Assembly: GCA_013287965.1 (NCBI GenBank)
Contig: JABDCU010000007.1
Coordinates: forward strand, 440-64,439
DNA length: 64,000 nucleotides
Reading direction: 5' to 3'
Origin: Candidatus Omnitrophota bacterium
Lineage (GTDB): Bacteria; Omnitrophota; Gorgyraeia; Zapsychrales; Fredricksoniimonadaceae
The notes under the pieces were generated by a model. It was not told the origin of the DNA. It made no database searches and saw nothing but the letters and a program-made list of their open reading frames with translations. A program made the position numbers and the translations under genes. This document shows positions 1-64,000 of this stretch, in pieces. How positions within the stretch are numbered: the first letter of the stretch is position 1; every line of letters starts with the position of its first letter.

Positions 1-3000
1 CTTAAACTTCGGACTGCTTTCTTCTAGAACTGAAGATTTTGGATCATATAATTCTAAAATACTCTTTTTGTTCAACGTTAACGAACTTCCTGCTTGTATA
101 TTCTTCGCATTCAACGGTTTACCTTCAATCCAAATAGTAAACTTTTCCAACATTTTACCACCATATTGCAGTTCTAAAAGAAATTCCCCAACACCAATTG
201 AGAACGCTTGACCATCATAAACCGGCATCGAAACGCTTTCATTATGTAATAGCGTCCCCTCCTTTTCCAAATCTTCTAAACTCATCATCGCCGCGTCTTT
301 CTTCTGTGGGATTGTCATGGCACTGTCCACATGCAAAGGATTTTCTGCTAAGATTTGGATCAGCGGTTTCAAATTCTCTGCCTGACGCTTAGTGTCCTCG
401 TCAAAAACCTGCAATGCCTCTTGGGCGTCATGCACTCGGGATTTACGCAACTCCGGATCACGCATCAGATCAACCAAGGATTGTTTCTGAAATAATCCGA
501 CCTTACCGGTTTTAATGAGACGCTCCTGCACCTCTCTGTTATTGCCCCAATGCCCTTCATCAAAGGTCAACACAGGAACTCCTTGCACAACAGCTTCAGG
601 CAGGTTGCGATCCTGGCCGACAACCGCCATGGTCGCAATACCATAAAATTTCGTAAGCTCCCCGCCTGTATTCAAAAAAAGAATATCTTTATCAGATAGA
701 TCAAGCGTCTCTCCCGATAGATTACGCTCTTGGACACGGCTATGATCGGTGATACGGTCATCTTTCTTCCAATCATAAAAGGTGCCTTTTCCCAGGCGAT
801 ACCTCATGGCGGCAACCAAAAGCGGGCGTTGAGAAGCAGGTACATCTTTATACAGATCATTAAAAACATCCAAAACACGATGGAATTCTGAGGTTTCCAG
901 CGATCCCAGAACAATGACCTGCCGTTCCCCAATACCAAGCTCTTTGCGCAACTGGCTGCGCTCTTCTGAAGAAATGACCACAGGACTGGATGTCTTAAAA
1001 GGATAATAGGGAATGTTTGTGTAAATATGCTCACCATCTAATTTGCTGCCAAGTTGAAAATCCGTAAAACGAAAAAGAATTAGATCATTATATTCCGCCT
1101 CCTCGCGATATGGTCCATGGTCGGTAAATTCCTTCATATCTGGCTTAGACATGTCTTCCTTAGTGATTTCTTTATGGTAAAGGACCCTAACATCATTTCC
1201 TGACAGGCCTAAACTCTTAACAAAGCCCCGGGCCGCATTAAGGGAAGCTCGCTCATAGACGATCAGCCCTATTTTTTTACCGGCTTCTTTTGTACCCAAA
1301 CCCGCGATCCCCCGCACATCATCCCATCGGCCCAGACGGGCTAAGCCCACGATTGCCAGAGTTCGCAAAGTCGATGCGGTGTTACTATGCGCAATGGAAG
1401 AAACCACTTCCTCCAACCCTGGATCCCATTGCGCATTCCCCCCCAAATCAGCATTAAATATCAGCAGCATAGAGAATATTTTTAACTTTTCTGAATACCT
1501 GTCAGACCTTAATATGGATTCAAATTTAGGAAGATTCTCTTTTCTGGAAAGTTGCGTTGTCGGGGTCAAATAAAAAAGCGACTTAAAAATCTCAGACATA
1601 AGACGCTCTTTAAGGACCATTGGTATATTCGGGTCCTGGATAAATTCAAAGAAATAATCGACCTTCTTAAGTTCGGATATGGTGGTCATTGATGAACGAT
1701 GTGCCCAGCTCTCATATTGGGACACATTCATCATCATTTTGGTGAATACTTCCTTGGCCGCCGCTATTTTTGATGTCTCTGGCACATCATTATTGTTGTA
1801 TATTTTTCTGAATGTCTCTAGAGCTTCTTTATACTCTTGTTCCGTGCTTGTCATCATCGCCGCATCGGGAAAATAAATTAAAGTAGTGCTGCCGTCCATA
1901 TATTCAATGACATGCAGCACGGAATTCTTTCGCGCCATGCCTTTAATTCCTGATGGAGTATGCTTATCATCCACCACCGTGCGAGGAATAGTGCCGGACG
2001 GATGGTACACAGTAAGGACCGTTTGTTGTGGATCGGGCCATTTCTCAAATTGATTATTGACTTCTCCTGCCCCTTGATACAACCGTGGAGGATCTTTGAC
2101 GGTAGCAATCTTTTTTACGAAGTCCAGCACTTGATCTGAAGTCAGGTTCATTGATTTTATACCGGAAATGACCTGATCTTGGATCACTCCTGCCACCGTC
2201 GTCATCGCCCAATTTAATTCTTCTTTTGCCCTCCTCTTCAATTCTTTACTCACCACTGATAGCGGCGGAAGCCCGCGCAGCTCTCTTTTAATCTCTGATA
2301 ATTCACCATTTAATTGCAATTTCTTGGCAGGGTTAATATTTAATATTGAATTTAAGGCTTCCACCTGTACAACAAATTTCATTAAAGATCGCTTGTCGCT
2401 CTTTGGGATAGCACGTAATGCATTTATATAATCCGTATACCCATAATACGTAAGAAGTCTCTCTATCTTATTTTTAACCCCGTCCTTCTTTTTAATCCCG
2501 CCAGATTTTTTAATGGTAACTAAATTTGCAGTCATAAGACCCTTGCCTTCTTCCGGGATTTCAGATTCAGGCCTCTCCAACACTACCATCGCCGCGTTTT
2601 TCTGAAATAAAATACGTCTTTTTTGCTCCATATTACTATCATCCACTTTACTCACCGCTTCATAGACAGGTTTTAGCTTTTCAAGCAAAGCTTTTCTCGC
2701 CTGCAGTGTTGAAACATCAAATCTAAACGTAGCACTGTGTGGCTTATTGACGATCTTCCATGAATCTCTGTATATAAATTTATTCAACATAAAACTTATT
2801 TTGCTCGTTATGCCACGATTATAAACCCCAACATCTTGGGCCCCCATTGCATCCAATCGTGCCTTTAAGCTGGGCATCAGCCTTGGGCCATATTTTTTTG
2901 TTTCCTGAACAAGTAAAGGAGAATCTAAAGAAATATATTTTATGTTATAGAATCTCTGGTCCTTATCCCAATTAACAAGTAAATTGTAAATGACCTTTAC

Positions 3001-4590
3001 CACATCTTCCATAATGAGCGGATATGCATTCCTCTGTTGACTTGCCAATCCCTTCAAATTTAAAATAATATGCATTCCTAAAGAATTATTTTTATCCCGA
3101 GTGACCACGGCATAACGGCCAACCTTTGTTTCACTAAAATTTCTGCTTATAAAATCAGATTCATAATTTAAATACATATAAGTAAAAATCAATGTAGCTA
3201 TAATATCTGCCTGCTTGGCGGCACTGTCCCCAATGACAAAACTCGACAAGACGGCCACAACTGTTGTAGATAAAAAAATTGCTGACGTACCAACCCCTGA
3301 AGCAACGGCACATGCCACCAATCTGGTTGGATAAGACTTTGCCCAGGCACGCATCTTCCACTTCAACGAGACAGTTTTGTTTTCTTGATTGTCATTAGTC
3401 ATCGCCGCGTTGACCGACCTGTTCGAAGATTCTAAATTCACCATAGCGCTATCCATATCACCGCTTATCATGGCATTGTTGATCTCTTGCGCTCCTTTAA
3501 AATCCTGGGGGCTATTGCGTAAAGCTATCTCACTTTTGATATCTTGCAAATTAGCTGACAAGTGTGATACATACCCGCCAGAAAAATACTTCCTGGGGAT
3601 TATTTCCTGCGTGATGGGGTCTTGCTCTTCCTTAATATAGTTGAACACGCCTTTCTTGAATGCCCTCAAGTATTGCTGATAGATCTTTCCATTCGCGCTC
3701 TCATCTTGCTGGTTAATGCCTTTGACCTTGGCTTGGTCCACATATATCTTGCCCAGCAAACTTGTCCTTAGCGCCTTCTTATACCAAGTTGCCAAGATCA
3801 GGGCCTCATTGATCTGGCGCAACTTGGCAAAATTCTTGCCTTCGTTGACTTCTTTTTCAAGAGCGGGTAAAACAATTTCACGAACGATATTAGCCCCTAT
3901 TAAGGCGGTTTCGTTACGGGTAGCCAAAGGCAACCCGGAGCTGTGCTTTTGCATCGACAAGTAATCCTGCTCCAGCATGACCTTCATCTTGCTGTGCACG
4001 ATCAGCACGGTATTCTCATGTTCGTAAACAGTGGCTTCACTGGGGATGATCCATACTTTATTAAATGTGTTGATAGGAATATTGGTGGTGCCGTATTTCT
4101 TGGCAGCTTGCTCATACACCCTCTTCCAAAACTTCCGGCCGAATTCATCTTCAGGATAGATCAAGGAAGCAGTGATTTGCTTGAGCATATAATCCTGGCC
4201 CAGCAGGTCACGGCCCATTTCCGTCATGGCAAAATCCGAAGGGATGATCCTCTGCTTTTCATAGGGGGAAAGATTCACCCACAGGTCTTTTTCGGGAATG
4301 GTCAAACAGGTCAGGAAATATTTAATGATCTTGTTATATTCCTCTTTCTTTTGCCCGACAGCTAATGGCAGGTCCCCTTTTTGGACAAGAAAGTCAAATT
4401 GCAAAGGATTTTCAGGATGGATGACAATACCCTTGAGAATAGGCGGCATGAATTCCGGACTTAAGGCCACACGGACACCAGGTTTGGGCAGGACCAAGGC
4501 CTCCTGGGCATGCAAAGGCGCTACCATCGTTGCCGTAAAGGCAGCGATAATTAAGGCATTTATATATGAACGGAACATGGGGTCCCTCAT
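1..4590 (-). CDS. Giant secreted multidomain protein, C-terminally truncated by the window edge (>1530 aa); paralogue of 28607..31390
   Basis: Not in the ORF track. I scanned every plus-strand triplet in this frame from 1 to 4683 and found no tta/cta/tca until the tca at 4684-4686, which is the in-frame upstream stop. The first ATG is at 4590. The N-terminus MRDPMFRSYINALIIAAFTATMVAPLHAQE looks like a signal peptide. The first ~340 aa are roughly 60% identical by eye to the 927-aa protein. A hydrophobic segment follows (LVACAVASGVGTSAIFLSTTVVAVL). A GT-B-like segment lies near 400..1000 (NLPEAVVQGVPVL). Confidence 0.85.
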   Translation of the reverse strand, partial: MRDPMFRSYINALIIAAFTATMVAPLHAQEALVLPKPGVRVALSPEFMPPILKGIVIHPENPLQFDFLVQKGDLPLAVGQKKEEYNKIIKYFLTCLTIPEKDLWVNLSPYEKQRIIPSDFAMTEMGRDLLGQDYMLKQITASLIYPEDEFGRKFWKRVYEQAAKKYGTTNIPINTFNKVWIIPSEATVYEHENTVLIVHSKMKVMLEQDYLSMQKHSSGLPLATRNETALIGANIVREIVLPALEKEVNEGKNFAKLRQINEALILATWYKKALRTSLLGKIYVDQAKVKGINQQDESANGKIYQQYLRAFKKGVFNYIKEEQDPITQEIIPRKYFSGGYVSHLSANLQDIKSEIALRNSPQDFKGAQEINNAMISGDMDSAMVNLESSNRSVNAAMTNDNQENKTVSLKWKMRAWAKSYPTRLVACAVASGVGTSAIFLSTTVVAVLSSFVIGDSAAKQADIIATLIFTYMYLNYESDFISRNFSETKVGRYAVVTRDKNNSLGMHIILNLKGLASQQRNAYPLIMEDVVKVIYNLLVNWDKDQRFYNIKYISLDSPLLVQETKKYGPRLMPSLKARLDAMGAQDVGVYNRGITSKISFMLNKFIYRDSWKIVNKPHSATFRFDVSTLQARKALLEKLKPVYEAVSKVDDSNMEQKRRILFQKNAAMVVLERPESEIPEEGKGLMTANLVTIKKSGGIKKKDGVKNKIERLLTYYGYTDYINALRAIPKSDKRSLMKFVVQVEALNSILNINPAKKLQLNGELSEIKRELRGLPPLSVVSKELKRRAKEELNWAMTTVAGVIQDQVISGIKSMNLTSDQVLDFVKKIATVKDPPRLYQGAGEVNNQFEKWPDPQQTVLTVYHPSGTIPRTVVDDKHTPSGIKGMARKNSVLHVIEYMDGSTTLIYFPDAAMMTSTEQEYKEALETFRKIYNNNDVPETSKIAAAKEVFTKMMMNVSQYESWAHRSSMTTISELKKVDYFFEFIQDPNIPMVLKERLMSEIFKSLFYLTPTTQLSRKENLPKFESILRSDRYSEKLKIFSMLLIFNADLGGNAQWDPGLEEVVSSIAHSNTASTLRTLAIVGLARLGRWDDVRGIAGLGTKEAGKKIGLIVYERASLNAARGFVKSLGLSGNDVRVLYHKEITKEDMSKPDMKEFTDHGPYREEAEYNDLILFRFTDFQLGSKLDGEHIYTNIPYYPFKTSSPVVISSEERSQLRKELGIGERQVIVLGSLETSEFHRVLDVFNDLYKDVPASQRPLLVAAMRYRLGKGTFYDWKKDDRITDHSRVQERNLSGETLDLSDKDILFLNTGGELTKFYGIATMAVVGQDRNLPEAVVQGVPVLTFDEGHWGNNREVQERLIKTGKVGLFQKQSLVDLMRDPELRKSRVHDAQEALQVFDEDTKRQAENLKPLIQILAENPLHVDSAMTIPQKKDAAMMSLEDLEKEGTLLHNESVSMPVYDGQAFSIGVGEFLLELQYGGKMLEKFTIWIEGKPLNAKNIQAGSSLTLNKKSILELYDPKSSVLEESSPKFK

Positions 4591-4657
4591 ATATAAAGTA
4601 TGCAATGGATTTAGGTGAAAAACAAGGCCTGGAGGGCACTTTTGAGAAAGCGCTTTC

Positions 4658-4822
4658 TCAATGCAGATTTTTAGCGGGGACCTTCACAACTTTTCCATCT
4701 TTCCAAATAATCAATGGCTGACCTCGCAATTTACGTTCAGCAATGACATTCTTGACAGCACGACGCATGGCTTTAACAGCTTGGGCCAACATTACAGAAT
4801 CATTTTTGCCATTTTTCATCAT
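4658..4822 (-). CDS. Small hypothetical protein (54 aa), possibly translationally coupled to the zeta-like gene
   Basis: Below the track's 60-aa cut-off. Its ATG at 4822 overlaps the TAA of the upstream gene (TAATG). Translation: MMKNGKNDSVMLAQAVKAMRRAVKNVIAERKLRGQPLIIWKDGKVVKVPAKNLH. Confidence 0.4.
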   Translation of the reverse strand: MMKNGKNDSVMLAQAVKAMRRAVKNVIAERKLRGQPLIIWKDGKVVKVPAKNLH

Positions 4823-5385
4823 TATTCTCCGGTAAACGAACTATAGTACTCTTTGTTGATAATTTTAACACGTCCTTGATCTTGTTGGGCAATTTCTTCC
4901 GGTTTTCCGCTGGCGTTATCAAATAAAAGCCAGGAATTACATAAAGGTCTATAAAGCTTTAAGAAATTTTCTCTACTGCGTTGAAATCTGCGTTTAACAT
5001 CTTCAAACGGAACGTCATGCCCGCCATCCTTAACGCGTTGTTTGATCCGCTCCCGGGCTAATTTAACATCCGGTATCCATAAAAAGAAGATCGTTACTGA
5101 ATATCCACGACGTCTTACATCACTAATAAGGGAAACATACGAGCGTCCCGCTAAGGTTGACTCAAATGCAAAATCAGATTTTTGATGGATAAATTCCCTA
5201 ACTTGTCCAAGCAATAATTTGCCCGCCTTGATGCTCATATTTGACGGAGAAAATGGTGATAGTCCCGCAGCAATTAGGTCCGCATTCACAAAATTTGAAC
5301 ATTTTGCATAATGCGGCAAGAATTCTTTGGCAAATGTGGTCTTACCAGCCCCGTTAGGGCCGGCAATGATATAAAGCTTAGGCAT
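4822..5385 (-). CDS. Zeta-toxin-like P-loop kinase/ATPase
   Basis: Walker A motif GPNGAGKTT at the N-terminus. The size (187 aa) and layout are typical of the zeta toxin / COG4185 family. Confidence 0.7.
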   Translation of the reverse strand: MPKLYIIAGPNGAGKTTFAKEFLPHYAKCSNFVNADLIAAGLSPFSPSNMSIKAGKLLLGQVREFIHQKSDFAFESTLAGRSYVSLISDVRRRGYSVTIFFLWIPDVKLARERIKQRVKDGGHDVPFEDVKRRFQRSRENFLKLYRPLCNSWLLFDNASGKPEEIAQQDQGRVKIINKEYYSSFTGE

Positions 5386-5430
5386 GTGAATAGTTTAACA
5401 TTACTGACGGACCGAAACAAGCAGGCTTCT

Positions 5431-5856
5431 CTATTCTTCCCACGCGATGTCTTCCGCGGATGTGGCCGCGGCCGTTTGGGTTTCCATCGGCCTGTCAGAG
5501 GACACGGCTGGCTGCGGCTCCTCGGCATTATTTTGCCTCTTGGGCATAAAATGAACGGCATTCGCCGTGATCCGCACGCGGCTCTGGGCCTTGCCGTCCT
5601 TCTCCCAGCGGTCTTGGCGCAAACGGCCTTCCACAATAATACCGCTTCCTTTGGTCAAATATTTGGAACAGTTTTCCGCAGCAAGCCCCCAGACTTCAAC
5701 GTCAAAATAGGAAACTTCGGTCACTTTCTCGCCGTTCTTGGTGTACACGCGATTGTTGGCGATGGAGAGACTGCATACTGATTTTCCCGAAGGAATATAT
5801 TTCATTTCCGGGTCCCGCGTCAAATTACCCATAATATTCACGCTGTTTAAGCTCAT
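5431..5856 (-). CDS. ssb: Single-stranded DNA-binding protein
   Basis: OB-fold signature NIMGNLTRDPEMKY...FDVEVWG...IIVEGRLRQDRWE, followed by a low-complexity acidic tail. Confidence 0.9.
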   Translation of the reverse strand: MSLNSVNIMGNLTRDPEMKYIPSGKSVCSLSIANNRVYTKNGEKVTEVSYFDVEVWGLAAENCSKYLTKGSGIIVEGRLRQDRWEKDGKAQSRVRITANAVHFMPKRQNNAEEPQPAVSSDRPMETQTAAATSAEDIAWEE

Positions 5857-5876
5857 AAATTTTTCCTTTCTTGAAA

Positions 5877-6734
5877 TTAGTGAATGTTCTTTTGCCCTTG
5901 TTTTGGTAAAAAATTTTGTTTTGAAATGACCTTCGTGCCAGTCTGTTGTTCAATGTCTTTCCATGTTCTTCCGGCAACCGCCCCTCCATCTTTGGCATCT
6001 TTTTGCAAATGAAAAACCCCCTGCGAATCTCTGTCTTGAGTGATCCTGGTAGTTGCCGCCTCGCCTAACATGGTGATGATCAGTTCCAAGTCCGTCATAT
6101 GGTCCCGTAAATTCTGCCTCTTAAGGGCTTTGTGTTTCTTATAATCATCCACCTTCATGTCAAACGCGCCCTGCATGATCTCATTGGTAAGGATTGCGTA
6201 ATCCTGATCTGTGCCGGCACCCCGGCCATCCCATTCATCCGTTAATTTCTGGCGCACAGCAATACCGCGCAGACGTTTTTCTATCCAATCTTTGGGATAG
6301 CCTTTTTTCTCATACAGGGCCTTGGTCCTTTGCATACCAAGTTCCGGATTCTCAATTTCATCCAAACGTTCCTTGGCAACTCTCGCAAGCCACTGCTTAA
6401 ATGGCTCAGCTTTCTTAGATGGAATTGATTGAATAATGCGGAACACCCCTTCAGCATTAGCACAATCTGTCTGATAATATTTACCATCCGAAGACTTCAA
6501 TTTGAGTTGTCGACAAATTGTCGACAACTCAATTCCTGCTTCATCCTTTTCCCTAACCTTCATTTTATACCAATAATCACGCGGATTGTCACTGTCTGTC
6601 AATACCGCAACAACGTCAATGACAGAAAACCACCATTCACCGGAAACAAAAATCTTACGTACCTGTCGGCCTTTAAAAACAGCTATTTTGGTCATTTCTT
6701 CTGATTTCATAAGAGCATCTCCGATTTTATCCAC
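5877..6734 (-). CDS. BRO-N domain protein, DinD-like (DNA-damage-inducible protein D family)
   Basis: The N-terminus (VFKGRQVRKIFVSGEWWFSVIDVVAVL) resembles a BRO-N domain. The gene lies directly downstream of lexA. Confidence 0.7.
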   Translation of the reverse strand: MDKIGDALMKSEEMTKIAVFKGRQVRKIFVSGEWWFSVIDVVAVLTDSDNPRDYWYKMKVREKDEAGIELSTICRQLKLKSSDGKYYQTDCANAEGVFRIIQSIPSKKAEPFKQWLARVAKERLDEIENPELGMQRTKALYEKKGYPKDWIEKRLRGIAVRQKLTDEWDGRGAGTDQDYAILTNEIMQGAFDMKVDDYKKHKALKRQNLRDHMTDLELIITMLGEAATTRITQDRDSQGVFHLQKDAKDGGAVAGRTWKDIEQQTGTKVISKQNFLPKQGQKNIH

Positions 6735-6788
6735 ACTTTTTTACCTGTTTTTGCTTCCAATTTCAGTCGGTTACATTTTGTAACCAAC

Positions 6789-7418
6789 TCACTCATCAAA
6801 ATCCGGGATTACCGTTACCACCACACCCTGTATCTGAAAATCTTTGGTCAGGACAATAGACTGGTGCTGTTTGTTTTTTGATCTTGGGGCTAGAACAAAT
6901 GTTTCAGCGCCTATGCGGAATTCTTTAATGGTGGCTTCATCATCAATGAGGGCCACCACCGTGTCCCCGTTTTGAGCAGTTGTCTGCTGGCGCACTAAAA
7001 CCAAGTCGCCATCATTAATGCCCTTCTGGTCCATCGAATCACCACGGGCCTTGAGCAAAAAATACCGGTACGGCGGCCGGGCCAGCTTTGTACTGACCGA
7101 GATCATCCCCTGGATGTTCTCTTCTGCTAACATCGGCGTCCCACAAGCAACCATCCCTATTAAAGGAACATCAATTGTCTGGGCCCGCGTGGTATCTTCC
7201 GCTAAATTCCTGGTAAATTGCAAGCCCCCATCCACTTTACGGCGCAATATGCCTTTTTTGATCAACTTATTGACAATTAAAGAAGCTGAGCGGGGAGAAC
7301 GATAGCCAAGGGAACTCATCAGTTCACGCATGGTAGGAATGCGGCCAACGTGCATGAGGGAATTACGGATTTCACGAATTGCTTCTGATTCTTTACCGGT
7401 TATTCTTTCTGCGGACAT
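6789..7418 (-). CDS. lexA: LexA repressor (S24 peptidase)
   Basis: N-terminal winged HTH, cleavage region VACG, catalytic GDSM, and Lys in ATIKEF. Confidence 0.9.
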   Translation of the reverse strand: MSAERITGKESEAIREIRNSLMHVGRIPTMRELMSSLGYRSPRSASLIVNKLIKKGILRRKVDGGLQFTRNLAEDTTRAQTIDVPLIGMVACGTPMLAEENIQGMISVSTKLARPPYRYFLLKARGDSMDQKGINDGDLVLVRQQTTAQNGDTVVALIDDEATIKEFRIGAETFVLAPRSKNKQHQSIVLTKDFQIQGVVVTVIPDFDE

Positions 7419-7428
7419 TTTATTTCAC

Positions 7429-7442
7429 CTGTTTGTATACAG
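7429..7442 (-). promoter_or_regulatory. Candidate LexA (SOS) box upstream of lexA
   Basis: CTGTTTGTATACAG (CTG-N8-CAG imperfect palindrome) lies 11 nt upstream of the lexA ATG. Confidence 0.4.
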
Positions 7443-7476
7443 TATTATACAAGACAGATACTTTGTCAATAATTTT

Positions 7477-8415
7477 TTATTGACGCTTTAGGGAAAAATA
7501 TTTTCGCGTGAGGACTTCGTCTTTTTGGATCTGTTTGACCAATTCCTGCGGGCTGGAGAATTTCTTTTCGCTGCGGACCTTCTTTAAAAATTGCACTTCT
7601 AAACGTTTGCCATAAAGATTCTTTGAAAAATCAAGGACATGGACTTCCAGATGCAGTTGGGAAACCTGTTTTTCAAACGAAGGTCTTGTACCGATATTGG
7701 CCATGGCGGGATATTCTTTTTTCCCTACCCAAACTTTAACGACGTACACACCTTGCGGCGGCAAAATGTCCGCTTCATAAGCAATATTGGCTGTGGGGAA
7801 ACCCAAACCTTTGCCGCGCTTGGCACCCTTGACAACAGCTCCGGAAACAGACACCGGCCTTCCCAAAAGCCGTGCCGCCTCCTTCAATTTTCCTGTCCCT
7901 ATCAATTGGCGGATACGGGTCGAGCTGATAACTTCCCGTCCCTGTTTAAGCGCGGACACAGGATGCATTTCATACCCGCATTCCAAGGCCAACTTTTGAA
8001 ATAAAGCAATGTCCCCGCTTCTGTCCTTACCGAAATGGAAATCTTGGCCGACAAACACGGCCTTGACCCCTAATTTTTTGACCAAAATGTCCTGGATGAA
8101 TTTTTGCGGCTGGATCTTGGCGAAAGAACGGTTAAATGGCACCACCAAACAAGCGGCAACACCCAAACTTTCAAGCAGGCGAAACCGGTCTTCAAGAGAA
8201 GTTAAATACCCCAATTTCAGATCAGGACGAAGGACATGGGCCGGATGAGGGAAAAAAGTGATGACAATGGGCTTAGCACTAAGCCTGCGGGCGGCGCTCA
8301 GCATCTTTTTGATCAGATACTGATGCCCGCGATGCACCCCGTCAAAAATACCGATGGCCGCACAGGTCTTTTTCAAATACAGTTTAGAATTTCCAACTAA
8401 GGATATGACCTTCAT
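7477..8415 (-). CDS. ribF: Bifunctional riboflavin kinase / FMN adenylyltransferase
   Basis: IGIFDGVHRGHQ motif and a C-terminal riboflavin kinase domain (PTANI...GVY). Confidence 0.9.
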   Translation of the reverse strand: MKVISLVGNSKLYLKKTCAAIGIFDGVHRGHQYLIKKMLSAARRLSAKPIVITFFPHPAHVLRPDLKLGYLTSLEDRFRLLESLGVAACLVVPFNRSFAKIQPQKFIQDILVKKLGVKAVFVGQDFHFGKDRSGDIALFQKLALECGYEMHPVSALKQGREVISSTRIRQLIGTGKLKEAARLLGRPVSVSGAVVKGAKRGKGLGFPTANIAYEADILPPQGVYVVKVWVGKKEYPAMANIGTRPSFEKQVSQLHLEVHVLDFSKNLYGKRLEVQFLKKVRSEKKFSSPQELVKQIQKDEVLTRKYFSLKRQ

Positions 8416-9076
8416 TCAAATTTTCCATTGTCACGGCGTCAGCGATATCAAAAGGCCCCACCTTGGTGCGTTCGATCTGGGAAATACACGCGCCGCAGCC
8501 TAAAACCTCACCGACATCCTCAGCCAATTGGCGCACATATGTCCCTTTGGAACAGCTCATCAAAAATTCCACATCCGGCATCCGGCATTTCAAAATGCGT
8601 AACTCATCAATGCGTACCTTGCGGGCGGTGCGCTCGACTTCTATACCTTGACGGGCAATTTTGTACAAACGCTCGCCTTTATACTTGACCGCGGAAACCA
8701 TCGGCGGCTTTTGCTCGATGTCCCCGGTAAATTGCACAAAAACTTTCCTGACCGCTTCCTCATCAATACCCTCATAAGGCCTTTCCTGCAAGGTCTTACC
8801 CATGATATCCGCGGTCGTAGTTTTAAGGCCCAAACGCAAGGTCGCCCGGTACGTTTTATCAAAAGCTACAAATTTATCGGAAAGCTTTGTCGCTTTGCCC
8901 ACCAAAACAACCAAAACCCCGGTTGCCATGGGATCCAAGGTCCCCGCATGGCCCACCTGGCGCATTTTAAATGTACGGCGGACAAAGCCCACCACGTCGT
9001 GAGAGGTGATGCCCGCGGGTTTATTGACGAGCACTATCCCTTGAAAAGAATTTTGTACAGCGGCTTGGAATTTCAT
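8384..9076 (-). CDS. truB: tRNA pseudouridine(55) synthase
   Basis: GIVLVNKPAGITSHDVV and GHAGTLDPMATGVL (catalytic Asp). Confidence 0.9.
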   Translation of the reverse strand: MKFQAAVQNSFQGIVLVNKPAGITSHDVVGFVRRTFKMRQVGHAGTLDPMATGVLVVLVGKATKLSDKFVAFDKTYRATLRLGLKTTTADIMGKTLQERPYEGIDEEAVRKVFVQFTGDIEQKPPMVSAVKYKGERLYKIARQGIEVERTARKVRIDELRILKCRMPDVEFLMSCSKGTYVRQLAEDVGEVLGCGACISQIERTKVGPFDIADAVTMENLNEGHILSWKF

Positions 9077-10035
9077 AATTGTTGATGGATGGCCCGGCAG
9101 ATCGTTTTTTGCGCCTGGGCCAACGGTTCATAAACTTTACAGCCGGCGGCTTTTTTATGCCCGCCCCCGTCGAATCGCTGGGCCAAACTGGCCACATCAA
9201 AGCTGTTCTGACTGCGCAAATTGACCCGTATTTCTTTAGGACCTAATTCAGTCAAGATCGCCACCACCTCAATGCCTTCGATCGAACGTAAAAAGGTGAA
9301 TAGCTTATCTTTGAGGTCAAAGCTTTTTGAAAAACGCTCTGCCACTCTTTTAGGCAAGGACACGCAAAAAAGCCTGTTACCGTCAAGCAATTGGGCATTA
9401 TGGATGACATCTGTAAACATCTTCATGTCCGCCACCGGGATGCCCACATAAAGACGGTCATACATACGGGCCGCGGAGAATTTAAAAGCCATTAATTCTT
9501 CAACCACCGCGTGGCTGTGCGCCGAGGTGTTCTCATAACGGAACGACCCTGTGTCTGTCATGATGCCCGCGTAAAGAAGCATGGCTATATTTTTATTAAG
9601 GGGATGCTTGGCTTCTTTTAATAGGTCAAAGATCATCTCACAGGTGGAAGATGCTTTTGATTGGACCACATTGATGTTTCCGAACTTATCATTGGTCACA
9701 TGATGGTCGATGTTGATCAAAGGTTTGCCCTTTTGAATAAATTTCACCACCTCGCCCGCGCGCTTCAAGTCACCGCAGTCGAGCACGATGGCCGCTTCAT
9801 GATCCACTTTTTTGACATCACCGGCTTTTTTCAAAATAGAAGTCCCTGGCAAAAATTTAAGCCAATCCGGGCAGGCATTTTCATTAAGCACATGGACCTG
9901 TTTGCCCTTGGATTCCAAAAACATCGCCATCACCAGCGCGGAACACAGGGCGTCAGCATCAGGGTTATGGTGTGTTGTCACCAGGAATTTCCGGTAGCGG
10001 CGGATGATATCTAAGACACTCTTATAATGTTTCAT
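9073..10035 (-). CDS. nrnA: DHH/DHHA1 phosphoesterase (NrnA-like oligoribonuclease / pAp phosphatase)
   Basis: HHNPDADALCS, DHH and GGGHKKAAG motifs. It sits in the rbfA-truB neighbourhood. Confidence 0.8.
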   Translation of the reverse strand: MKHYKSVLDIIRRYRKFLVTTHHNPDADALCSALVMAMFLESKGKQVHVLNENACPDWLKFLPGTSILKKAGDVKKVDHEAAIVLDCGDLKRAGEVVKFIQKGKPLINIDHHVTNDKFGNINVVQSKASSTCEMIFDLLKEAKHPLNKNIAMLLYAGIMTDTGSFRYENTSAHSHAVVEELMAFKFSAARMYDRLYVGIPVADMKMFTDVIHNAQLLDGNRLFCVSLPKRVAERFSKSFDLKDKLFTFLRSIEGIEVVAILTELGPKEIRVNLRSQNSFDVASLAQRFDGGGHKKAAGCKVYEPLAQAQKTICRAIHQQL

Positions 10036-10057
10036 AAACCCTTTCCTAAAACAAAAC

Positions 10058-10084
10058 TGTCATTCCCGCGAAAGAGGGAATCCA
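10058..10084. repeat. Short hairpin repeat, copy 1 (tgtcattcccgcgaaagagggaatcca)
   Basis: ATTCCC/GGGAAT stem. The 27 nt differ at one position from 10471..10497. Located between the rbfA stop and the nrnA start. Confidence 0.8.
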
Positions 10085-10097
10085 GATACTCAATACT

Positions 10098-10457
10098 TTA
10101 GTTCTCTGGCGCTACTTTCAATTTCTTGATCTCTTCCAAAACTTTATCAACATCAGCGGCATGCTTGATGCCCTTGTCATAAATGAACTGGAACTCCGGC
10201 GTATAACGCAAGGGCACCCGCTGGCTGATCAGCTTGCGGATATAGCCGCGGCAGCTGTCAAACCCGTCTTTTGCCGCCTTGATCTTCTCCGGTGTATCGG
10301 CAAGCACGCTAAACTTGACCCTGGCATGTTGAAGATCTTTGCTGACATCAACATTGAGGATGGTCACAAAAGAAATGCGCGGATCGCGCACCTCGCCTAA
10401 CAAAATGATATTCGCCAGTTCCCGTTTAATAGATGAATTGACCTTTTCAATCCGCAT
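10098..10457 (-). CDS. rbfA: Ribosome-binding factor A
   Basis: 119 aa with RVNSSIKRELANII...DPRISFVTI, typical of RbfA. Confidence 0.9.
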   Translation of the reverse strand: MRIEKVNSSIKRELANIILLGEVRDPRISFVTILNVDVSKDLQHARVKFSVLADTPEKIKAAKDGFDSCRGYIRKLISQRVPLRYTPEFQFIYDKGIKHAADVDKVLEEIKKLKVAPEN

Positions 10458-10470
10458 TTCTTCTGCTCCT

Positions 10471-10497
10471 TGTCATTCCCGCGAAAGCGGGAATCCA
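10471..10497. repeat. Short hairpin repeat, copy 2 (tgtcattcccgcgaaagcgggaatcca)
   Basis: Perfect ATTCCCGC-GAAA-GCGGGAAT stem-loop. It translates as ...SRFRGNDK... within the spurious ORF 10397..10705. Confidence 0.8.
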
Positions 10498-10510
10498 TTT
10501 TATCCCTAAC

Positions 10511-10662
10511 AGCCTTGGAAACGAATTTTTTCGGCTGCGGTCGGCTTTTTCCGCCAGCCTTTTCTAATATCTCAGAAAAATACACCATTGGGCACAGGTT
10601 TTTCTGATCGGTGACGAAGGCTGGCGGGCCTCCAGCAGCACTCAAAAATTGTTTCCAAGTCT
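10511..10662. repeat. About 152-nt palindromic (MITE-like) intergenic element, copy 1
   Basis: Near-identical to 59977..60131, in the same orientation. Termini GGAAACGAATTTTT / AAAAATTGTTTCC are inverted. The inner hairpin is TCAGAAAAA/TTTTTCTGA. It starts 3 nt after the stop of the upstream gene. Confidence 0.85.
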
Positions 10663-10665
10663 GTT

Positions 10666-11403
10666 TTACGAATAATTCCTCGCCACCCGATGATACGCTC
10701 CCCATGATTCTAAATATTTAATCGCTTCCTTCGATTTTGGCTCTTTTAGGAGCTTATTAAAGTCTTTAAGATACCTCTGCGGCTTGATTGTATCAAGCAC
10801 TTTAATTTTTATGGCGGATTTTAAGAGTTTCAAAGTTTTGGCCTCGATCTTGAAACCCAGCCGCGCTTTAAAACGGGCGAGGCGCAAAATACGGGTCGGA
10901 TCATCCAGAAAACTTTTGTCGTGCAGGACACGCAGACTTTTCTTGTTCAAATCAGCCTTTCCTTTAAAAGGATCCACGAGCTTCCCCCACGTCTTGGGAT
11001 TGATCGCGATGGCCATGGCATTGACCGTGAAATCCCGGCGGAAAAGATCATCCTTGATCGTTGACGGCTCAACCGCCGGATAGGCGCCGCCGCGCGTGTA
11101 GCTTTCTTTACGGGCAGTGGCAAAATCAACCAGGGTCCCATCAGGCAAACGCACAGTAGCTGTCTTAAAAGCAGGATACCGCGTCACCACCGCGCCGGGA
11201 TGCAAAGCCGCAAAACGATCCGCCAAGCGCATAGCGTTACCTTCAATAGTAATGTCCAAGTCAAGGCCAGAGAGCCCTAGCATCAAGTCCCTCACCGGTC
11301 CGCCCGCCAAATAAGCCTCAACACCCTTAACCTGGGCCAAAACTCCAATTTCCCGTACCAAGGTCAAAGATTTCGGATTTAAATAAGATAATAAGTTTTT
11401 CAT
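10666..11403 (-). CDS. Poly(A) polymerase / CCA-adding enzyme family nucleotidyltransferase (short form)
   Basis: LAGGPVRDLMLG...DLDI head-domain motif and RDFTVNAMA. Confidence 0.7.
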   Translation of the reverse strand: MKNLLSYLNPKSLTLVREIGVLAQVKGVEAYLAGGPVRDLMLGLSGLDLDITIEGNAMRLADRFAALHPGAVVTRYPAFKTATVRLPDGTLVDFATARKESYTRGGAYPAVEPSTIKDDLFRRDFTVNAMAIAINPKTWGKLVDPFKGKADLNKKSLRVLHDKSFLDDPTRILRLARFKARLGFKIEAKTLKLLKSAIKIKVLDTIKPQRYLKDFNKLLKEPKSKEAIKYLESWGAYHRVARNYS

Positions 11404-12283
11404 TTCCTTGGATGAAATTCTTTATGCACCTTCTTTAAACGCTCCTTGTCCACATGCGTGTATATCTGGGTGGTGGAAATGTCCGCGTGCCCCAGCATTT
11501 CCTGGACAGAACGCAGGTCTGCCCCGTGTTCCAATAAATGAGTTGCAAAAGTATGGCGCAGGGTGTGCGGCTTGATCGTCTTTTTAATATTCGCGCGACG
11601 GGCGTAAAGCTTGATCACCGCCCACAAACTCTGACGGCTGATCTTTTTGCCCAAACGGCTTAAAAACAAGACATCATTGGTCTGGCTTTTCAGTAATTGG
11701 GGACGGGCTTTGAGCAAATATTTCTGCACAGCCTCACGGGCCTTCTTGCCCAAAGGGATGATCCTCTCCTTACTCCCCTTGCCCACGGCCCGCACAAAAC
11801 CCACGTCATGATCAATACTGCCGGTCTTCAAATCCGCTAACTCCGAGACCCGTAAGCCGCTGGCATAAAAAATTTCCAATATCGCCGCATCCCTGATCTG
11901 TTGGGGCTTTCTGCCCGAGGCTGCTGCGATCATCGCCTCGATCTCTCCTAAAGTCAATACAGAAGGGACCCTTTGCCATAATTTCGGCGTATCCACCAGG
12001 GTCGTGGGGTCTTCCTTACTCAAATTTTCCCGCACTAAAAAACGATGGAACATTTTGATCGCCGCCAAGTTCCGGCCGATGGTCGTGGCGGACATATCAT
12101 GTTTTTTCAGGTCAAACATGAAATCAGAAACATGCTCACGTTTGACCGGGGCAGCGGCTTTGATGCCTTTTTGGGAAAGATAATCGATGTATTTGTCAAG
12201 ATCGCGCCGGTAAGCCATCAAAGTATTCTTGGCCAGCCCACGCTCGACGGAAAGGTAATTCATGAACTCGTCGATAAGATCTT

Positions 12284-12287
<4 letters not shown>
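11400..12287 (-). CDS. xerD: Tyrosine recombinase XerC/XerD
   Basis: C-terminal HTLRHTFATHLLEHGADLRSVQEMLGHADISTTQIYTHV (R-H-R-Y catalytic set). Confidence 0.85.
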
Positions 12288-15061
<2,774 letters not shown>

Positions 15062-15162
15062 TGGCGGGACTCCTTCAGAGCTCCTCCGAAGCCGGCCGCT
15101 GCTCGCTCGGACCAGTGGCGCTCGCAGTCGGCTTCGAATCCGACATGGATCCAATCTAAAAA

Positions 15163-15236
15163 TCGGGAAGGCGGGATTCGAACCCACGACCTCTTCGTCC
15201 CGAACGAAGCGCGCTAGCCAACTGCGCTACTTCCCG
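15163..15236 (-). tRNA. tRNA-Pro (anticodon CGG)
   Basis: Manual cloverleaf: acceptor CGGGAAG/CTTCCCG, D stem GCGC/GCGC, anticodon stem CTTCG/CGAAG with loop TTCGGGA, T arm GTGGG-TTCGAAT-CCCGC. Length 74 nt; CCA is not encoded. Confidence 0.9.
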
Positions 15237-15255
15237 AAAGCTGCCTAAATCTTAA
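15196..15255. repeat. Left 60-bp direct repeat (att-like); covers tRNA-Pro nt 1-41 plus 19 nt of 5' flank
   Basis: Identical, by manual alignment, to 21896..21955 (offset exactly 6700 bp). Confidence 0.9.
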
Positions 15256-15311
15256 TAAGGGCGCTATTTTAACAGGCTGGGAGCTTGAGGTCAACAACCA
15301 TGCGAGGGTTA

Positions 15312-15773
15312 CTAAAATTCTTTAAGACGAAACATTTTTGTCTTTTGATTGAAGGCAATTTCCTGAAAGAGATCAAAGAAGCCGTCTCTCCCCAAAAACC
15401 CTATACCTTTAGTATTCAGCTTGGTAGAAAACCCCGCATGGCACTCAAAGATCCAAGGTTCATCTTTGATAATCGCTTCCACCTTCACATCATGGAAATA
15501 CAATATCTCTTTGCCACCAATTCCATAGGTGGCCACATCCTTGCCTCCAAAAACATCCAGGCCTGCAAGCTCTCCTAAATTGGCTGGAAAGACACAGAAA
15601 TCTGCGCCAGAATCAACAACGCAATCAAAATCAAAACGCTCATAATTCTTATAAAACAAAGATATTTTTAAAATGGGAGCGTGGATTATTTTTGGGGGAG
15701 CGTTACCCTGGGCCCGTATTTGAATCTTTTTATATGGAATGGTAACGTAACTCAAAAGGCAATGGCCACCCAT
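15312..15773 (-). CDS. Retropepsin-like aspartyl protease
   Basis: The VVDSGADF motif (D-S-G-A) in a ~150-aa protein. Confidence 0.65.
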   Translation of the reverse strand: MGGHCLLSYVTIPYKKIQIRAQGNAPPKIIHAPILKISLFYKNYERFDFDCVVDSGADFCVFPANLGELAGLDVFGGKDVATYGIGGKEILYFHDVKVEAIIKDEPWIFECHAGFSTKLNTKGIGFLGRDGFFDLFQEIAFNQKTKMFRLKEF

Positions 15774-15967
15774 GAGCCATCAGGGACTTTAACCAAATGT
15801 GGACGGGCCTCACCTTTTTTCCGGGCCTGGTTCAAAACAGCTTTAGGACTACTGGCGACACTAACAACGTACGTGTCATCTTGTGATAGGGCCACCCAAC
15901 GGCCTGGGTATGGTTTAATTAACTGATTAACAGACATTGCTCTAGGTTGTTTAAGTCTCGATTTCAT
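15752..15967 (-). CDS. Small protein paired with the aspartyl protease (DUF5678-like by recollection)
   Basis: 71 aa with GRWVALSQDDTYVV...PHLVKVP. It overlaps the downstream protease gene by 22 nt. Confidence 0.45.
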   Translation of the reverse strand: MKSRLKQPRAMSVNQLIKPYPGRWVALSQDDTYVVSVASSPKAVLNQARKKGEARPHLVKVPDGSWVAIAF

Positions 15968-16033
15968 ATTTTTAATATACTCCTACGCCTTATTCTGGTC
16001 AAGGATCAATGTCCAATTTTTACCCAAAAGAAT

Positions 16034-16840
16034 TTATATAGTTATGTGAAAGCCTGAACCCACTGTCTTCTTAATCGTAATCATTCCATCTTTACGCGTA
16101 CTCAATACATACCGTCTATCAGGTCCCCCATTCCAAATAATACCTGAAGCATGCCCACCGTAATCGTGCTCCTGCGTATCATGGACTATTTCTTTGTCTG
16201 ATATCAATATAATTTGTGGGTGGCAATGATCAAAGACTTCAGCACAGTAACCAGTTGTTCTTCCATGATGGGAAGCTATGAAAATTTTTGTTTTAGCCAA
16301 ATATGCGCAAAACAATGGATTTTTGAGTAATTCAAGCCATCCCGCAGTTTCAAGGTCCCCCGTGAAGGCTACTCCCATACCATCATAAAACACAAACGAT
16401 ACCAGACTTAAATTGTTTGTGTCTGTAAAGGTTGGGTATGGATTACAAAAAGTCTGAAAATCAATATTGGGGAATAACGGAGGGTTAGCTATCGTATGAA
16501 TATAGTCACTATGTATACCAACGGCCGACGACATAGCAGTTGTTAAAGGACCACCATCAAATTTTAGGAGCATTAGTTGTTGCGCTGTTAATGTTTGGTT
16601 GCGGAAAAATCGTGTTACAGGAAATCGAGCAAGAACATTTGGAAGATCACTTACGTGGTCCTGATCAAAATTCTGAATAATGAGATGATCGATTTTAGTA
16701 CAGCCAATAGCCGATAGCCAAGATGACGGACAAAATTTTGTTTCTTGATTATCCCCGCAATCAAATAACATTATATTGCCATTATCAGCAATGAGCAGGC
16801 CACAAAAGCCATGAGCAACGTCAAAAATGCGGATTTCCAT
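16034..16840 (-). CDS. MBL-fold hydrolase (ComEC-type, degenerate first motif)
   Basis: FDCGD, NFDQDHVSD, FTGDLE and ASHHGRTTG motifs. Confidence 0.65.
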   Translation of the reverse strand: MEIRIFDVAHGFCGLLIADNGNIMLFDCGDNQETKFCPSSWLSAIGCTKIDHLIIQNFDQDHVSDLPNVLARFPVTRFFRNQTLTAQQLMLLKFDGGPLTTAMSSAVGIHSDYIHTIANPPLFPNIDFQTFCNPYPTFTDTNNLSLVSFVFYDGMGVAFTGDLETAGWLELLKNPLFCAYLAKTKIFIASHHGRTTGYCAEVFDHCHPQIILISDKEIVHDTQEHDYGGHASGIIWNGGPDRRYVLSTRKDGMITIKKTVGSGFHITI

Positions 16841-16871
16841 TTTGTCCTCTTCAAATCCCTATCGTATAATT

Positions 16872-17885
16872 TCAATTTATAAGATGTCCAAGGTGTTCTT
16901 TAATTATAAACTTTGCAGATTGCTTTCCTTTATCTTTTAATAACTGCAATGCTTTCCCCTCTACCGGATTAAAATCAGTCTTATACCGATTTACAAGAGC
17001 TAACTCTTCTTCCCCCCAACCCAACTGCAAATCTGGATGTGTACTGTCCATTTTAATCGTGCCTAAATAAGGAATTTCCTTGTTTTTATATAAAATAAAC
17101 ATCTTATTGTAGATTAAAGATTTGATCCGACGTGTTGCGGTTGCATACGATCCTTTTAAACCACCCAAAATAGATTTAGCTAAATCCTTTTCTTCCACAT
17201 AATCCGAAGAGGAAGCATCGCTAACAATAAGCGTCTCGCAACTCTGGTTAAGAATGGAAATCTTCTCATCCTTGTCTGGCATTAAGGCGTTAGCTCCTAA
17301 GCAATCATACGCACCTCCATCGGTTAGATATACATACTGATCATTTGGTAATTTTAATCTCTTAGGTAAGAAGATTAACGGATATGAAGCAGAATAGGCA
17401 ACAGCCTGACTTAAAGATAAACTGGGTAAGGCATGGCCACCTGTTTTATATGAGCCGCAAATTTCTCTGCTAAATTTAAAATTAGTTCCAGTCTTTAAAT
17501 CTGCTGCATTTAAAATTAAAGTCGGTCGATCTGGGATTTCTGCCAGCTTGGTGCCATGAAAAATCATTTTATCTAAGACCGTGGCAAGCTCATCAGCATC
17601 AATGCCTCTATTAAAAATCAATGAACAATACTGTTTTAAATTCTTTAGTGGAGATTCCAACCCATCTTTAAGAATCAAATCAGTTTTCTGACAGAAAGTA
17701 TCCCAATCTTTCGAATGAACAGCCCACAGGGCCCCAATAACTGCCCCACCAGATATTGCAGAAACTACATCAATTTTTTGGTCAATCTTTAACTCATGAA
17801 ATGCTTCAAAGACACCATAATGAAAAGCTATCGCCCTACTGCCGCCACCGGAAAGTGCTAATCCAACACCTTGTTTATTCACCAT
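16872..17885 (-). CDS. Patatin-like phospholipase
   Basis: Oxyanion GGGSRA, nucleophile elbow AISGGA, and catalytic Asp in LTDGGAYD. Confidence 0.85.
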   Translation of the reverse strand: MVNKQGVGLALSGGGSRAIAFHYGVFEAFHELKIDQKIDVVSAISGGAVIGALWAVHSKDWDTFCQKTDLILKDGLESPLKNLKQYCSLIFNRGIDADELATVLDKMIFHGTKLAEIPDRPTLILNAADLKTGTNFKFSREICGSYKTGGHALPSLSLSQAVAYSASYPLIFLPKRLKLPNDQYVYLTDGGAYDCLGANALMPDKDEKISILNQSCETLIVSDASSSDYVEEKDLAKSILGGLKGSYATATRRIKSLIYNKMFILYKNKEIPYLGTIKMDSTHPDLQLGWGEEELALVNRYKTDFNPVEGKALQLLKDKGKQSAKFIIKEHLGHLIN

Positions 17886-17894
17886 AAATCATTC

Positions 17895-18731
17895 CTAGCT
17901 TGGAATGCTTTCAGTCTTAAAATCACCTGGAATAGCTTTAGTTATAAGCGACACCCCTCCATCAACATTTGTACAATGCACATGCTTGGCAGTACGGCTA
18001 TACACGGCGAGGGCCTGATTATCTGGATGCCCATACTGATTGTCCACTCCCGCACTAATTAATACGGTATTAGGTTCTATTGAAAGTATTGACGCGGGAT
18101 GAGTACCATTCTTTGATCCGTGGTGCGCAGCAGCCATAACATCAGATTTCAAGGATTTTCCAAAGAATGAATTTATCTTTTCCCATCTTCCATTCTCAGT
18201 ATCACCTGTTATTAAATATGAGAATCCGCCCGTTCCTTTGCCGGTTAATTTAAGCACTATGCTACAGTTATTAGAAGAATCCATATCATCGATATGGGGA
18301 GAAAATAGCTCAAAGTCAAAATTAGATGAAAGACCCGTAAGTTGACGATGCGTTAAGCGATCTAATCTGACCGAAACCTGTTTTAAAGGATCTGCTGAAT
18401 TACGCCTAGCCGACTCTTGCTCCCTTATTAATTTGAATACCGCTTTCGCCTCGTCGCTATTCTTATAATACATAGGATACATTACCCAATCAGGACGATA
18501 CTTAAGCAAAACGATTGAAGTACCCACAATATCGCAATGATCGGAATCAAAACCCGTTAATATAAGACCCTTAACATTGTGCTCCTTCAATGATACGGCA
18601 AGGATTTCTTTTACATAAGCAACGGTATTGTTATCAGCGGGCGGAATACGGGAATCCACTATAATCGCTTCTTTATTGTGCCTTACGATAGTAAATGCAC
18701 CTTGGCCAACATTGACCGTAATAATGTTCAT
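17895..18731 (-). CDS. MBL-fold hydrolase (ComEC C-terminal-domain-like)
   Basis: VNVGQG, GFDSDHCD, ITGDTE and AAAHHGSKNG motifs. Its ATG overlaps the JAB stop codon (ATGA). Confidence 0.7.
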   Translation of the reverse strand: MNIITVNVGQGAFTIVRHNKEAIIVDSRIPPADNNTVAYVKEILAVSLKEHNVKGLILTGFDSDHCDIVGTSIVLLKYRPDWVMYPMYYKNSDEAKAVFKLIREQESARRNSADPLKQVSVRLDRLTHRQLTGLSSNFDFELFSPHIDDMDSSNNCSIVLKLTGKGTGGFSYLITGDTENGRWEKINSFFGKSLKSDVMAAAHHGSKNGTHPASILSIEPNTVLISAGVDNQYGHPDNQALAVYSRTAKHVHCTNVDGGVSLITKAIPGDFKTESIPS

Positions 18732-19648
18732 ACCCTATCCCTGTTAATATAAAGCTCCCGGTTAATATCTCTCTCTATGCTTAATACGGCATGCCTCGCG
18801 GATTTAAAAGCACGATCTTTATAACGCTCCAGAATTTCAGCGATAGGCAATCCTTCGTCGTTGGCAGCAGTAATTGAATATACCCACGCGCCGTCCTGAT
18901 CACTTTCTATTACCAGCGCGTCCAGGCAGGTATTGCCAATGAGGTCTAATTTCCCTTTCCAATAAAAGACATTGGTCTTCTTTGACAACAAGGGCTTAAG
19001 ATTTGGATGGAACTCTTCAAAAAACTCTTGATCCTTGGCGCGCTCTTCATTTATTTTGACTTTCACTTCTGCTCTAGCCTTGGTCTTAGCTATATCGGGA
19101 GCCGGTGTCGTAGTTTGCGGCCAAACGAGGGGCTCATCTGTAATGTGCACTTTAGAATCGGGGATTTCGTAAATGTTATCATCATTCCGACGCAGAAAAT
19201 AATGCCTAATTACATACCTTTCTTTTGAGCCATGCTTTTTCTCAATGACCAACAAGGCATAATAGAAATCTGTATTATGCATATGGTGATTCACGGTTCT
19301 TTGGTATGTCGCTCTATCGCCCGAACTTAAAGTAGTTAGCCCATTCATGTGATGGGTGTGCCAACTTCCAAGATGTTCTATGGCAGGGTACTTCTCTTCC
19401 ACCATCCTAAAGATTTTTGCTTGGTGTTCTCTGTCCGGGATAAAAATGGTTGCTGATCTGGTTACTTGCGAACCGGGCTCAATAATCCCTTGGACTTCAA
19501 TTTTATATTTATTGCCCTTCTTTTGATATGCTCCAATAATCCTACCGCCGGTTTCATCAAGATCATATCGATCACATTCATCAAAGATCACGTTGAGCGC
19601 ATTTTTAGAAATATAAACTTCAACATCTGGTTTCTTAAAATTAAACAT
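18728..19648 (-). CDS. JAB/MPN+ metalloprotease with an uncharacterised ~150-aa C-terminal extension
   Basis: ETGGRIIG plus a JAMM-like SWHTHHMNGLTTLSSGD motif. I chose the start at 19648 because of the strong GGAGGAGG 2 nt upstream; the track ORF begins at 19678. Confidence 0.8.
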   Translation of the reverse strand: MFNFKKPDVEVYISKNALNVIFDECDRYDLDETGGRIIGAYQKKGNKYKIEVQGIIEPGSQVTRSATIFIPDREHQAKIFRMVEEKYPAIEHLGSWHTHHMNGLTTLSSGDRATYQRTVNHHMHNTDFYYALLVIEKKHGSKERYVIRHYFLRRNDDNIYEIPDSKVHITDEPLVWPQTTTPAPDIAKTKARAEVKVKINEERAKDQEFFEEFHPNLKPLLSKKTNVFYWKGKLDLIGNTCLDALVIESDQDGAWVYSITAANDEGLPIAEILERYKDRAFKSARHAVLSIERDINRELYINRDRV

Positions 19649-20492
19649 CGCCTCCTCCTTTTGCCACACAGACGGCACAACTATCTTGCCGATCTAAAGT
19701 AAACCTTTGTAATTGAAAATGCTTCTTAAACGGATGTACCGGTCGATTGCCCCAAACTAAGTAATTTTCATCTATCAAATGTAAATATTTTGGTCGCTCC
19801 TTTAAGCGCCGGGCCACAGCATCTAGTACATACCTGGTATGAAACGAAGTAATGAAAGAAATGTCTACCACGAGGCCGGGAGAATCCTTTATTTCCGATA
19901 CTTCCATTCCATAAATCTTCTCCCTCTCTTCATCAGAGACCAGGTCTATTTCTTTTATGCCCTCTCTATAGGTAGTCCTCTGTAAAAAGGACTCCAAGCA
20001 CGCTAAGCAGCCCAAGCCAGGTCGGTAACTAAAGACCTCACCGCCAATGCCGCGGGTAAAAACTCTACCCACAACAAAGGGAATTTCATTCTTTACGCAA
20101 AGCTCATTGATTCTATAACGGGACGGCTCGTTATCAGTCGCCAGAACAACCACATCAGACGAACGGATTTCTTCTTCTATACCCGGGAAGTTCATTATGT
20201 CAGTATCAATCTTCTTAACGTTAACATTTGGGTTTCTGTCCTGCAAAATCTCCATCAATGCGTCAACCTTCTTGCTTCCTATAAATCGTCTTCCGCAAAC
20301 ATGCCTGATCACATTTTCAGGCCCAAGGGTATCGCGATCCAAAAGCGTAAAATTCCGTATGCCGGACATGACGAGCTGTAATGCTACGCTCCCGCCCCCT
20401 GATCCACAACCAGCCACTAGCACTTTAACCGGGGCTAAAAGCTGAATATCGAAAAGGGACTCTATTCTCTCAAATGTTTTGTCTTGTTTCAT
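19641..20492 (-). CDS. E1-like ThiF/MoeB-family adenylyltransferase
   Basis: VAGCGSGGGS Rossmann loop, LDRDTLGPENVIRH, LATDNEPSR, and two Cys pairs (CLAC, CAVC). Confidence 0.85.
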   Translation of the reverse strand: MKQDKTFERIESLFDIQLLAPVKVLVAGCGSGGGSVALQLVMSGIRNFTLLDRDTLGPENVIRHVCGRRFIGSKKVDALMEILQDRNPNVNVKKIDTDIMNFPGIEEEIRSSDVVVLATDNEPSRYRINELCVKNEIPFVVGRVFTRGIGGEVFSYRPGLGCLACLESFLQRTTYREGIKEIDLVSDEEREKIYGMEVSEIKDSPGLVVDISFITSFHTRYVLDAVARRLKERPKYLHLIDENYLVWGNRPVHPFKKHFQLQRFTLDRQDSCAVCVAKGGGDV

Positions 20493-21012
20493 GTGACCCC
20501 TCTAACCATTGACCAGTCTTCCGCCATTTTGCATACTGTTTAAGCCAACCCCTCGCTAAGTCCAACGCGTGCGTGACGTCGTAGCTTTTAGCATTCCAAG
20601 TTGTTACTGACCCAAATATAGCTAATGATCCATCGTGCCAGCGATTAGGTGTATTAGGCAAGACACCTGCTGCATAAATCCGTGGAGCAGAGTTAGGATA
20701 CCCATGAGGCAAGATGATACTGACCAGAATATTCTCTCCAGCGGCGGTCTCATGGAAATTAATCTCAAGCTCTTGTTGTTCATTAATGGTTAGCTTATAA
20801 CTCTCTTTTCTATCTTTCAGCTTGTTTCGCTCTTCCGTTATTCTATCGGGAGAAATATCTGGCAAGAGAAATGAAACAGGGACAAGACATGCCTTAGGTT
20901 CGCCATTTCTCTCAATCACGAACACTTCCCCGTCCCTAGCAACTCGATCAAGCACCTCTCCAGGGGAACTTCTCAACTCCATCATTTTTAAAATCTTAAA
21001 GTCAATTTTCAT
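20470..21012 (-). CDS. Phd/YefM-like N-terminal domain fused to a Cys-less E2 (UEV-like) domain
   Basis: The N-terminus (ELRSSPGEVLDRVARDGEVFVIERNGEPKACLVPVS) resembles Phd/YefM antitoxins. The C-terminus is paralogous to 21021..21392, with Ala where the paralogue has Cys (GSLAIFG versus GNICYLH). I chose the start at 21012 (AGGA upstream); an alternative is 21048. Confidence 0.55.
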   Translation of the reverse strand: MKIDFKILKMMELRSSPGEVLDRVARDGEVFVIERNGEPKACLVPVSFLLPDISPDRITEERNKLKDRKESYKLTINEQQELEINFHETAAGENILVSIILPHGYPNSAPRIYAAGVLPNTPNRWHDGSLAIFGSVTTWNAKSYDVTHALDLARGWLKQYAKWRKTGQWLEGSHETRQNI

Positions 21013-21020
21013 AACCGTCC

Positions 21021-21392
21021 TTAATGTTTGATCTCGGCGCCTGGCCATTTACCTTGTCGCTTCCAAACTTCATATTTATTTAGCCATTTTGCTGCCCGCG
21101 CCATCACAAAAGAAATATTATGAATGCCGGGATTCCACATGGTAGGATGAAGATAACAAATATTCCCATTTTGATACTTATGGGGCGCGGCTGTTACAAT
21201 CGGAGCATCGATAAACACCCGTGGCATTTCATTGGGATAGCCTGAGAACCTAACTGATAAAATATACATTTGATCTGCGGCCTGCAGGGCTGCCTTTAGA
21301 TAAACTTGGCCATCAACGGTTGGATGAAGCTCTAAATGATGAAAATTTCTTTGGGCTTCTAAAAATTCTCTTTTAATGCGATTAATATCCAT
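21021..21392 (-). CDS. E2-like (UBC-fold) protein with a candidate catalytic Cys
   Basis: GYPNEMPRVFI...PHKYQNGNICYLHPTMW resembles the E2 YPxxPP / HPN...GxIC core. Confidence 0.6.
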   Translation of the reverse strand: MDINRIKREFLEAQRNFHHLELHPTVDGQVYLKAALQAADQMYILSVRFSGYPNEMPRVFIDAPIVTAAPHKYQNGNICYLHPTMWNPGIHNISFVMARAAKWLNKYEVWKRQGKWPGAEIKH

Positions 21393-21404
21393 GCTACCCT
21401 CTTT

Positions 21405-21572
21405 TCAATATTCTCCGCCTAAATCTTCTTTCATTGTGATGGGTTTTTTCCCAGTAAGATCAGCGGTAGTTTGTCCCAATGCTCTAATTTCACCGTTTGG
21501 AAGGATTTGTATGGGCGTTTCTTCTTCGCTGTTCAATAAAGCCTGTAATTCTTGGATCGTTGGTTTTGCCAT
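21405..21572 (-). CDS. 55-aa protein ending ...EDLGGEY (candidate conjugated tag)
   Basis: GGAGG lies 5 nt upstream of the ATG at 21572. It is the first gene of the operon. A diglycine sits 2 residues from the C-terminus. Confidence 0.5.
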   Translation of the reverse strand: MAKPTIQELQALLNSEEETPIQILPNGEIRALGQTTADLTGKKPITMKEDLGGEY

Positions 21573-21603
21573 AATAACCTCCTGTTCATTGATACAATTG
21601 CAC

Positions 21604-21634
21604 ATACTATGACGATTGAATCGTTTTTTGTCAA
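21604..21634 (-). promoter_or_regulatory. Candidate promoter plus palindromic operator for the island operon
   Basis: On the minus strand: TTGACA (21629-21634), the 13-bp palindrome ACGATTGAATCGT (21612-21624) in the spacer, then CATAGT/TAGTAT (21604-21611). Confidence 0.3.
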
Positions 21635-21821
21635 GGATTTTTTTCTCAAACGAGCTTAGTCCAATTTAAAAGACCAAATTTTAACCCCCGCTCCGAGAAG
21701 GCTACAGTAGAAGACCTACACAAAATCTTCAAAAGTCTGCAAAGTTTGACCCTCCCCCAGTGTCAATCTAGTGTCAAACCACACACAGATCAGCACTAAA
21801 TAGCAGTAATCAAGCATACAC

Positions 21822-21848
21822 AAAAAAACCTTCTCATCGACGAGAAGG
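21822..21848 (-). terminator. Rho-independent terminator just inside the right island end
   Basis: CCTTCTC-N6-GAGAAGG stem followed by T7 on the minus strand. Confidence 0.55.
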
Positions 21849-21895
21849 TATGTAATTTAATGAATTTGAATTAGTTATGAAATGTACTTAGGACA

Positions 21896-21955
21896 CGTCC
21901 CGAACGAAGCGCGCTAGCCAACTGCGCTACTTCCCGAAAGCTGCCTAAATCTTAA
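21896..21955. repeat. Right 60-bp direct repeat (partial tRNA-Pro 5' half plus flank)
   Basis: Identical to 15196..15255. There is no tRNA 3' half next to it. Confidence 0.9.
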
Positions 21956-21969
21956 AAATAAATCAAAAG

Positions 21970-22329
21970 CTACACAGGTATCAAAGATTCAAAAGGAATG
22001 TTCAATTTATCATGCAAATTGCGGATCATTTTTAAACTTAGATTCCGTTTTCTATGAAAAATTTCAGAAACCCTGTTGCCTCCCCCAAGAATACCGGCTA
22101 TATCGGACTTTTCAAGCCCCATCTGCCCCATACGGAATTTGATGGCTTCGATTGGATCCGGAGGCAGCATAGAATAGTGTTTATTTTCATAAGCTTCAAC
22201 CAGAGTAACAAGGATGTCGAGCACGTCCCCTTGCGCAGTACCCAATTTAGCGTCCCATAAACGGTCAATTAAATCCAAAGCTTTGTCATGATCCTCTTTT
22301 GAATAGATCGGTTGGATTTTAATTCTCAT
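21970..22329 (-). CDS. HigA-like HTH antitoxin / XRE-family regulator
   Basis: C-terminal HTH (KSDIAGILGGGNRVSEIFHRKRNLSLKMIRNLHDKL) and an N-terminal helical domain typical of COG5499-type antitoxins. The start at 22329 follows a GGAG. Confidence 0.65.
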   Translation of the reverse strand: MRIKIQPIYSKEDHDKALDLIDRLWDAKLGTAQGDVLDILVTLVEAYENKHYSMLPPDPIEAIKFRMGQMGLEKSDIAGILGGGNRVSEIFHRKRNLSLKMIRNLHDKLNIPFESLIPV

Positions 22330-22376
22330 GATCATATCTCCTTTGCATCCACAAATTCCCATTTTGGGAAGTTTTT

Positions 22377-22811
22377 TTAGGATTCCTTGATCCCAAATCC
22401 AATTTCCGCTTCAGCCATGAGCTTGTCGCCTACCATCGCCTTAGCTTTGACAAAGCCGGCTCTAGGCAATAGTTTGACTGAAGTCACCTCGATGATCAGC
22501 TGATCGCCGGGCACCACCGGATGATGAAAACGCGCCTCGGTCTTGGCCAAATAATAGATCAGGCTCTTGCCCTGCAAACTCTTGCTGTAATAAAAATAAA
22601 TACAGCCTGCCTGGGCCATGGCTTCGATGATCAAAACCCCGGGCATTACTTGGTTCTGGGGAAAATGCCCCAGGAAATAATGCTCATTGACCGACACATT
22701 CTTCACAGCCACCAGCTTCTCATTGGGCTTGCACTCCAGAACGCGGTCGATCATTAAAAAAGGGAAACGATGAGGAATAATTTTCTGGATGTCGGTAATT
22801 TCTAATCTCAT
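22377..22811 (-). CDS. fabZ: 3-hydroxyacyl-ACP dehydratase
   Basis: IPHRFPFLMIDRV and HFPQNQVMPGVLIIEAMAQ motifs. Confidence 0.9.
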   Translation of the reverse strand: MRLEITDIQKIIPHRFPFLMIDRVLECKPNEKLVAVKNVSVNEHYFLGHFPQNQVMPGVLIIEAMAQAGCIYFYYSKSLQGKSLIYYLAKTEARFHHPVVPGDQLIIEVTSVKLLPRAGFVKAKAMVGDKLMAEAEIGFGIKES

Positions 22812-23392
22812 AAGGTCTCCTTGTAGAGATACTTTGCTAAAATATCCGTTTCAATATTGACGCGATCCCCTGCTTTTTTAAAACCTAAAGTTGTGATCTT
22901 GAGCGTATAGGGTATCAAATAGACCTCAACATAACCTTTGCCCACCTTGCCGATGGTAAGGCTGATACCATCGATGCTGACTGAACCTTTAGGCACAAAA
23001 TATTTATGGTTGGCACGACTTACGCTAAGACGCAGCGCCACCCAGTTCTTTTCTTTGGCAATGTGTTTAATGACCGCCACCTCATCCACATGCCCGGTCA
23101 CAAAATGCCCTCCCAAACGGCTGCCTGCCTGTAAAGCCAGCTCCAAATTCACTTTATCCCCAACGCCCAAAGACCGCAAAGAGGTTTTCTCAATAGTCTC
23201 TTTCATCAGGTCAAAACCAACAACCCCGCCCTTTTTAGAAGATGCCGTCAGGCAAACACCGCTGACAGACACGCTGTCGCCTAAGTGGACTTTTTTAGCC
23301 AGCGGCCCCAGATCAATGCTAAAAACCAATAGGTTCTTTTTGGCCTCGATCTTCTTGATGGTGCCTATGTGTGCAATAATGCCTGTGAACAT
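22808..23392 (-). CDS. ribE: Riboflavin synthase (alpha chain)
   Basis: MFTGII... with duplicated lumazine-binding repeats (GDSVSVSGVCLT / GSVSIDGISLT). Confidence 0.9.
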   Translation of the reverse strand: MFTGIIAHIGTIKKIEAKKNLLVFSIDLGPLAKKVHLGDSVSVSGVCLTASSKKGGVVGFDLMKETIEKTSLRSLGVGDKVNLELALQAGSRLGGHFVTGHVDEVAVIKHIAKEKNWVALRLSVSRANHKYFVPKGSVSIDGISLTIGKVGKGYVEVYLIPYTLKITTLGFKKAGDRVNIETDILAKYLYKETL

Positions 23393-24420
23393 TATTTTCT
23401 AGGATACCCCTGTATTAAAATATCTTCGCCTATTTTATCAAAACTCATCTCTTTTAAGTGGACCATTTGCTTCAAAGTCTTGGATTTAAGCCCGCGCACG
23501 CTTACCAGGCCTTCACCCATGATCTTGGGCGCGGTATAGATCATCATTTTGTCGACCAGGCCCCGCCGCAAAGCTTCACCCACCACTGCCCCGCCGCCTT
23601 CAATAAGCACGCTGGTTATTTCTTTTTCACCCAAAAACTTTAAGACCCATTTTAAATCAATTTTGCCTTTGTATAAAGGGGCGGACTTGGCAGTAAACAC
23701 AAAAATATCTTCAGGTCTCGTGCCCGCCAACAACTTAGAACGAGCAGGCATTTTGCCATGCGTATCTAAAATTATTTTCTTAATGCGTTTGGCCGGAAGC
23801 GTTCTTAACTGAGGGTCATCTTTGATCACCGTATTGATCCCAACCATAATGGCGTCAAAACCAAACCTCAAACGATGCGCGTAGTCCCGCGCGAAACTTG
23901 AGGTGATCCACTTGGATTCACCTGCCATGGTCGCAATTTTCCCGTCAAGCGTTTGGGCAATTTTAGCGGTCACAAAAGGACGGCCCGTGGTGATCCAGCA
24001 ATTAAAAGCTTCATTCATATGCGTTAATTCATCAGCCAGCAACCCTTGTTCTACTTGAACACCCTGCTGTTTTAAAAACTTTAATGATTTACCATTATTA
24101 AGCTTATTGGGATCCAAGGCCCCGACGATCACCTTTTTGATCCCGGCCTTTACGATCTCCTGCGTGCATGGCGGCGTGCGCCCCGTATGGCCACACGGCT
24201 CTAAAGTAACATACAAATCACTGCCACGGGCCTTGACGCCTGCTTTTTTCAAAGCGTCAACTTCCGCATGATCGCCGCCGCAATAATGATGGTAGCCTTC
24301 AGCAATGATCTTGCCGTTCTTGACGATCACAGCACCCACCATGGGGTTAGGTGAAGTCCTGCCCCATCCCTGCAAGGCCAATTCCCAGGCGCGGTTCATA
24401 TATTTAAAATCATTTTCCAT
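23392..24420 (-). CDS. ribD: Bifunctional riboflavin biosynthesis deaminase/reductase
   Basis: HAEVDAL...PCGHTGRTPPC deaminase zinc motif plus a C-terminal reductase domain. I trimmed the start to the ATG at 24420; the track ORF overlaps the PHP gene by a further 135 nt. Confidence 0.9.
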   Translation of the reverse strand: MENDFKYMNRAWELALQGWGRTSPNPMVGAVIVKNGKIIAEGYHHYCGGDHAEVDALKKAGVKARGSDLYVTLEPCGHTGRTPPCTQEIVKAGIKKVIVGALDPNKLNNGKSLKFLKQQGVQVEQGLLADELTHMNEAFNCWITTGRPFVTAKIAQTLDGKIATMAGESKWITSSFARDYAHRLRFGFDAIMVGINTVIKDDPQLRTLPAKRIKKIILDTHGKMPARSKLLAGTRPEDIFVFTAKSAPLYKGKIDLKWVLKFLGEKEITSVLIEGGGAVVGEALRRGLVDKMMIYTAPKIMGEGLVSVRGLKSKTLKQMVHLKEMSFDKIGEDILIQGYPRK

Positions 24421-25255
24421 TTTTAGCCCTGCGCAGCTGTTCAACGACTTCCATCGGCACGGTCCTTTTGCCGACATAGGTAAAGGATTTTGCCTTGCCG
24501 TGGGCATCAGAGCCGCCGGTGGCGATGAGATTGTTTTTCTTGGCAATGCGCTCATAAAATTCAGTGACGGTGTTCATGGAATTCGGATAATAGACTTCCA
24601 AACCCTTTAAACCAGCCTTGGCAAAACGGGGGATCAATTCATCCTTTTGGGTCAGCATCGGATGCGCCATCACCGCTACACCGCCGGAACTTCGGATCAG
24701 CTCAATGGCTTCAAAAGGTGTTTGCTTGTACTTATGGGCATAGCCCGGGCATCCGGGTCCGATATATTTTTCAAAGGCCGCCTTGAAATTAGGCACCCAC
24801 CCTTTTTGCTGCAGCAGCGTCGCTAAATGCGCCCTGCCCACAGCCCTGGATTGTGTTAAAGCAGAGACTTCTTCAAATTCAATATTATTAACGCCCACCG
24901 CTTTAAGGTTCACTAACATTTGTTTCATGCGCTCCACGCGCGCGTCCAAAAGAACATTGATCTTCTCCAAAAGCGGGCCCTGCAGATGATCAACGAAATA
25001 ACCCAAGATGTGGATGTCACAATTCTCAAATTCCGACGATAATTCAATGCCCGGCACCACTTCAAGGACATGGGGACGGGCGGCTTCTATGGTGGGGGCA
25101 ACACCTTCGACAATATCATGGTCAGTGATGGCAATACAGGAAAGTCCGGCCTTAAGAGCATCGTCAACGACTTCCTGCGGGGACGAGGTGCTGTCGGAAA
25201 AATATGTATGGATGTGCAGGTCTGCGCTGGGAGCCATGAAAGGCCTTTGGGTCAA
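24410..25255 (-). CDS. PHP-domain phosphoesterase
   Basis: [16 protein letters not shown] and GGSDAHG motifs. Confidence 0.75.
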
Positions 25256-25674
25256 TTTTGCGGCTCGACGATCTCTTTTTTGTGGATCTTATCAAGGATG
25301 CCGTTGACGAATTTACTGGATTCCAGGTCACCGTATTTTTTGGCTAATTCCACCGCTTCATTAATGGCCACTTTCGGGGGAATGTCTGTGGTGTGCTGTA
25401 ATTCATAAAGTCCGATGCGCATGACATTGCGGTCAATGATGGCCATGCGTTTGATCTGCCAATTAGTGGCATAATCAGAGATCTTATTGTCGATGTCCGT
25501 GATAACGCCAACGACACCCTGACTCAAAAGATTGGCATAGGTGATGATCTCCTGGTCCTTGGTCTCTTCGGCATTCCAGTAAGATTCCACCACCGCTTCC
25601 ATCGGACGCTTGGTGATATCAAACTGGTACAGGATCTTTAAGGCGTGTTCGCGTGCGAGCGTGCGGCGTCTCAT
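25252..25674 (-). CDS. nusB: Transcription antitermination factor NusB
   Basis: [18 protein letters not shown] and a ~140-aa all-helical layout, next to ribH as in many bacteria. Confidence 0.9.
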
Positions 25675-26105
25675 ATGTGCTTTAAAAGAGCTATCATCTC
25701 CAAAACAGCGCGGGCGCAGTCGCGGCCTTTATTGTCACTGCCTTTTCCCCCGGCGCGCGCCTGGGCCTGTGCCACGGTTTCCGTCGTCAAGACCCCCATG
25801 ATCACGGGCTTGCCCGTCATAAGGCTGACTTGCATAATACCGCGGGCGCATTCATTGGCAACTATTTCAAAATGATAGGTTTCTCCCCGAATGACCGCGC
25901 CAAGGCAAATAACAGCATCAATATTTTTTCTTTTAGCAAGCTTCAGGGCAGCGACGGGAATTTCAAAGGAGCCGGGCACCCAGACAGTGGTGATCTGGCC
26001 TTGCTGCAAACCCTGGCGCTGCAATTCCGCCAAACAAGCCTTGAGCAATCCCTTAGTGATGTAATCATTGAAACTTGAGGCCACAATGGCGATGCGGGCT
26101 TTCAT
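25671..26105 (-). CDS. ribH: 6,7-dimethyl-8-ribityllumazine synthase
   Basis: [10 protein letters not shown]...[12 protein letters not shown] motif. Confidence 0.9.
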
Positions 26106-26109
26106 AGGA

Positions 26110-27324
26110 CTAGAGGATGTGGCCTAATTTATCTTTTTTTGTTTTCAAATAACTCTCGTTGACGGGATTATGCGGGATCTTGATCGGCACCCGCTCAGTG
26201 ACGGAAAGGCCATAGCCCTCAAGCCCCACGATTTTACGGGGATTATTGGTCAGTAAACGGATCTGCTTGACCCCTAAGTCCACCAGGATCTGCGCGCCGA
26301 TGCCGTAGTCACGCAGGTCCGCGGCAAATCCCAGCGCCTGATTGGCTTCGACGGTATCCATGCCGTCATCCTGCAGATTATAGGCTTTAAGCTTATTGAC
26401 CAAACCAATGCCGCGGCCTTCATGCTGGCGGATATAAAGCACTACACCTTGGCCTGCGTCATTGATGGTTTTCATCGCGGCTTTCAGCTGGCTGTTGCAG
26501 TCACAGCGCAATGACCCAAACACGTCCCCGGTCAAACATTCTGACTGGGCCCTCACCAAAACCGGCCGGGTGCCGTCAATTTTACCTTTGACCATGGCCA
26601 CGTGAATGACATTGTCCACCAAAGACTCATAAGCCACCATCTTGAACTCACCATATTCCGTCGGCAACACCGCTTCTTCAACACGCTGGACCAATTTTTC
26701 AGTCTTGCGGCGATGCTCGATCAAGCTGTCAATGGTGCAAATTTTTAATTTATGTTTTTGGGCAAATTTGATCAAATCCTGCGTACGGGCCATGGTGCCG
26801 TCATCATTCATGATCTCACAGATAACACCGGCCGGATAAAGCTCAGCCAGGCGCATCAGGTCAACAGAAGCCTCGGTATGGCCGGCACGCACCAAAACCC
26901 CTCCCCGACGGGCACGCAACGGAAATAAGTGCCCGGGCGTGACCAGGTCGCTCGCTGCTGATTTTGGATCGATCAGGACATTCACTGTTTTCGCGCGGTC
27001 TGCCGCTGAAATACCGGTGGTGACCCCATAAGCCGCGTCCACGGACACTGTCCAGGCCGTGTTGCAGCGCTGGTGCTTGGAATTCGTATCTTCTTTCATC
27101 GGGTGCAGGTCCAGGTCATTGAGCCGGCCGTCTTCCATAGGCACGCAAATAAGCCCGCGGGCTTCTCTCGCCATGAAATTAATGGCATCCGCATTGATAA
27201 ATTGGGCGGCAATAAGGACATCGCCTTCATTCTCACGGCCTTCATCGTCCATGACAATGACCATGCGCCCGGCCCGTAGATCTTGTATGACTTCTGCAAT
27301 AGAATTAAACATGATTTTCTCCAA
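26110..27324 (-). CDS. ribBA: Bifunctional DHBP synthase / GTP cyclohydrolase II
   Basis: [10 protein letters not shown] (RibB) and the Cys cluster [14 protein letters not shown] (RibA). An alternative start at 27312 is preceded by GGAG. Confidence 0.9.
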
Positions 27325-27356
27325 AGTAAGGTACTTTACTTAATAAGTATCCGCAA

Positions 27357-27385
27357 AGTATATGCCCAAAAATAGGCCTTGTCAA
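27357..27385 (-). promoter_or_regulatory. Candidate sigma70-type promoter for ribBA
   Basis: On the minus strand: TTGACA (27380-27385), a 17-nt spacer, then TATACT (27357-27362). Confidence 0.4.
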
Positions 27386-27407
27386 TTGAATTCCCCGTCC
27401 CTATAAT
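27379..27407 (+). promoter_or_regulatory. Candidate sigma70-type promoter for the pncC-like gene
   Basis: TTGTCA (27379-27384), a 17-nt spacer, then TATAAT (27402-27407). Its -35 overlaps the divergent -35. Confidence 0.4.
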
Positions 27408-27444
27408 GCTTTTTAATTCTTCTAACCCCAGTATTATTAATAGT

Positions 27445-27903
27445 ATGCAACCCGAACAAAAAGTCTTTAAAAAATTCACCCAAAGCGCCCAAACATTGGC
27501 CATTGCTGAGTCCTGCACAGGCGGCCTTATAAGCGACCGTTTGACCAATATCGCAGGCGCGTCAGCCTTCTTTTTATTGGGGATCATCGCCTATGATAAT
27601 GCGGCCAAGACTAAGATCTTAGGCGTTCCCTCTGCCCTGCTTAAAAAACATGGTGCTGTCAGCGCGCCGGCGGCTTCTGCCATGGCCCAGGGTGTCCGTA
27701 AAATACTTAAAACAGATTATGGCCTAAGCGTAACCGGCATCGCCGGCCCCACCGGTGCCAGCAAAAGCAAACCCGTAGGTTTGGTATTTATCGCGCTGAG
27801 CACGCGCTCCAAAACCATCGTTAAAAGATTCCTCTTTAAAGGCACCCGCCTTGCCGTCAAGACCCAAGCCTGCCAGACAGCCCTAAAAATGCTGGCTAAG
27901 TAA
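27445..27903 (+). CDS. pncC: CinA C-terminal domain / nicotinamide-nucleotide amidohydrolase
   Basis: LAIAESCTGGLISDRLTNIAGAS and GIAGPTG motifs. I trimmed the start to MQPEQ. Confidence 0.8.
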   Translation: MQPEQKVFKKFTQSAQTLAIAESCTGGLISDRLTNIAGASAFFLLGIIAYDNAAKTKILGVPSALLKKHGAVSAPAASAMAQGVRKILKTDYGLSVTGIAGPTGASKSKPVGLVFIALSTRSKTIVKRFLFKGTRLAVKTQACQTALKMLAK

Positions 27904-27928
27904 GCCCTTTTCGGTATAATATCCACCT

Positions 27929-28603
27929 ATGGATCTTATTCACCGGCTTGAACGCTCCTTTAAACCACGCTTTGCCGTCATTTATCCCTTTGGTTTCTTC
28001 GTCATATTCTTCTGCTCTTTAAACGACGCTTCCATCAGGGCAGGCATCGGCTATATCATCGCAGGTACGCTCATCCGGCTGTGGTCCAACGGCTATGCCA
28101 TCAAAAATGACAAATTGACCACCTCAGGCCCTTATGCCTTTGTACGCAATCCGCTATACTTGGGCACCTTTCTCATCGCCATTGGCTTTGTTATTATCTT
28201 GAAAAGCCAACCGCCCTATTTAGAATGGCTCGCGGGCGGCATATTTTTATTGGCCTTAAGTTTTATGTATTACCGTACCATCAAGGGTGAGCAAGGCATG
28301 CTGTTGGCAAAATATAAGGATGCTTACAGTGATTATTGCAAACAAGTGCCTGCCATGGTCCCTTGCCTCATCCCCTACAGCAAAGGCGAAAAATGGCCTT
28401 TTAAACTGCAACGGCTCATCAACAGCAAGGAACACAAAACTGTATTTTGGATCTTTATACTGCTGGTGGTTTTCTACCTCAAAACCCGATTGTTCCTCGA
28501 ACATAAACCCATGACCGAAATGTCATGGACCTTGTCAGGCATGGCCATCACGCTCATCCTGCTCGATGTTGCTTACGAAATTAACAAGAAGAAATTTAAA
28601 TAA
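27929..28603 (+). CDS. ICMT/PEMT-family membrane methyltransferase
   Basis: Polytopic protein with GPYAFVRNPLYLG, typical of isoprenylcysteine carboxyl / phospholipid methyltransferases. Confidence 0.7.
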   Translation: MDLIHRLERSFKPRFAVIYPFGFFVIFFCSLNDASIRAGIGYIIAGTLIRLWSNGYAIKNDKLTTSGPYAFVRNPLYLGTFLIAIGFVIILKSQPPYLEWLAGGIFLLALSFMYYRTIKGEQGMLLAKYKDAYSDYCKQVPAMVPCLIPYSKGEKWPFKLQRLINSKEHKTVFWIFILLVVFYLKTRLFLEHKPMTEMSWTLSGMAITLILLDVAYEINKKKFK

Positions 28604-28606
28604 TTT

Positions 28607-31390
28607 TTATGATGCAGTCAACTGTGCCAAGATAGGCGATGCGGAAGCCGGCCTGATCTCAAGGATCACCGGTACCAGCCCGTCAATGTGGATTTGGGCC
28701 AAGTCCTGCTGGCTCACTGGCAAGGGTACGCCGTTGCCATCACGCTTGATATGCAAGTCCAAATGCGCGGCATTCATGTCAATACCGCCCAAATGATCAA
28801 GTTTGTCCGCTGTTATACCATGTATCATCGCCGAACTGGACGTAGTGAAGGACATCAGGCCATCAAACATCTCATGCAAATTTTTCTGATATTCCTCTCT
28901 CAGCGGCTGGCCGACAACAGGCCTATACTGTAACAATTGATCTTCTTCCAGCTGTAAAAAAGCGCTCAACTCAAACCCATCACCGCTCAAAACAGCCTCG
29001 GTGCTCAGACCATCACCGGAATGCTGCGCTACCAGCGTAAGTGTGACCCCATTGGCGAATACGATCTTATGACTATGCTCATTAAATGAAGTCACTTCCA
29101 CGTCTCCCAGCAAGGCAGTGTAAAACTTGTGCATCGTCTCACGGATCCCAAAATGGCCATAAATCTCACGCAACAGGTCCTGATCATCTTTAATAAGCCC
29201 TTGACCAGGAACATATGAACTATTAAAGATCTTTGCCCCGAATACATAAAAATTAAATGCATGGCCCTGATAACTGATATTGACCCTTGTTCGAGTCGCC
29301 CAACCCGCGGATCCTATCTCCAATGAAAGCCCAACTCCATTGGTGAACCTTACCTCGACAGAATGTTCCGGCAATAACTTGCAATAGGAAACCTCGGGTT
29401 TTCCTAAAAAAACATTTTCAAATGCCAGCCTCGCATCTTCATGATGGACCGTCATCGCCTCATCGGGGGAAAATAATTTATTAATTCTTTGGTTTGTCTT
29501 ATACTCCTTAGTTGTCATTAAACCTTCAGGGCTGTGATGGTCCAGATCTTCATCCAAGAACTCAGTCGTGAATACCCATATGATCGCAGAATGCTCCGGC
29601 ACAGGCACTAATTTAAAGTTAATATGCCTGCCGGGACCCGCAAGCGGTCTTATGAAAACCACTTTTACAAGTTTGGATTTATAATATAATTTTTTCCCTT
29701 CATGAATCTCAAGTCCATTGCTAAAAACAAATTCTTTATCGCTCTTACCAATGACGATCTTTCCAATTTCTTCTAATTTGTGGACAACGTCATGGAGCTT
29801 TGTTCTCTGCCCCTCCGCCGAAATCGGGTTTATTGCTGCTATCGCTCCAGCACCGGCAATTCTTAAGAAATCCCTGCGCCCCATCTTGTTGTCATTCGCC
29901 TTCATCGCCGTATCGTGGCCGGTCCCCTGTTCCTGAAGCTCCTCTATGTCCCGCAAGATCTGTTCGATTTCTTTGAACTCTTTAGAATCAGATGGATATT
30001 TATATTTTTCCAACTGTTCATCCAATTTCACGAATATTTCTTTAAGGATAACCCTGTATTTTTCAGAAATGGGAACTGAAGGACTGGATTTTTGCCGAAT
30101 TTCAATTAACCTTTCCTTGGCTGAAGTAATTCTCTCCTGCGGTGACATCCTGACTGGCCTTATACCATAACCTTCCTTATACTGATCGGGAAGACCAGGG
30201 GGAATGATTCTTTTTCTTTTCACCCCCATCGCCGCGTCTTTGGGATCCATTGATACAGTGGCAAAGTCAAATTGCCTGCGCGTTCCCAAACTTACTACTG
30301 TTGCCATTGCTGCACTTCTATCTCCTTGAACATGCCTTGTTAAAGCCAAGCTTCCGTCAATTCCTAATAAAGAAGTCCCTCCCGAAAAATACTTCCTTGG
30401 GATCGTTTCATTAGTATATTTATCCACATCCTCTTTAATATAGTTAAACACGCCTTTTTTATAGGCTTTCAGGTATTGCCGATAAATGGCTTCGTTATTC
30501 TTGGGGTTTTGGTCAACGCCCTTGAGCTTGGCTTTATTAGCATAAATTCTAGCCAATAATGATTCCCTTAATGCGCGCTTATACCAGGCAGCAAGGATCA
30601 TCCCGCTAAAGACCTGCCGTAACGGAGCGAAATTCTTGTCTTCATTGACTTCTTTTTCTAATTGGGGAAGGACTACTTCGCGGACTACTTGGGAACCTAT
30701 TGCATGAGATTTGTCATGCTGTGAATGACGGCTTAAAGACAGATAATCTTCTTCCAGCATTACCTTCAAATGACTTTTATAGAGATAGGCGATATTGCCT
30801 TTTTCATAGATATCTGCTTCATCCGGCACGATCCATACCTTGTTAAAGGTATTGACCGGTATATTGATCGTCCCAAACTGCTTATAGGCGCGGCTGTAGA
30901 CTTCATCCCAAAATTTCTTGCCCAACTTGCCCTGCGGGTATATTAAAGAAGCAGTGATCTGTTTAAGCAGATAATCCTGGGCCAATAGATCACGGCCCAT
31001 TTCGGTTTTGCCGAAATCATCCTTAATAATGCGGTTCTTTTCATACGGGCTAAGATTGACCCATTGGTCTTCATCAGGGACTGCCAAAGAAGCCAAAAAA
31101 TATTTGATCAACTTTGTATACTCTTCTTTTTTCTGAACCTCTGTAAAACCTTTGTCACCCTTATAAACAATAAAATCAAACTTAAAAGCGTTCTCCGGAT
31201 GGATGACAATGCCTTTTAAAAGAGCCGGGGTAAACTCAGGACTTAAATGCACCATCACACCTGGCTTGGGCAGATTTACTTCCCCGCCTACTGGCGAGGC
31301 AAGCTGCGCCCAGCTCTGCGGTATCAAGCCATTGGCCAAAAAGGCAAACAAAACAAATACAGAGATTATTTTTCTCATTTTAGTCTTCAA
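28607..31390 (-). CDS. Secreted multidomain protein (927 aa), paralogue of 1..4590
   Basis: Signal peptide MKTKMRKIISVFVLFAFLANGLIPQSWAQ. It shares the ~340-aa N-terminal domain ending RKYFSGG. An internal RRDFLRIAGAGAIAA motif lies at aa 503-527. The C-terminal module is GGIDMNAAHLDLHIKRDGNGVPLP...GLVPVILEIRP. Confidence 0.8.
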   Translation of the reverse strand: MKTKMRKIISVFVLFAFLANGLIPQSWAQLASPVGGEVNLPKPGVMVHLSPEFTPALLKGIVIHPENAFKFDFIVYKGDKGFTEVQKKEEYTKLIKYFLASLAVPDEDQWVNLSPYEKNRIIKDDFGKTEMGRDLLAQDYLLKQITASLIYPQGKLGKKFWDEVYSRAYKQFGTINIPVNTFNKVWIVPDEADIYEKGNIAYLYKSHLKVMLEEDYLSLSRHSQHDKSHAIGSQVVREVVLPQLEKEVNEDKNFAPLRQVFSGMILAAWYKRALRESLLARIYANKAKLKGVDQNPKNNEAIYRQYLKAYKKGVFNYIKEDVDKYTNETIPRKYFSGGTSLLGIDGSLALTRHVQGDRSAAMATVVSLGTRRQFDFATVSMDPKDAAMGVKRKRIIPPGLPDQYKEGYGIRPVRMSPQERITSAKERLIEIRQKSSPSVPISEKYRVILKEIFVKLDEQLEKYKYPSDSKEFKEIEQILRDIEELQEQGTGHDTAMKANDNKMGRRDFLRIAGAGAIAAINPISAEGQRTKLHDVVHKLEEIGKIVIGKSDKEFVFSNGLEIHEGKKLYYKSKLVKVVFIRPLAGPGRHINFKLVPVPEHSAIIWVFTTEFLDEDLDHHSPEGLMTTKEYKTNQRINKLFSPDEAMTVHHEDARLAFENVFLGKPEVSYCKLLPEHSVEVRFTNGVGLSLEIGSAGWATRTRVNISYQGHAFNFYVFGAKIFNSSYVPGQGLIKDDQDLLREIYGHFGIRETMHKFYTALLGDVEVTSFNEHSHKIVFANGVTLTLVAQHSGDGLSTEAVLSGDGFELSAFLQLEEDQLLQYRPVVGQPLREEYQKNLHEMFDGLMSFTTSSSAMIHGITADKLDHLGGIDMNAAHLDLHIKRDGNGVPLPVSQQDLAQIHIDGLVPVILEIRPASASPILAQLTAS

Positions 31391-31467
31391 GTGGATTTTA
31401 GGGCAAAATCACCCTTAAGGAATGTATACCATATATTATAAGGAAAGGCAAATTGAGGGCGCCTTAG

Positions 31468-33234
31468 TTAGCCAGACGGATGGATCAAGACTTGGTATAA
31501 AGAAAAGGCCTCATTCTGGTACATTTTCTTTAAAGCAGGGCTGTCTGCCTGGGGCTCATAATATTTCATAAAAACGACATAATCCACTTTATATTTCATG
31601 ATAGCCACGTACACCGCCTGGTTTACCGGATGATAGGCCAGCATCACAAAATCCTTCATGTCCTGCATGCGTTTTTGCCATTCAACAACAGCCCCATAAT
31701 CAAAACCAACGATCCCGCAATCACGCTGGCACACCAGCACCTTGCGTTCGCTGTTGATCCTAAAGCCCCCAAAGGCGATGTCAATGGGCGTCAGGACCAT
31801 CGCGTCTTTAGGGGTGTGGTCTCGCACATACTCCTGCATATTGATCCAGTTGCGCAGCAGCTGCCAGGGCCCGTCGCCGTAATTCCTTGCCTGAAGATAA
31901 TTATAATGAAAAATACAAAATGAAATGAAGGCCGCTAAAAGCGGGATGACAATGAGGGCTTTCCTTAAATAAATATCCAGTTTTGGCCATCGTTTAAAAT
32001 TAAGAATAATAAATACAAGCACCATGGCGATCAATGGAAAGATGTTCTTCTGGACCTTAACGGGAAAACTGGACCAATTCCCAAACCCTATAAAAAGAAA
32101 GGTCATGGCCGCTATCAACGCCTGCCAGGGCTTGGCTTCTTTGACGGTTTTAAAGGCCCAAAAAGTCGTATAGCTCATTAAAAAAAGACGGATGAACTGC
32201 TCATTGCGTATCAGGTTTAGGTCTATGACAAACCGGCTGGGAATAGCGTAGGTAAAAATAGTGGAAAAAATGACCAGCGTAAAAGCCGTCCCTACCAGCA
32301 CATTTGTTTTCTTGTCCTGCCTAAGGGGAGGATAAATAAAATAAAGAAAGGCATACAAAAACCCAAGAAAAACATAGGGTTCAATGCTCCCCCAGAAAGC
32401 CGCCTTGTCAGCCCAAGCCTGCTCTAAAGGCGTGCCGCCAAATAAAAAATTCTGCGGGCAGGACGCCAAATATAGCGGCAGCCATTCACTGATGGGCACT
32501 GAGGCACCTATTAATTTATCGTGCAAAGACCTGGGGACCTGCCAAAATAAAAAAGGCAAAGACCCTAATATAAAAATGAGATTGGCCTTAAAGATCATCT
32601 CCCATCGCCGGGCATGATAAAAGAACAGGAACACCAGCATGTAAAACAAGCCGAATAAACTATAAATACCGTCGATATTGGCGGCCAGTCCGAATATAAG
32701 GGCCGCTAACATAAACCGCTCTTTATAGAATAAATAGATACCGGCAAACATCAGGCATTGGCCGACGGTCTCATGGGAAAAGGTGCACCACAGCAGTTCT
32801 TCCGTACGGCCCAGGACCATGAACATAATGATCGCGCACCCGACCGTGAACCTGTCCGGCTCAAGCAATCGCCAGAGCTTATACAGTAATAAAAAGATCA
32901 AATAACGGAAAACCAGAAACAAAACAAAATAGGCGGTCGGCACCTGTGCGACCGTGATGAATTTGGCGAGAATAGGATACAGGTAGGAAGAGAAATTATT
33001 CACCAAACTATCGACGTAATAGTCCCCTTTATACAAAGAAGGATCAATGAGGCGTTTAAGCAACGGGATCTCTAGGTGCTGATTGTCCCAGCCGTAAATA
33101 TAGCTGTTGCAACAAAGGTAGGCGGCAAGTAAAAGGAAGGCGGCAAAAAAATCGTTGGCAAGAAGATGCTTAAGACGCCGCTTAAATGGGTCTGTCATGA
33201 TATTTATTTCTGACATCGAAACACATGATAACAC
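31468..33234 (-). CDS. Polytopic membrane protein with a soluble C-terminal domain (possible GT-C-type glycosyltransferase)
   Basis: More than 10 hydrophobic segments by eye. No catalytic motif recognised with confidence. Confidence 0.5.
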   Translation of the reverse strand: MLSCVSMSEINIMTDPFKRRLKHLLANDFFAAFLLLAAYLCCNSYIYGWDNQHLEIPLLKRLIDPSLYKGDYYVDSLVNNFSSYLYPILAKFITVAQVPTAYFVLFLVFRYLIFLLLYKLWRLLEPDRFTVGCAIIMFMVLGRTEELLWCTFSHETVGQCLMFAGIYLFYKERFMLAALIFGLAANIDGIYSLFGLFYMLVFLFFYHARRWEMIFKANLIFILGSLPFLFWQVPRSLHDKLIGASVPISEWLPLYLASCPQNFLFGGTPLEQAWADKAAFWGSIEPYVFLGFLYAFLYFIYPPLRQDKKTNVLVGTAFTLVIFSTIFTYAIPSRFVIDLNLIRNEQFIRLFLMSYTTFWAFKTVKEAKPWQALIAAMTFLFIGFGNWSSFPVKVQKNIFPLIAMVLVFIILNFKRWPKLDIYLRKALIVIPLLAAFISFCIFHYNYLQARNYGDGPWQLLRNWINMQEYVRDHTPKDAMVLTPIDIAFGGFRINSERKVLVCQRDCGIVGFDYGAVVEWQKRMQDMKDFVMLAYHPVNQAVYVAIMKYKVDYVVFMKYYEPQADSPALKKMYQNEAFSLYQVLIHPSG

Positions 33235-33240
33235 AAAAAA

Positions 33241-34395
33241 TTAAAATGCATACAATCCTAAGATCAATATATAACCTTGAAGAAGGCGGATGACCAGCAA
33301 ACTGCCCAAGACCATGGCCAGCATCGTCAAGAGCCACCAATCTTTTTTAAAAGCTTCCGCCATGCCGCGGGCAAAGACCAATGCCGAGATGATGCCCAAA
33401 GGCACCAGGAAAATAAAATACCTCATGGACAATTCAAATCCTTGGGGCGGCTGATGGCCGTGGGTCATCCCTATGATCAATGCCACGGCCGCAAAAAACA
33501 ATAAACCCATCAATAAAAGCAATGCCCTCCCCTCAGCCGGCCTTGGCATGGCCTTGGTCCTGTAAAACAGCATAAAAACCGCGTAAATGGCCGCGATCCA
33601 TAAAATATCCGCCGGCAAATTAAGATTGATCAAGTCCCACCATGATTTATCCGACCAAAAAACATACCTGGGCGCTTGGGCTTTATAAAAAAGACCTATG
33701 GCTATTGGTAGTAAGGAGAAAAAAACCGGGACACATTGACTTTTTATTTTCAAAAAGTCAATGTGTCCCGGTTTTTTCCACAACAATACCAAAACAACCG
33801 CGATCTGAATGACAGAAAAGATCACCGTAAAACTCAACAGGAAATGGATGATGACCAAACGTGAGGACCATAAACCCTCCCGCTTTTTATCCGTTAATAG
33901 TTTGATAAAAACCAGCAATTGCAAAGTCGTCAACAAAAACCAAAGCGCGTATGGCCGTGCTTCCGCCCAATAAGCCCAGACCATGAATGAAGAAAGAGAC
34001 AGCATTAAGCCATAAATCCCCCACCACCAGCCATACCCCTCTGCGAAAAAATAAAAAATAAGTGCCAGCCCTAAAGACATGCAAATATTAGGGGCAATGC
34101 GCAAGATCAACCGGGATTTTGCGTCAAGCGCGCCTTTCCGATCCCAAGGCACAGGCAGGGAATAGCCGGCAATATTGTTAATGGATTTTTGGACCAGATA
34201 AAATAAAGGACAGCCATTGCCCTCAGGGACCTGGCCGGCCAGTATCTGTGTGAAGGAAAGCTTTTGGACGCTGTTGACCTGGGAATATACTTCATCATTC
34301 CACAATGGTTTCTTGGCAGCCAGCCAAAATCCGACGGACAGCAGCAATAAAAAGACCAATACTGTTTGCGCGGGTATGTTAAAAGATCTGTACAT
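33241..34395 (-). CDS. Polytopic membrane protein, ArnT/PMT-like (GT-C) candidate
   Basis: First-loop motif KKPLWNDEVYS (a DE motif as in GT39/GT83) and many TM segments. It contains an in-frame hairpin-repeat insertion. Confidence 0.55.
   Translation of the reverse strand: MYRSFNIPAQTVLVFLLLLSVGFWLAAKKPLWNDEVYSQVNSVQKLSFTQILAGQVPEGNGCPLFYLVQKSINNIAGYSLPVPWDRKGALDAKSRLILRIAPNICMSLGLALIFYFFAEGYGWWWGIYGLMLSLSSFMVWAYWAEARPYALWFLLTTLQLLVFIKLLTDKKREGLWSSRLVIIHFLLSFTVIFSVIQIAVVLVLLWKKPGHIDFLKIKSQCVPVFFSLLPIAIGLFYKAQAPRYVFWSDKSWWDLINLNLPADILWIAAIYAVFMLFYRTKAMPRPAEGRALLLLMGLLFFAAVALIIGMTHGHQPPQGFELSMRYFIFLVPLGIISALVFARGMAEAFKKDWWLLTMLAMVLGSLLVIRLLQGYILILGLYAF
33719..33777. repeat. Hairpin repeat (ccgggacacattgac family), copy A, inside a CDS
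   Basis: AAAAAACCGGGACACATTGACTTTTT / AAAAAGTCAATGTGTCCCGGTTTTTT forms a 26-bp perfect stem. It reads in frame as KKPGHIDFLKIKSQCVPVFF. Confidence 0.85.
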
Positions 34396-35032
34396 TGATC
34401 GACCTTATCAGGCTTGCCGCGTCTTGCGGGAGCACTTGTTTGGCAATGATTTGCCGGGTGAGCATCAGCAATCGGTAGGCGTCTTGATAACCTTTATTTA
34501 ACCGTCCGGCCACCGTTTGCGGCTGTATCCCCTGCCCTGTCAGGATATCTAAATAGATCTTGGAAGAATAAAGGGCTTCCAACGCGGTTTGCGGCACAAC
34601 ATTGATGGCTTGACCCAGCATTTGGCCGGCTTTTGGAAAATCATTTTCTTTCAAATAAAGGACACCTGCATCATAGTAAACCCAAAAGGATTGGGGTTTT
34701 AAGCCAGCCGCTTTTTCCAAATAACTGACTGCCGTATCATTCCGGCCCATACGGCTGTAACAATAACCCAACAAAACATCCGCGTCGGCATTCCCCCGGC
34801 TTAGGGCGGATATGATCTTGTAATAAATGATATAACGGCCCAAAGTATCCTGGCTGGCCGGCGCCGCGGGGTCCAGTAAAACCTCGTAGGAAGACGGCAT
34901 AAAATAATTGAGCGTCCGAAGCTGGGCTTTGTGGAATTCCCGGCTGATCAAAAAACAAAATAATAAGAAAACGCAAAGCAGGGAAAGCCATTTACCAGCG
35001 AGGATATATTTTCTTTTGGGCTTGAGGGACAT
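34379..35032 (-). CDS. TPR-repeat protein with an N-terminal membrane anchor (paralogue 1 of 3)
   Basis: LLGYCYSRMGRNDTAVSYLEKAAGLKPQSFWVYYDAGVLYLKENDFPKA. Confidence 0.7.
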   Translation of the reverse strand: MSLKPKRKYILAGKWLSLLCVFLLFCFLISREFHKAQLRTLNYFMPSSYEVLLDPAAPASQDTLGRYIIYYKIISALSRGNADADVLLGYCYSRMGRNDTAVSYLEKAAGLKPQSFWVYYDAGVLYLKENDFPKAGQMLGQAINVVPQTALEALYSSKIYLDILTGQGIQPQTVAGRLNKGYQDAYRLLMLTRQIIAKQVLPQDAASLIRSINVQIF

Positions 35033-35718
35033 TAGAGGATTTTTATTTGAGCATCAATCCCCGCGGCTTGCAAGGGAATTTTATTTTTCAATGAATAAAG
35101 CGCCTTTGCCGCGCGGGTGTAACCTTCCTGAAGGGAAACAACAGGATTGTAAGAATGGTCTGATGACAAAATATCAAAATAAACTTTTGATGAATACAGC
35201 TCCCGCAGGGTATAACGCGGGTCCGCGTTCAGCCCCAAGGAAAATAATTTTTCAGCGTCGCTGTATTGGCCGGCTTGCAGGGCCATCACTGCCCAATCCT
35301 GACAGCCCCAAAATGAATGCGGGTCTAACATGCAGGACTTTTGAAATTGTTCATAGGCCTTGTCCTTAAGCCCTTGCCGGTAATAACAAAAGCCCAGCAC
35401 ACTGTGCCCTTGCGGGTTTTCAGGCATTACGCTCACCAATAATTCGTAATATTTGATAAGGTCCTCCGACGGCTGCCATCCTTGGGCCTTGCCATTGGCC
35501 CGGATCAAGGCCCTATACGCGTCCGCGGGAGGTGTGGTCATGTCGAGAGTTTTGATCCCCTTGGCTTGCATCGCTTCCAGACGTTTATCTTGAAACCACT
35601 TCAAAAGAATATTAAGATGAGAAGTATTTTGCGTCTTTATCGCGGTCAACCCTAAGGCCATCAGCAAGGCCCATAATAAGGTAAGAAGAAAAAATCGATA
35701 TGACGAGAGCATGGACAT
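35032..35718 (-). CDS. TPR-repeat protein with an N-terminal membrane anchor (paralogue 2 of 3)
   Basis: VLGFCYYRQGLKDKAYEQFQKSCMLDPHSFWGCQDWAVMALQAGQYSDA. Confidence 0.7.
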   Translation of the reverse strand: MSMLSSYRFFLLTLLWALLMALGLTAIKTQNTSHLNILLKWFQDKRLEAMQAKGIKTLDMTTPPADAYRALIRANGKAQGWQPSEDLIKYYELLVSVMPENPQGHSVLGFCYYRQGLKDKAYEQFQKSCMLDPHSFWGCQDWAVMALQAGQYSDAEKLFSLGLNADPRYTLRELYSSKVYFDILSSDHSYNPVVSLQEGYTRAAKALYSLKNKIPLQAAGIDAQIKIL

Positions 35719-37091
35719 GGCGCGTTCTGGTCTTCAGTACCTTCTGGGTCTTTTACGTTACCCTTTTTTCTGAGACCATCCTTTATTTTGATTCTTTCGG
35801 GTATGAACAGCTGGCGCAAAAAATAGCGCACGGGCCTATCCTGGATTATTTCCGCGACCTTAACCGCGAGCCGCTTTATCCTTTGTTCCTTGCCCTTAAC
35901 ATGAAGCTGGCTGATATTTTGCATATTCCTTATACCAATTTGGTCCTGCTTACGCAAGGAATTATTCTGCTGGCGGCCCAATGGCTGATGGCCCTGGTAC
36001 TTGAGACCATCGGCTTATCAGACAAAATAACAGCCTTGCTGGTCTTGTATTTTGTCATTTCACCTTCAGTGCTTCGCTCCTCGCTGATCGTGTACTCTGA
36101 AATAATCACCTATCCTTTGATGATCGCGGCTGTCCTTGTTTCCTGCAAAACATGGGATTTTTTGATGGGAAACAAAAGTCCGTGGCGCTTTTACGCCCAA
36201 AGGGGGCTTTATACAGGCCTGGTTTTTGTCCCTCTTATTTTTGTTAAGGGCATTTTCGAGCTGATCACGCCGGTTTTTTTATTTGTCTTAGGTGTAGCCG
36301 CCGCCATCAAGTGGAAGATGGACCGTCAGGCTATCAAGATAGCAGCTGTTTTTCTGATCGCGGCTTTAACGGCCTTCTGGACGCCGGTGCTGATGTACAA
36401 AACAGTCAACAAGATCTATAACGGGCATTTTGCTTTTACTAACCGCGGTTCCTGGGCTTTATACGGCACTGCGGCACGGCGTGCCCTGCCTGTCACACCC
36501 CAAGAACATTTGGCGCAAATGCTTTATGTTTTTCCTGATAAATCATGGTGTGAACGCGCCGCCAGTCCAGCGGCTTGCGCGCATTGGCATTACCAATTGT
36601 CCGATAACTTAGGGATGCAGGAATACCAGCAATTAAGAGCGCAAAATTTATCAAATGCAGAGATCGACCGACAATTAATGACAATGTCCTTAAAGGTCAT
36701 GGTTACCCATCCTTGGGCAACGCTGCAGGGGATGTTTTGGGAAGGGGCAAAACTTATCTTTTGGGAATATCCGGCGTGGGGAATGGTTGCCTTGCCGAAG
36801 GAATTACATCTTGCGTACCAGGCCCCGATGACCTACTATTCGGTCCTGATAATAATTAATTTACTGAATTTTATTTCTGTTTGCTGGGCCGTCTTCTATC
36901 TCCTGTTCAGAAGGCCTTTTCAAAACCAGCCTGCCGGAACATATATGGCGATCACCATGATCTTGCTCTTCCTTTATATAGCAGCGCATTCCTTGTTCTT
37001 TTTAAATGAACGCAATGCCCTGCCGATCGTGCCTTTATTTTTTATTTTAGCCGGGGCTGGTATTAAAGTTTTCAAAAAAGAGAATAAATGA
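35700..37091 (+). CDS. Polytopic membrane protein, GT-C-like candidate
   Basis: First loop YFDSFGYEQLAQKI and more than 10 TM segments. It is one of only five plus-strand genes I call in the window. Confidence 0.55.
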   Translation: MTRAWTWRVLVFSTFWVFYVTLFSETILYFDSFGYEQLAQKIAHGPILDYFRDLNREPLYPLFLALNMKLADILHIPYTNLVLLTQGIILLAAQWLMALVLETIGLSDKITALLVLYFVISPSVLRSSLIVYSEIITYPLMIAAVLVSCKTWDFLMGNKSPWRFYAQRGLYTGLVFVPLIFVKGIFELITPVFLFVLGVAAAIKWKMDRQAIKIAAVFLIAALTAFWTPVLMYKTVNKIYNGHFAFTNRGSWALYGTAARRALPVTPQEHLAQMLYVFPDKSWCERAASPAACAHWHYQLSDNLGMQEYQQLRAQNLSNAEIDRQLMTMSLKVMVTHPWATLQGMFWEGAKLIFWEYPAWGMVALPKELHLAYQAPMTYYSVLIIINLLNFISVCWAVFYLLFRRPFQNQPAGTYMAITMILLFLYIAAHSLFFLNERNALPIVPLFFILAGAGIKVFKKENK

Positions 37092-37230
37092 AGGGCACCA
37101 CCGCTGAACTTTGCACAAAGATGACCAAGAGGCTTAAGACGATAAAAATGATGATAATGGGCGCCAGCCAGAAACGTTTACGTGTCTTTAAAAAATCCCA
37201 TAATTCTTTGAGCAACCCTATCTTCGACAT
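37072..37230 (-). CDS. Small membrane protein (DUF5989-like) partnering SxtJ/carbamoyltransferase
   Basis: MSKIGLLKELWDFLKTRKRFWLAPIIIIFIVLSLLVIF...PFIYSLF. I trimmed the start to 37230 (a G-rich RBS lies upstream). Confidence 0.6.
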   Translation of the reverse strand: MSKIGLLKELWDFLKTRKRFWLAPIIIIFIVLSLLVIFVQSSAVVPFIYSLF

Positions 37231-37246
37231 ATCCCCCCTGCCAAAC

Positions 37247-37627
37247 CTAAAATTGTTGAGTATAATTATTGTGTTCTTTGACAGGCCTGTCAAGCCAATA
37301 AGAGGCCCTGTCTACCTTAAATTTCCTGTTTAAAATATCTTTTTTAAACAATCTTAACAGCAGCCCGACGGGTGCAAAAACAAGATAGAATGTCACTGTC
37401 AAAAGAATGATGGTAATGAGCTGGCCTATTGGGTACCAAACTTTGATTAGCAAGGTTTCTGCGCGCTGTAATAACGGATGATTGAATAAGACCATATACA
37501 AAGCAAAGACCCCAAGGACAATGGGGATGATGGTCACCGCATCAACCCCGTGCTTGACATAATGCCGTAGACCTATGGCGATCATGAGCAAGGGAAGTAG
37601 ATAATTTAAAAATGTTGGTTTTTTCAT
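37247..37627 (-). CDS. SxtJ-like small membrane protein
   Basis: 126 aa with 3-4 TM segments, immediately downstream of the carbamoyltransferase. I recall this trio as conserved. Confidence 0.55.
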   Translation of the reverse strand: MKKPTFLNYLLPLLMIAIGLRHYVKHGVDAVTIIPIVLGVFALYMVLFNHPLLQRAETLLIKVWYPIGQLITIILLTVTFYLVFAPVGLLLRLFKKDILNRKFKVDRASYWLDRPVKEHNNYTQQF

Positions 37628-37629
37628 GG

Positions 37630-39375
37630 CTAATCTAAAATAGTTGAAATATCTTCTTTTTTGTAATCTTCCTGATGAGGTTGTTTTTCCCGTTCAAACA
37701 AATAATTACCGATCAATAAATAATCCATATTGGTACACATGAAGCAACGGTACGCGTCAGCCGCGGTGGCAACAATGGGCTCGCCCCGGATATTAAATGA
37801 CGTGTTGATAATGACCGGGCATTTGGTTTGGGCTTCGAAGGCCTTGATGATGCTGTAAAACAAAGGATTGTCTTTTTCAGATACTGTCTGGACACGGGCG
37901 GAAGAATCCACATGGGTCACCGCCGGCAGTGAAGAAGATTTGGCCTTGCCCACTAAAAGCATATACGGGCTTTTAACCGGAAGGTCAAAATATTCCGAAG
38001 ACCTTTCTTCCAGGACACTGGGCGCGAAAGGCCTGAAAGATTCGCGGAATTTAATTTTTAAATTCATGACAGACTGCATCTTTTCACAGCGCGCGTCCGC
38101 GATAATACTGCGTGCCCCTAACGCCCGTGGACCAAACTCCATGCGCCCCTGGCAAAGGCCGATCACCTTGCCTTCCCCTATTAACCCGGCGATCCTGCCT
38201 GAAAGCGCGCTGTCAGCAATATGCTCGTAAAGCCAGCCCTTAGCATCAGCCAGGCCTTGAATATCTTTATCAGGAAAGGGTCCCAGTAAAGAGGCCTTTT
38301 GCGTATCATGGACATTGTCCGCTGATCGGGGGTTGTTCAAATATTGATGCCACACCAAAAGTGCTGCTCCCAAGGCCCCTCCGGCATCTCCGGCAGCCGG
38401 CTGTATCCAAATATTTTTAAACGGCACTTCTTTTAAAATTCTCCCGTTGCCCACACAGTTAAGGGCGACACCTCCGGCCAAACATAAATGATCTTGTTTA
38501 GTGGTCTTGTGCACATGCCAGGCTGTTTTGACCATGATCTCTTCCGTTACATCCTGAATAGACCGGGCGATGTCCTTATACCTTTGAGTAATGGTTGTTT
38601 CCGGCGTGCGGGGAGGCCCGCCGAAAAGGCGGTGAAAGCGTTCATTGGTCATGGTCAGGCCGACAGGATAATTAAAATAATCCAAATTTAAACGGAAAGA
38701 ACCGTCGGGCTTTATATCGATCAATTCTTTTTTGATCAAATCCGCGTATTTAGGCTGGCCGTACGGCGCCAAACCCATTAATTTATATTCACCGGAATTA
38801 ACGCGAAAGCCGGTGTAATAAGTAAACGCGGAATAAAGAAGCCCCAAGGAGTGGGGAAATTGTATTTCGCTCGTTAACTCGATCTTATTGCCGCGGCCAA
38901 TACCAAAGCTGGTACTCGTCCACTCGCCCACCCCGTCCAAGGTGATGATGGCCGCTTCCTGGAAAGGTGAGGGAAAAAATGCCGATGCTGCGTGGGACTC
39001 ATGGTGCTCGGGAAACAGGATCTCCTTGTCGAATTTAAGCTCCTGCCTGATGAGGTCTTTAATAAATATTTTCTCCTTGAGCCAGACAGGCATGGCTTTT
39101 AAGAACGAACTTAAGCCCCGTGGCGCGTAAGCCAAATAGGTCAGCAAAAGCCGTTCGAATTTCAAAAACGGTTTTTCATAGAAAGCCACATAACTGACAT
39201 CATTGATGGTGATGCCGGCTTCTTTCAGGCAATAGCGCACCGCGTTCAACGGAAAAGAAGCATCATGCTTCTGGCGGGTAAAGCGTTCTTCCTGGGCCGC
39301 GGCAATAATTTCACCGTCCCTGACGAGGCAGGCCGCGCTATCGTGATAAAATGCAGAGATACCTAAAATATACAT
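37630..39375 (-). CDS. Carbamoyltransferase (NodU/CmcH family)
   Basis: MYILGISAFYHDSAACLVRDGEIIAAAQEERFTRQKHD, and the 581-aa length is typical. Confidence 0.9.
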   Translation of the reverse strand: MYILGISAFYHDSAACLVRDGEIIAAAQEERFTRQKHDASFPLNAVRYCLKEAGITINDVSYVAFYEKPFLKFERLLLTYLAYAPRGLSSFLKAMPVWLKEKIFIKDLIRQELKFDKEILFPEHHESHAASAFFPSPFQEAAIITLDGVGEWTSTSFGIGRGNKIELTSEIQFPHSLGLLYSAFTYYTGFRVNSGEYKLMGLAPYGQPKYADLIKKELIDIKPDGSFRLNLDYFNYPVGLTMTNERFHRLFGGPPRTPETTITQRYKDIARSIQDVTEEIMVKTAWHVHKTTKQDHLCLAGGVALNCVGNGRILKEVPFKNIWIQPAAGDAGGALGAALLVWHQYLNNPRSADNVHDTQKASLLGPFPDKDIQGLADAKGWLYEHIADSALSGRIAGLIGEGKVIGLCQGRMEFGPRALGARSIIADARCEKMQSVMNLKIKFRESFRPFAPSVLEERSSEYFDLPVKSPYMLLVGKAKSSSLPAVTHVDSSARVQTVSEKDNPLFYSIIKAFEAQTKCPVIINTSFNIRGEPIVATAADAYRCFMCTNMDYLLIGNYLFEREKQPHQEDYKKEDISTILD

Positions 39376-39376
39376 A

Positions 39377-40816
39377 TTAATATGTTCCGCGGGCCTTTAA
39401 AAAATCCCTCATCCCTTCCCATGTCGTCCTGGACTGCGTACAGCTTAGCCCGTGATACTGCATCAAAAAATACCGGGCGCTATAATCCTTGTAACGGTAA
39501 AGCAGGACGAATTTCAGCCAATCCTCGTCGGTCTTAAGCGCGTTGGCCTCTTCCAGTGTCCAATAGCTGAACATGCCCTTGCCTTCCTGCGGGAAGGTGT
39601 TGAAATACACATTAAAATAGGCCGCTGCGAAAAAAACTGCAATGGCGCACGTTACGATCCATAATCCCCACCAGCGCTCGCATGCCTGCCACAGCAAATA
39701 CCCGCTCAACAAACACACAAACGGCCATGCCCCTGTGATCCGCAAAGAATTGGGCAGTTCAGAATTAGTCAAAGCCGCGGGCACCACCCCGATCAGGATA
39801 TTGGCCAATAAAAACAGGACAAACGGCTTTTGTAAGACCAATGGATTATTGCTCCTGTATTTTTTGAACAAAAGCATCAGCGCCCATATCAACCCCAAGC
39901 TCAAGGCCGCCATATCAAGCCCGCTTAAAATACCAAAATGCCGTGTCGAATGGACATAGGAAGGGTCTCCCCTGAAAAACAAAAAATCCCCATTAAAATG
40001 CATAAGGTAATTATTCACAAAAATGCCGGTGATATCATTAAGATGGCCCACGCTATGGATGGCATTCAGATATCCTTTAGAGAATATACTGATGTTATTG
40101 AAACGGTCTTGTATCTCTCCGCTTAACGTTTTCTGTATCAAGGGAATGAGCGGCACGATCACTGTAAAGGCAAAGACCAGCCATGACTTCAGCGGCCATG
40201 GCCCCCTCCAACGCGTATAAATGACCAGCGACAAGAGCATCAGCGGCGTTTGCAGCCTGAAAGGAGGATAAGAATATATGGCGGCACAAAAAAACAAACC
40301 TGACAGGACAACACTCCAAATTTTAGGACGTTTGAAAAAGAAATACATCCCCCAAATTAAAAACGTCGCGGAAAATAAAGACTCAAAAGCAACCCGGGAA
40401 AGGCCCCAGGTCCAGGGCGAAAGGCAGGCCGCGGTCACGGTAAAAAAAGCATAACGCCATCCCAAAAATGACCGGGCCAAAAAGAACAGTCCAACGATCC
40501 CTAAAATATGCACGGTCACGCTCAAGGCCCGCAAACTGGCGACGGGATAGCCAAAGACCTTGGCCCAGACAACAGCGGGATAAATATAGGTCGGCGGTTT
40601 GGGCGTGCCGTAATTTAAATTCGAAAAGACCGGATGAGGGACATTGTGCGCGTCAACCCCCTCGGTGGCCATGCACCCTATATCCACTGAACCGCTCATC
40701 TCATCCACATGAAACCCGTAAGGAACACTGTCCAGCCGCCAATAGGATAAAACACAGGCCGATAGGCTGATCAAACCTAAACAAACCAAACAGATTGAAA
40801 TGACAGATTGCTTCAT
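39377..40816 (-). CDS. Polytopic membrane protein, ArnT/PMT-like (GT-C) candidate
   Basis: First loop FHVDEMSG (DE motif) and more than 10 TM segments. Confidence 0.55.
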   Translation of the reverse strand: MKQSVISICLVCLGLISLSACVLSYWRLDSVPYGFHVDEMSGSVDIGCMATEGVDAHNVPHPVFSNLNYGTPKPPTYIYPAVVWAKVFGYPVASLRALSVTVHILGIVGLFFLARSFLGWRYAFFTVTAACLSPWTWGLSRVAFESLFSATFLIWGMYFFFKRPKIWSVVLSGLFFCAAIYSYPPFRLQTPLMLLSLVIYTRWRGPWPLKSWLVFAFTVIVPLIPLIQKTLSGEIQDRFNNISIFSKGYLNAIHSVGHLNDITGIFVNNYLMHFNGDFLFFRGDPSYVHSTRHFGILSGLDMAALSLGLIWALMLLFKKYRSNNPLVLQKPFVLFLLANILIGVVPAALTNSELPNSLRITGAWPFVCLLSGYLLWQACERWWGLWIVTCAIAVFFAAAYFNVYFNTFPQEGKGMFSYWTLEEANALKTDEDWLKFVLLYRYKDYSARYFLMQYHGLSCTQSRTTWEGMRDFLKARGTY

Positions 40817-40828
40817 TAATTATTTAGC

Positions 40829-41048
40829 CTCTTGTGAATTTTGAATGGGTAAACCATGATTAATTTACGCGGGTCCTGGCTCGACCGCCGTGTTAACGTG
40901 CTCCTCTTGGCGAATTTCAACCCTACCAGCGGCCAGAAAGGTGGTTTCCCTAAGCAGATGAGTTGAGCACTTGTCGTGCGCTCGTTAACACGTCGTCCGA
41001 GCCACCCGCTAAGAGATGCTTTTTATACCCATTCAAAATTCAAAGGAA
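40829..41048. other. About 220-nt intergenic element folding into a long interrupted hairpin (candidate structured RNA or MITE)
   Basis: The outer 16-bp perfect stem pairs 40836-40851 (gaattttgaatgggta) with 41026-41041. A second stem pairs gcgggtcctggctcgaccgccgtgttaacg with cgttaacacgtcgtccgagccacccgc. The element fills the whole gap between two co-directional genes. Confidence 0.45.
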
Positions 41049-41051
41049 CCA

Positions 41052-42431
41052 TTATTTATTCTTTAAAATAACTCCCGCGAGATTACGGGCTATTAATGCA
41101 TTACCTTCGCGCGTGCAATGCCCGAAATCAACAGCAAAACTATCTTTAAAATAACGGCTGTATCCTGCCTGGGCCAAAGCTTGTTTGAAATTCTCTTTGT
41201 TTTCGACATAGATCACATCCTTGCGCTGCCCCAAATAATTTTTTAAAGGACCTATGTCCCTTAAAGGATACTGCATCACCACCACCTTAATATGACGGCT
41301 TAAGATCTTTTTGAGCACAAGGCTGTAATTGACCAGGGTTATTGGAAAATAGTCGTCTGTCCCATGCTGAGCTGCTTTCCGGAAATATCCCTGGGCGATA
41401 TCTTCATATTTTTCTGCCAGGTCATCATGATGGGTCTCTCTGAGCCACCGGGCCAATTCAATGTCCCCCCAATAATCCTTCGGGTTAGACCGTAAATACC
41501 CGGCATAAATAAAAAAAGCATTATCATTATGTTCCTGATAGTAGGCACGGGCCAGCCCCGGAAGAATATCGCTGTTTTGAGGGCCCAGCGCGAGCGCTGT
41601 TTGAAAAGCTTTTATTGCCTGGGCACCTTGCTTTTGGGCCAGGAAAAGCTCTCCCCACTCTTGGTAAACAGCCGGAAGGCCGGGAGCAAAAACAGTGGCT
41701 TGCTTCAAGAGCTCCTGCGCTTCCTGGAACCTGCCGCTAAGACGGTAGCGCTGGGCCAGTTCAACGCAAAACAAGCCGGCTTGCATGACATATTGCCTGG
41801 CAGACCGGTCCTGGGAAAAACGTTTTAAACATTGGGCGATGGCAGACTTTAAAAAATCTTCCGTTTGCTGGTACTTGCCGTCACCCGATGGGGACAAATC
41901 AGGCGTCTGTGCCGGGGCCTTGATCTCTTTGATCCGATGGGTGATGTGCTCATATAAAAGACGGGCCAGTTTATAGACCCGAAGGTCTTTTAAATAGAAT
42001 TTAATATTTTCCCGCCATAAAGATTTATCCGGCTCATGCAGCAAATAGATCTTATCATTGACCCCCATCATTAAGACCACCATCCGCGGCTTATACGCAT
42101 CCAAATTCTGTTCGAGATGCGCCAGGATATAATTGGTATTCGTACTGATGATCCCTTTATTAATGACCGTGAATTTTCTGGCCTCCCCCTTCGCGTTAAG
42201 CATTTGTTCCAATTGGCTGGGATATGAATCTTCTCCCCCTAATGCCGTCGTGGATTCTCCCAGGCATAAAATACGGTATTCATTGCCGGCAAAAGACAAA
42301 TGGTTATGCCGTTCTTGCAAATAAAGGACAAGAGCGCCGGCCGCACGCAAGCCGGCCTCGAGCAGGATGACGGCAAGGCATAGGCCGAAGATAATAAGCA
42401 GCAGTTTTTGACTAAGAGAGGTTTTTTTCAC
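41052..42431 (-). CDS. SGNH/GDSL-family hydrolase with an inserted TPR region
   Basis: Block I is CLGESTT, block III is MMGVNDK, block V is DFGHCT. A TPR-like segment lies between them. Confidence 0.6.
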   Translation of the reverse strand: MKKTSLSQKLLLIIFGLCLAVILLEAGLRAAGALVLYLQERHNHLSFAGNEYRILCLGESTTALGGEDSYPSQLEQMLNAKGEARKFTVINKGIISTNTNYILAHLEQNLDAYKPRMVVLMMGVNDKIYLLHEPDKSLWRENIKFYLKDLRVYKLARLLYEHITHRIKEIKAPAQTPDLSPSGDGKYQQTEDFLKSAIAQCLKRFSQDRSARQYVMQAGLFCVELAQRYRLSGRFQEAQELLKQATVFAPGLPAVYQEWGELFLAQKQGAQAIKAFQTALALGPQNSDILPGLARAYYQEHNDNAFFIYAGYLRSNPKDYWGDIELARWLRETHHDDLAEKYEDIAQGYFRKAAQHGTDDYFPITLVNYSLVLKKILSRHIKVVVMQYPLRDIGPLKNYLGQRKDVIYVENKENFKQALAQAGYSRYFKDSFAVDFGHCTREGNALIARNLAGVILKNK

Positions 42432-43087
42432 TAAAATAAACGCAGGTCGATGGTTTTCTTCGCGAATTGCTTTTTAAAGTCAGGATTTTCAAGGAATAAC
42501 TTGCTGACAAGATACAGTTGCCGGACATGTTCCCCGCCTTGTTCCAGGCCCTGCTCAAAATCCTGCGGGCCCAGCCCCAAAAGTCCGGCCATTTGACGGT
42601 AGGTCATCGTTGCCAGGAAAAACCTTATGGTATAAGGATACGCTTCTTTGGCCAGGGCGAAACAATCCATCGCCTGGGTGTAATGTTCTTCATTATAATA
42701 AATGACCCCCAGGTCATAATAGGTCCAAAAAGAATGCCCGAAAAGTTTAGCGGCCTGGGATAAATATTCAATGGACTTAGGTCTATCCCCTAAATAATAA
42801 TACGCGTACCCGACGATCCCGCAGGCCGCCGGCTTCTCGTAGGTATTGGCCCCCATATAATCGCATTCAAACTTATAATAAGTAAAAACATCCCTCATCT
42901 TCCCCTGGTCCATTTGTGCGGGGTGATAGACAAATTCTTTGAGGTCCGAAACAGACGGCAAGGTGGTATTTAAGGTCTTTATCTTGAGCTTATTTTGGTC
43001 AATAAGCACCAAAGATAAAACCGCTCCCGTCAAAAACAGGAGCATCACCCGCCGGAAGATCAGATCAACGATAGCCATATTAACCAT
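42431..43087 (-). CDS. TPR-repeat protein with an N-terminal membrane anchor (paralogue 3 of 3)
   Basis: IVGYAYYYLGDRPKSIEYLSQAAKLFGHSFWTYYDLGVIYYNEEHYTQA. I trimmed the start from the track ORF (43255) to 43087. Confidence 0.6.
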   Translation of the reverse strand: MVNMAIVDLIFRRVMLLFLTGAVLSLVLIDQNKLKIKTLNTTLPSVSDLKEFVYHPAQMDQGKMRDVFTYYKFECDYMGANTYEKPAACGIVGYAYYYLGDRPKSIEYLSQAAKLFGHSFWTYYDLGVIYYNEEHYTQAMDCFALAKEAYPYTIRFFLATMTYRQMAGLLGLGPQDFEQGLEQGGEHVRQLYLVSKLFLENPDFKKQFAKKTIDLRLF

Positions 43088-45129
43088 CCCAGGACAAACG
43101 GATATAGGACCACGAAAAAATAAGCCCAGGCGTATTGGGCCGCGGACCCGAAACGCCAATGGACCACATGTTCTCCTGCCGGCACCCACAGTCCCTGGGC
43201 ACAGATATTTGTCCGGAACAACGGTGCTGGTTTTCCGTCTATAAACGCTTTCCACCGGCTGTGATAACTTTGTGTCCTGACTAAAAACCCCGGTTTCGTA
43301 AATGCGGTCTTGACCATAACATCATTGACCCCGGCTTTCAAGATCTTAAAGTCCTGGTCTATAGAAGTGATGATCCTGGCATTAGGAGAAGCAGGCCCCT
43401 GCGTCCCTAAGGCCTCGGGAGAATAAACAAAAGCAAGGTCCTCGAAATGCGCCAAAGAAGCCTGCAAACGGCCAGGATCAAGATTATCAGTGACCTGTTG
43501 GACGCGATCATACAGGATGAAGGACATACTAAGATAATTGGCTAAAATAGCATTATCAACAGACCCCCTTGCTTCATAGACCCAGCGTGTGCCGAAATAG
43601 GGCAGGTCTTTACGGAACATATCTATGTCCGGCCTTTTTTTCCTGTTGATGACCTCTCCCAAATTCTTCGCAACAGGAAGTTCTAAAGCATAGGCCTGGT
43701 CATACGTCCACTGGTGCGACGGTGGATAGTCCGCGGCAATGTGGCTGTAGGCCTCAAAGGGTTGAAGGACTATTGCTCCCCAAAGCAATAAGGTCACGGC
43801 CAGCCTACTGCCCTTGGACCAAATACATCCCAAGATCCATGCCAAATTAAAAATGATCACGGCATACGTCATATACCCGACATGGTTGTACAAAAACAAC
43901 CCTATGGCGCACCCATGGACCATCACCACCCATGCGGTCATCCATTTACGGTCGATCAAAGACCGCTGGCAATCCTCGACAAAGCCCCGTATTTGCTGGG
44001 CGACAAAAAGGATAAAGGCAGGCAGGATCGCGAACTGCAGGAAAAACTGGACATTGCGGAAATATTTAAAGAACGGCACATGCTTGTATAAAAATTGGTG
44101 GATATAGGACGCGTCCGCGAGCCCGATCAAAAAAACCGTGTATCCAAAAATAAAAAGGACGACCAGTCTCCGGTTTAAACGCACCCACGCCCCGGACAAG
44201 AGCATCAAAAACGCGAACAAAGGAACGTAAAAATCATGCAGCCCTATCTTGTCTAAATTCACAAATTGCCTGTCAAAAATGAAATTGGGTATAATGCCCC
44301 CTTCATTGATCTTGCCGATGCTGACAGTGGACGAATTTGTATTTTGCGATCCGGTATTGCGCTGCATCGTTAAAACTTCCCCCTGGCTTGTTTGCTGATA
44401 CCATGAGATCCCGGGGACAAATGAAACAATCAGGAGGCAAATACAAATCCCGGTAAATATTTTATGCCGGCTGATAAAATCCCCGGCCTGCCGGTACTTT
44501 GCGCCCATTCGCGGCGCGTAAACAATACAAAAACAAATAAGGAAGACGAACAAAATAGTATAAAAATAGAAAGGGATATAGGTGATATTAATGAGCATCA
44601 GGCAAAATACTATCCCTAAGAGAAATACCCTGCGGGGGGCCTGCGTGAAAGCGACGAGAAAATATGAAAACCAAATGAACGGGACGATCTCAAGCACAAG
44701 GTAGGACTCAAAAAGGCCGGCCCCGATGCAGGAAAATAACAGCAGCAGCGCCGCGCTAAAAGAGGCCAGGCGGTCAAAAAAAAGCTTCCGGGCCAGTAAA
44801 TAAAAACCGGCCACTCCAAGGAAAAAGTACAAAACCAAAAATAAGCGGTAGGCGATGGCAAAAGGCTGGCCGCATTTATTCAAAAATACAATGATGAAAA
44901 AAAATGGATTGTATTCCCCGATCCTGCGCAGAAAGAATTCATTGACGGTCCCATGGTCCTCCATGGGGTGCCAAAGCGGATACACGCCTCGCGTGATATT
45001 TTCCAGATAAAACCGGATATGCCCAAGGTAGGAGTAGGCGTCCCCTTGCAGGGGCGCGTCAGCATTCAAAAAAAGTCTAAAGAGATAACACCACAGCAGG
45101 AGGGATAAAGCTATTAATGTGTTATTCAA
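43060..45129 (-). CDS. Large polytopic membrane protein (YfhO/GT-C-like candidate)
   Basis: 689 aa with more than 12 TM segments and a soluble C-terminal domain. The family assignment is tentative. Confidence 0.5.
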   Translation of the reverse strand: MNNTLIALSLLLWCYLFRLFLNADAPLQGDAYSYLGHIRFYLENITRGVYPLWHPMEDHGTVNEFFLRRIGEYNPFFFIIVFLNKCGQPFAIAYRLFLVLYFFLGVAGFYLLARKLFFDRLASFSAALLLLFSCIGAGLFESYLVLEIVPFIWFSYFLVAFTQAPRRVFLLGIVFCLMLINITYIPFYFYTILFVFLICFCIVYAPRMGAKYRQAGDFISRHKIFTGICICLLIVSFVPGISWYQQTSQGEVLTMQRNTGSQNTNSSTVSIGKINEGGIIPNFIFDRQFVNLDKIGLHDFYVPLFAFLMLLSGAWVRLNRRLVVLFIFGYTVFLIGLADASYIHQFLYKHVPFFKYFRNVQFFLQFAILPAFILFVAQQIRGFVEDCQRSLIDRKWMTAWVVMVHGCAIGLFLYNHVGYMTYAVIIFNLAWILGCIWSKGSRLAVTLLLWGAIVLQPFEAYSHIAADYPPSHQWTYDQAYALELPVAKNLGEVINRKKRPDIDMFRKDLPYFGTRWVYEARGSVDNAILANYLSMSFILYDRVQQVTDNLDPGRLQASLAHFEDLAFVYSPEALGTQGPASPNARIITSIDQDFKILKAGVNDVMVKTAFTKPGFLVRTQSYHSRWKAFIDGKPAPLFRTNICAQGLWVPAGEHVVHWRFGSAAQYAWAYFFVVLYPFVLGWLIWLSLI

Positions 45130-45141
45130 CTGGCCCTGTTT

Positions 45142-45891
45142 TTAATTTCGGCGGTTGAGCTTGGATAAAAGACGCAGGATTTCCATATAGAGCCAGATCA
45201 AGGTCGCCATTAAAGCGAAAGCTCCATACCATTCCATGTATTTTTCCAAACCTTCTTGGGAATGACGTTCGATAAGATCGAAATCGAGGATCAAATTAAA
45301 AGTGGCTATGCCTACAACAAATAGGCTAAAACCAATGCCTAACATGCTGCCCTGATAAAGAAAAGCTGGCGGGTGAATTCCAAAGGCTCCAGCAGCCAAA
45401 ACGACAAAATAGAAGAGCATAATGGCAATAGTGGCAATGATAACACATTTCTTAACCATTGGTGTAGCTTGGATCCATCCTGTCTGATACGCTACAAGCA
45501 TAACAAATAATACGGCAAAAGTTAAGCCAACAGCCTGTATTACGATCCCTGGGAACCTCTGCTCAAAGAGCGATGAGACAACTCCCACAAAAACTCCTTG
45601 GATGGCTGTATATAAAGGAGCTAATACAGGAGACATCTGGGGATTTCTACAAAGCACAAAACCAATAGCCATACAAATACCAAAAGTAATAAGCATTGCC
45701 TGAAAAGACAGTAAATATGCCTTAATACCAATCGGTAAGTTCCAACTCCACCCTGTGACTAAAAGAAGCAATGCGAAAAGAATAAAAGTTTTATTAATTG
45801 TTCCCTGAATAGTCATCGTTTGTCCAGAACCTATAGCCGCTCTGGCATTGGAGAAAACATCATTCTTAAGTGTTGGATTAGAACTTTCCAT
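45142..45891 (-). CDS. Bax inhibitor-1/YccA-like membrane protein
   Basis: MESSNPTLKNDVF...TMTIQGTINKT followed by 7 TM segments. I trimmed the start to 45891, 28 nt after the pgpA stop. Confidence 0.65.
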   Translation of the reverse strand: MESSNPTLKNDVFSNARAAIGSGQTMTIQGTINKTFILFALLLLVTGWSWNLPIGIKAYLLSFQAMLITFGICMAIGFVLCRNPQMSPVLAPLYTAIQGVFVGVVSSLFEQRFPGIVIQAVGLTFAVLFVMLVAYQTGWIQATPMVKKCVIIATIAIMLFYFVVLAAGAFGIHPPAFLYQGSMLGIGFSLFVVGIATFNLILDFDLIERHSQEGLEKYMEWYGAFALMATLIWLYMEILRLLSKLNRRN

Positions 45892-45919
45892 CTTACTGCC
45901 CTCCTGTACCATTTTTAGC

Positions 45920-46375
45920 CTAAAAAAAACCCGCGCATCGCAAAGCAATACGCAAGATGATATTAGTATACATCCCGGCCATACAATCATCAAGCATAAT
46001 CCCCCAACCGCCGGGCTGGGCTTCCAGCTTGTTGATAGGATATATTTTAAACATGTCAAAGGCCCGAAACAAGAAAAATCCGCTGATCATGACCGGCCAG
46101 ATCAAAGGCAGGCCCCACAAAGCGATCATGACACCCACCACCTCATCAATGACCACAAATCCCGGGTCTTTTTGACTCAATTGTTTTTCAATGATGCCTG
46201 ATGTCATGACGCCCAGGACCAATAAAACCAGCAAAATAATGGTATAAACCGGCAAATTCCTGCCTGAATAATAAGCGATCGCCACTCCCACCACAGTCGC
46301 CCAAGTGCCCGGAGCGGCAGGCAAGTACCCCACGCCAAAAACAGTGGCTATGGATCTAATTAGAAAGTTTCTCAT
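45920..46375 (-). CDS. pgpA: Phosphatidylglycerophosphatase A
   Basis: TVFGVGYLPAAPGTWATVVG and DEVVGVM motifs. Confidence 0.85.
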   Translation of the reverse strand: MRNFLIRSIATVFGVGYLPAAPGTWATVVGVAIAYYSGRNLPVYTIILLVLLVLGVMTSGIIEKQLSQKDPGFVVIDEVVGVMIALWGLPLIWPVMISGFFLFRAFDMFKIYPINKLEAQPGGWGIMLDDCMAGMYTNIILRIALRCAGFF

Positions 46376-46395
46376 TTTATTGTCTTTTGTAATTA

Positions 46396-46568
46396 GTGAT
46401 GGTTAAATGGTGTTGTGGACGAAACAATCAGGGATTTTTGGCCAAATGTCTGCGAGGCTTTATGACAACAATGTTCCAAATGAAGAGAATCTTTAGAACA
46501 TTGTTGTCATAAACCGAAGCAGACGGCCAAAATATCCCGTTTCGGGAACAACACCATTTAACCATCAC
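46396..46568. repeat. 173-nt imperfect palindrome between pgsA and pgpA
   Basis: Outer arms gtgatggttaaatggtgttgt/acaacaccatttaaccatcac and inner arms ttatgacaacaatgttc/gaacattgttgtcataa are perfect. The middle of the arms has diverged. The right arm overlaps the pgsA stop codon. Confidence 0.8.
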
Positions 46569-47118
46569 GCCTGCGAAAATAATCTATGCCCGAATACACC
46601 GTCAATATAACCGCAACAACCATCAGGGCATCATTGACACCAAGCCAAATTCTTTGCACATTATGAAACCAAAATGAGCAATTCTCCGACTGCTGGGCCA
46701 CCAGATAAAGCAGGATCACTGACACGGCAATGATCTGTACCACGGTCTTGATCTTGCCGGCACGCTCCGCGGCCAGCACCTGGCCCTGACGCATGGCCCA
46801 AAGCCGCCAAGCAGTCACCAGGACTTCACGGATGGCAATGGCGATGAACATCCACCATTTGACCATACCAAGATGTGCCAAAACCCCGAAAGCGGACAAG
46901 ATCAATATCTTGTCAGCGATGGGGTCCATGATCTTGCCGAAATCGCTGACCAATCCCCTTTTTTTGGCCAAATGGCCATCATAATAATCTGTTAAAGAAG
47001 CGATCGCGAAAACTATTGCCGCCAGGATATTGCCTGCCAAAGATCTTTCTTGCAGAAGGAAAACCAGGACAATGGCCCAAATAATGCGTGAAAGGGTCAA
47101 GGCATTGGGTAAGTTCAT
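46558..47118 (-). CDS. pgsA: CDP-diacylglycerol--glycerol-3-phosphate 3-phosphatidyltransferase
   Basis: CDP-alcohol phosphatidyltransferase motif DYYDGHLAKKRGLVSDFGKIMDPIADK. Confidence 0.9.
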   Translation of the reverse strand: MNLPNALTLSRIIWAIVLVFLLQERSLAGNILAAIVFAIASLTDYYDGHLAKKRGLVSDFGKIMDPIADKILILSAFGVLAHLGMVKWWMFIAIAIREVLVTAWRLWAMRQGQVLAAERAGKIKTVVQIIAVSVILLYLVAQQSENCSFWFHNVQRIWLGVNDALMVVAVILTVYSGIDYFRRRDG

Positions 47119-48446
47119 GCGACAACCCCTGCCAAGTCATATTCATACGCGTCCGTGATCATCACCTGGACAAAATCCCCTGCTTTCAGCGGCTTTGTTG
47201 AGCGTACATACACTACGCCGTCCACATCAGGGGCATCATATTCACTGCGGCCGATGTAAGTACGCTCCACACTGTCACCCCCGAATGCTTTAATCGGGGG
47301 CCCATTCTTTTCCTCTTCTTCAATCAAAACTTTAAGAGTACGGCCCACAAAAGATTGTTGAATTTCCGCAGAAATAACTTGCTGGTCCTGCATCAACGCA
47401 TCCAGACGGGCTTTCTTGGTCTTTTCCGGGACTTGTTCCTTCATCTTGGCCGCGAGCGTCCCTTCTTCTTTCGAATAAACAAACACCCCCACACGCTCAA
47501 AACGGAAATCTTTAACAAAGCCGCGCAATTGCTCAAAATCTTCCTGTGTTTCGCCTGGAAGACCGGTAATAAAGGTCGTACGCACAAATCCCTGCGGCAT
47601 GGCCCGGCGGATCTTTTGGATCAAGTCAACTGTCCCTTGAGTGGTAATGTTACGATTTTGCTCAAGCAAGATATGGTCACTGATATGCTGTAAAGGCATG
47701 TCAATGTACTTGCAGATTTTAGGCTCTTTAGCTATCACTTCGATCAATTCGTCCGTCACATGCGAAGGAAAGGCGTACAATAAACGTATCCACTCAATAT
47801 TCTTAATGACCTTAACGAGCTCTTTTAAAAGACGCGCCAAGGATTTCTCGCGATAAACATCCATGCCATAGGCGGTGATGTCCTGGCCGATGATATTAAT
47901 TTCTTTAACGCCTTGAGCGTCTAATGCCTTGACCTCTTTGACAACGGATTCAATGGTGCGTGAGATGAATTTACCCTTTATTTTGGGTATGGCGCAAAAG
48001 GAACACGCGTTAAAACAGCTTTCACAAATTTTAACATAGGCAAAATGTTTGGGAGTCAACTGGAGCTGCTGGGGCATCTCATCGCGGTTAAGCGTGGGTG
48101 TGCCCACAAAAGCATCCACCCCGGGAAATTCACGGGCCAAATCCTTGCCATAGCGCTGGGCTAAGCATCCGGCAACGATCACTTTTTTGATCTTGCCTTG
48201 TTTTTTAAGTTCAATAAGGTCCAGGATGGTATCAATGGATTCTTTGCGCGCTTCTTCGATAAAGGAGCAGGTGTTGACGATCACTGTCTGCGCTTGGGGT
48301 AAATCTACAATACGATGGCCGTTTTTCTTGAGACGTCCCAGTATCATCTGCGCATCCACTAAATTGCGCGCGCAACCTAAATTAATAACGCCGACCTTCT
48401 GGCCGGCGCTCAAGCGCTCCTTCTGAAAATCAACCGTCGTTTTCAC
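47115..48446 (-). CDS. rimO: Ribosomal protein S12 methylthiotransferase (radical SAM MTTase)
   Basis: N-terminal LGCARN, radical SAM CSFCAIP, and a C-terminal TRAM domain. Assigning RimO rather than MiaB rests on the layout and the pgsA context. Confidence 0.8.
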   Translation of the reverse strand: MKTTVDFQKERLSAGQKVGVINLGCARNLVDAQMILGRLKKNGHRIVDLPQAQTVIVNTCSFIEEARKESIDTILDLIELKKQGKIKKVIVAGCLAQRYGKDLAREFPGVDAFVGTPTLNRDEMPQQLQLTPKHFAYVKICESCFNACSFCAIPKIKGKFISRTIESVVKEVKALDAQGVKEINIIGQDITAYGMDVYREKSLARLLKELVKVIKNIEWIRLLYAFPSHVTDELIEVIAKEPKICKYIDMPLQHISDHILLEQNRNITTQGTVDLIQKIRRAMPQGFVRTTFITGLPGETQEDFEQLRGFVKDFRFERVGVFVYSKEEGTLAAKMKEQVPEKTKKARLDALMQDQQVISAEIQQSFVGRTLKVLIEEEEKNGPPIKAFGGDSVERTYIGRSEYDAPDVDGVVYVRSTKPLKAGDFVQVMITDAYEYDLAGVVA

Positions 48447-49267
48447 CGCTTCACCGTCAATCCTTCCTGGGTGACCAGCACTCTCTTGATCTTGCGCTCG
48501 CCGCCGCCCAAAGAACCGATATGCTTGCCATTGACTTCCATGTCCAACTGTTCAATGTCACGTCCGGACAATTCAATACGGTCATCCGCGCTCCAGCTTT
48601 CCATGGAGCCTTTGCTTAAGGTCATTTGAAAGACCACATTGCCATCCGCCTTGACCTGTATCCAGGTGCTTTTAATGGCCCTGACCGCGACCTCTACCCT
48701 GTTGTCCTGGCTTGGGGCCTGGACAACTTCGTGTTTGGTTTTTTGCGGAACAAATGTGCTCTTTGTTTCCTCAACGTCATTATAAATTTTAACTTTCTTC
48801 TCCGCTTTTTTATTTATATGCGAGGCAATGCACCCCGCCATCTTGAAAAACAAAAGAAACAATAGTAAAAACCCAAAGGCTTTAAAGACTAATTTGAGGG
48901 TCTTAGGTTTAAAAACAAACGCAAACGAATCTTGTACCTGTTCTAAAAATATGTTGGGCTGCGGCTGGGCCAGCTTTCGGTTGGCCTTAACTGATACCGT
49001 CGCGGAAGACGTGGGCTTAGGGGCCTGATCAAGGCCATATTGCTTATACATTTCCCCTGCATCCAAACCTAAGAATTCTGCGTAGATCTTGATAAAGCCG
49101 CGGTAATAAAAAGGCGACAAGATACGCACAGAATAGCCTTCTTCAATGGCCCGAAGGGCATCCATGGGGATCTTGGTGGCCTCGTGCACGATCTCCAAAG
49201 TAAGCCCCTTGGCTTCGCGCGTGCTTTTTAAAATAGAAGGCTTACTGTTGTTGTCCGTCGCTGACAT
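48443..49267 (-). CDS. rodZ: RodZ-like HTH / DUF4115 cytoskeletal protein
   Basis: N-terminal HTH (LKSTREAKGLTLEIVHEATKIPMDALRAIEEG), one TM segment, and a C-terminal beta domain (WIQVKADGNVVFQ). Confidence 0.7.
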   Translation of the reverse strand: MSATDNNSKPSILKSTREAKGLTLEIVHEATKIPMDALRAIEEGYSVRILSPFYYRGFIKIYAEFLGLDAGEMYKQYGLDQAPKPTSSATVSVKANRKLAQPQPNIFLEQVQDSFAFVFKPKTLKLVFKAFGFLLLFLLFFKMAGCIASHINKKAEKKVKIYNDVEETKSTFVPQKTKHEVVQAPSQDNRVEVAVRAIKSTWIQVKADGNVVFQMTLSKGSMESWSADDRIELSGRDIEQLDMEVNGKHIGSLGGGERKIKRVLVTQEGLTVKR

Positions 49268-51479
49268 TCGTTTTTACTTCCCCCATGTTCTCTAAAAGCC
49301 ATTTTTCGCGGTCCACTAAAATGTCCCTGGCCTTGCTGCCCGCGTAGGGCCCAACCAGGCCGTTTTGTTCCATCATATCAATTAAACGCGCGGCCCGAGA
49401 ATACCCCAAACGCAGGCGTCGCTGCAAGATCGTCACTGAGGCCTGATTGGTTTCAACCACCACCCTTACTGCCTCATCATACATTTCATCTTTTTCATCC
49501 ATGCCGCCCATACCGGCCGCGGCCACGGGCTTAAGGACGCTTTCATTATACTCCGGTTGGCCTTGTTTTTTGATAAAATCAATGACCCGGTTGATCTCCT
49601 CATCAGACACAAAGCAGCATTGCCCGCGTATCGGCTTGGGGTCACCGGTTTTCATAAAAAGAAAATCCCCTTTACCGAGCAAGGTCTCAGCACCATTGGT
49701 ATCCAGTACAGTGCGTGAATCGACCTTGGAGGCGACTTTAAAAGAGATGCGGGAAGAAAAATTGGCCTTGATAACACCGGTGATGACATCCACCGACGGA
49801 CGCTGGGTGGCCAGGATCAAATGGATACCGGCCGCGCGCGCCAATTGCGCCAGGCGGGCAATGGCCCCTTCGACTGTTTTGGCAGAGACCTGCATCAGGT
49901 CCGCCAGTTCATCCAGCACAACAACAATGTAGGGCATCAGAAGGCCTTTTTCATGATAACCTTTGATATTACGCACGCCTTCCTTATTGAATGCTTTATA
50001 ACGGGACTCCATTTCCATCACCACCCAATTCAGCGCTGGTGCGGCTTTTTTAGCATCGGTAACGACAGGGCAAAGCAAGTGCGGAAGGTCATTATAGGGG
50101 ACCAGCTCCACCATCTTGGTGTCGATCATGATGAACTTGACTTCCGACGGTGAAGCATTAAAAAGAATGGATATGATCAAATTGTTCAAACAAACGGTTT
50201 TGCCTGAACCTGTTGTCCCCGCTATCAGCAAATGCGGCATATCTGACAGGTCCGCGATCAGGGGTTTACCGGACGTATCTTTACCGATGGCCAGGTCTAA
50301 TTTTGAACCGGTACCGCGCGCATGCCTCTGGACCAGGACGTCCTTTAAAAATACCGCGGCTGAAGCACCATTAGGCACTTCAATACCAACCCTGTTTTTG
50401 CCGGGAATAGGGGCCAAAATACGCACGGCCGACGCGCTTAAAGCAAGTGCCAGGTCATCAGCCAAACTGGAAATGCTCTGGATCTTGACACCGGGAGCCG
50501 GCTGCAATTCATAACGGGTGATCACTGGTCCCCGCTCAATATCCACCACCTTGACATTGACCCCGAAATCGCTCAGGGTCTCTTCCAGGATCTTGGCCCC
50601 GCTCATGAGCCTCTCCTGGATCTTGTCATCTGAGACGATGGGTGGGTCTTTAAGCAAATCGACACTAGGCAGACTATAAACCTTGTCAACCCCGGGGGTT
50701 GACAAACTCGCATTAACAACCTTGGCCGCGTCAGGAGCGGCTTGTGTTTTAGGCGCGTCAACGATCTTTATGTTGGGCCTAACCTTGTCAACCCCGGGGG
50801 TTGACGGGGTCACAGGTGGCGGCACCGCAGTTTTTGGAAGCACCGTGCTTTTAAATTTCTCATTTTTCTTTTCGTCTTTGATTTCTTTTTGGCTGAAATT
50901 AGGACGAGCAATGGCTGGCATGGGCACGCCTTTAACAACCCTTTGAAAAGCCTGCATAATGCCCTGCCCCAGCCATACAAAAAAAGGCGAAACTAAAAAT
51001 TCACCCGTCACCACCAGGGCCAAAGCGCCCAGGGTAAGCAGGATGATCAAGGCCCCCAAGGGCTGAAAATACCCCACCAAAAAACCGCTAAAAACAACAC
51101 CGATGATCCCGCCGCTTGTAAAACGCGAGCCCCCCTTGTCCCCGGCAAAAAAACTGAACAAGCCGGCAGCCACGGTAAATAAGATCAGGATGCTTAAGAA
51201 TTTAAAAAAATTAAAGGGCAGGTCGCGGGAGGTGAATTTGTTCCAGCTGAAAAATACGCCGATACCCACCAAAAAATAAGCGCTGAAGCCGACCATAAAA
51301 AAAAGAATGCCGGCACCATAAGCACCGGCAATCCCGATCCAATTATGCGCGCGTAAGTTCGGGTTGGAAGTAAACCAGGAAAGGTCCGTCGGTGTGAAAG
51401 ATACAAGGCTGGCCAAAAGAATGAGGCTTAAGGCCAGAATCACAATGCCCTTGATCTCATTGAGATGTTCAAGCTTCAT
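49242..51479 (-). CDS. ftsK: DNA translocase FtsK
   Basis: N-terminal TM segments, a Pro/Thr linker, motor-domain Walker A AGTTGSGKT, and a gamma winged helix (SVTILQRRLRLGYSRAARLID). Confidence 0.9.
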   Translation of the reverse strand: MKLEHLNEIKGIVILALSLILLASLVSFTPTDLSWFTSNPNLRAHNWIGIAGAYGAGILFFMVGFSAYFLVGIGVFFSWNKFTSRDLPFNFFKFLSILILFTVAAGLFSFFAGDKGGSRFTSGGIIGVVFSGFLVGYFQPLGALIILLTLGALALVVTGEFLVSPFFVWLGQGIMQAFQRVVKGVPMPAIARPNFSQKEIKDEKKNEKFKSTVLPKTAVPPPVTPSTPGVDKVRPNIKIVDAPKTQAAPDAAKVVNASLSTPGVDKVYSLPSVDLLKDPPIVSDDKIQERLMSGAKILEETLSDFGVNVKVVDIERGPVITRYELQPAPGVKIQSISSLADDLALALSASAVRILAPIPGKNRVGIEVPNGASAAVFLKDVLVQRHARGTGSKLDLAIGKDTSGKPLIADLSDMPHLLIAGTTGSGKTVCLNNLIISILFNASPSEVKFIMIDTKMVELVPYNDLPHLLCPVVTDAKKAAPALNWVVMEMESRYKAFNKEGVRNIKGYHEKGLLMPYIVVVLDELADLMQVSAKTVEGAIARLAQLARAAGIHLILATQRPSVDVITGVIKANFSSRISFKVASKVDSRTVLDTNGAETLLGKGDFLFMKTGDPKPIRGQCCFVSDEEINRVIDFIKKQGQPEYNESVLKPVAAAGMGGMDEKDEMYDEAVRVVVETNQASVTILQRRLRLGYSRAARLIDMMEQNGLVGPYAGSKARDILVDREKWLLENMGEVKTNVSDGQQQ

Positions 51480-51498
51480 CCTGGTCCTTAGGGGTTCT

Positions 51499-53610
51499 TT
51501 AAGCTGCTTCAGCTTGTTTCTTGCTCAGGTTAAAACGGCCCATCTCATCTTTTTCCATGAGCTTGACTTTAAATTTATCGCCGACCTTGATGACTTCGTT
51601 AACATCCTTAACGAACTTGTTGGCCAGTTCGGAAACATGGACCAACCCTTCACGTCCGGGGATGAACTCAACAAAAGCACCGAAATTCATGATACGCTTG
51701 ACGGTCGCTTCATAAATTTTACCAACCTCCGGCTCTTCGGTCAAAGCTTTTATCATGCCAATCGCTTTTTCCAGGGCATCTTTATCAGGAGACGCCACGA
51801 TCACCTTGCCGTCTTCTTCGATATCAATGGAGGTAACTCCGCTTTCTTCGATCATCCTGCGGATGTTCTTGCCGCCGGGCCCTATGATCTCGCCGATCTT
51901 GTCCTGCGGGATCTGCAGGGTCATGATGCGCGGCGCATACGGTGATAGATCAGGACGCACAGAAGGCATGACAGCATGCATTTTATCTAAAATGATCATA
52001 CGGGCTTCACGGGCCTGGGCAACGGCCTTTTCAATAAGCTCCATGGATAATTGCTTGATCTTAAGGTCTAACTGGATGGCATTAACGCCCTCACGGGAAC
52101 CTGCCACCTTGAAATCCATGTCCCCGAAATGGTCTTCCAGGCCCATGATATCCGTGATCAGGACTGTCCTCTTCTCATCAGATATAAGTCCGACGGAAAT
52201 ACCTGCCACCGGCGCTTTGATGGGAACACCGGCATCCATCAAGGCCAAACATCCGGCGCACACAGAGGCCATGGATGAAGAACCATTGGATTCCAGGATC
52301 TCTGAAACGACACGGATGGTATAAGGAAAATCATTTTTGGTGGGAAGTACTGCTGCAATGGCCTTTTTAGCCAGGGCGCCATGACCGATCTCACGACGGC
52401 CGGGGCCGCGCATGGGCTTGGTTTCACCGACGCTAAAAGAAGGGAAATTATAATGCAGCATAAAGGTCTTATACGTTGTTTCTTCCAGACCTTCCACTAA
52501 TTGCTCATCGTCCTTGGTGCCGAGCGTGACAATGCCCAGACTTTGGGTTTGCCCGCGGGTGAACAAGGCTGAACCATGGGTGCGCGGCAGCACACTGACT
52601 TCACAGTCAAGCTGACGGATATCTTTTAAACCACGGCCGTCAGCACGGATACCTTTATCAAAAACATTGTTGCGGATAACTTCATATTGCAACACTTCAA
52701 ATTGGGCAGCCACATCAGAAGTGCCGATCTCATGTTTCTCGGTGTTAAATTGAGCGTAGGCGCTTAAATCCCCAGCCAATTTTTCATGCACCGCGTTGAC
52801 CGCGTCTTCACGCTTTTGCTTGTCCGCAATTTTTGTATACGCATCATTCAAAGGGCCCAAGGCCAATTGGCGCACATGCGCGGCAAAAGCAGGGTTAACT
52901 TCTTTGACCTGCATCTGTGTTTTAGCTTTTCCAATTTCTTTGGCTAATTTGACCTGGGCATCTTTGGACGCCTGCAAGTCTTTCAAAGCCAATTTCAAAC
53001 CTTCCAGGACTTTTGCTTCAGGGACTTCATTAGCTTCGCCTTCGATCATGACGATGCCGCTGCCCCAGCCCGCAACCACCAGGTCCATGGTATTTTTCTC
53101 ACGACGTTCCGCGAAGGTAGGATTAGCTGCCAACTCTCCATCGATCAAGCATACTCTGGTCACGCCGATAGGACCGTCATAAGGAATGTCGGAGATCATC
53201 AACGCTGCTGAAGCCCCGATCATGGCCAAAATATCCGGGTCATTTTCTCCGTCGTGGCTGAGCACTGAAGCAACGATCTGCACTTCATTAAGACAGCCGG
53301 CCGGAAATAACGGACGCACCGAGCGGTCGATCAAACGGGAGACTAAAATTTCGCGCTCCGTTGAACGGCCTTCACGCTTAAAGAAACCGCCCGGGATCCT
53401 GCCTGCGGAATAAGTTTTTTCCTGGTACTCAACCGTTAGAGGGAAAAAATCCATTCCCTCTCTTGGTTTCTTGGCCATACAGGCAGTGACCAAAACAACG
53501 GTCCCGCCCGCCGAGACGGTGACAGCCCCGTTGGCTTGTTTAGCAATTTTACCTGATTCAATGATTAGATTGGAAGATCCAAAAGGAATTTCCACACGCG
53601 CTTGTGCCAT
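51499..53610 (-). CDS. pnp: Polyribonucleotide nucleotidyltransferase (PNPase)
   Basis: Two RNase PH domains plus KH and S1 domains (GKIYEATVKRIMNFGAFVEF). Confidence 0.95.
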   Translation of the reverse strand: MAQARVEIPFGSSNLIIESGKIAKQANGAVTVSAGGTVVLVTACMAKKPREGMDFFPLTVEYQEKTYSAGRIPGGFFKREGRSTEREILVSRLIDRSVRPLFPAGCLNEVQIVASVLSHDGENDPDILAMIGASAALMISDIPYDGPIGVTRVCLIDGELAANPTFAERREKNTMDLVVAGWGSGIVMIEGEANEVPEAKVLEGLKLALKDLQASKDAQVKLAKEIGKAKTQMQVKEVNPAFAAHVRQLALGPLNDAYTKIADKQKREDAVNAVHEKLAGDLSAYAQFNTEKHEIGTSDVAAQFEVLQYEVIRNNVFDKGIRADGRGLKDIRQLDCEVSVLPRTHGSALFTRGQTQSLGIVTLGTKDDEQLVEGLEETTYKTFMLHYNFPSFSVGETKPMRGPGRREIGHGALAKKAIAAVLPTKNDFPYTIRVVSEILESNGSSSMASVCAGCLALMDAGVPIKAPVAGISVGLISDEKRTVLITDIMGLEDHFGDMDFKVAGSREGVNAIQLDLKIKQLSMELIEKAVAQAREARMIILDKMHAVMPSVRPDLSPYAPRIMTLQIPQDKIGEIIGPGGKNIRRMIEESGVTSIDIEEDGKVIVASPDKDALEKAIGMIKALTEEPEVGKIYEATVKRIMNFGAFVEFIPGREGLVHVSELANKFVKDVNEVIKVGDKFKVKLMEKDEMGRFNLSKKQAEAA

Positions 53611-53639
53611 TTTAAGACCCTTTCTTGTGCCCGAATGGA

Positions 53640-53909
53640 TTACTTGCGTAAATCGAGCTTGTTAATAGTTTCTTCGTATTTTTTGGGATCTTGCTTTTGG
53701 AGATAATCCAAAAGACGGCGGCGCCGGCCGATGAGCATTAACATGCCACGGCGGGAGTGGTTATCCTTCTTGTGGGTCTTAAAATGCTCGTTGAGTTGAT
53801 TGATCTGTTCCGTCAAGACGGCGACCTGGACCGGCGCTGAACCGGTGTCCTTCGCGTGGGTCTTGAAACGGTTGATGACCTCTGTTTTCTTTTCTTTGAC
53901 AATAGCCAA
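53640..53909 (-). CDS. rpsO: 30S ribosomal protein S15
   Basis: 89 aa with [35 protein letters not shown]. Confidence 0.95.
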   Translation of the reverse strand: [89 protein letters not shown]

Positions 53910-54011
53910 CTGACTTCTCCTTTGTTTTTACCTTACCTTTTAGAAGGTGAAATTATACCTGCGTGGAGGTCTCAAGTCAAGCGAAATGAAGCGATAGGGC
54001 CTTTGTGAAAC

Positions 54012-54425
54012 CTACTGCTTCGAATTATCAGGGAATATGGACATAATGCGCACCTTCCCCTGCCGGGAGATCAAAAGTTTAGGGTCTTTTGACTTTGCAA
54101 CTGCCTGGGCAATGGCCTCTTGCAATTGCTCTGAAGAGATCTTATGGGCCATCTGAAGATCAAACTGCGCCCGGGTCTCATAAAAATCCCGCAAAGCACC
54201 CGCCACCCCATTTTCAACGCTCAGGACATATAATTTATGCAGGGCAGCATCAGATAATCCTTTTTGACTGACTTTCGGCGGTACAGCAACGGGGTTTTTT
54301 GACTCCAGATATGACTGAAAGGAGGCATATTTATGCCCGTTGGCATAAATTTCTATCGGGGCCCCTCGGGCCTGTGTTCCCTGGGCAAGGACCGCCCATA
54401 AAAGCAAAAACAATATTCTCTTCAT
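54012..54425 (-). CDS. Small secreted protein, function unknown
   Basis: Signal peptide MKRILFLLLWAVLAQGTQA. I trimmed the start from the track ORF. Confidence 0.5.
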   Translation of the reverse strand: MKRILFLLLWAVLAQGTQARGAPIEIYANGHKYASFQSYLESKNPVAVPPKVSQKGLSDAALHKLYVLSVENGVAGALRDFYETRAQFDLQMAHKISSEQLQEAIAQAVAKSKDPKLLISRQGKVRIMSIFPDNSKQ

Positions 54426-54450
54426 AAGTGTTTTATTATATACTATCCGC

Positions 54451-54675
54451 ATGAACATGGGAATCATCATTGTTATCGCCATTGCCGGACTCTGGGCTTT
54501 GAGCATTTTTTTTGGGATCATCGGAGGGCTGTCCAAGACCTTCACGCATACCCCTGCAAGCCTGGATTCTTCCTCGATCAAGTCCCAAGAGCAGAAAACC
54601 ATTGAAGACACCAAGGATAAGCAGCAGAAATTGATGGACGATATAAAGCAGAAAATGGAAGACTCGGGGCATTAA
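54451..54675 (+). CDS. Small membrane protein with a charged C-terminal tail
   Basis: One TM segment (GIIIVIAIAGLWALSIFFGIIGG) followed by a K/D/E-rich helix. Confidence 0.4.
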   Translation: MNMGIIIVIAIAGLWALSIFFGIIGGLSKTFTHTPASLDSSSIKSQEQKTIEDTKDKQQKLMDDIKQKMEDSGH

Positions 54676-54721
54676 AAAAACCGGGACACAAAATTCCCTA
54701 TTTCTTGCTCGGCAACCCTTA

Positions 54722-54901
54722 TCAAAATTTAATTTGACTGTTGAGGTTGTTGAGCTGATTGACAATGCTGTTAAGGCTGGCATTGATGGCGCCGGGCATA
54801 GGGCCGCCTGAACTGGCCGTAAAGAAATAAATGCAGACTAAAAGGACCGCGGTCACAAGCAATACATACTCCACCATGTTCTGTCCCTTGGAATTCCTCA
54901 T
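54722..54901 (-). CDS. Flp-family type IVb pilin-like protein (59 aa)
   Basis: Below the track cut-off. MRNSKG/QNMVEYVLLVTAVLLV fits the G/xxxxEY prepilin motif with a hydrophobic helix. Confidence 0.5.
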   Translation of the reverse strand: MRNSKGQNMVEYVLLVTAVLLVCIYFFTASSGGPMPGAINASLNSIVNQLNNLNSQIKF

Positions 54902-54918
54902 AATATAAGTATAGCATT

Positions 54919-54972
54919 AAAACCGGGACACATTGACTTTTTGTCTTTAGAAAGTCAATGTGTCCCGGTTTT
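54919..54972. terminator. Hairpin repeat (ccgggacacattgac family), copy B; probable bidirectional terminator
   Basis: A 22-bp perfect stem AAAACCGGGACACATTGACTTT / AAAGTCAATGTGTCCCGGTTTT. The right arm supplies the last codons (KTGTH*) of 54955..55395. Confidence 0.6.
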
Positions 54973-55395
54973 ATACACCTTGTCCCCTACAGCAACGAGC
55001 TTATCTACTTTTAACCCAATAACCTGACCTTTCTTCGCCACCTTCACATCTTCACTTTCAATCTGCATCGACCACACCTTTTGCACAAACTTTGTCTTGG
55101 GCCCGAGGATCGTCAATTTGTCGCCAATCAGGACGGTGCCTTGGGTCAATTTGACCACACAGACCTTAATACGGTCAAAATAATGCGTAATGGCCCCCAC
55201 CTGCGCTAATGCTGGGTCGACCGCAGCCGGAGCTTTAGGTTTTTTAACTGCCTTAACCGTTTTTATAACGGAAGCTGCCTTCTTGGCAACCTTCTTTTTA
55301 ACGGGAGATTTTTTGACAGCGGCAGACTTACGTTTCTTGGGCGAGGGCTTGATCCAAAACACCTCTTTGAGAACGTCAACGATTTTACGGATCAT
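54955..55395 (-). CDS. Lys-rich N-terminus plus an EF-Tu-domain-2-like beta-barrel protein
   Basis: The K/A/P-rich first 60 aa are followed by GTVLIGDKLTILG...VWSMQIESEDVKVAKKGQVIGLKV, which resembles a translation-factor domain II barrel. Confidence 0.5.
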   Translation of the reverse strand: MIRKIVDVLKEVFWIKPSPKKRKSAAVKKSPVKKKVAKKAASVIKTVKAVKKPKAPAAVDPALAQVGAITHYFDRIKVCVVKLTQGTVLIGDKLTILGPKTKFVQKVWSMQIESEDVKVAKKGQVIGLKVDKLVAVGDKVYKTGTH

Positions 55396-55718
55396 ATGGT
55401 GATTTTTTTAGCGATCTGGGCAATGACCGGCAATTCGACAAATTGGCCGCGGATGGCCACGACCATTCCCCAAAATGAAAATCCGAAAAGGATAAAAAGG
55501 AAAGGCCTTAAAGACCAGGGAAAAACAATGCTTACAACCAGGGCCGCGACCTCGCCGACAAAAAGCACCAGCCCTTGGCGGCCGTGGCTCAAAACAAAAG
55601 CATTATTTTTTTTGACGATCAAAGGGACAATGCAAAAGATGGACAGGTAGGCCAACACCGCGTACATTTTTCCGTCGAGAACGTCCGCCTTGGAAAAGCT
55701 GCCTTCAGGGGGCATCAA
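55392..55718 (-). CDS. Small membrane protein (DUF4870-like)
   Basis: YAVLAYLSIFCIVPLIVKKNNAFVLSHGRQGLVLF pattern. Confidence 0.5.
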   Translation of the reverse strand: MMPPEGSFSKADVLDGKMYAVLAYLSIFCIVPLIVKKNNAFVLSHGRQGLVLFVGEVAALVVSIVFPWSLRPFLFILFGFSFWGMVVAIRGQFVELPVIAQIAKKITI

Positions 55719-56827
55719 GCCTTGACCTCAATCAAAGAATTAATATCTCCGAAAGAATTGCGTTCTATGCTTGCGTTAGCAGGGTCTTCCTGCCATTTAC
55801 CGTCAACGATAAATTGGTATTTATAAATGCCTGGCTTTAAATCGACCTTCAAGGTCCAAACGCCGTCGCTTTGGGACATGCGGCAATTTTCATCAAGCGA
55901 CCAGTCATTAAAGGACCCCGTCACATAAACGGACTTGGCCTCAGGGGCCTTTAAGACAAAAGCTGTCGATCCCAGGAATTCCCTGGTTTCTTTTTGGATC
56001 AGCTCCTGCATGCGCTCTGAAGGCTCATAGGACGGCTCGGCTGGGGCAGCGGCAGCAGGGGCCTGCAAAGGAACTTGCGCGAAAAGGATCTCGCGGGCCA
56101 GGCTCATATAATCTTTGGAGCCCCGGCAATATTTATCATATTTGAGGACCGCCTCACCCATGACCGCGGCTTCTTTGAGCTTAACATTGGTATGCACGAT
56201 GGTGTCAAAAAGCATGCCGGTAAATTTCTCTTTCATTTTACCGAGCATGGTAAAAGAATGGCGCAGACGCGAGTCAAACATGGTGATCAGCACTTTAGCA
56301 CTGACAGGATGGTTGAGCCGCTCACGGATCAAATTAGCGATGTCCATCAGGTGGTCAACACCCTGCATGGAAAAACGGCTGGTCTCAACGGGTATAATGA
56401 GCTCGTCGCTGGCACGGATGGCGTTGACGGTCAGGAACCCTAAGCTTGGCGGGCAATCGATCAGGATATAATCATAACGGTCTTTGATCTCACTGATGAC
56501 CTCGACAAGTTTAAGCTCACGGCCGATCTCATCCGCCAATTCCTGCTCGAGCGTGCCGACTAAAACGTTGGATGGGACAATGTCAAAATTCTTGCTAACT
56601 TTCCGGATAATGTCCTTGATCTTCAATTTATGGGGGGTCAGCTTGGAAATGCAGTTATAAAGGCTGTTCTGGTCATCCACGTTAAGTCCCAGGGTCGCGT
56701 GCGCCTGGGGGTCTAAGTCGATCAACAGCGTCTTTTGACTGTTGGCCCCGAGTGTCGAGGCCAAATTGATCGCCGTCGTGGTTTTACCGCACCCGCCTTT
56801 TTGGTTCGCGATTGAAATGATTTTCAT
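55715..56827 (-). CDS. ParA/Soj-type ATPase fused to a C-terminal CBM48 (AMPK-beta glycogen-binding-like) domain
   Basis: Deviant Walker A NQKGGCGKTT. The C-terminus (VYVTGSFNDWSLDE...GIYKYQFIVDGKWQEDP) matches the AMPK1_CBM pattern. Confidence 0.8.
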   Translation of the reverse strand: MKIISIANQKGGCGKTTTAINLASTLGANSQKTLLIDLDPQAHATLGLNVDDQNSLYNCISKLTPHKLKIKDIIRKVSKNFDIVPSNVLVGTLEQELADEIGRELKLVEVISEIKDRYDYILIDCPPSLGFLTVNAIRASDELIIPVETSRFSMQGVDHLMDIANLIRERLNHPVSAKVLITMFDSRLRHSFTMLGKMKEKFTGMLFDTIVHTNVKLKEAAVMGEAVLKYDKYCRGSKDYMSLAREILFAQVPLQAPAAAAPAEPSYEPSERMQELIQKETREFLGSTAFVLKAPEAKSVYVTGSFNDWSLDENCRMSQSDGVWTLKVDLKPGIYKYQFIVDGKWQEDPANASIERNSFGDINSLIEVKA

Positions 56828-56841
56828 AAAGACATTTCTCC

Positions 56842-57420
56842 TCAGTTAGAAAAACTTACCCCGTCGATCAATACCGTTCCGCGGCGAAAATCCACATTCC
56901 AGGCTTCCAGGACAAAGGAAACATCCGTGATCGTTGTCCAGTCCGTTAAATTCAATTTTTCAAAAGGTATGCTGGTCCGGGCCCAAGCGCTCTGCACATT
57001 TTGGATATAATAGATCGCCTGCTCATTCTTTTGGTTGGCGACGATAACCTTTACGATCCCCGGATACGCGCCATCCATGCCGCGCAAAGAGACATTCAAG
57101 ACCTTATATTTAGAAACATCCTTGTTAGGGATGGTGATCGAAAATGTTTTTGTTGCCGGATACGGCTCATTAAGGTCATACGCGATGCGGATAGGGTCAT
57201 TATTAAGGGCGTAAAAAACCTGGGACTTCAAGTCCGCCCGACGCGTCAAAAATGCCGTAAACCCATACACCGTCGATATAGTGATCACCGCCGTGATCAC
57301 TATATTGATCACCAGCAGTGAGCGGTTAATGGCCTTAGGTTTACTTTTTTTGGGTGAAACGTTTTCACGCTTGCCCAAGTAAACCTTGGCAAGGTGATCG
57401 TATATTTCGTCACGGGTCAT
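56842..57420 (-). CDS. Membrane-anchored protein, function unknown
   Basis: One TM segment (LLVINIVITAVITISTVYGFTAFL) followed by a beta-rich domain. Confidence 0.45.
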   Translation of the reverse strand: MTRDEIYDHLAKVYLGKRENVSPKKSKPKAINRSLLVINIVITAVITISTVYGFTAFLTRRADLKSQVFYALNNDPIRIAYDLNEPYPATKTFSITIPNKDVSKYKVLNVSLRGMDGAYPGIVKVIVANQKNEQAIYYIQNVQSAWARTSIPFEKLNLTDWTTITDVSFVLEAWNVDFRRGTVLIDGVSFSN

Positions 57421-57492
57421 GCACTCAACCTTTTATTTATCATAACAAAGAAACTATAAATGAAAATAATAATATGAAATATTTTTACAAAT

Positions 57493-57530
57493 AAAAAAAC
57501 CCTCCGTCCAAAAAATCGACGGAGGGTTTT
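57493..57530. terminator. Bidirectional rho-independent terminator
   Basis: A7-CCCTCCGTC-N9-GACGGAGGG-T4. On the minus strand the stem is followed by T7, 26 nt after the porin stop. Confidence 0.7.
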
Positions 57531-57555
57531 GAAACTGCCGCAAACCTTACCAATA

Positions 57556-59019
57556 TTAGAACTTTACTGCAACATTGGCCAAGGCCTGGCTGGCTGTATT
57601 ACGGTTAACGCTGGCGAGAGCGTTACCGGGAACATACCAACCGACACTCACACCGAACGTGACATCTTCGGTATAAGCATAGCTTAAGTTCAGGTCATAT
57701 TCATTACCTAAACCGGTGTTCTTATGACCATTGTTCGTCGTAGGCGTGATCTGTGTGGTGCCGCCATCCGGCTGATACAAGGCCAGAGGATTGGTCGCGC
57801 TGTAATGGTCCACTGCCCACAATCCGCTCCAGGTGAATGAAGTGGTCACATCTTCCAACGGATTAGCTGAAGCTCCGATGGAAACGATGTTCATGTTGGA
57901 CAATGGGAACAAGGTATTGTAAATGGTACCGCTGCCTTGGCTCTCATTGAACGGGTCCCAAGCCGTGTATCTTTCAGTATGGGTACCTGTACCGTTGGCG
58001 CTGTTAGGATCACCGGAGACGTAGGTGTAAGAAGCATTCACGCTCGGTTTGTATTTTTCCAAAACCGGCAATGAATAGCTGCCTAATAATTGGGCAGCCA
58101 TGGCACCGCGACGCTCGGAATTTTGGATAGCATTGGCTGAAGTATTGACTAACTGCACCGGGTGATTACCAAGCTGCCAGGCCAATTCGCCCTGGACGTT
58201 CAATCCTTTAATGGGATTGGTGCTTGCGCGCAAACCAGGCACAAACAACGTGTCGCCTTTATCAAGCTGGACCGTTGGGCTGCCTTGGGCAGTGTAATTG
58301 GTATGCCCATCGATCCTGCTGAACACGTAGCCTTCTAAAACCGTGGTCCAGGGATCGCTTAACTGATAATTGGCATTGATACCATAAACATCGGAACTGG
58401 TTTCATCCGAGTTAGGATTACCATTGACCAATGTTTGGTTATTCTTGAAATAGAACATATCAATGGTCAAAGGCTTATAATCCAAAATAGCCTTAACACC
58501 ATCATAAGCTGTTCTCATGGTCAGGTCCTGGGCAATGAACTGCAAATTGCCTGTACCCTGATTGTTAACACCGCCGTCACCCATGATAAGACCATTACCA
58601 TAGTTGAAGATCTGGCGTCCGACAGTCACGGTGAGCGGTGAATACAAAAGTTCACGCATCGTGATGGAAGCCAAATACAACTGGACGTTGGTGTCATTTG
58701 TGTAACCGGAATTGGAGCTTGTCTCCGCATTCCAGGCGCGTTCATTGATCAAACCAACGGTGGTGGAGACATTATCGCTAAGGTCAGCATCCACGCGTAA
58801 GCGGGTTTGGGTGATGAACACGTTTTGCTGCTTCAAACCGACAGGTACAGCACTTGGAAGGGTACCTTGGCCATTGGTGGCGTTGGTATCGCCCAAGTCG
58901 AAGTTATTACGATCTACAAACGTGGATGTGATGTCCCCACTGACTTTCACGTTCTGAATAGCCGCGAAAGCCGGTGAAGCCATCAATACCGCGATAGCTG
59001 CAACTAATATTTTTTTCAT
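57556..59019 (-). CDS. Outer-membrane beta-barrel porin-like protein
   Basis: Signal peptide MKKILVAAIAVLMASPAFA, alternating beta-strand pattern, C-terminal ...NVAVKF. Confidence 0.6.
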   Translation of the reverse strand: MKKILVAAIAVLMASPAFAAIQNVKVSGDITSTFVDRNNFDLGDTNATNGQGTLPSAVPVGLKQQNVFITQTRLRVDADLSDNVSTTVGLINERAWNAETSSNSGYTNDTNVQLYLASITMRELLYSPLTVTVGRQIFNYGNGLIMGDGGVNNQGTGNLQFIAQDLTMRTAYDGVKAILDYKPLTIDMFYFKNNQTLVNGNPNSDETSSDVYGINANYQLSDPWTTVLEGYVFSRIDGHTNYTAQGSPTVQLDKGDTLFVPGLRASTNPIKGLNVQGELAWQLGNHPVQLVNTSANAIQNSERRGAMAAQLLGSYSLPVLEKYKPSVNASYTYVSGDPNSANGTGTHTERYTAWDPFNESQGSGTIYNTLFPLSNMNIVSIGASANPLEDVTTSFTWSGLWAVDHYSATNPLALYQPDGGTTQITPTTNNGHKNTGLGNEYDLNLSYAYTEDVTFGVSVGWYVPGNALASVNRNTASQALANVAVKF

Positions 59020-59282
59020 TTAATCTCCCAAGATTTAAGGAAAAGTTTATATGTAATATATCTAGGTGTCTATGGCCTAGGAATTTGACGATATAGACCC
59101 CAAATGATGATCCCTAACCGGTTCTAGCGCATCCCTCCTTTCTCGGTCAAGCCTGAAATCACCAGGGTGTAAGTTTGACAAGGTAAACTTCATCCTTGTC
59201 AGATTTGCGGTATTTTGCCATGAGCCCAAGCCCATGTCAAGAAAAATTAAGAAAATTTTAATAATGTAAGTTTTGGGGAGGA

Positions 59283-59945
59283 TTATTGATGGTGCCCGCC
59301 GCCATGATGTTTGATATCGCGGCCTTCTACTATATAGACAACCTCTTCCGCGATATTGGTGGACAGATCTGCGATGCGCTCAAGGTTGTGGGCGATCCTC
59401 ATAAGCGCCAAAGCCCTTGGTATTACGTCTTTTTTGCCTTTCATGATGTCAGTCAGGTCCTTAAGTATCTTGTCCCCGGCTTCATCCACGATATCGTCCC
59501 GGTCACAAACTAGCTGGGCCAGGGCTATATCTTCATTGACAAAGGCATTAATGCCGTCCTTCATCATGGCTACCGTATTCTCCCCCATGGCGCGCAAGTC
59601 ATTATAAGAGCCCAAAAAGGGGTTGGCGATCAAATATAAGCCGCTTTCGGATATGTTTACCGCGTGATCAGCCATGCGTTCCAGGTCTTTGTTCATCTTA
59701 ATGATCATGATAACCAGGCGTAAATCACGGGCCACCGGCTCATACTGGGCAATGGTCTGGACACAGAGCTCATCAATGGAGCGGTCATAGGCATTGACCC
59801 TGGGTTCCTGATTTTTGACCACCTGATAGAGCATATCAGGGTTTTTCTCCAAAAGCCCCCGCATGCTGCGACTTATCATATCTTCAACCAGGCCAGCATC
59901 TTGTATCAATAAGTGCTTTAATTCCGTGATTTTCTCTCTTAGCAT
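59283..59945 (-). CDS. phoU: Phosphate signalling complex protein PhoU
   Basis: Duplicated PhoU repeats (DLERMADHA / NLERIADLSTNIAE). Confidence 0.9.
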   Translation of the reverse strand: MLREKITELKHLLIQDAGLVEDMISRSMRGLLEKNPDMLYQVVKNQEPRVNAYDRSIDELCVQTIAQYEPVARDLRLVIMIIKMNKDLERMADHAVNISESGLYLIANPFLGSYNDLRAMGENTVAMMKDGINAFVNEDIALAQLVCDRDDIVDEAGDKILKDLTDIMKGKKDVIPRALALMRIAHNLERIADLSTNIAEEVVYIVEGRDIKHHGGGHHQ

Positions 59946-59976
59946 GCTTTTCTCCGTTTATGTGTAGCCCTTGGCT

Positions 59977-60131
59977 AGCCTTTGGAAACGAATTTTTTCG
60001 GCTGCGGTCGGCTTTTTCCGCCAGCCTTTTCTAATATCTCAGAAAAAAACACTGTCTTGGCGCAGGTTTTTCTGATCGGTGACGAAGGCTGGCGGGCCTC
60101 CAGCAGCACTCAAAAATTGTTTCCAAAGTCT
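59977..60131. repeat. About 155-nt palindromic (MITE-like) intergenic element, copy 2
   Basis: Near-identical to 10511..10662 apart from about 12 nt in the central loop. It abuts the pstB stop codon. Confidence 0.85.
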
Positions 60132-60891
60132 AGCCAAATCGACCCGTGATATAATCTTCCGTAATCTTATTAGACGGCTTCGTAAAAAAATCCGTGGTTT
60201 TGGTGAATTCGATGATCTGCCCATGCATCAAAAAGGCGGTTTTATCCGAAACCCTGGCCGCCTGCTGCATATTATGCGTGACGATCACGATGGTATATTC
60301 ATCTTTCAGGTCTCCCATCAGCTCCTCAATACGCGCCGTGGCAATAGGGTCCAGGGCTGAGCAGGGTTCATCCATCAGGATGATCTCCGGGTCAACCGCG
60401 ATGGCCCGGGCAATGCAAAGCCGCTGCTGCTGGCCGCCGGAAAGCGACATGGCGCTTTTGCCCAAGTGGTCCTTGACCTCGTCCCATAAAGCCGCGCGTT
60501 TAAGGCTTTTTTCAACTGTTTCATCAAGGATACGGTGGTCTTTGATACCTACGATCCTTAAGCCATAAGCTATATTATCATAAATAGACTTAGGAAAGGG
60601 AGTGGATTTTTGAAATACCATGCCCACCTTACGCCTTAGACTGACCACATCCGTATTCTTATCATAAATGTTCACCCCATCCACTAAAACTTCGCCTTCG
60701 ACCCTTGACGAAGTGATCAGGTCATTCATGCGGTTAAAGACACGGATCAACGTCGATTTGCCGCAACCCGAAGGTCCGATCATGGCCACTATCTGGCGGG
60801 GCTCAACGGTCATGGAAACATTCTTCAGCGCCTGATGGTCACCATAATAAAAATTCAGGTCTTTGACTTTTATACTTCCTTTAAGGCTCAT
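60130..60891 (-). CDS. pstB: Phosphate ABC transporter ATP-binding protein
   Basis: [23 protein letters not shown], and the PstB-typical N-terminus. Confidence 0.95.
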
Positions 60892-60894
60892 AAT

Positions 60895-61773
60895 CTATTT
60901 TCCGGCTGACCAGCGGCCGCGGCTCATCACATAAAACTGGGCCCAGCCATTGATCAGCAAAACCATTAAGATCAATACGATCGCCCCGGCCCAGGCCTGG
61001 CGATGCCAATCATCAAAAGGAGAGATCGCATAACTAAAAACCTGTAAAGGCAAGGCCGCGATAGGCTGTGTCAACGAATGCTGCCAATAATGGTTTCCGA
61101 ACGCTGTAAATAACAGCGGTGCCGTCTCTCCGGCCACGCGTGCCAGGGCCACCATGATCCCGGTGGTGATCCCTGCCAGGGCCGCGGGTACCACAATATC
61201 CACCGTGACCCGCCATTTAGGGACACCTAAAGCCAAAGCAGCTTCTCTTAATTGGCCGGGCACCATCCGCACAAATTGCTCACTGGTACGCGAGATCATG
61301 GGGATCATCATGATGCCCAGGGCAAAACCTCCGGAAAGGGCTGAAAAACCTTTCATCGGCAAAACACAGACAATGTAGGCAAATATCCCATAAACAATAG
61401 ACGGGATACCGTTCATCACATCAGCTATAAAACGGACCGTCTGCGCGAATTTCAGGTCCGCGTATTCACTAAGATATACCCCTGCCCCAAGGCCGATGGG
61501 CACCCCCACACAGACTGCCAGCCCAAGAAGAGTAAAGGTACCGGCAATGGCGTTAGCCATACCGCCGCCCTTTTCACCGACGGGTTTAGGCAGATGGGTA
61601 AAAAAATCCCAATTTAACGAAGTGACACCCTTAATGAACAAATGGAAAATAATAAGAAAAAGGATGCACAAGATGCCAAGAGCGCATAAGGACAAAATAT
61701 AAACCATGGCACGGTCCCAGATGGCCCGTCGAAGGCGCGTGCGCTCAAAGCTCGTATGGATCAATGCTTTCAT
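60895..61773 (-). CDS. pstA: Phosphate ABC transporter permease PstA
   Basis: Six-TM permease with an EAA-like loop (REAALALGVPKW). Confidence 0.9.
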   Translation of the reverse strand: MKALIHTSFERTRLRRAIWDRAMVYILSLCALGILCILFLIIFHLFIKGVTSLNWDFFTHLPKPVGEKGGGMANAIAGTFTLLGLAVCVGVPIGLGAGVYLSEYADLKFAQTVRFIADVMNGIPSIVYGIFAYIVCVLPMKGFSALSGGFALGIMMIPMISRTSEQFVRMVPGQLREAALALGVPKWRVTVDIVVPAALAGITTGIMVALARVAGETAPLLFTAFGNHYWQHSLTQPIAALPLQVFSYAISPFDDWHRQAWAGAIVLILMVLLINGWAQFYVMSRGRWSAGK

Positions 61774-62696
61774 TTAACCACATTCCCCGGCCCTTTGGTC
61801 ACAGACCAGATCAATACCCGGGCCAATATATTAACAATAATGGAAACCAGAAACAAGACCAAACCTATTTCAATCAAAGCTGACAGATACATGTTGGTCG
61901 CGGCTTCGGCGAATTCATTGGCAAGCACACTGGCCAGGGTATAGCCCGGAGAAAATAAAGAAGGGCTTATCACCACATTATTGCCGATGATCATGGTAAC
62001 AGCCATGGTCTCGCCGATGGCCCGGCCTAAGGCCAGGATCACGGCACCCAGGATCCCCACCCTGCCGTAACTTAAAACAATATCAAAGATCGCCTCCCAG
62101 CGGGTGGTGCCCAAGGCATAGGCACTTTCCTTATAAACCGAAGGAACAGCCAGGATGACCTCCCGTGAAACAGAAATAATAAAAGGGACAATGATAATGG
62201 CTAAAATGATGCTGGCCGCAAGGAAACCTACCCCGTAATTAGGCCCCTGAAAAAAAGGTAAAAAACCTAAATATTTTCCTAAAAACGGCTGGATATTGTT
62301 GCGCATGCAAGGCACCAATACAAAAATACCCCACAACCCGTAAATAACGCTCGGAATAGCAGCCAAAAGATCGACCAGGATGGATATAGCTTTGGATACT
62401 TTTGGCGGCGCGTATTCAGCCAAATAAATAGCCGCGCCAACTCCGATGGGAACAGCTAATAAAAGCGCCACCAGGGACGTCACACAGGTGCCGAAAATAA
62501 ATGGCAGGGCGCCAAATTGCTCCGCCACCGGGTCCCAAACACGGCTGAATAAAAAACCGATCCCGAATTTATGCAGTGATAGCTGCGAAGAAGAAACTAA
62601 TTGAAAAAAAATACCAGCGACCAGTATCAGGATGGAGATGGGGAAAACCGCCAATATCCTCCTGAAAACAATGTCGCTGGTATCCTGTCTACTCAT
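61770..62696 (-). CDS. pstC: Phosphate ABC transporter permease PstC
   Basis: Permease with the loop KESAYALGTTRWE; it overlaps pstA by 4 nt. Confidence 0.9.
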   Translation of the reverse strand: MSRQDTSDIVFRRILAVFPISILILVAGIFFQLVSSSQLSLHKFGIGFLFSRVWDPVAEQFGALPFIFGTCVTSLVALLLAVPIGVGAAIYLAEYAPPKVSKAISILVDLLAAIPSVIYGLWGIFVLVPCMRNNIQPFLGKYLGFLPFFQGPNYGVGFLAASIILAIIIVPFIISVSREVILAVPSVYKESAYALGTTRWEAIFDIVLSYGRVGILGAVILALGRAIGETMAVTMIIGNNVVISPSLFSPGYTLASVLANEFAEAATNMYLSALIEIGLVLFLVSIIVNILARVLIWSVTKGPGNVVK

Positions 62697-62715
62697 AACG
62701 CCGCTAATTCTACTA

Positions 62716-63726
62716 CTAAAACTTCACCTTATCAAGCTTCGCTTGGATCATTTGCACTACATTAGCCGGAAGCGGCGCGTAATCCAGGTCTGTAGTGTAC
62801 TTTTGGCCGTCTGTGATGGCCCATTTGATAAAATCCACGATGGCCTTGCCCTTAACAGGGTCATCCATTTGCTTGTAGATCAAAAGCCAGGTAAAACTGG
62901 AGATCGGATAAGCTTCCGGATTCGGACTGTTGGTCACTGAAGCCCTAAAATCATCAGGAATAACAGCCCCATCAGCGGCTTTGGAAGTGCTGTCTAAGGT
63001 CGGCTCAATATAAGCGCCCGAAGCATTCTTCATAAAAGCATAAGGCAGGTTATTTTCTTTAGCATAGGCCAATTCCACATAACCGATGCCGCCGGGTGTC
63101 TGCTTGAGCATTCCAGCCACCCCTTCATTACCCTTACCGCCTAAGCCGAGAGGCCAGTTGACAGAGGTGGCTTTGCCAACCTTGCCCTTCCATTCACCGC
63201 TGACCTTGCTTAAATAATCAGTAAAAATATAAGAAGTGCCGCTGCCGTCTGAACGGTGTACCACTATAATAGAATTACTGGGAAGAGTGACCCCGGCATT
63301 TTGTTCGGTGATACGGGGATCATTCCATTGGGTGATCTTGCCCAAATAGATGTCCGCTAAAACATCCCCGCTTAATTTAAGGCCCTTGTCTACGCCCTGA
63401 AGATTGTATGCAATTACCACGGCACCCATCACAGTAGGAATATGGTAAATGCGGCCAGGAGCTGCTGTCATTTGATCCATGGTCATAGGGCCATCAGAAG
63501 CACCGAAATCCACGGTTTTGGCTGTGATCTGCTTGATACCGCCACCTGAACCAATGGATTGATAATTAAATAATACTCCCGGATTGACCTTACTGTATTC
63601 ATCGAACCATTTGGAATAAATGGGGTACGGGAACGTTGCGCCTGCCCCGTTAATAAGCGTTGCATCTGCAAAGGCCAAGGACGTTGCCATAACCATTGCC
63701 ACCACTAAGGCCAGAATTTTCTTCAT
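62716..63726 (-). CDS. pstS: Phosphate-binding protein PstS
   Basis: Signal peptide followed by GAGATFPYPIYSKW and SIGSGGG motifs. Confidence 0.9.
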   Translation of the reverse strand: MKKILALVVAMVMATSLAFADATLINGAGATFPYPIYSKWFDEYSKVNPGVLFNYQSIGSGGGIKQITAKTVDFGASDGPMTMDQMTAAPGRIYHIPTVMGAVVIAYNLQGVDKGLKLSGDVLADIYLGKITQWNDPRITEQNAGVTLPSNSIIVVHRSDGSGTSYIFTDYLSKVSGEWKGKVGKATSVNWPLGLGGKGNEGVAGMLKQTPGGIGYVELAYAKENNLPYAFMKNASGAYIEPTLDSTSKAADGAVIPDDFRASVTNSPNPEAYPISSFTWLLIYKQMDDPVKGKAIVDFIKWAITDGQKYTTDLDYAPLPANVVQMIQAKLDKVKF

Positions 63727-63761
63727 ACACGATCCCCTTTCTTACTCTTTTGTCATTCCAA

Positions 63762-64000
63762 TTAAAATTTCATATTCAAATCTATTTGCACAAGGTCTTC
63801 CGGAGCAGTTCCACTATAAGCAGCATCATTAGTGGCGCCATTAATAAGATTAGGTATGGCCTTGAATACATGTGTCCGGTAATACGACAAGGTAAGCCAG
63901 GCGTTTTTAGCCAAGCCAATGTCAAGCTCAGTGCGCCAGCCTGCCGTATCAGTTGCTCCGGAATAAAAATCCTGATCAGGAAAGGTATCCAGCCAGGAAT
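63762..64000 (-). CDS. C-terminal fragment of an outer-membrane porin-like protein (N-terminus beyond the window)
   Basis: Open frame to the window edge ending ...DLVQIDLNMKF*. The terminal Phe and strand pattern fit an OMP. Its position upstream of pstS suggests a phosphate-selective porin. Confidence 0.5.
   Translation of the reverse strand, partial: SWLDTFPDQDFYSGATDTAGWRTELDIGLAKNAWLTLSYYRTHVFKAIPNLINGATNDAAYSGTAPEDLVQIDLNMKF

What the first reader, a model, noticed from the sequence alone, without database searches (positions are those of the whole stretch)
33719..33777. Perfect 26-bp-stem palindromic repeat inserted in frame inside a membrane-protein CDS; the same element serves as a terminator elsewhere
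AAAAAACCGGGACACATTGACTTTTT-attttc-AAAAAGTCAATGTGTCCCGGTTTTTT lies within gene 33241..34395 and is read through as KKPGHIDFLKIKSQCVPVFF without breaking the frame.

A second copy (54919-54972) sits between convergent or adjacent genes as a terminator-like hairpin and donates the last five codons and stop (KTGTH*) of 54955..55395. A half-copy follows the stop of 54451..54675 (about 54677-54694).

A mobile palindrome tolerated inside a coding region, and able to remodel C-termini, is worth a look.
Basis: seen in the sequence. Interest (0 to 1): 0.6.

Follow-up and report, generated by a model that had tools for sequence, protein, structure and literature searches.

The report
REPIN mobile hairpin inside a gene
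The perfect palindrome inside the membrane-protein gene is a copy of a small mobile DNA hairpin (a REPIN, spread by a dedicated tyrosine transposase called a RAYT) that is common in Omnitrophota bacteria; here it landed in frame in a loop of the protein, which is unusual but belongs to a known kind of element.

Summary
Window 33720-33745 and 33752-33777 form a perfect 26-bp stem with a 6-nt loop, inside the intact 384-aa ORF 33241..34395(-). A second hairpin (54918-54973) supplies the tail KTGTH* of ORF 54955..55395(-).

The repeat is a 25-nt unit, A-run + CCGGGACACATTGAC + T-run. It occurs in at least eight Omnitrophota-type MAGs and many metagenome contigs, as singletons and as inverted doublets, almost always between genes.

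In eight contigs a 222-aa Y1/HUH transposase gene is flanked by inverted units. Its best matches are NCBIfam "REP-associated tyrosine transposase" and PDB 4ER8 TnpArep. More distant homologues carry co-varying units that share a GGGACAC core. Related contigs show filled and empty sites. This is a REPIN-RAYT system.

None of 29 aligned orthologues carries the palindrome peptide. It lies between two helices of a GT-C-fold protein and is the only low-confidence stretch of the AlphaFold model.

No RAYT lies in the window. One lies in the same sequencing run. Terminator activity and present-day mobility are inferred, not shown.

Verdict: real. It is a new variant of a known kind, because the unit is not itself palindromic, has no GTAG, and comes from a new phylum. 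Interest is moderate.

The parts
33720..33777 (.). REPIN copy 1: two inverted 25-nt units. Cores are CCGGGACACATTGAC at 33726-33740(+) and 33757-33771(-). Perfect 26-bp stem, 6-nt loop, inside a CDS.
33241..34395 (-). Host gene: a 384-aa membrane protein with a GT-C glycosyltransferase-like fold. The REPIN encodes K207-F226, in the loop between helices 194-207 and 221-240.
   Evidence: orthologues lack the peptide; pLDDT 90.8 overall, below 50 only at residues 212-220; Foldseek hits: STT3, AftA, Pmt4, ArnT, ALG9
54918..54973 (.). REPIN copy 2: perfect 23-bp stem with 10 nt between the arms, same size class as copy 1. It lies between the 146-aa gene and the Flp pilin gene, both on the - strand.
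   Evidence: 100% identical in Logan contig L129
54955..55395 (-). 146-aa gene whose last codons (K)TGTH and the TGA stop are supplied by the right arm of REPIN copy 2.
   Evidence: closest homologues end ...VYK*
54675..54705 (+). Singleton variant unit AAAAAAACCGGGACACAAAATTCCCTATTTCTT. It begins at the stop codon of ORF 54451..54675(+), in the gap between that ORF and the convergent Flp gene.
   Evidence: same variant in L035, L041 and L103; no significant fold

Best explanation
The palindrome is a REPIN: two inverted copies of a 25-nt REP-like unit (A-run, CCGGGACACATTGAC, T-run) that fold into a long hairpin.

It belongs to a repeat family of Omnitrophota that is associated with, and presumably moved by, a single-domain Y1/HUH tyrosine transposase of the RAYT clade. 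That gene is itself bracketed by inverted units.

By analogy with characterised RAYT and IS200/IS605 enzymes, the hairpin is recognised as single-stranded DNA, cut next to its foot and pasted elsewhere without target duplication. This step is inferred.

Units normally land in the short gaps after stop codons. Five of the six reading frames of a unit are open and the sixth gives ...KTGTH-TGA. A copy that lands in a gene end therefore simply rewrites the C-terminus (window 54955..55395). A doublet that lands in a coding loop with a net length divisible by three is read through (window 33241..34395).

In the GT-C-type membrane protein the copy replaced a Lys-rich inter-helix loop. The net gain is about 7 aa. 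All conserved residues and the predicted fold are preserved, so the gene is most likely still functional. Function is inferred.

At the RNA level both doublets are strong hairpins flanked by U-runs. They could terminate or attenuate transcription, but this is inferred from geometry only.
For: Family:
- The 19-mer occurs in 23 loci of Omnitrophota-type MAGs of different species, and the 17-mer in many metagenome contigs.
- After chance coding hits were removed, 169 units remain in 77 loci: 100 singletons and 33 non-redundant doublets.
- The consensus is AAAAA-CCGGGACACATTGAC-TTTT.
- Units are almost all intergenic, and 68 have a co-directional ORF stop at the A-run.
- Contigs L030 and L110 carry 21 units in 13.7 kb and 15 in 8.7 kb, one in nearly every gap.
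- Doublet spacers fall into two size classes, about 13-16 and 25-27 nt. Both window copies have 16 nt.

Transposase:
- A 222-aa gene matches Pfam Y1_Tnp at 1e-15.
- It matches NCBIfam NF047646 REP-associated tyrosine transposase at 61-66 bits, against about 17 bits for the IS200 model.
- A profile of 28 homologues hits PDB 4ER8 TnpArep best (2.3e-6), ahead of ISDra2 TnpA (6e-4), with the HUH and YxxxNP motifs aligned.
- In L013, L021, L025, L030, L093, L110, L111 and L130 the gene has a co-directional unit 50-150 nt upstream and, in most of them, a reversed unit overlapping its stop codon.

Co-variation: RAYT homologues at 65, 60 and 54% identity are flanked by inverted units TGGGACACATTGAA, CTGGGACACACAAAG and CCGGGGACACATA. 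All keep GGGACAC.

Mobility: an 84-nt unit-bearing segment follows the stop codon in L103 and is absent in L106, where the stop and the next ATG abut. A 137-nt segment is present in L025 and absent in L111. MAG VAR_69 has its own amplified sub-family.

Host gene:
- 29 aligned orthologues lack the peptide and are about 7 aa shorter there.
- None of the 99 homologues except the window protein contains PGHI or SQCVP.
- AF2 gives pLDDT 90.8 and pTM 0.92, with only residues 212-220 below 50.

Link to the window's organism: run SRR8431262 holds contigs 100% identical to the window. It also holds a RAYT (L130) flanked by the same unit and ending ...KKTGTH*.
Against: - No RAYT gene lies in the 64-kb window. 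L130 comes from the same sequencing run, but it is not shown to be the same genome; tetranucleotide similarity is uninformative.
- The RAYT scores are below NCBIfam's curated cutoff (61-66 against 80 bits).
- A single unit is not itself a palindrome and lacks the GTAG/GTGG that characterises described REPs.
- No closely related genome (closest orthologue 63% identical) is available to show the empty allele of the 384-aa gene. The insertion event itself is therefore inferred from distant orthologues.
- No enzymology, transcript data or protein data are available.
- The strong co-orientation with genes and the tight coupling to stop codons are not explained by simple random transposition. They could reflect a selected function.
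Confidence: 0.85

Rival explanations
1. The units are selected cis-acting gene-boundary signals rather than selfish mobile DNA. Doublets would be bidirectional intrinsic terminators or mRNA 3'-end stabilisers. Singletons would act as stop-codon-plus-spacer modules. The RAYT would only maintain them. The copy inside the gene would be an accident or an internal attenuator.
For: Both doublets match the terminator geometry on both strands: a stem of at least 20 bp followed by a T-run. Units sit 3-7 nt after co-directional stop codons in most cases, 68 against 14 in the opposite orientation. They fill almost every intergenic gap of co-directional gene arrays in L030 and L110. The 15-nt core is 100% conserved across species whose flanks have diverged.
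Against: Singletons have no hairpin. There are filled and empty sites between relatives where the empty state has an abutting stop and start. Genome-specific sub-families are amplified. Unit sequence co-varies with the RAYT. A terminator in the middle of a conserved, intact gene is not expected from selection for termination. This reading does not exclude REPIN identity; described REPs also affect mRNA stability and termination (established knowledge).
Confidence: 0.25
2. The unit is a DNA-uptake-sequence-like motif, as DUS is in Neisseria and USS in Pasteurellaceae. It would accumulate through biased uptake during natural transformation, and inverted pairs would double as terminators.
For: The motif is conserved across species. 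It occurs as singletons and as inverted pairs with variable loops. Density is above 1 per kb in L030 and L110. Tad/Flp pilus genes lie next to copy 2.
Against: The motif brackets a RAYT gene in eight contigs and co-varies with it. The window has only 3 sites in 64 kb, and GGGACAC is not enriched outside them. Units are almost absent from coding DNA, unlike USS or DUS. No paper in the searched library links Omnitrophota with uptake sequences.
Confidence: 0.04
3. It is a conventional MITE derived from a DDE-transposase insertion sequence, with the conserved arms as terminal inverted repeats.
For: The arms are inverted and conserved, the element is small, and the interior is variable.
Against: No DDE transposase is associated; the associated gene is Y1/HUH. 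No target-site duplication is visible at the filled and empty sites. Many singletons exist. The interior is as short as 9-16 nt and is not conserved.
Confidence: 0.04
4. The palindrome inside the gene is ancestral coding sequence or an assembly artefact, not an insertion.
For: The net length change against orthologues is only about 7 aa. One Logan contig breaks inside the palindrome.
Against: None of 98 other homologues has the peptide. The 58 nt are identical in core and size class to intergenic copies. The independent assembly reproduces the gene-to-first-arm junction exactly, and de Bruijn assemblies are expected to break at such repeats.
Confidence: 0.03

Closest known systems
REPIN-RAYT systems of Pseudomonas and Enterobacteria (REP doublets forming hairpins, dispersed by single-copy REP-associated tyrosine transposases; PMC3116915, PMC3337134, PMC5581495)
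   Same: A short unit is repeated tens to hundreds of times in extragenic space. Inverted doublets form long hairpins, and singletons also occur. A Y1/HUH transposase of the RAYT clade is bracketed by inverted units. Unit sequence co-varies with the transposase. Sub-families are lineage-specific.
   Different: The host phylum is Omnitrophota, with a relative in Aminicenantes. The unit is not itself an imperfect palindrome and has no 5' GTAG/GTGG; the conserved core is GGGACAC flanked by A- and T-runs. The RAYT is about 222 aa, has a basic C-terminal tail and scores below the NCBIfam cutoff. Units are tightly coupled to stop codons and often supply the stop. One doublet lies in frame inside a gene.
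Rickettsia palindromic elements (RPEs; Ogata et al. 2000, as summarised in PMC10969869)
   Same: A palindromic repeat is inserted in frame into protein-coding genes, adding a peptide at a position compatible with the fold.
   Different: RPEs are about 100-150 bp, have no known transposase, and are inserted into ORFs very frequently. Here the element is 58 bp and RAYT-associated, and intragenic copies are rare: one clear case among 169 units.
IS200/IS605-family insertion sequences and their palindrome-associated derivatives
   Same: The transposase has the Y1/HUH fold (PF01797), hairpin DNA is the likely substrate, and no target duplication is seen.
   Different: The transposase scores much better against the RAYT model than against the IS200 model. 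Inverted copies of the dispersed repeat flank the gene, rather than distinct left and right subterminal hairpins. The transposase gene is not itself multiplied: most 90% clusters are seen on one contig.
Neisseria DUS pairs and Correia elements acting as terminators
   Same: A conserved short motif occurs singly and as inverted pairs that look like intrinsic terminators.
   Different: Here there is a transposase association and motif-transposase co-variation. There is no evidence of uptake bias, and density in the window is far lower.

Membership tests
REPIN-RAYT system | A transposase of the RAYT clade (Y1/HUH fold with HUH and catalytic Tyr motifs; closer to RAYT than to IS200 TnpA) is associated with the repeat. 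| tested here: met
   Pfam Y1_Tnp at 1e-15. NCBIfam REP_Tyr_transpos at 61-66 bits against about 17 bits for IS200, though below the curated cutoff of 80. The profile's best PDB hit is 4ER8 TnpArep at 2.3e-6. H60, H62 and Y119-x-E-x-N-P are invariant in 28 homologues.
REPIN-RAYT system | The RAYT gene is bracketed by the repeat units in inverted orientation. | tested here: met
   Seen in contigs with the CCGGGACACATTGAC unit and in three more distant homologues with their own units. The Aminicenantes homologue L128 showed only the upstream unit.
REPIN-RAYT system | Units are strongly over-represented and overwhelmingly extragenic. | tested here: met
   226 nine-mer cores in 866 kb of loci against 13 expected; the loci were selected for holding at least one. 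L030 has 21 units in 13.7 kb. Only the window doublet is a clear intragenic copy among 169 units.
REPIN-RAYT system | Units occur as inverted doublets forming hairpins (REPINs), plus singletons. | tested here: met
   33 non-redundant doublets with spacers of 9-55 nt in two size classes. The window doublets fold at -49 and -40 kcal/mol.
REPIN-RAYT system | Each REP unit is itself an imperfect palindrome preceded by a conserved GTAG/GTGG. | tested here: not met
   The unit AAAAACCGGGACACATTGACTTTTT has no internal inverted repeat other than the A and T runs, and no GTAG on either strand. The singleton fold is not significant.
REPIN-RAYT system | The RAYT is single-copy per genome and present in the genome that carries the REPINs. 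| tested here: inconclusive
   Most 90% clusters of the RAYT are seen on a single contig. No RAYT lies in the window. A RAYT with the same unit lies in the same sequencing run as the window DNA. No complete genome could be examined.
REPIN-RAYT system | RAYT-dependent cleavage and transposition of the hairpin. | not testable with these tools
   Only indirect evidence: filled and empty sites between related contigs.
Intrinsic (Rho-independent) terminator | A G+C-containing stem-loop immediately followed by a U-run. | tested here: met
   Both doublets are called on both strands. In both, the U-run can also pair with the upstream A-run.
Intrinsic (Rho-independent) terminator | Lies downstream of a coding region and ends transcripts there. 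| tested here: inconclusive
   Copy 2 overlaps the stop of the 146-aa gene. Copy 1 lies in the middle of an intact CDS. Transcript ends cannot be tested here.
Rickettsia palindromic elements (RPE) | An element of about 100-150 bp from defined RPE families, found in Rickettsia and frequently inserted in frame in ORFs. | tested here: not met
   The element is 58 bp, the host is Omnitrophota, and intragenic copies are the exception. Only the in-frame outcome is shared.
DNA uptake sequences (DUS/USS) | About one copy per kb genome-wide, including in coding DNA, with no dedicated transposase. | tested here: not met
   3 sites in 64 kb of the window. A RAYT is associated and co-varies.
IS200/IS605 insertion sequence | An IS200-type TnpA within a multi-copy element that has distinct left and right subterminal hairpins. 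| tested here: not met
   The IS200 model scores 16-17 bits against a cutoff of 55. The flanks are inverted copies of the dispersed unit.

The most novel reading that the evidence does not exclude
This may be an undescribed RAYT lineage (about 222 aa, Omnitrophota and neighbouring phyla) with three unusual properties.

1. Its repeat unit is a non-palindromic 25-mer with a GGGACAC core.
2. In some genomes the unit saturates almost every intergenic gap, at more than 1 per kb.
3. The unit is 'coding-compatible': five frames are open and the sixth gives KTGTH-stop. It therefore routinely becomes the stop codon and C-terminal tail of genes and occasionally becomes part of a coding sequence.

The same loop of the GT-C protein carries a REP core (GGGACACATACC) directly after the same Trp codon in the ND2_Bin_17 orthologue, and that gene holds a second GGGACAC palindrome in another loop. 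This hints at a preferred target or an old, decaying insertion, that is, recurrent REP-driven remodelling of loops in this protein family.
Probability: 0.35. Interest if true: 0.6.

Novelty: new variant of a known kind. Interest (0 to 1): 0.42.

Why it matters
According to the literature read here (PMC5581495), REPIN-RAYT systems with abundant repeats have been characterised almost only in Gammaproteobacteria.

A clear system in uncultivated Omnitrophota would broaden where these long-lived intragenomic replicators exist and what their substrates can look like. Its unit architecture is different, its density in some genomes exceeds one copy per kb, and its units routinely provide stop codons and C-terminal tails.

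The in-frame doublet shows that such elements can add peptide segments to folded membrane proteins. That outcome is otherwise best known from Rickettsia palindromic elements.

Practical consequences: the units break short-read assemblies, create recurrent 'KTGTH' protein tails that annotators may misread, and could serve as lineage markers.

Tried and rejected
- Promoter reading. TTGAC in the unit is not followed by a conserved -10 at 16-18 nt. Start codons can lie only 7-20 nt after the core. The sigma-54 spacing does not fit when the motif is compared by hand with the known sigma-54 consensus, recalled from general knowledge.
- Uptake-sequence reading: rejected after the RAYT was found.
- Rfam: only one tRNA in the window, nothing at the repeats.
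- Literature search for the core sequence found only unrelated primer matches. Searches for Omnitrophota with palindrome or uptake sequence found nothing relevant.
- About 45 of the fetched loci (42 without an A-run, plus the Puia-type loci) are chance matches inside conserved genes of other organisms. They were removed, together with Puia and Solirubrobacteraceae hits of the genome scan.
- L079 looked like a second coding-embedded unit, in a dTDP-glucose 4,6-dehydratase. Its close homologues already read K[NGD]Q[SRG]VPVYG there, so it is probably native sequence that happens to match, or a tiny conversion patch. It is not counted as an insertion.
- L018's 602-aa open frame over a unit has no Pfam support and was not counted.
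- P0001 and the 588-aa neighbour are not on record in the contig index. DNA for the closest orthologue P0002 could not be fetched.
- phmmer of a single RAYT against the PDB found nothing; a profile was needed.
- Tetranucleotide comparison could not tie L130 to the window genome.
Full report
1. The observation.
Window 33720-33777 reads AAAAAACCGGGACACATTGACTTTTT-ATTTTC-AAAAAGTCAATGTGTCCCGGTTTTTT. This is a perfect 26-bp stem with a 6-nt loop. Base 33719 is an extra, unpaired A.

The palindrome lies inside ORF 33241..34395 on the minus strand (384 aa). The ORF reads it as K207-KPGHIDFLKIKSQCVPVF-F226 without a stop. As RNA the sense strand folds at -49.1 kcal/mol, z = -12.7 against shuffles.

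A second hairpin lies at 54918-54973: a perfect 23-bp stem with 10 nt between the arms. Its 15-nt cores are identical to those of copy 1, and the core-to-core spacer is 16 nt in both. The minus-strand ORF 54955..55395 ends ...VGDKVYKTGTH*, with KTGTH-TGA inside the right arm.

A third site, 54675-54690 (AAAAAAACCGGGACAC), starts in the stop codon of ORF 54451..54675.

The 11-mer AACCGGGACAC with at most one mismatch occurs 6 times against 0.68 expected.

Two independent Logan contigs from run SRR8431262 are 100% identical to the window. One spans copy 2. The other stops exactly after the first arm of copy 1.

2. The host gene and the insertion.
The 384-aa protein has 99 homologues, all from Omnitrophota-type metagenomic bins. 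The nearest is 63% identical.

In an alignment of 30 sequences the palindrome peptide lies between the conserved LLW and LPxAIGLFYY. The 29 orthologues have about 15 residues there and the window protein has 22. None carries PGHI or SQCVP.

AlphaFold2 with this alignment gives pLDDT 90.8 and pTM 0.92. The only segment below 50 is residues 212-220, the centre of the palindrome peptide, between helices 194-207 and 221-240. Foldseek places the model with GT-C glycosyltransferases: STT3, AftA, Pmt4, ArnT and ALG9.

All invariant residues of the family are present. The gene therefore looks intact. That it is functional is an inference.

3. The repeat family.
The 19-mer AACCGGGACACATTGACTT occurs in 26 stretches of GTDB representative genomes. 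Of these, 23 come from at least eight different MAGs labelled Omnitrophota or 'Planctomycetales'. The other three are chance coding hits in Puia and Solirubrobacteraceae.

A 17-mer scan of metagenomes gave 98 more stretches. About 45 of these are chance matches inside conserved genes of other organisms and were discarded.

The remaining 169 units in 77 loci share the consensus AAAAA-CCGGGACACATTGAC-TTTT. They comprise 100 singletons and 33 non-redundant inverted doublets. Doublet spacers cluster at about 13-16 and 25-27 nt.

Units are nearly always intergenic. Sixty-eight have a co-directional ORF stop within a few bases of the A-run, against 14 in the opposite arrangement. Contigs L030 and L110 have a unit in almost every gap: 21 in 13.7 kb and 15 in 8.7 kb.

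4. The transposase.
In L030, L013, L025 and L110 a 222-aa gene sits between two inverted units. It matches Pfam Y1_Tnp. It matches NCBIfam 'REP-associated tyrosine transposase' at 61-66 bits. That is below the curated cutoff of 80 but far above the IS200 model at about 17 bits.

tblastn finds the same gene in L021, L093 and L111. A further copy is in L130.

Every one of these loci has a co-directional unit 50-150 nt before the ATG. In most of them a reversed unit follows, whose AAA-AGG-TAA encodes the last two residues and the stop.

A profile of 28 homologues hits PDB 4ER8 (E. coli TnpArep) best, ahead of ISDra2 TnpA. HUH (NHVH) and Y-V-E-x-N-P align to the catalytic motifs.

Homologues at 65, 60 and 54% identity are bracketed by their own inverted units: TGGGACACATTGAA, CTGGGACACACAAAG and CCGGGGACACATA. 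An Aminicenantes homologue has TCGGGACACCCTACA upstream. GGGACAC is the constant core.

This is the architecture that defines REPIN-RAYT systems (PMC3116915, PMC3337134, PMC5581495).

5. Evidence of mobility.
Between related contigs, an 84-nt unit-bearing segment follows the TAA of a fabH-like gene in L103. It is absent from L106, where the stop and the next ATG abut. A 137-nt segment with a unit and a RAYT fragment is present in L025 and absent in L111. No target duplication is evident at either site.

MAG VAR_69 carries at least four copies of a private doublet variant.

6. Interplay with coding sequence.
Translating the unit shows five open frames. The sixth reads K-T-G-T-H-stop.

Thirteen non-redundant ORFs in the data set end in (K)TGTH*. 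So does the RAYT of L130.

For the window's 146-aa protein, the closest homologues end ...VYK*. The unit therefore displaced the stop and added TGTH.

The orthologue of the 384-aa gene in ND2_Bin_17 (53% identical) comes from a MAG that also has the RAYT and the same unit (L021). It carries GGGACACATACC directly after the same Trp codon. It also carries a perfect palindrome, CGGGACGTGTCCC-ATC-GGGACACGTCCCG, in another loop where it has extra residues. That is three GGGACAC cores in 1.2 kb against about 0.14 expected. I read this as a hint of a preferred target or an old insertion, not as proof.

7. Link to the window's organism.
The window has no RAYT. Run SRR8431262, which yields contigs identical to the window, also yields contig L130, which carries a RAYT flanked by the same unit. 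Same-genome origin is plausible but unproven; tetranucleotide similarity does not discriminate among these contigs.

8. Mechanism, with shown and inferred steps.
Shown:
- the repeat family, the doublet hairpins and the RAYT bracketed by units;
- co-variation of unit and RAYT, and filled and empty sites;
- in-frame read-through, C-terminal rewriting, and the loop position in a confident model.

Inferred from characterised RAYT and IS200/IS605 enzymes:
- single-strand hairpin recognition, cleavage at the foot, and copy or paste without duplication.

Inferred from geometry only:
- terminator or attenuator activity of the doublets.

Unexplained:
- why units are so tightly coupled to stop codons and co-oriented with genes. 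This could reflect a target preference for TAA-plus-A-run, a strand bias linked to replication, or selection.

9. Rivals.
A purely functional terminator or boundary signal, a DNA-uptake motif, a DDE-type MITE, ancestral sequence and an assembly artefact were each considered. The RAYT association and co-variation, the singletons without hairpins, the low density in the window, the orthologue alignment and the second assembly argue against them. A secondary role in transcription is not excluded.

10. Novelty.
The kind of system is known, and in-frame palindromic insertions are known from Rickettsia RPEs (PMC10969869).

What differs is the phylum, the non-palindromic unit without GTAG, the GGGACAC core, the routine donation of stop codons and tails, and the in-frame doublet.

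No paper in the searched library mentions the sequence, or REP-like repeats in Omnitrophota. I rate it a new variant of a known kind, of moderate interest.

Noticed in passing
window 15300-22400: A low-GC segment of about 7 kb (0.38-0.42) lies directly next to tRNA 15163-15236(-). It is absent from the syntenic relatives L076 and L121. It encodes a PDC-M48B-like protein (padloc 1e-50), a patatin phospholipase, a JAB protein, a ThiF/E1-like protein and a Phd/YefM-like protein. It looks like a defence island inserted at a tRNA.
   Followed up: partly
window 54722-54901 (-): A 59-aa Flp/Fap-type pilin (MRNSKG/QNMVEY..., G-XXXX-EY motif; weak Pfam Flp_Fap and Class III signal hits) lies immediately downstream of REPIN copy 2.
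   Followed up: partly
window 33241-34395 (-) and its 99 homologues: This protein family has no Pfam domain, but the confident AlphaFold model has a GT-C glycosyltransferase fold, with an invariant D34-E35 in the first loop. Its neighbours are TPR proteins and a DUF6798 membrane protein.
   Followed up: partly
L013 2640-2714, L025 4057-4130, L030 11927-12000, L111 898-960, L130 2940-3002: Every RAYT gene is preceded by a conserved hairpin in which CCCCCU pairs with the AGGGGG(G) Shine-Dalgarno just before the ATG. It looks like translational control of the transposase.
   Followed up: no
L127 5800-6000 and 6670-6880: A more distant RAYT (54% identical) is flanked by tandem arrays of its unit: three direct copies of AAATCCGGGGACACATA upstream and at least eight reversed copies downstream.
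   Followed up: no
L035 7954-10174 versus L103 2861: A 2.3-kb segment in L035 lies between two direct units. The related contig L103 has a single unit at that point. This suggests gain or loss of genes by recombination between units.
   Followed up: no
L131 3524-3552 and 3650-3665: The ND2_Bin_17 orthologue of the host gene holds a perfect 13-bp-stem palindrome built from GGGACAC/GTGTCCC in one loop. It also holds GGGACACATACC right after the Trp codon where the window has its REPIN.
   Followed up: partly
L030 and L110 doublets: In these contigs most doublets combine two variants, ATTGAC with ATTACC and CCGGG with CTGGG, so the hairpins carry the same mismatches each time. The reversed unit at the RAYT stop codon is the ATTACC type.
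   Followed up: no
window 46448-46524: Another long inverted repeat: 33-nt arms, 85% complementary, 11 nt apart. It is unrelated in sequence to the REP unit.
   Followed up: no
L132 end (= window 33753): The Logan short-read contig stops exactly at the loop of the intragenic REPIN. This shows that these hairpins fragment assemblies.
   Followed up: yes
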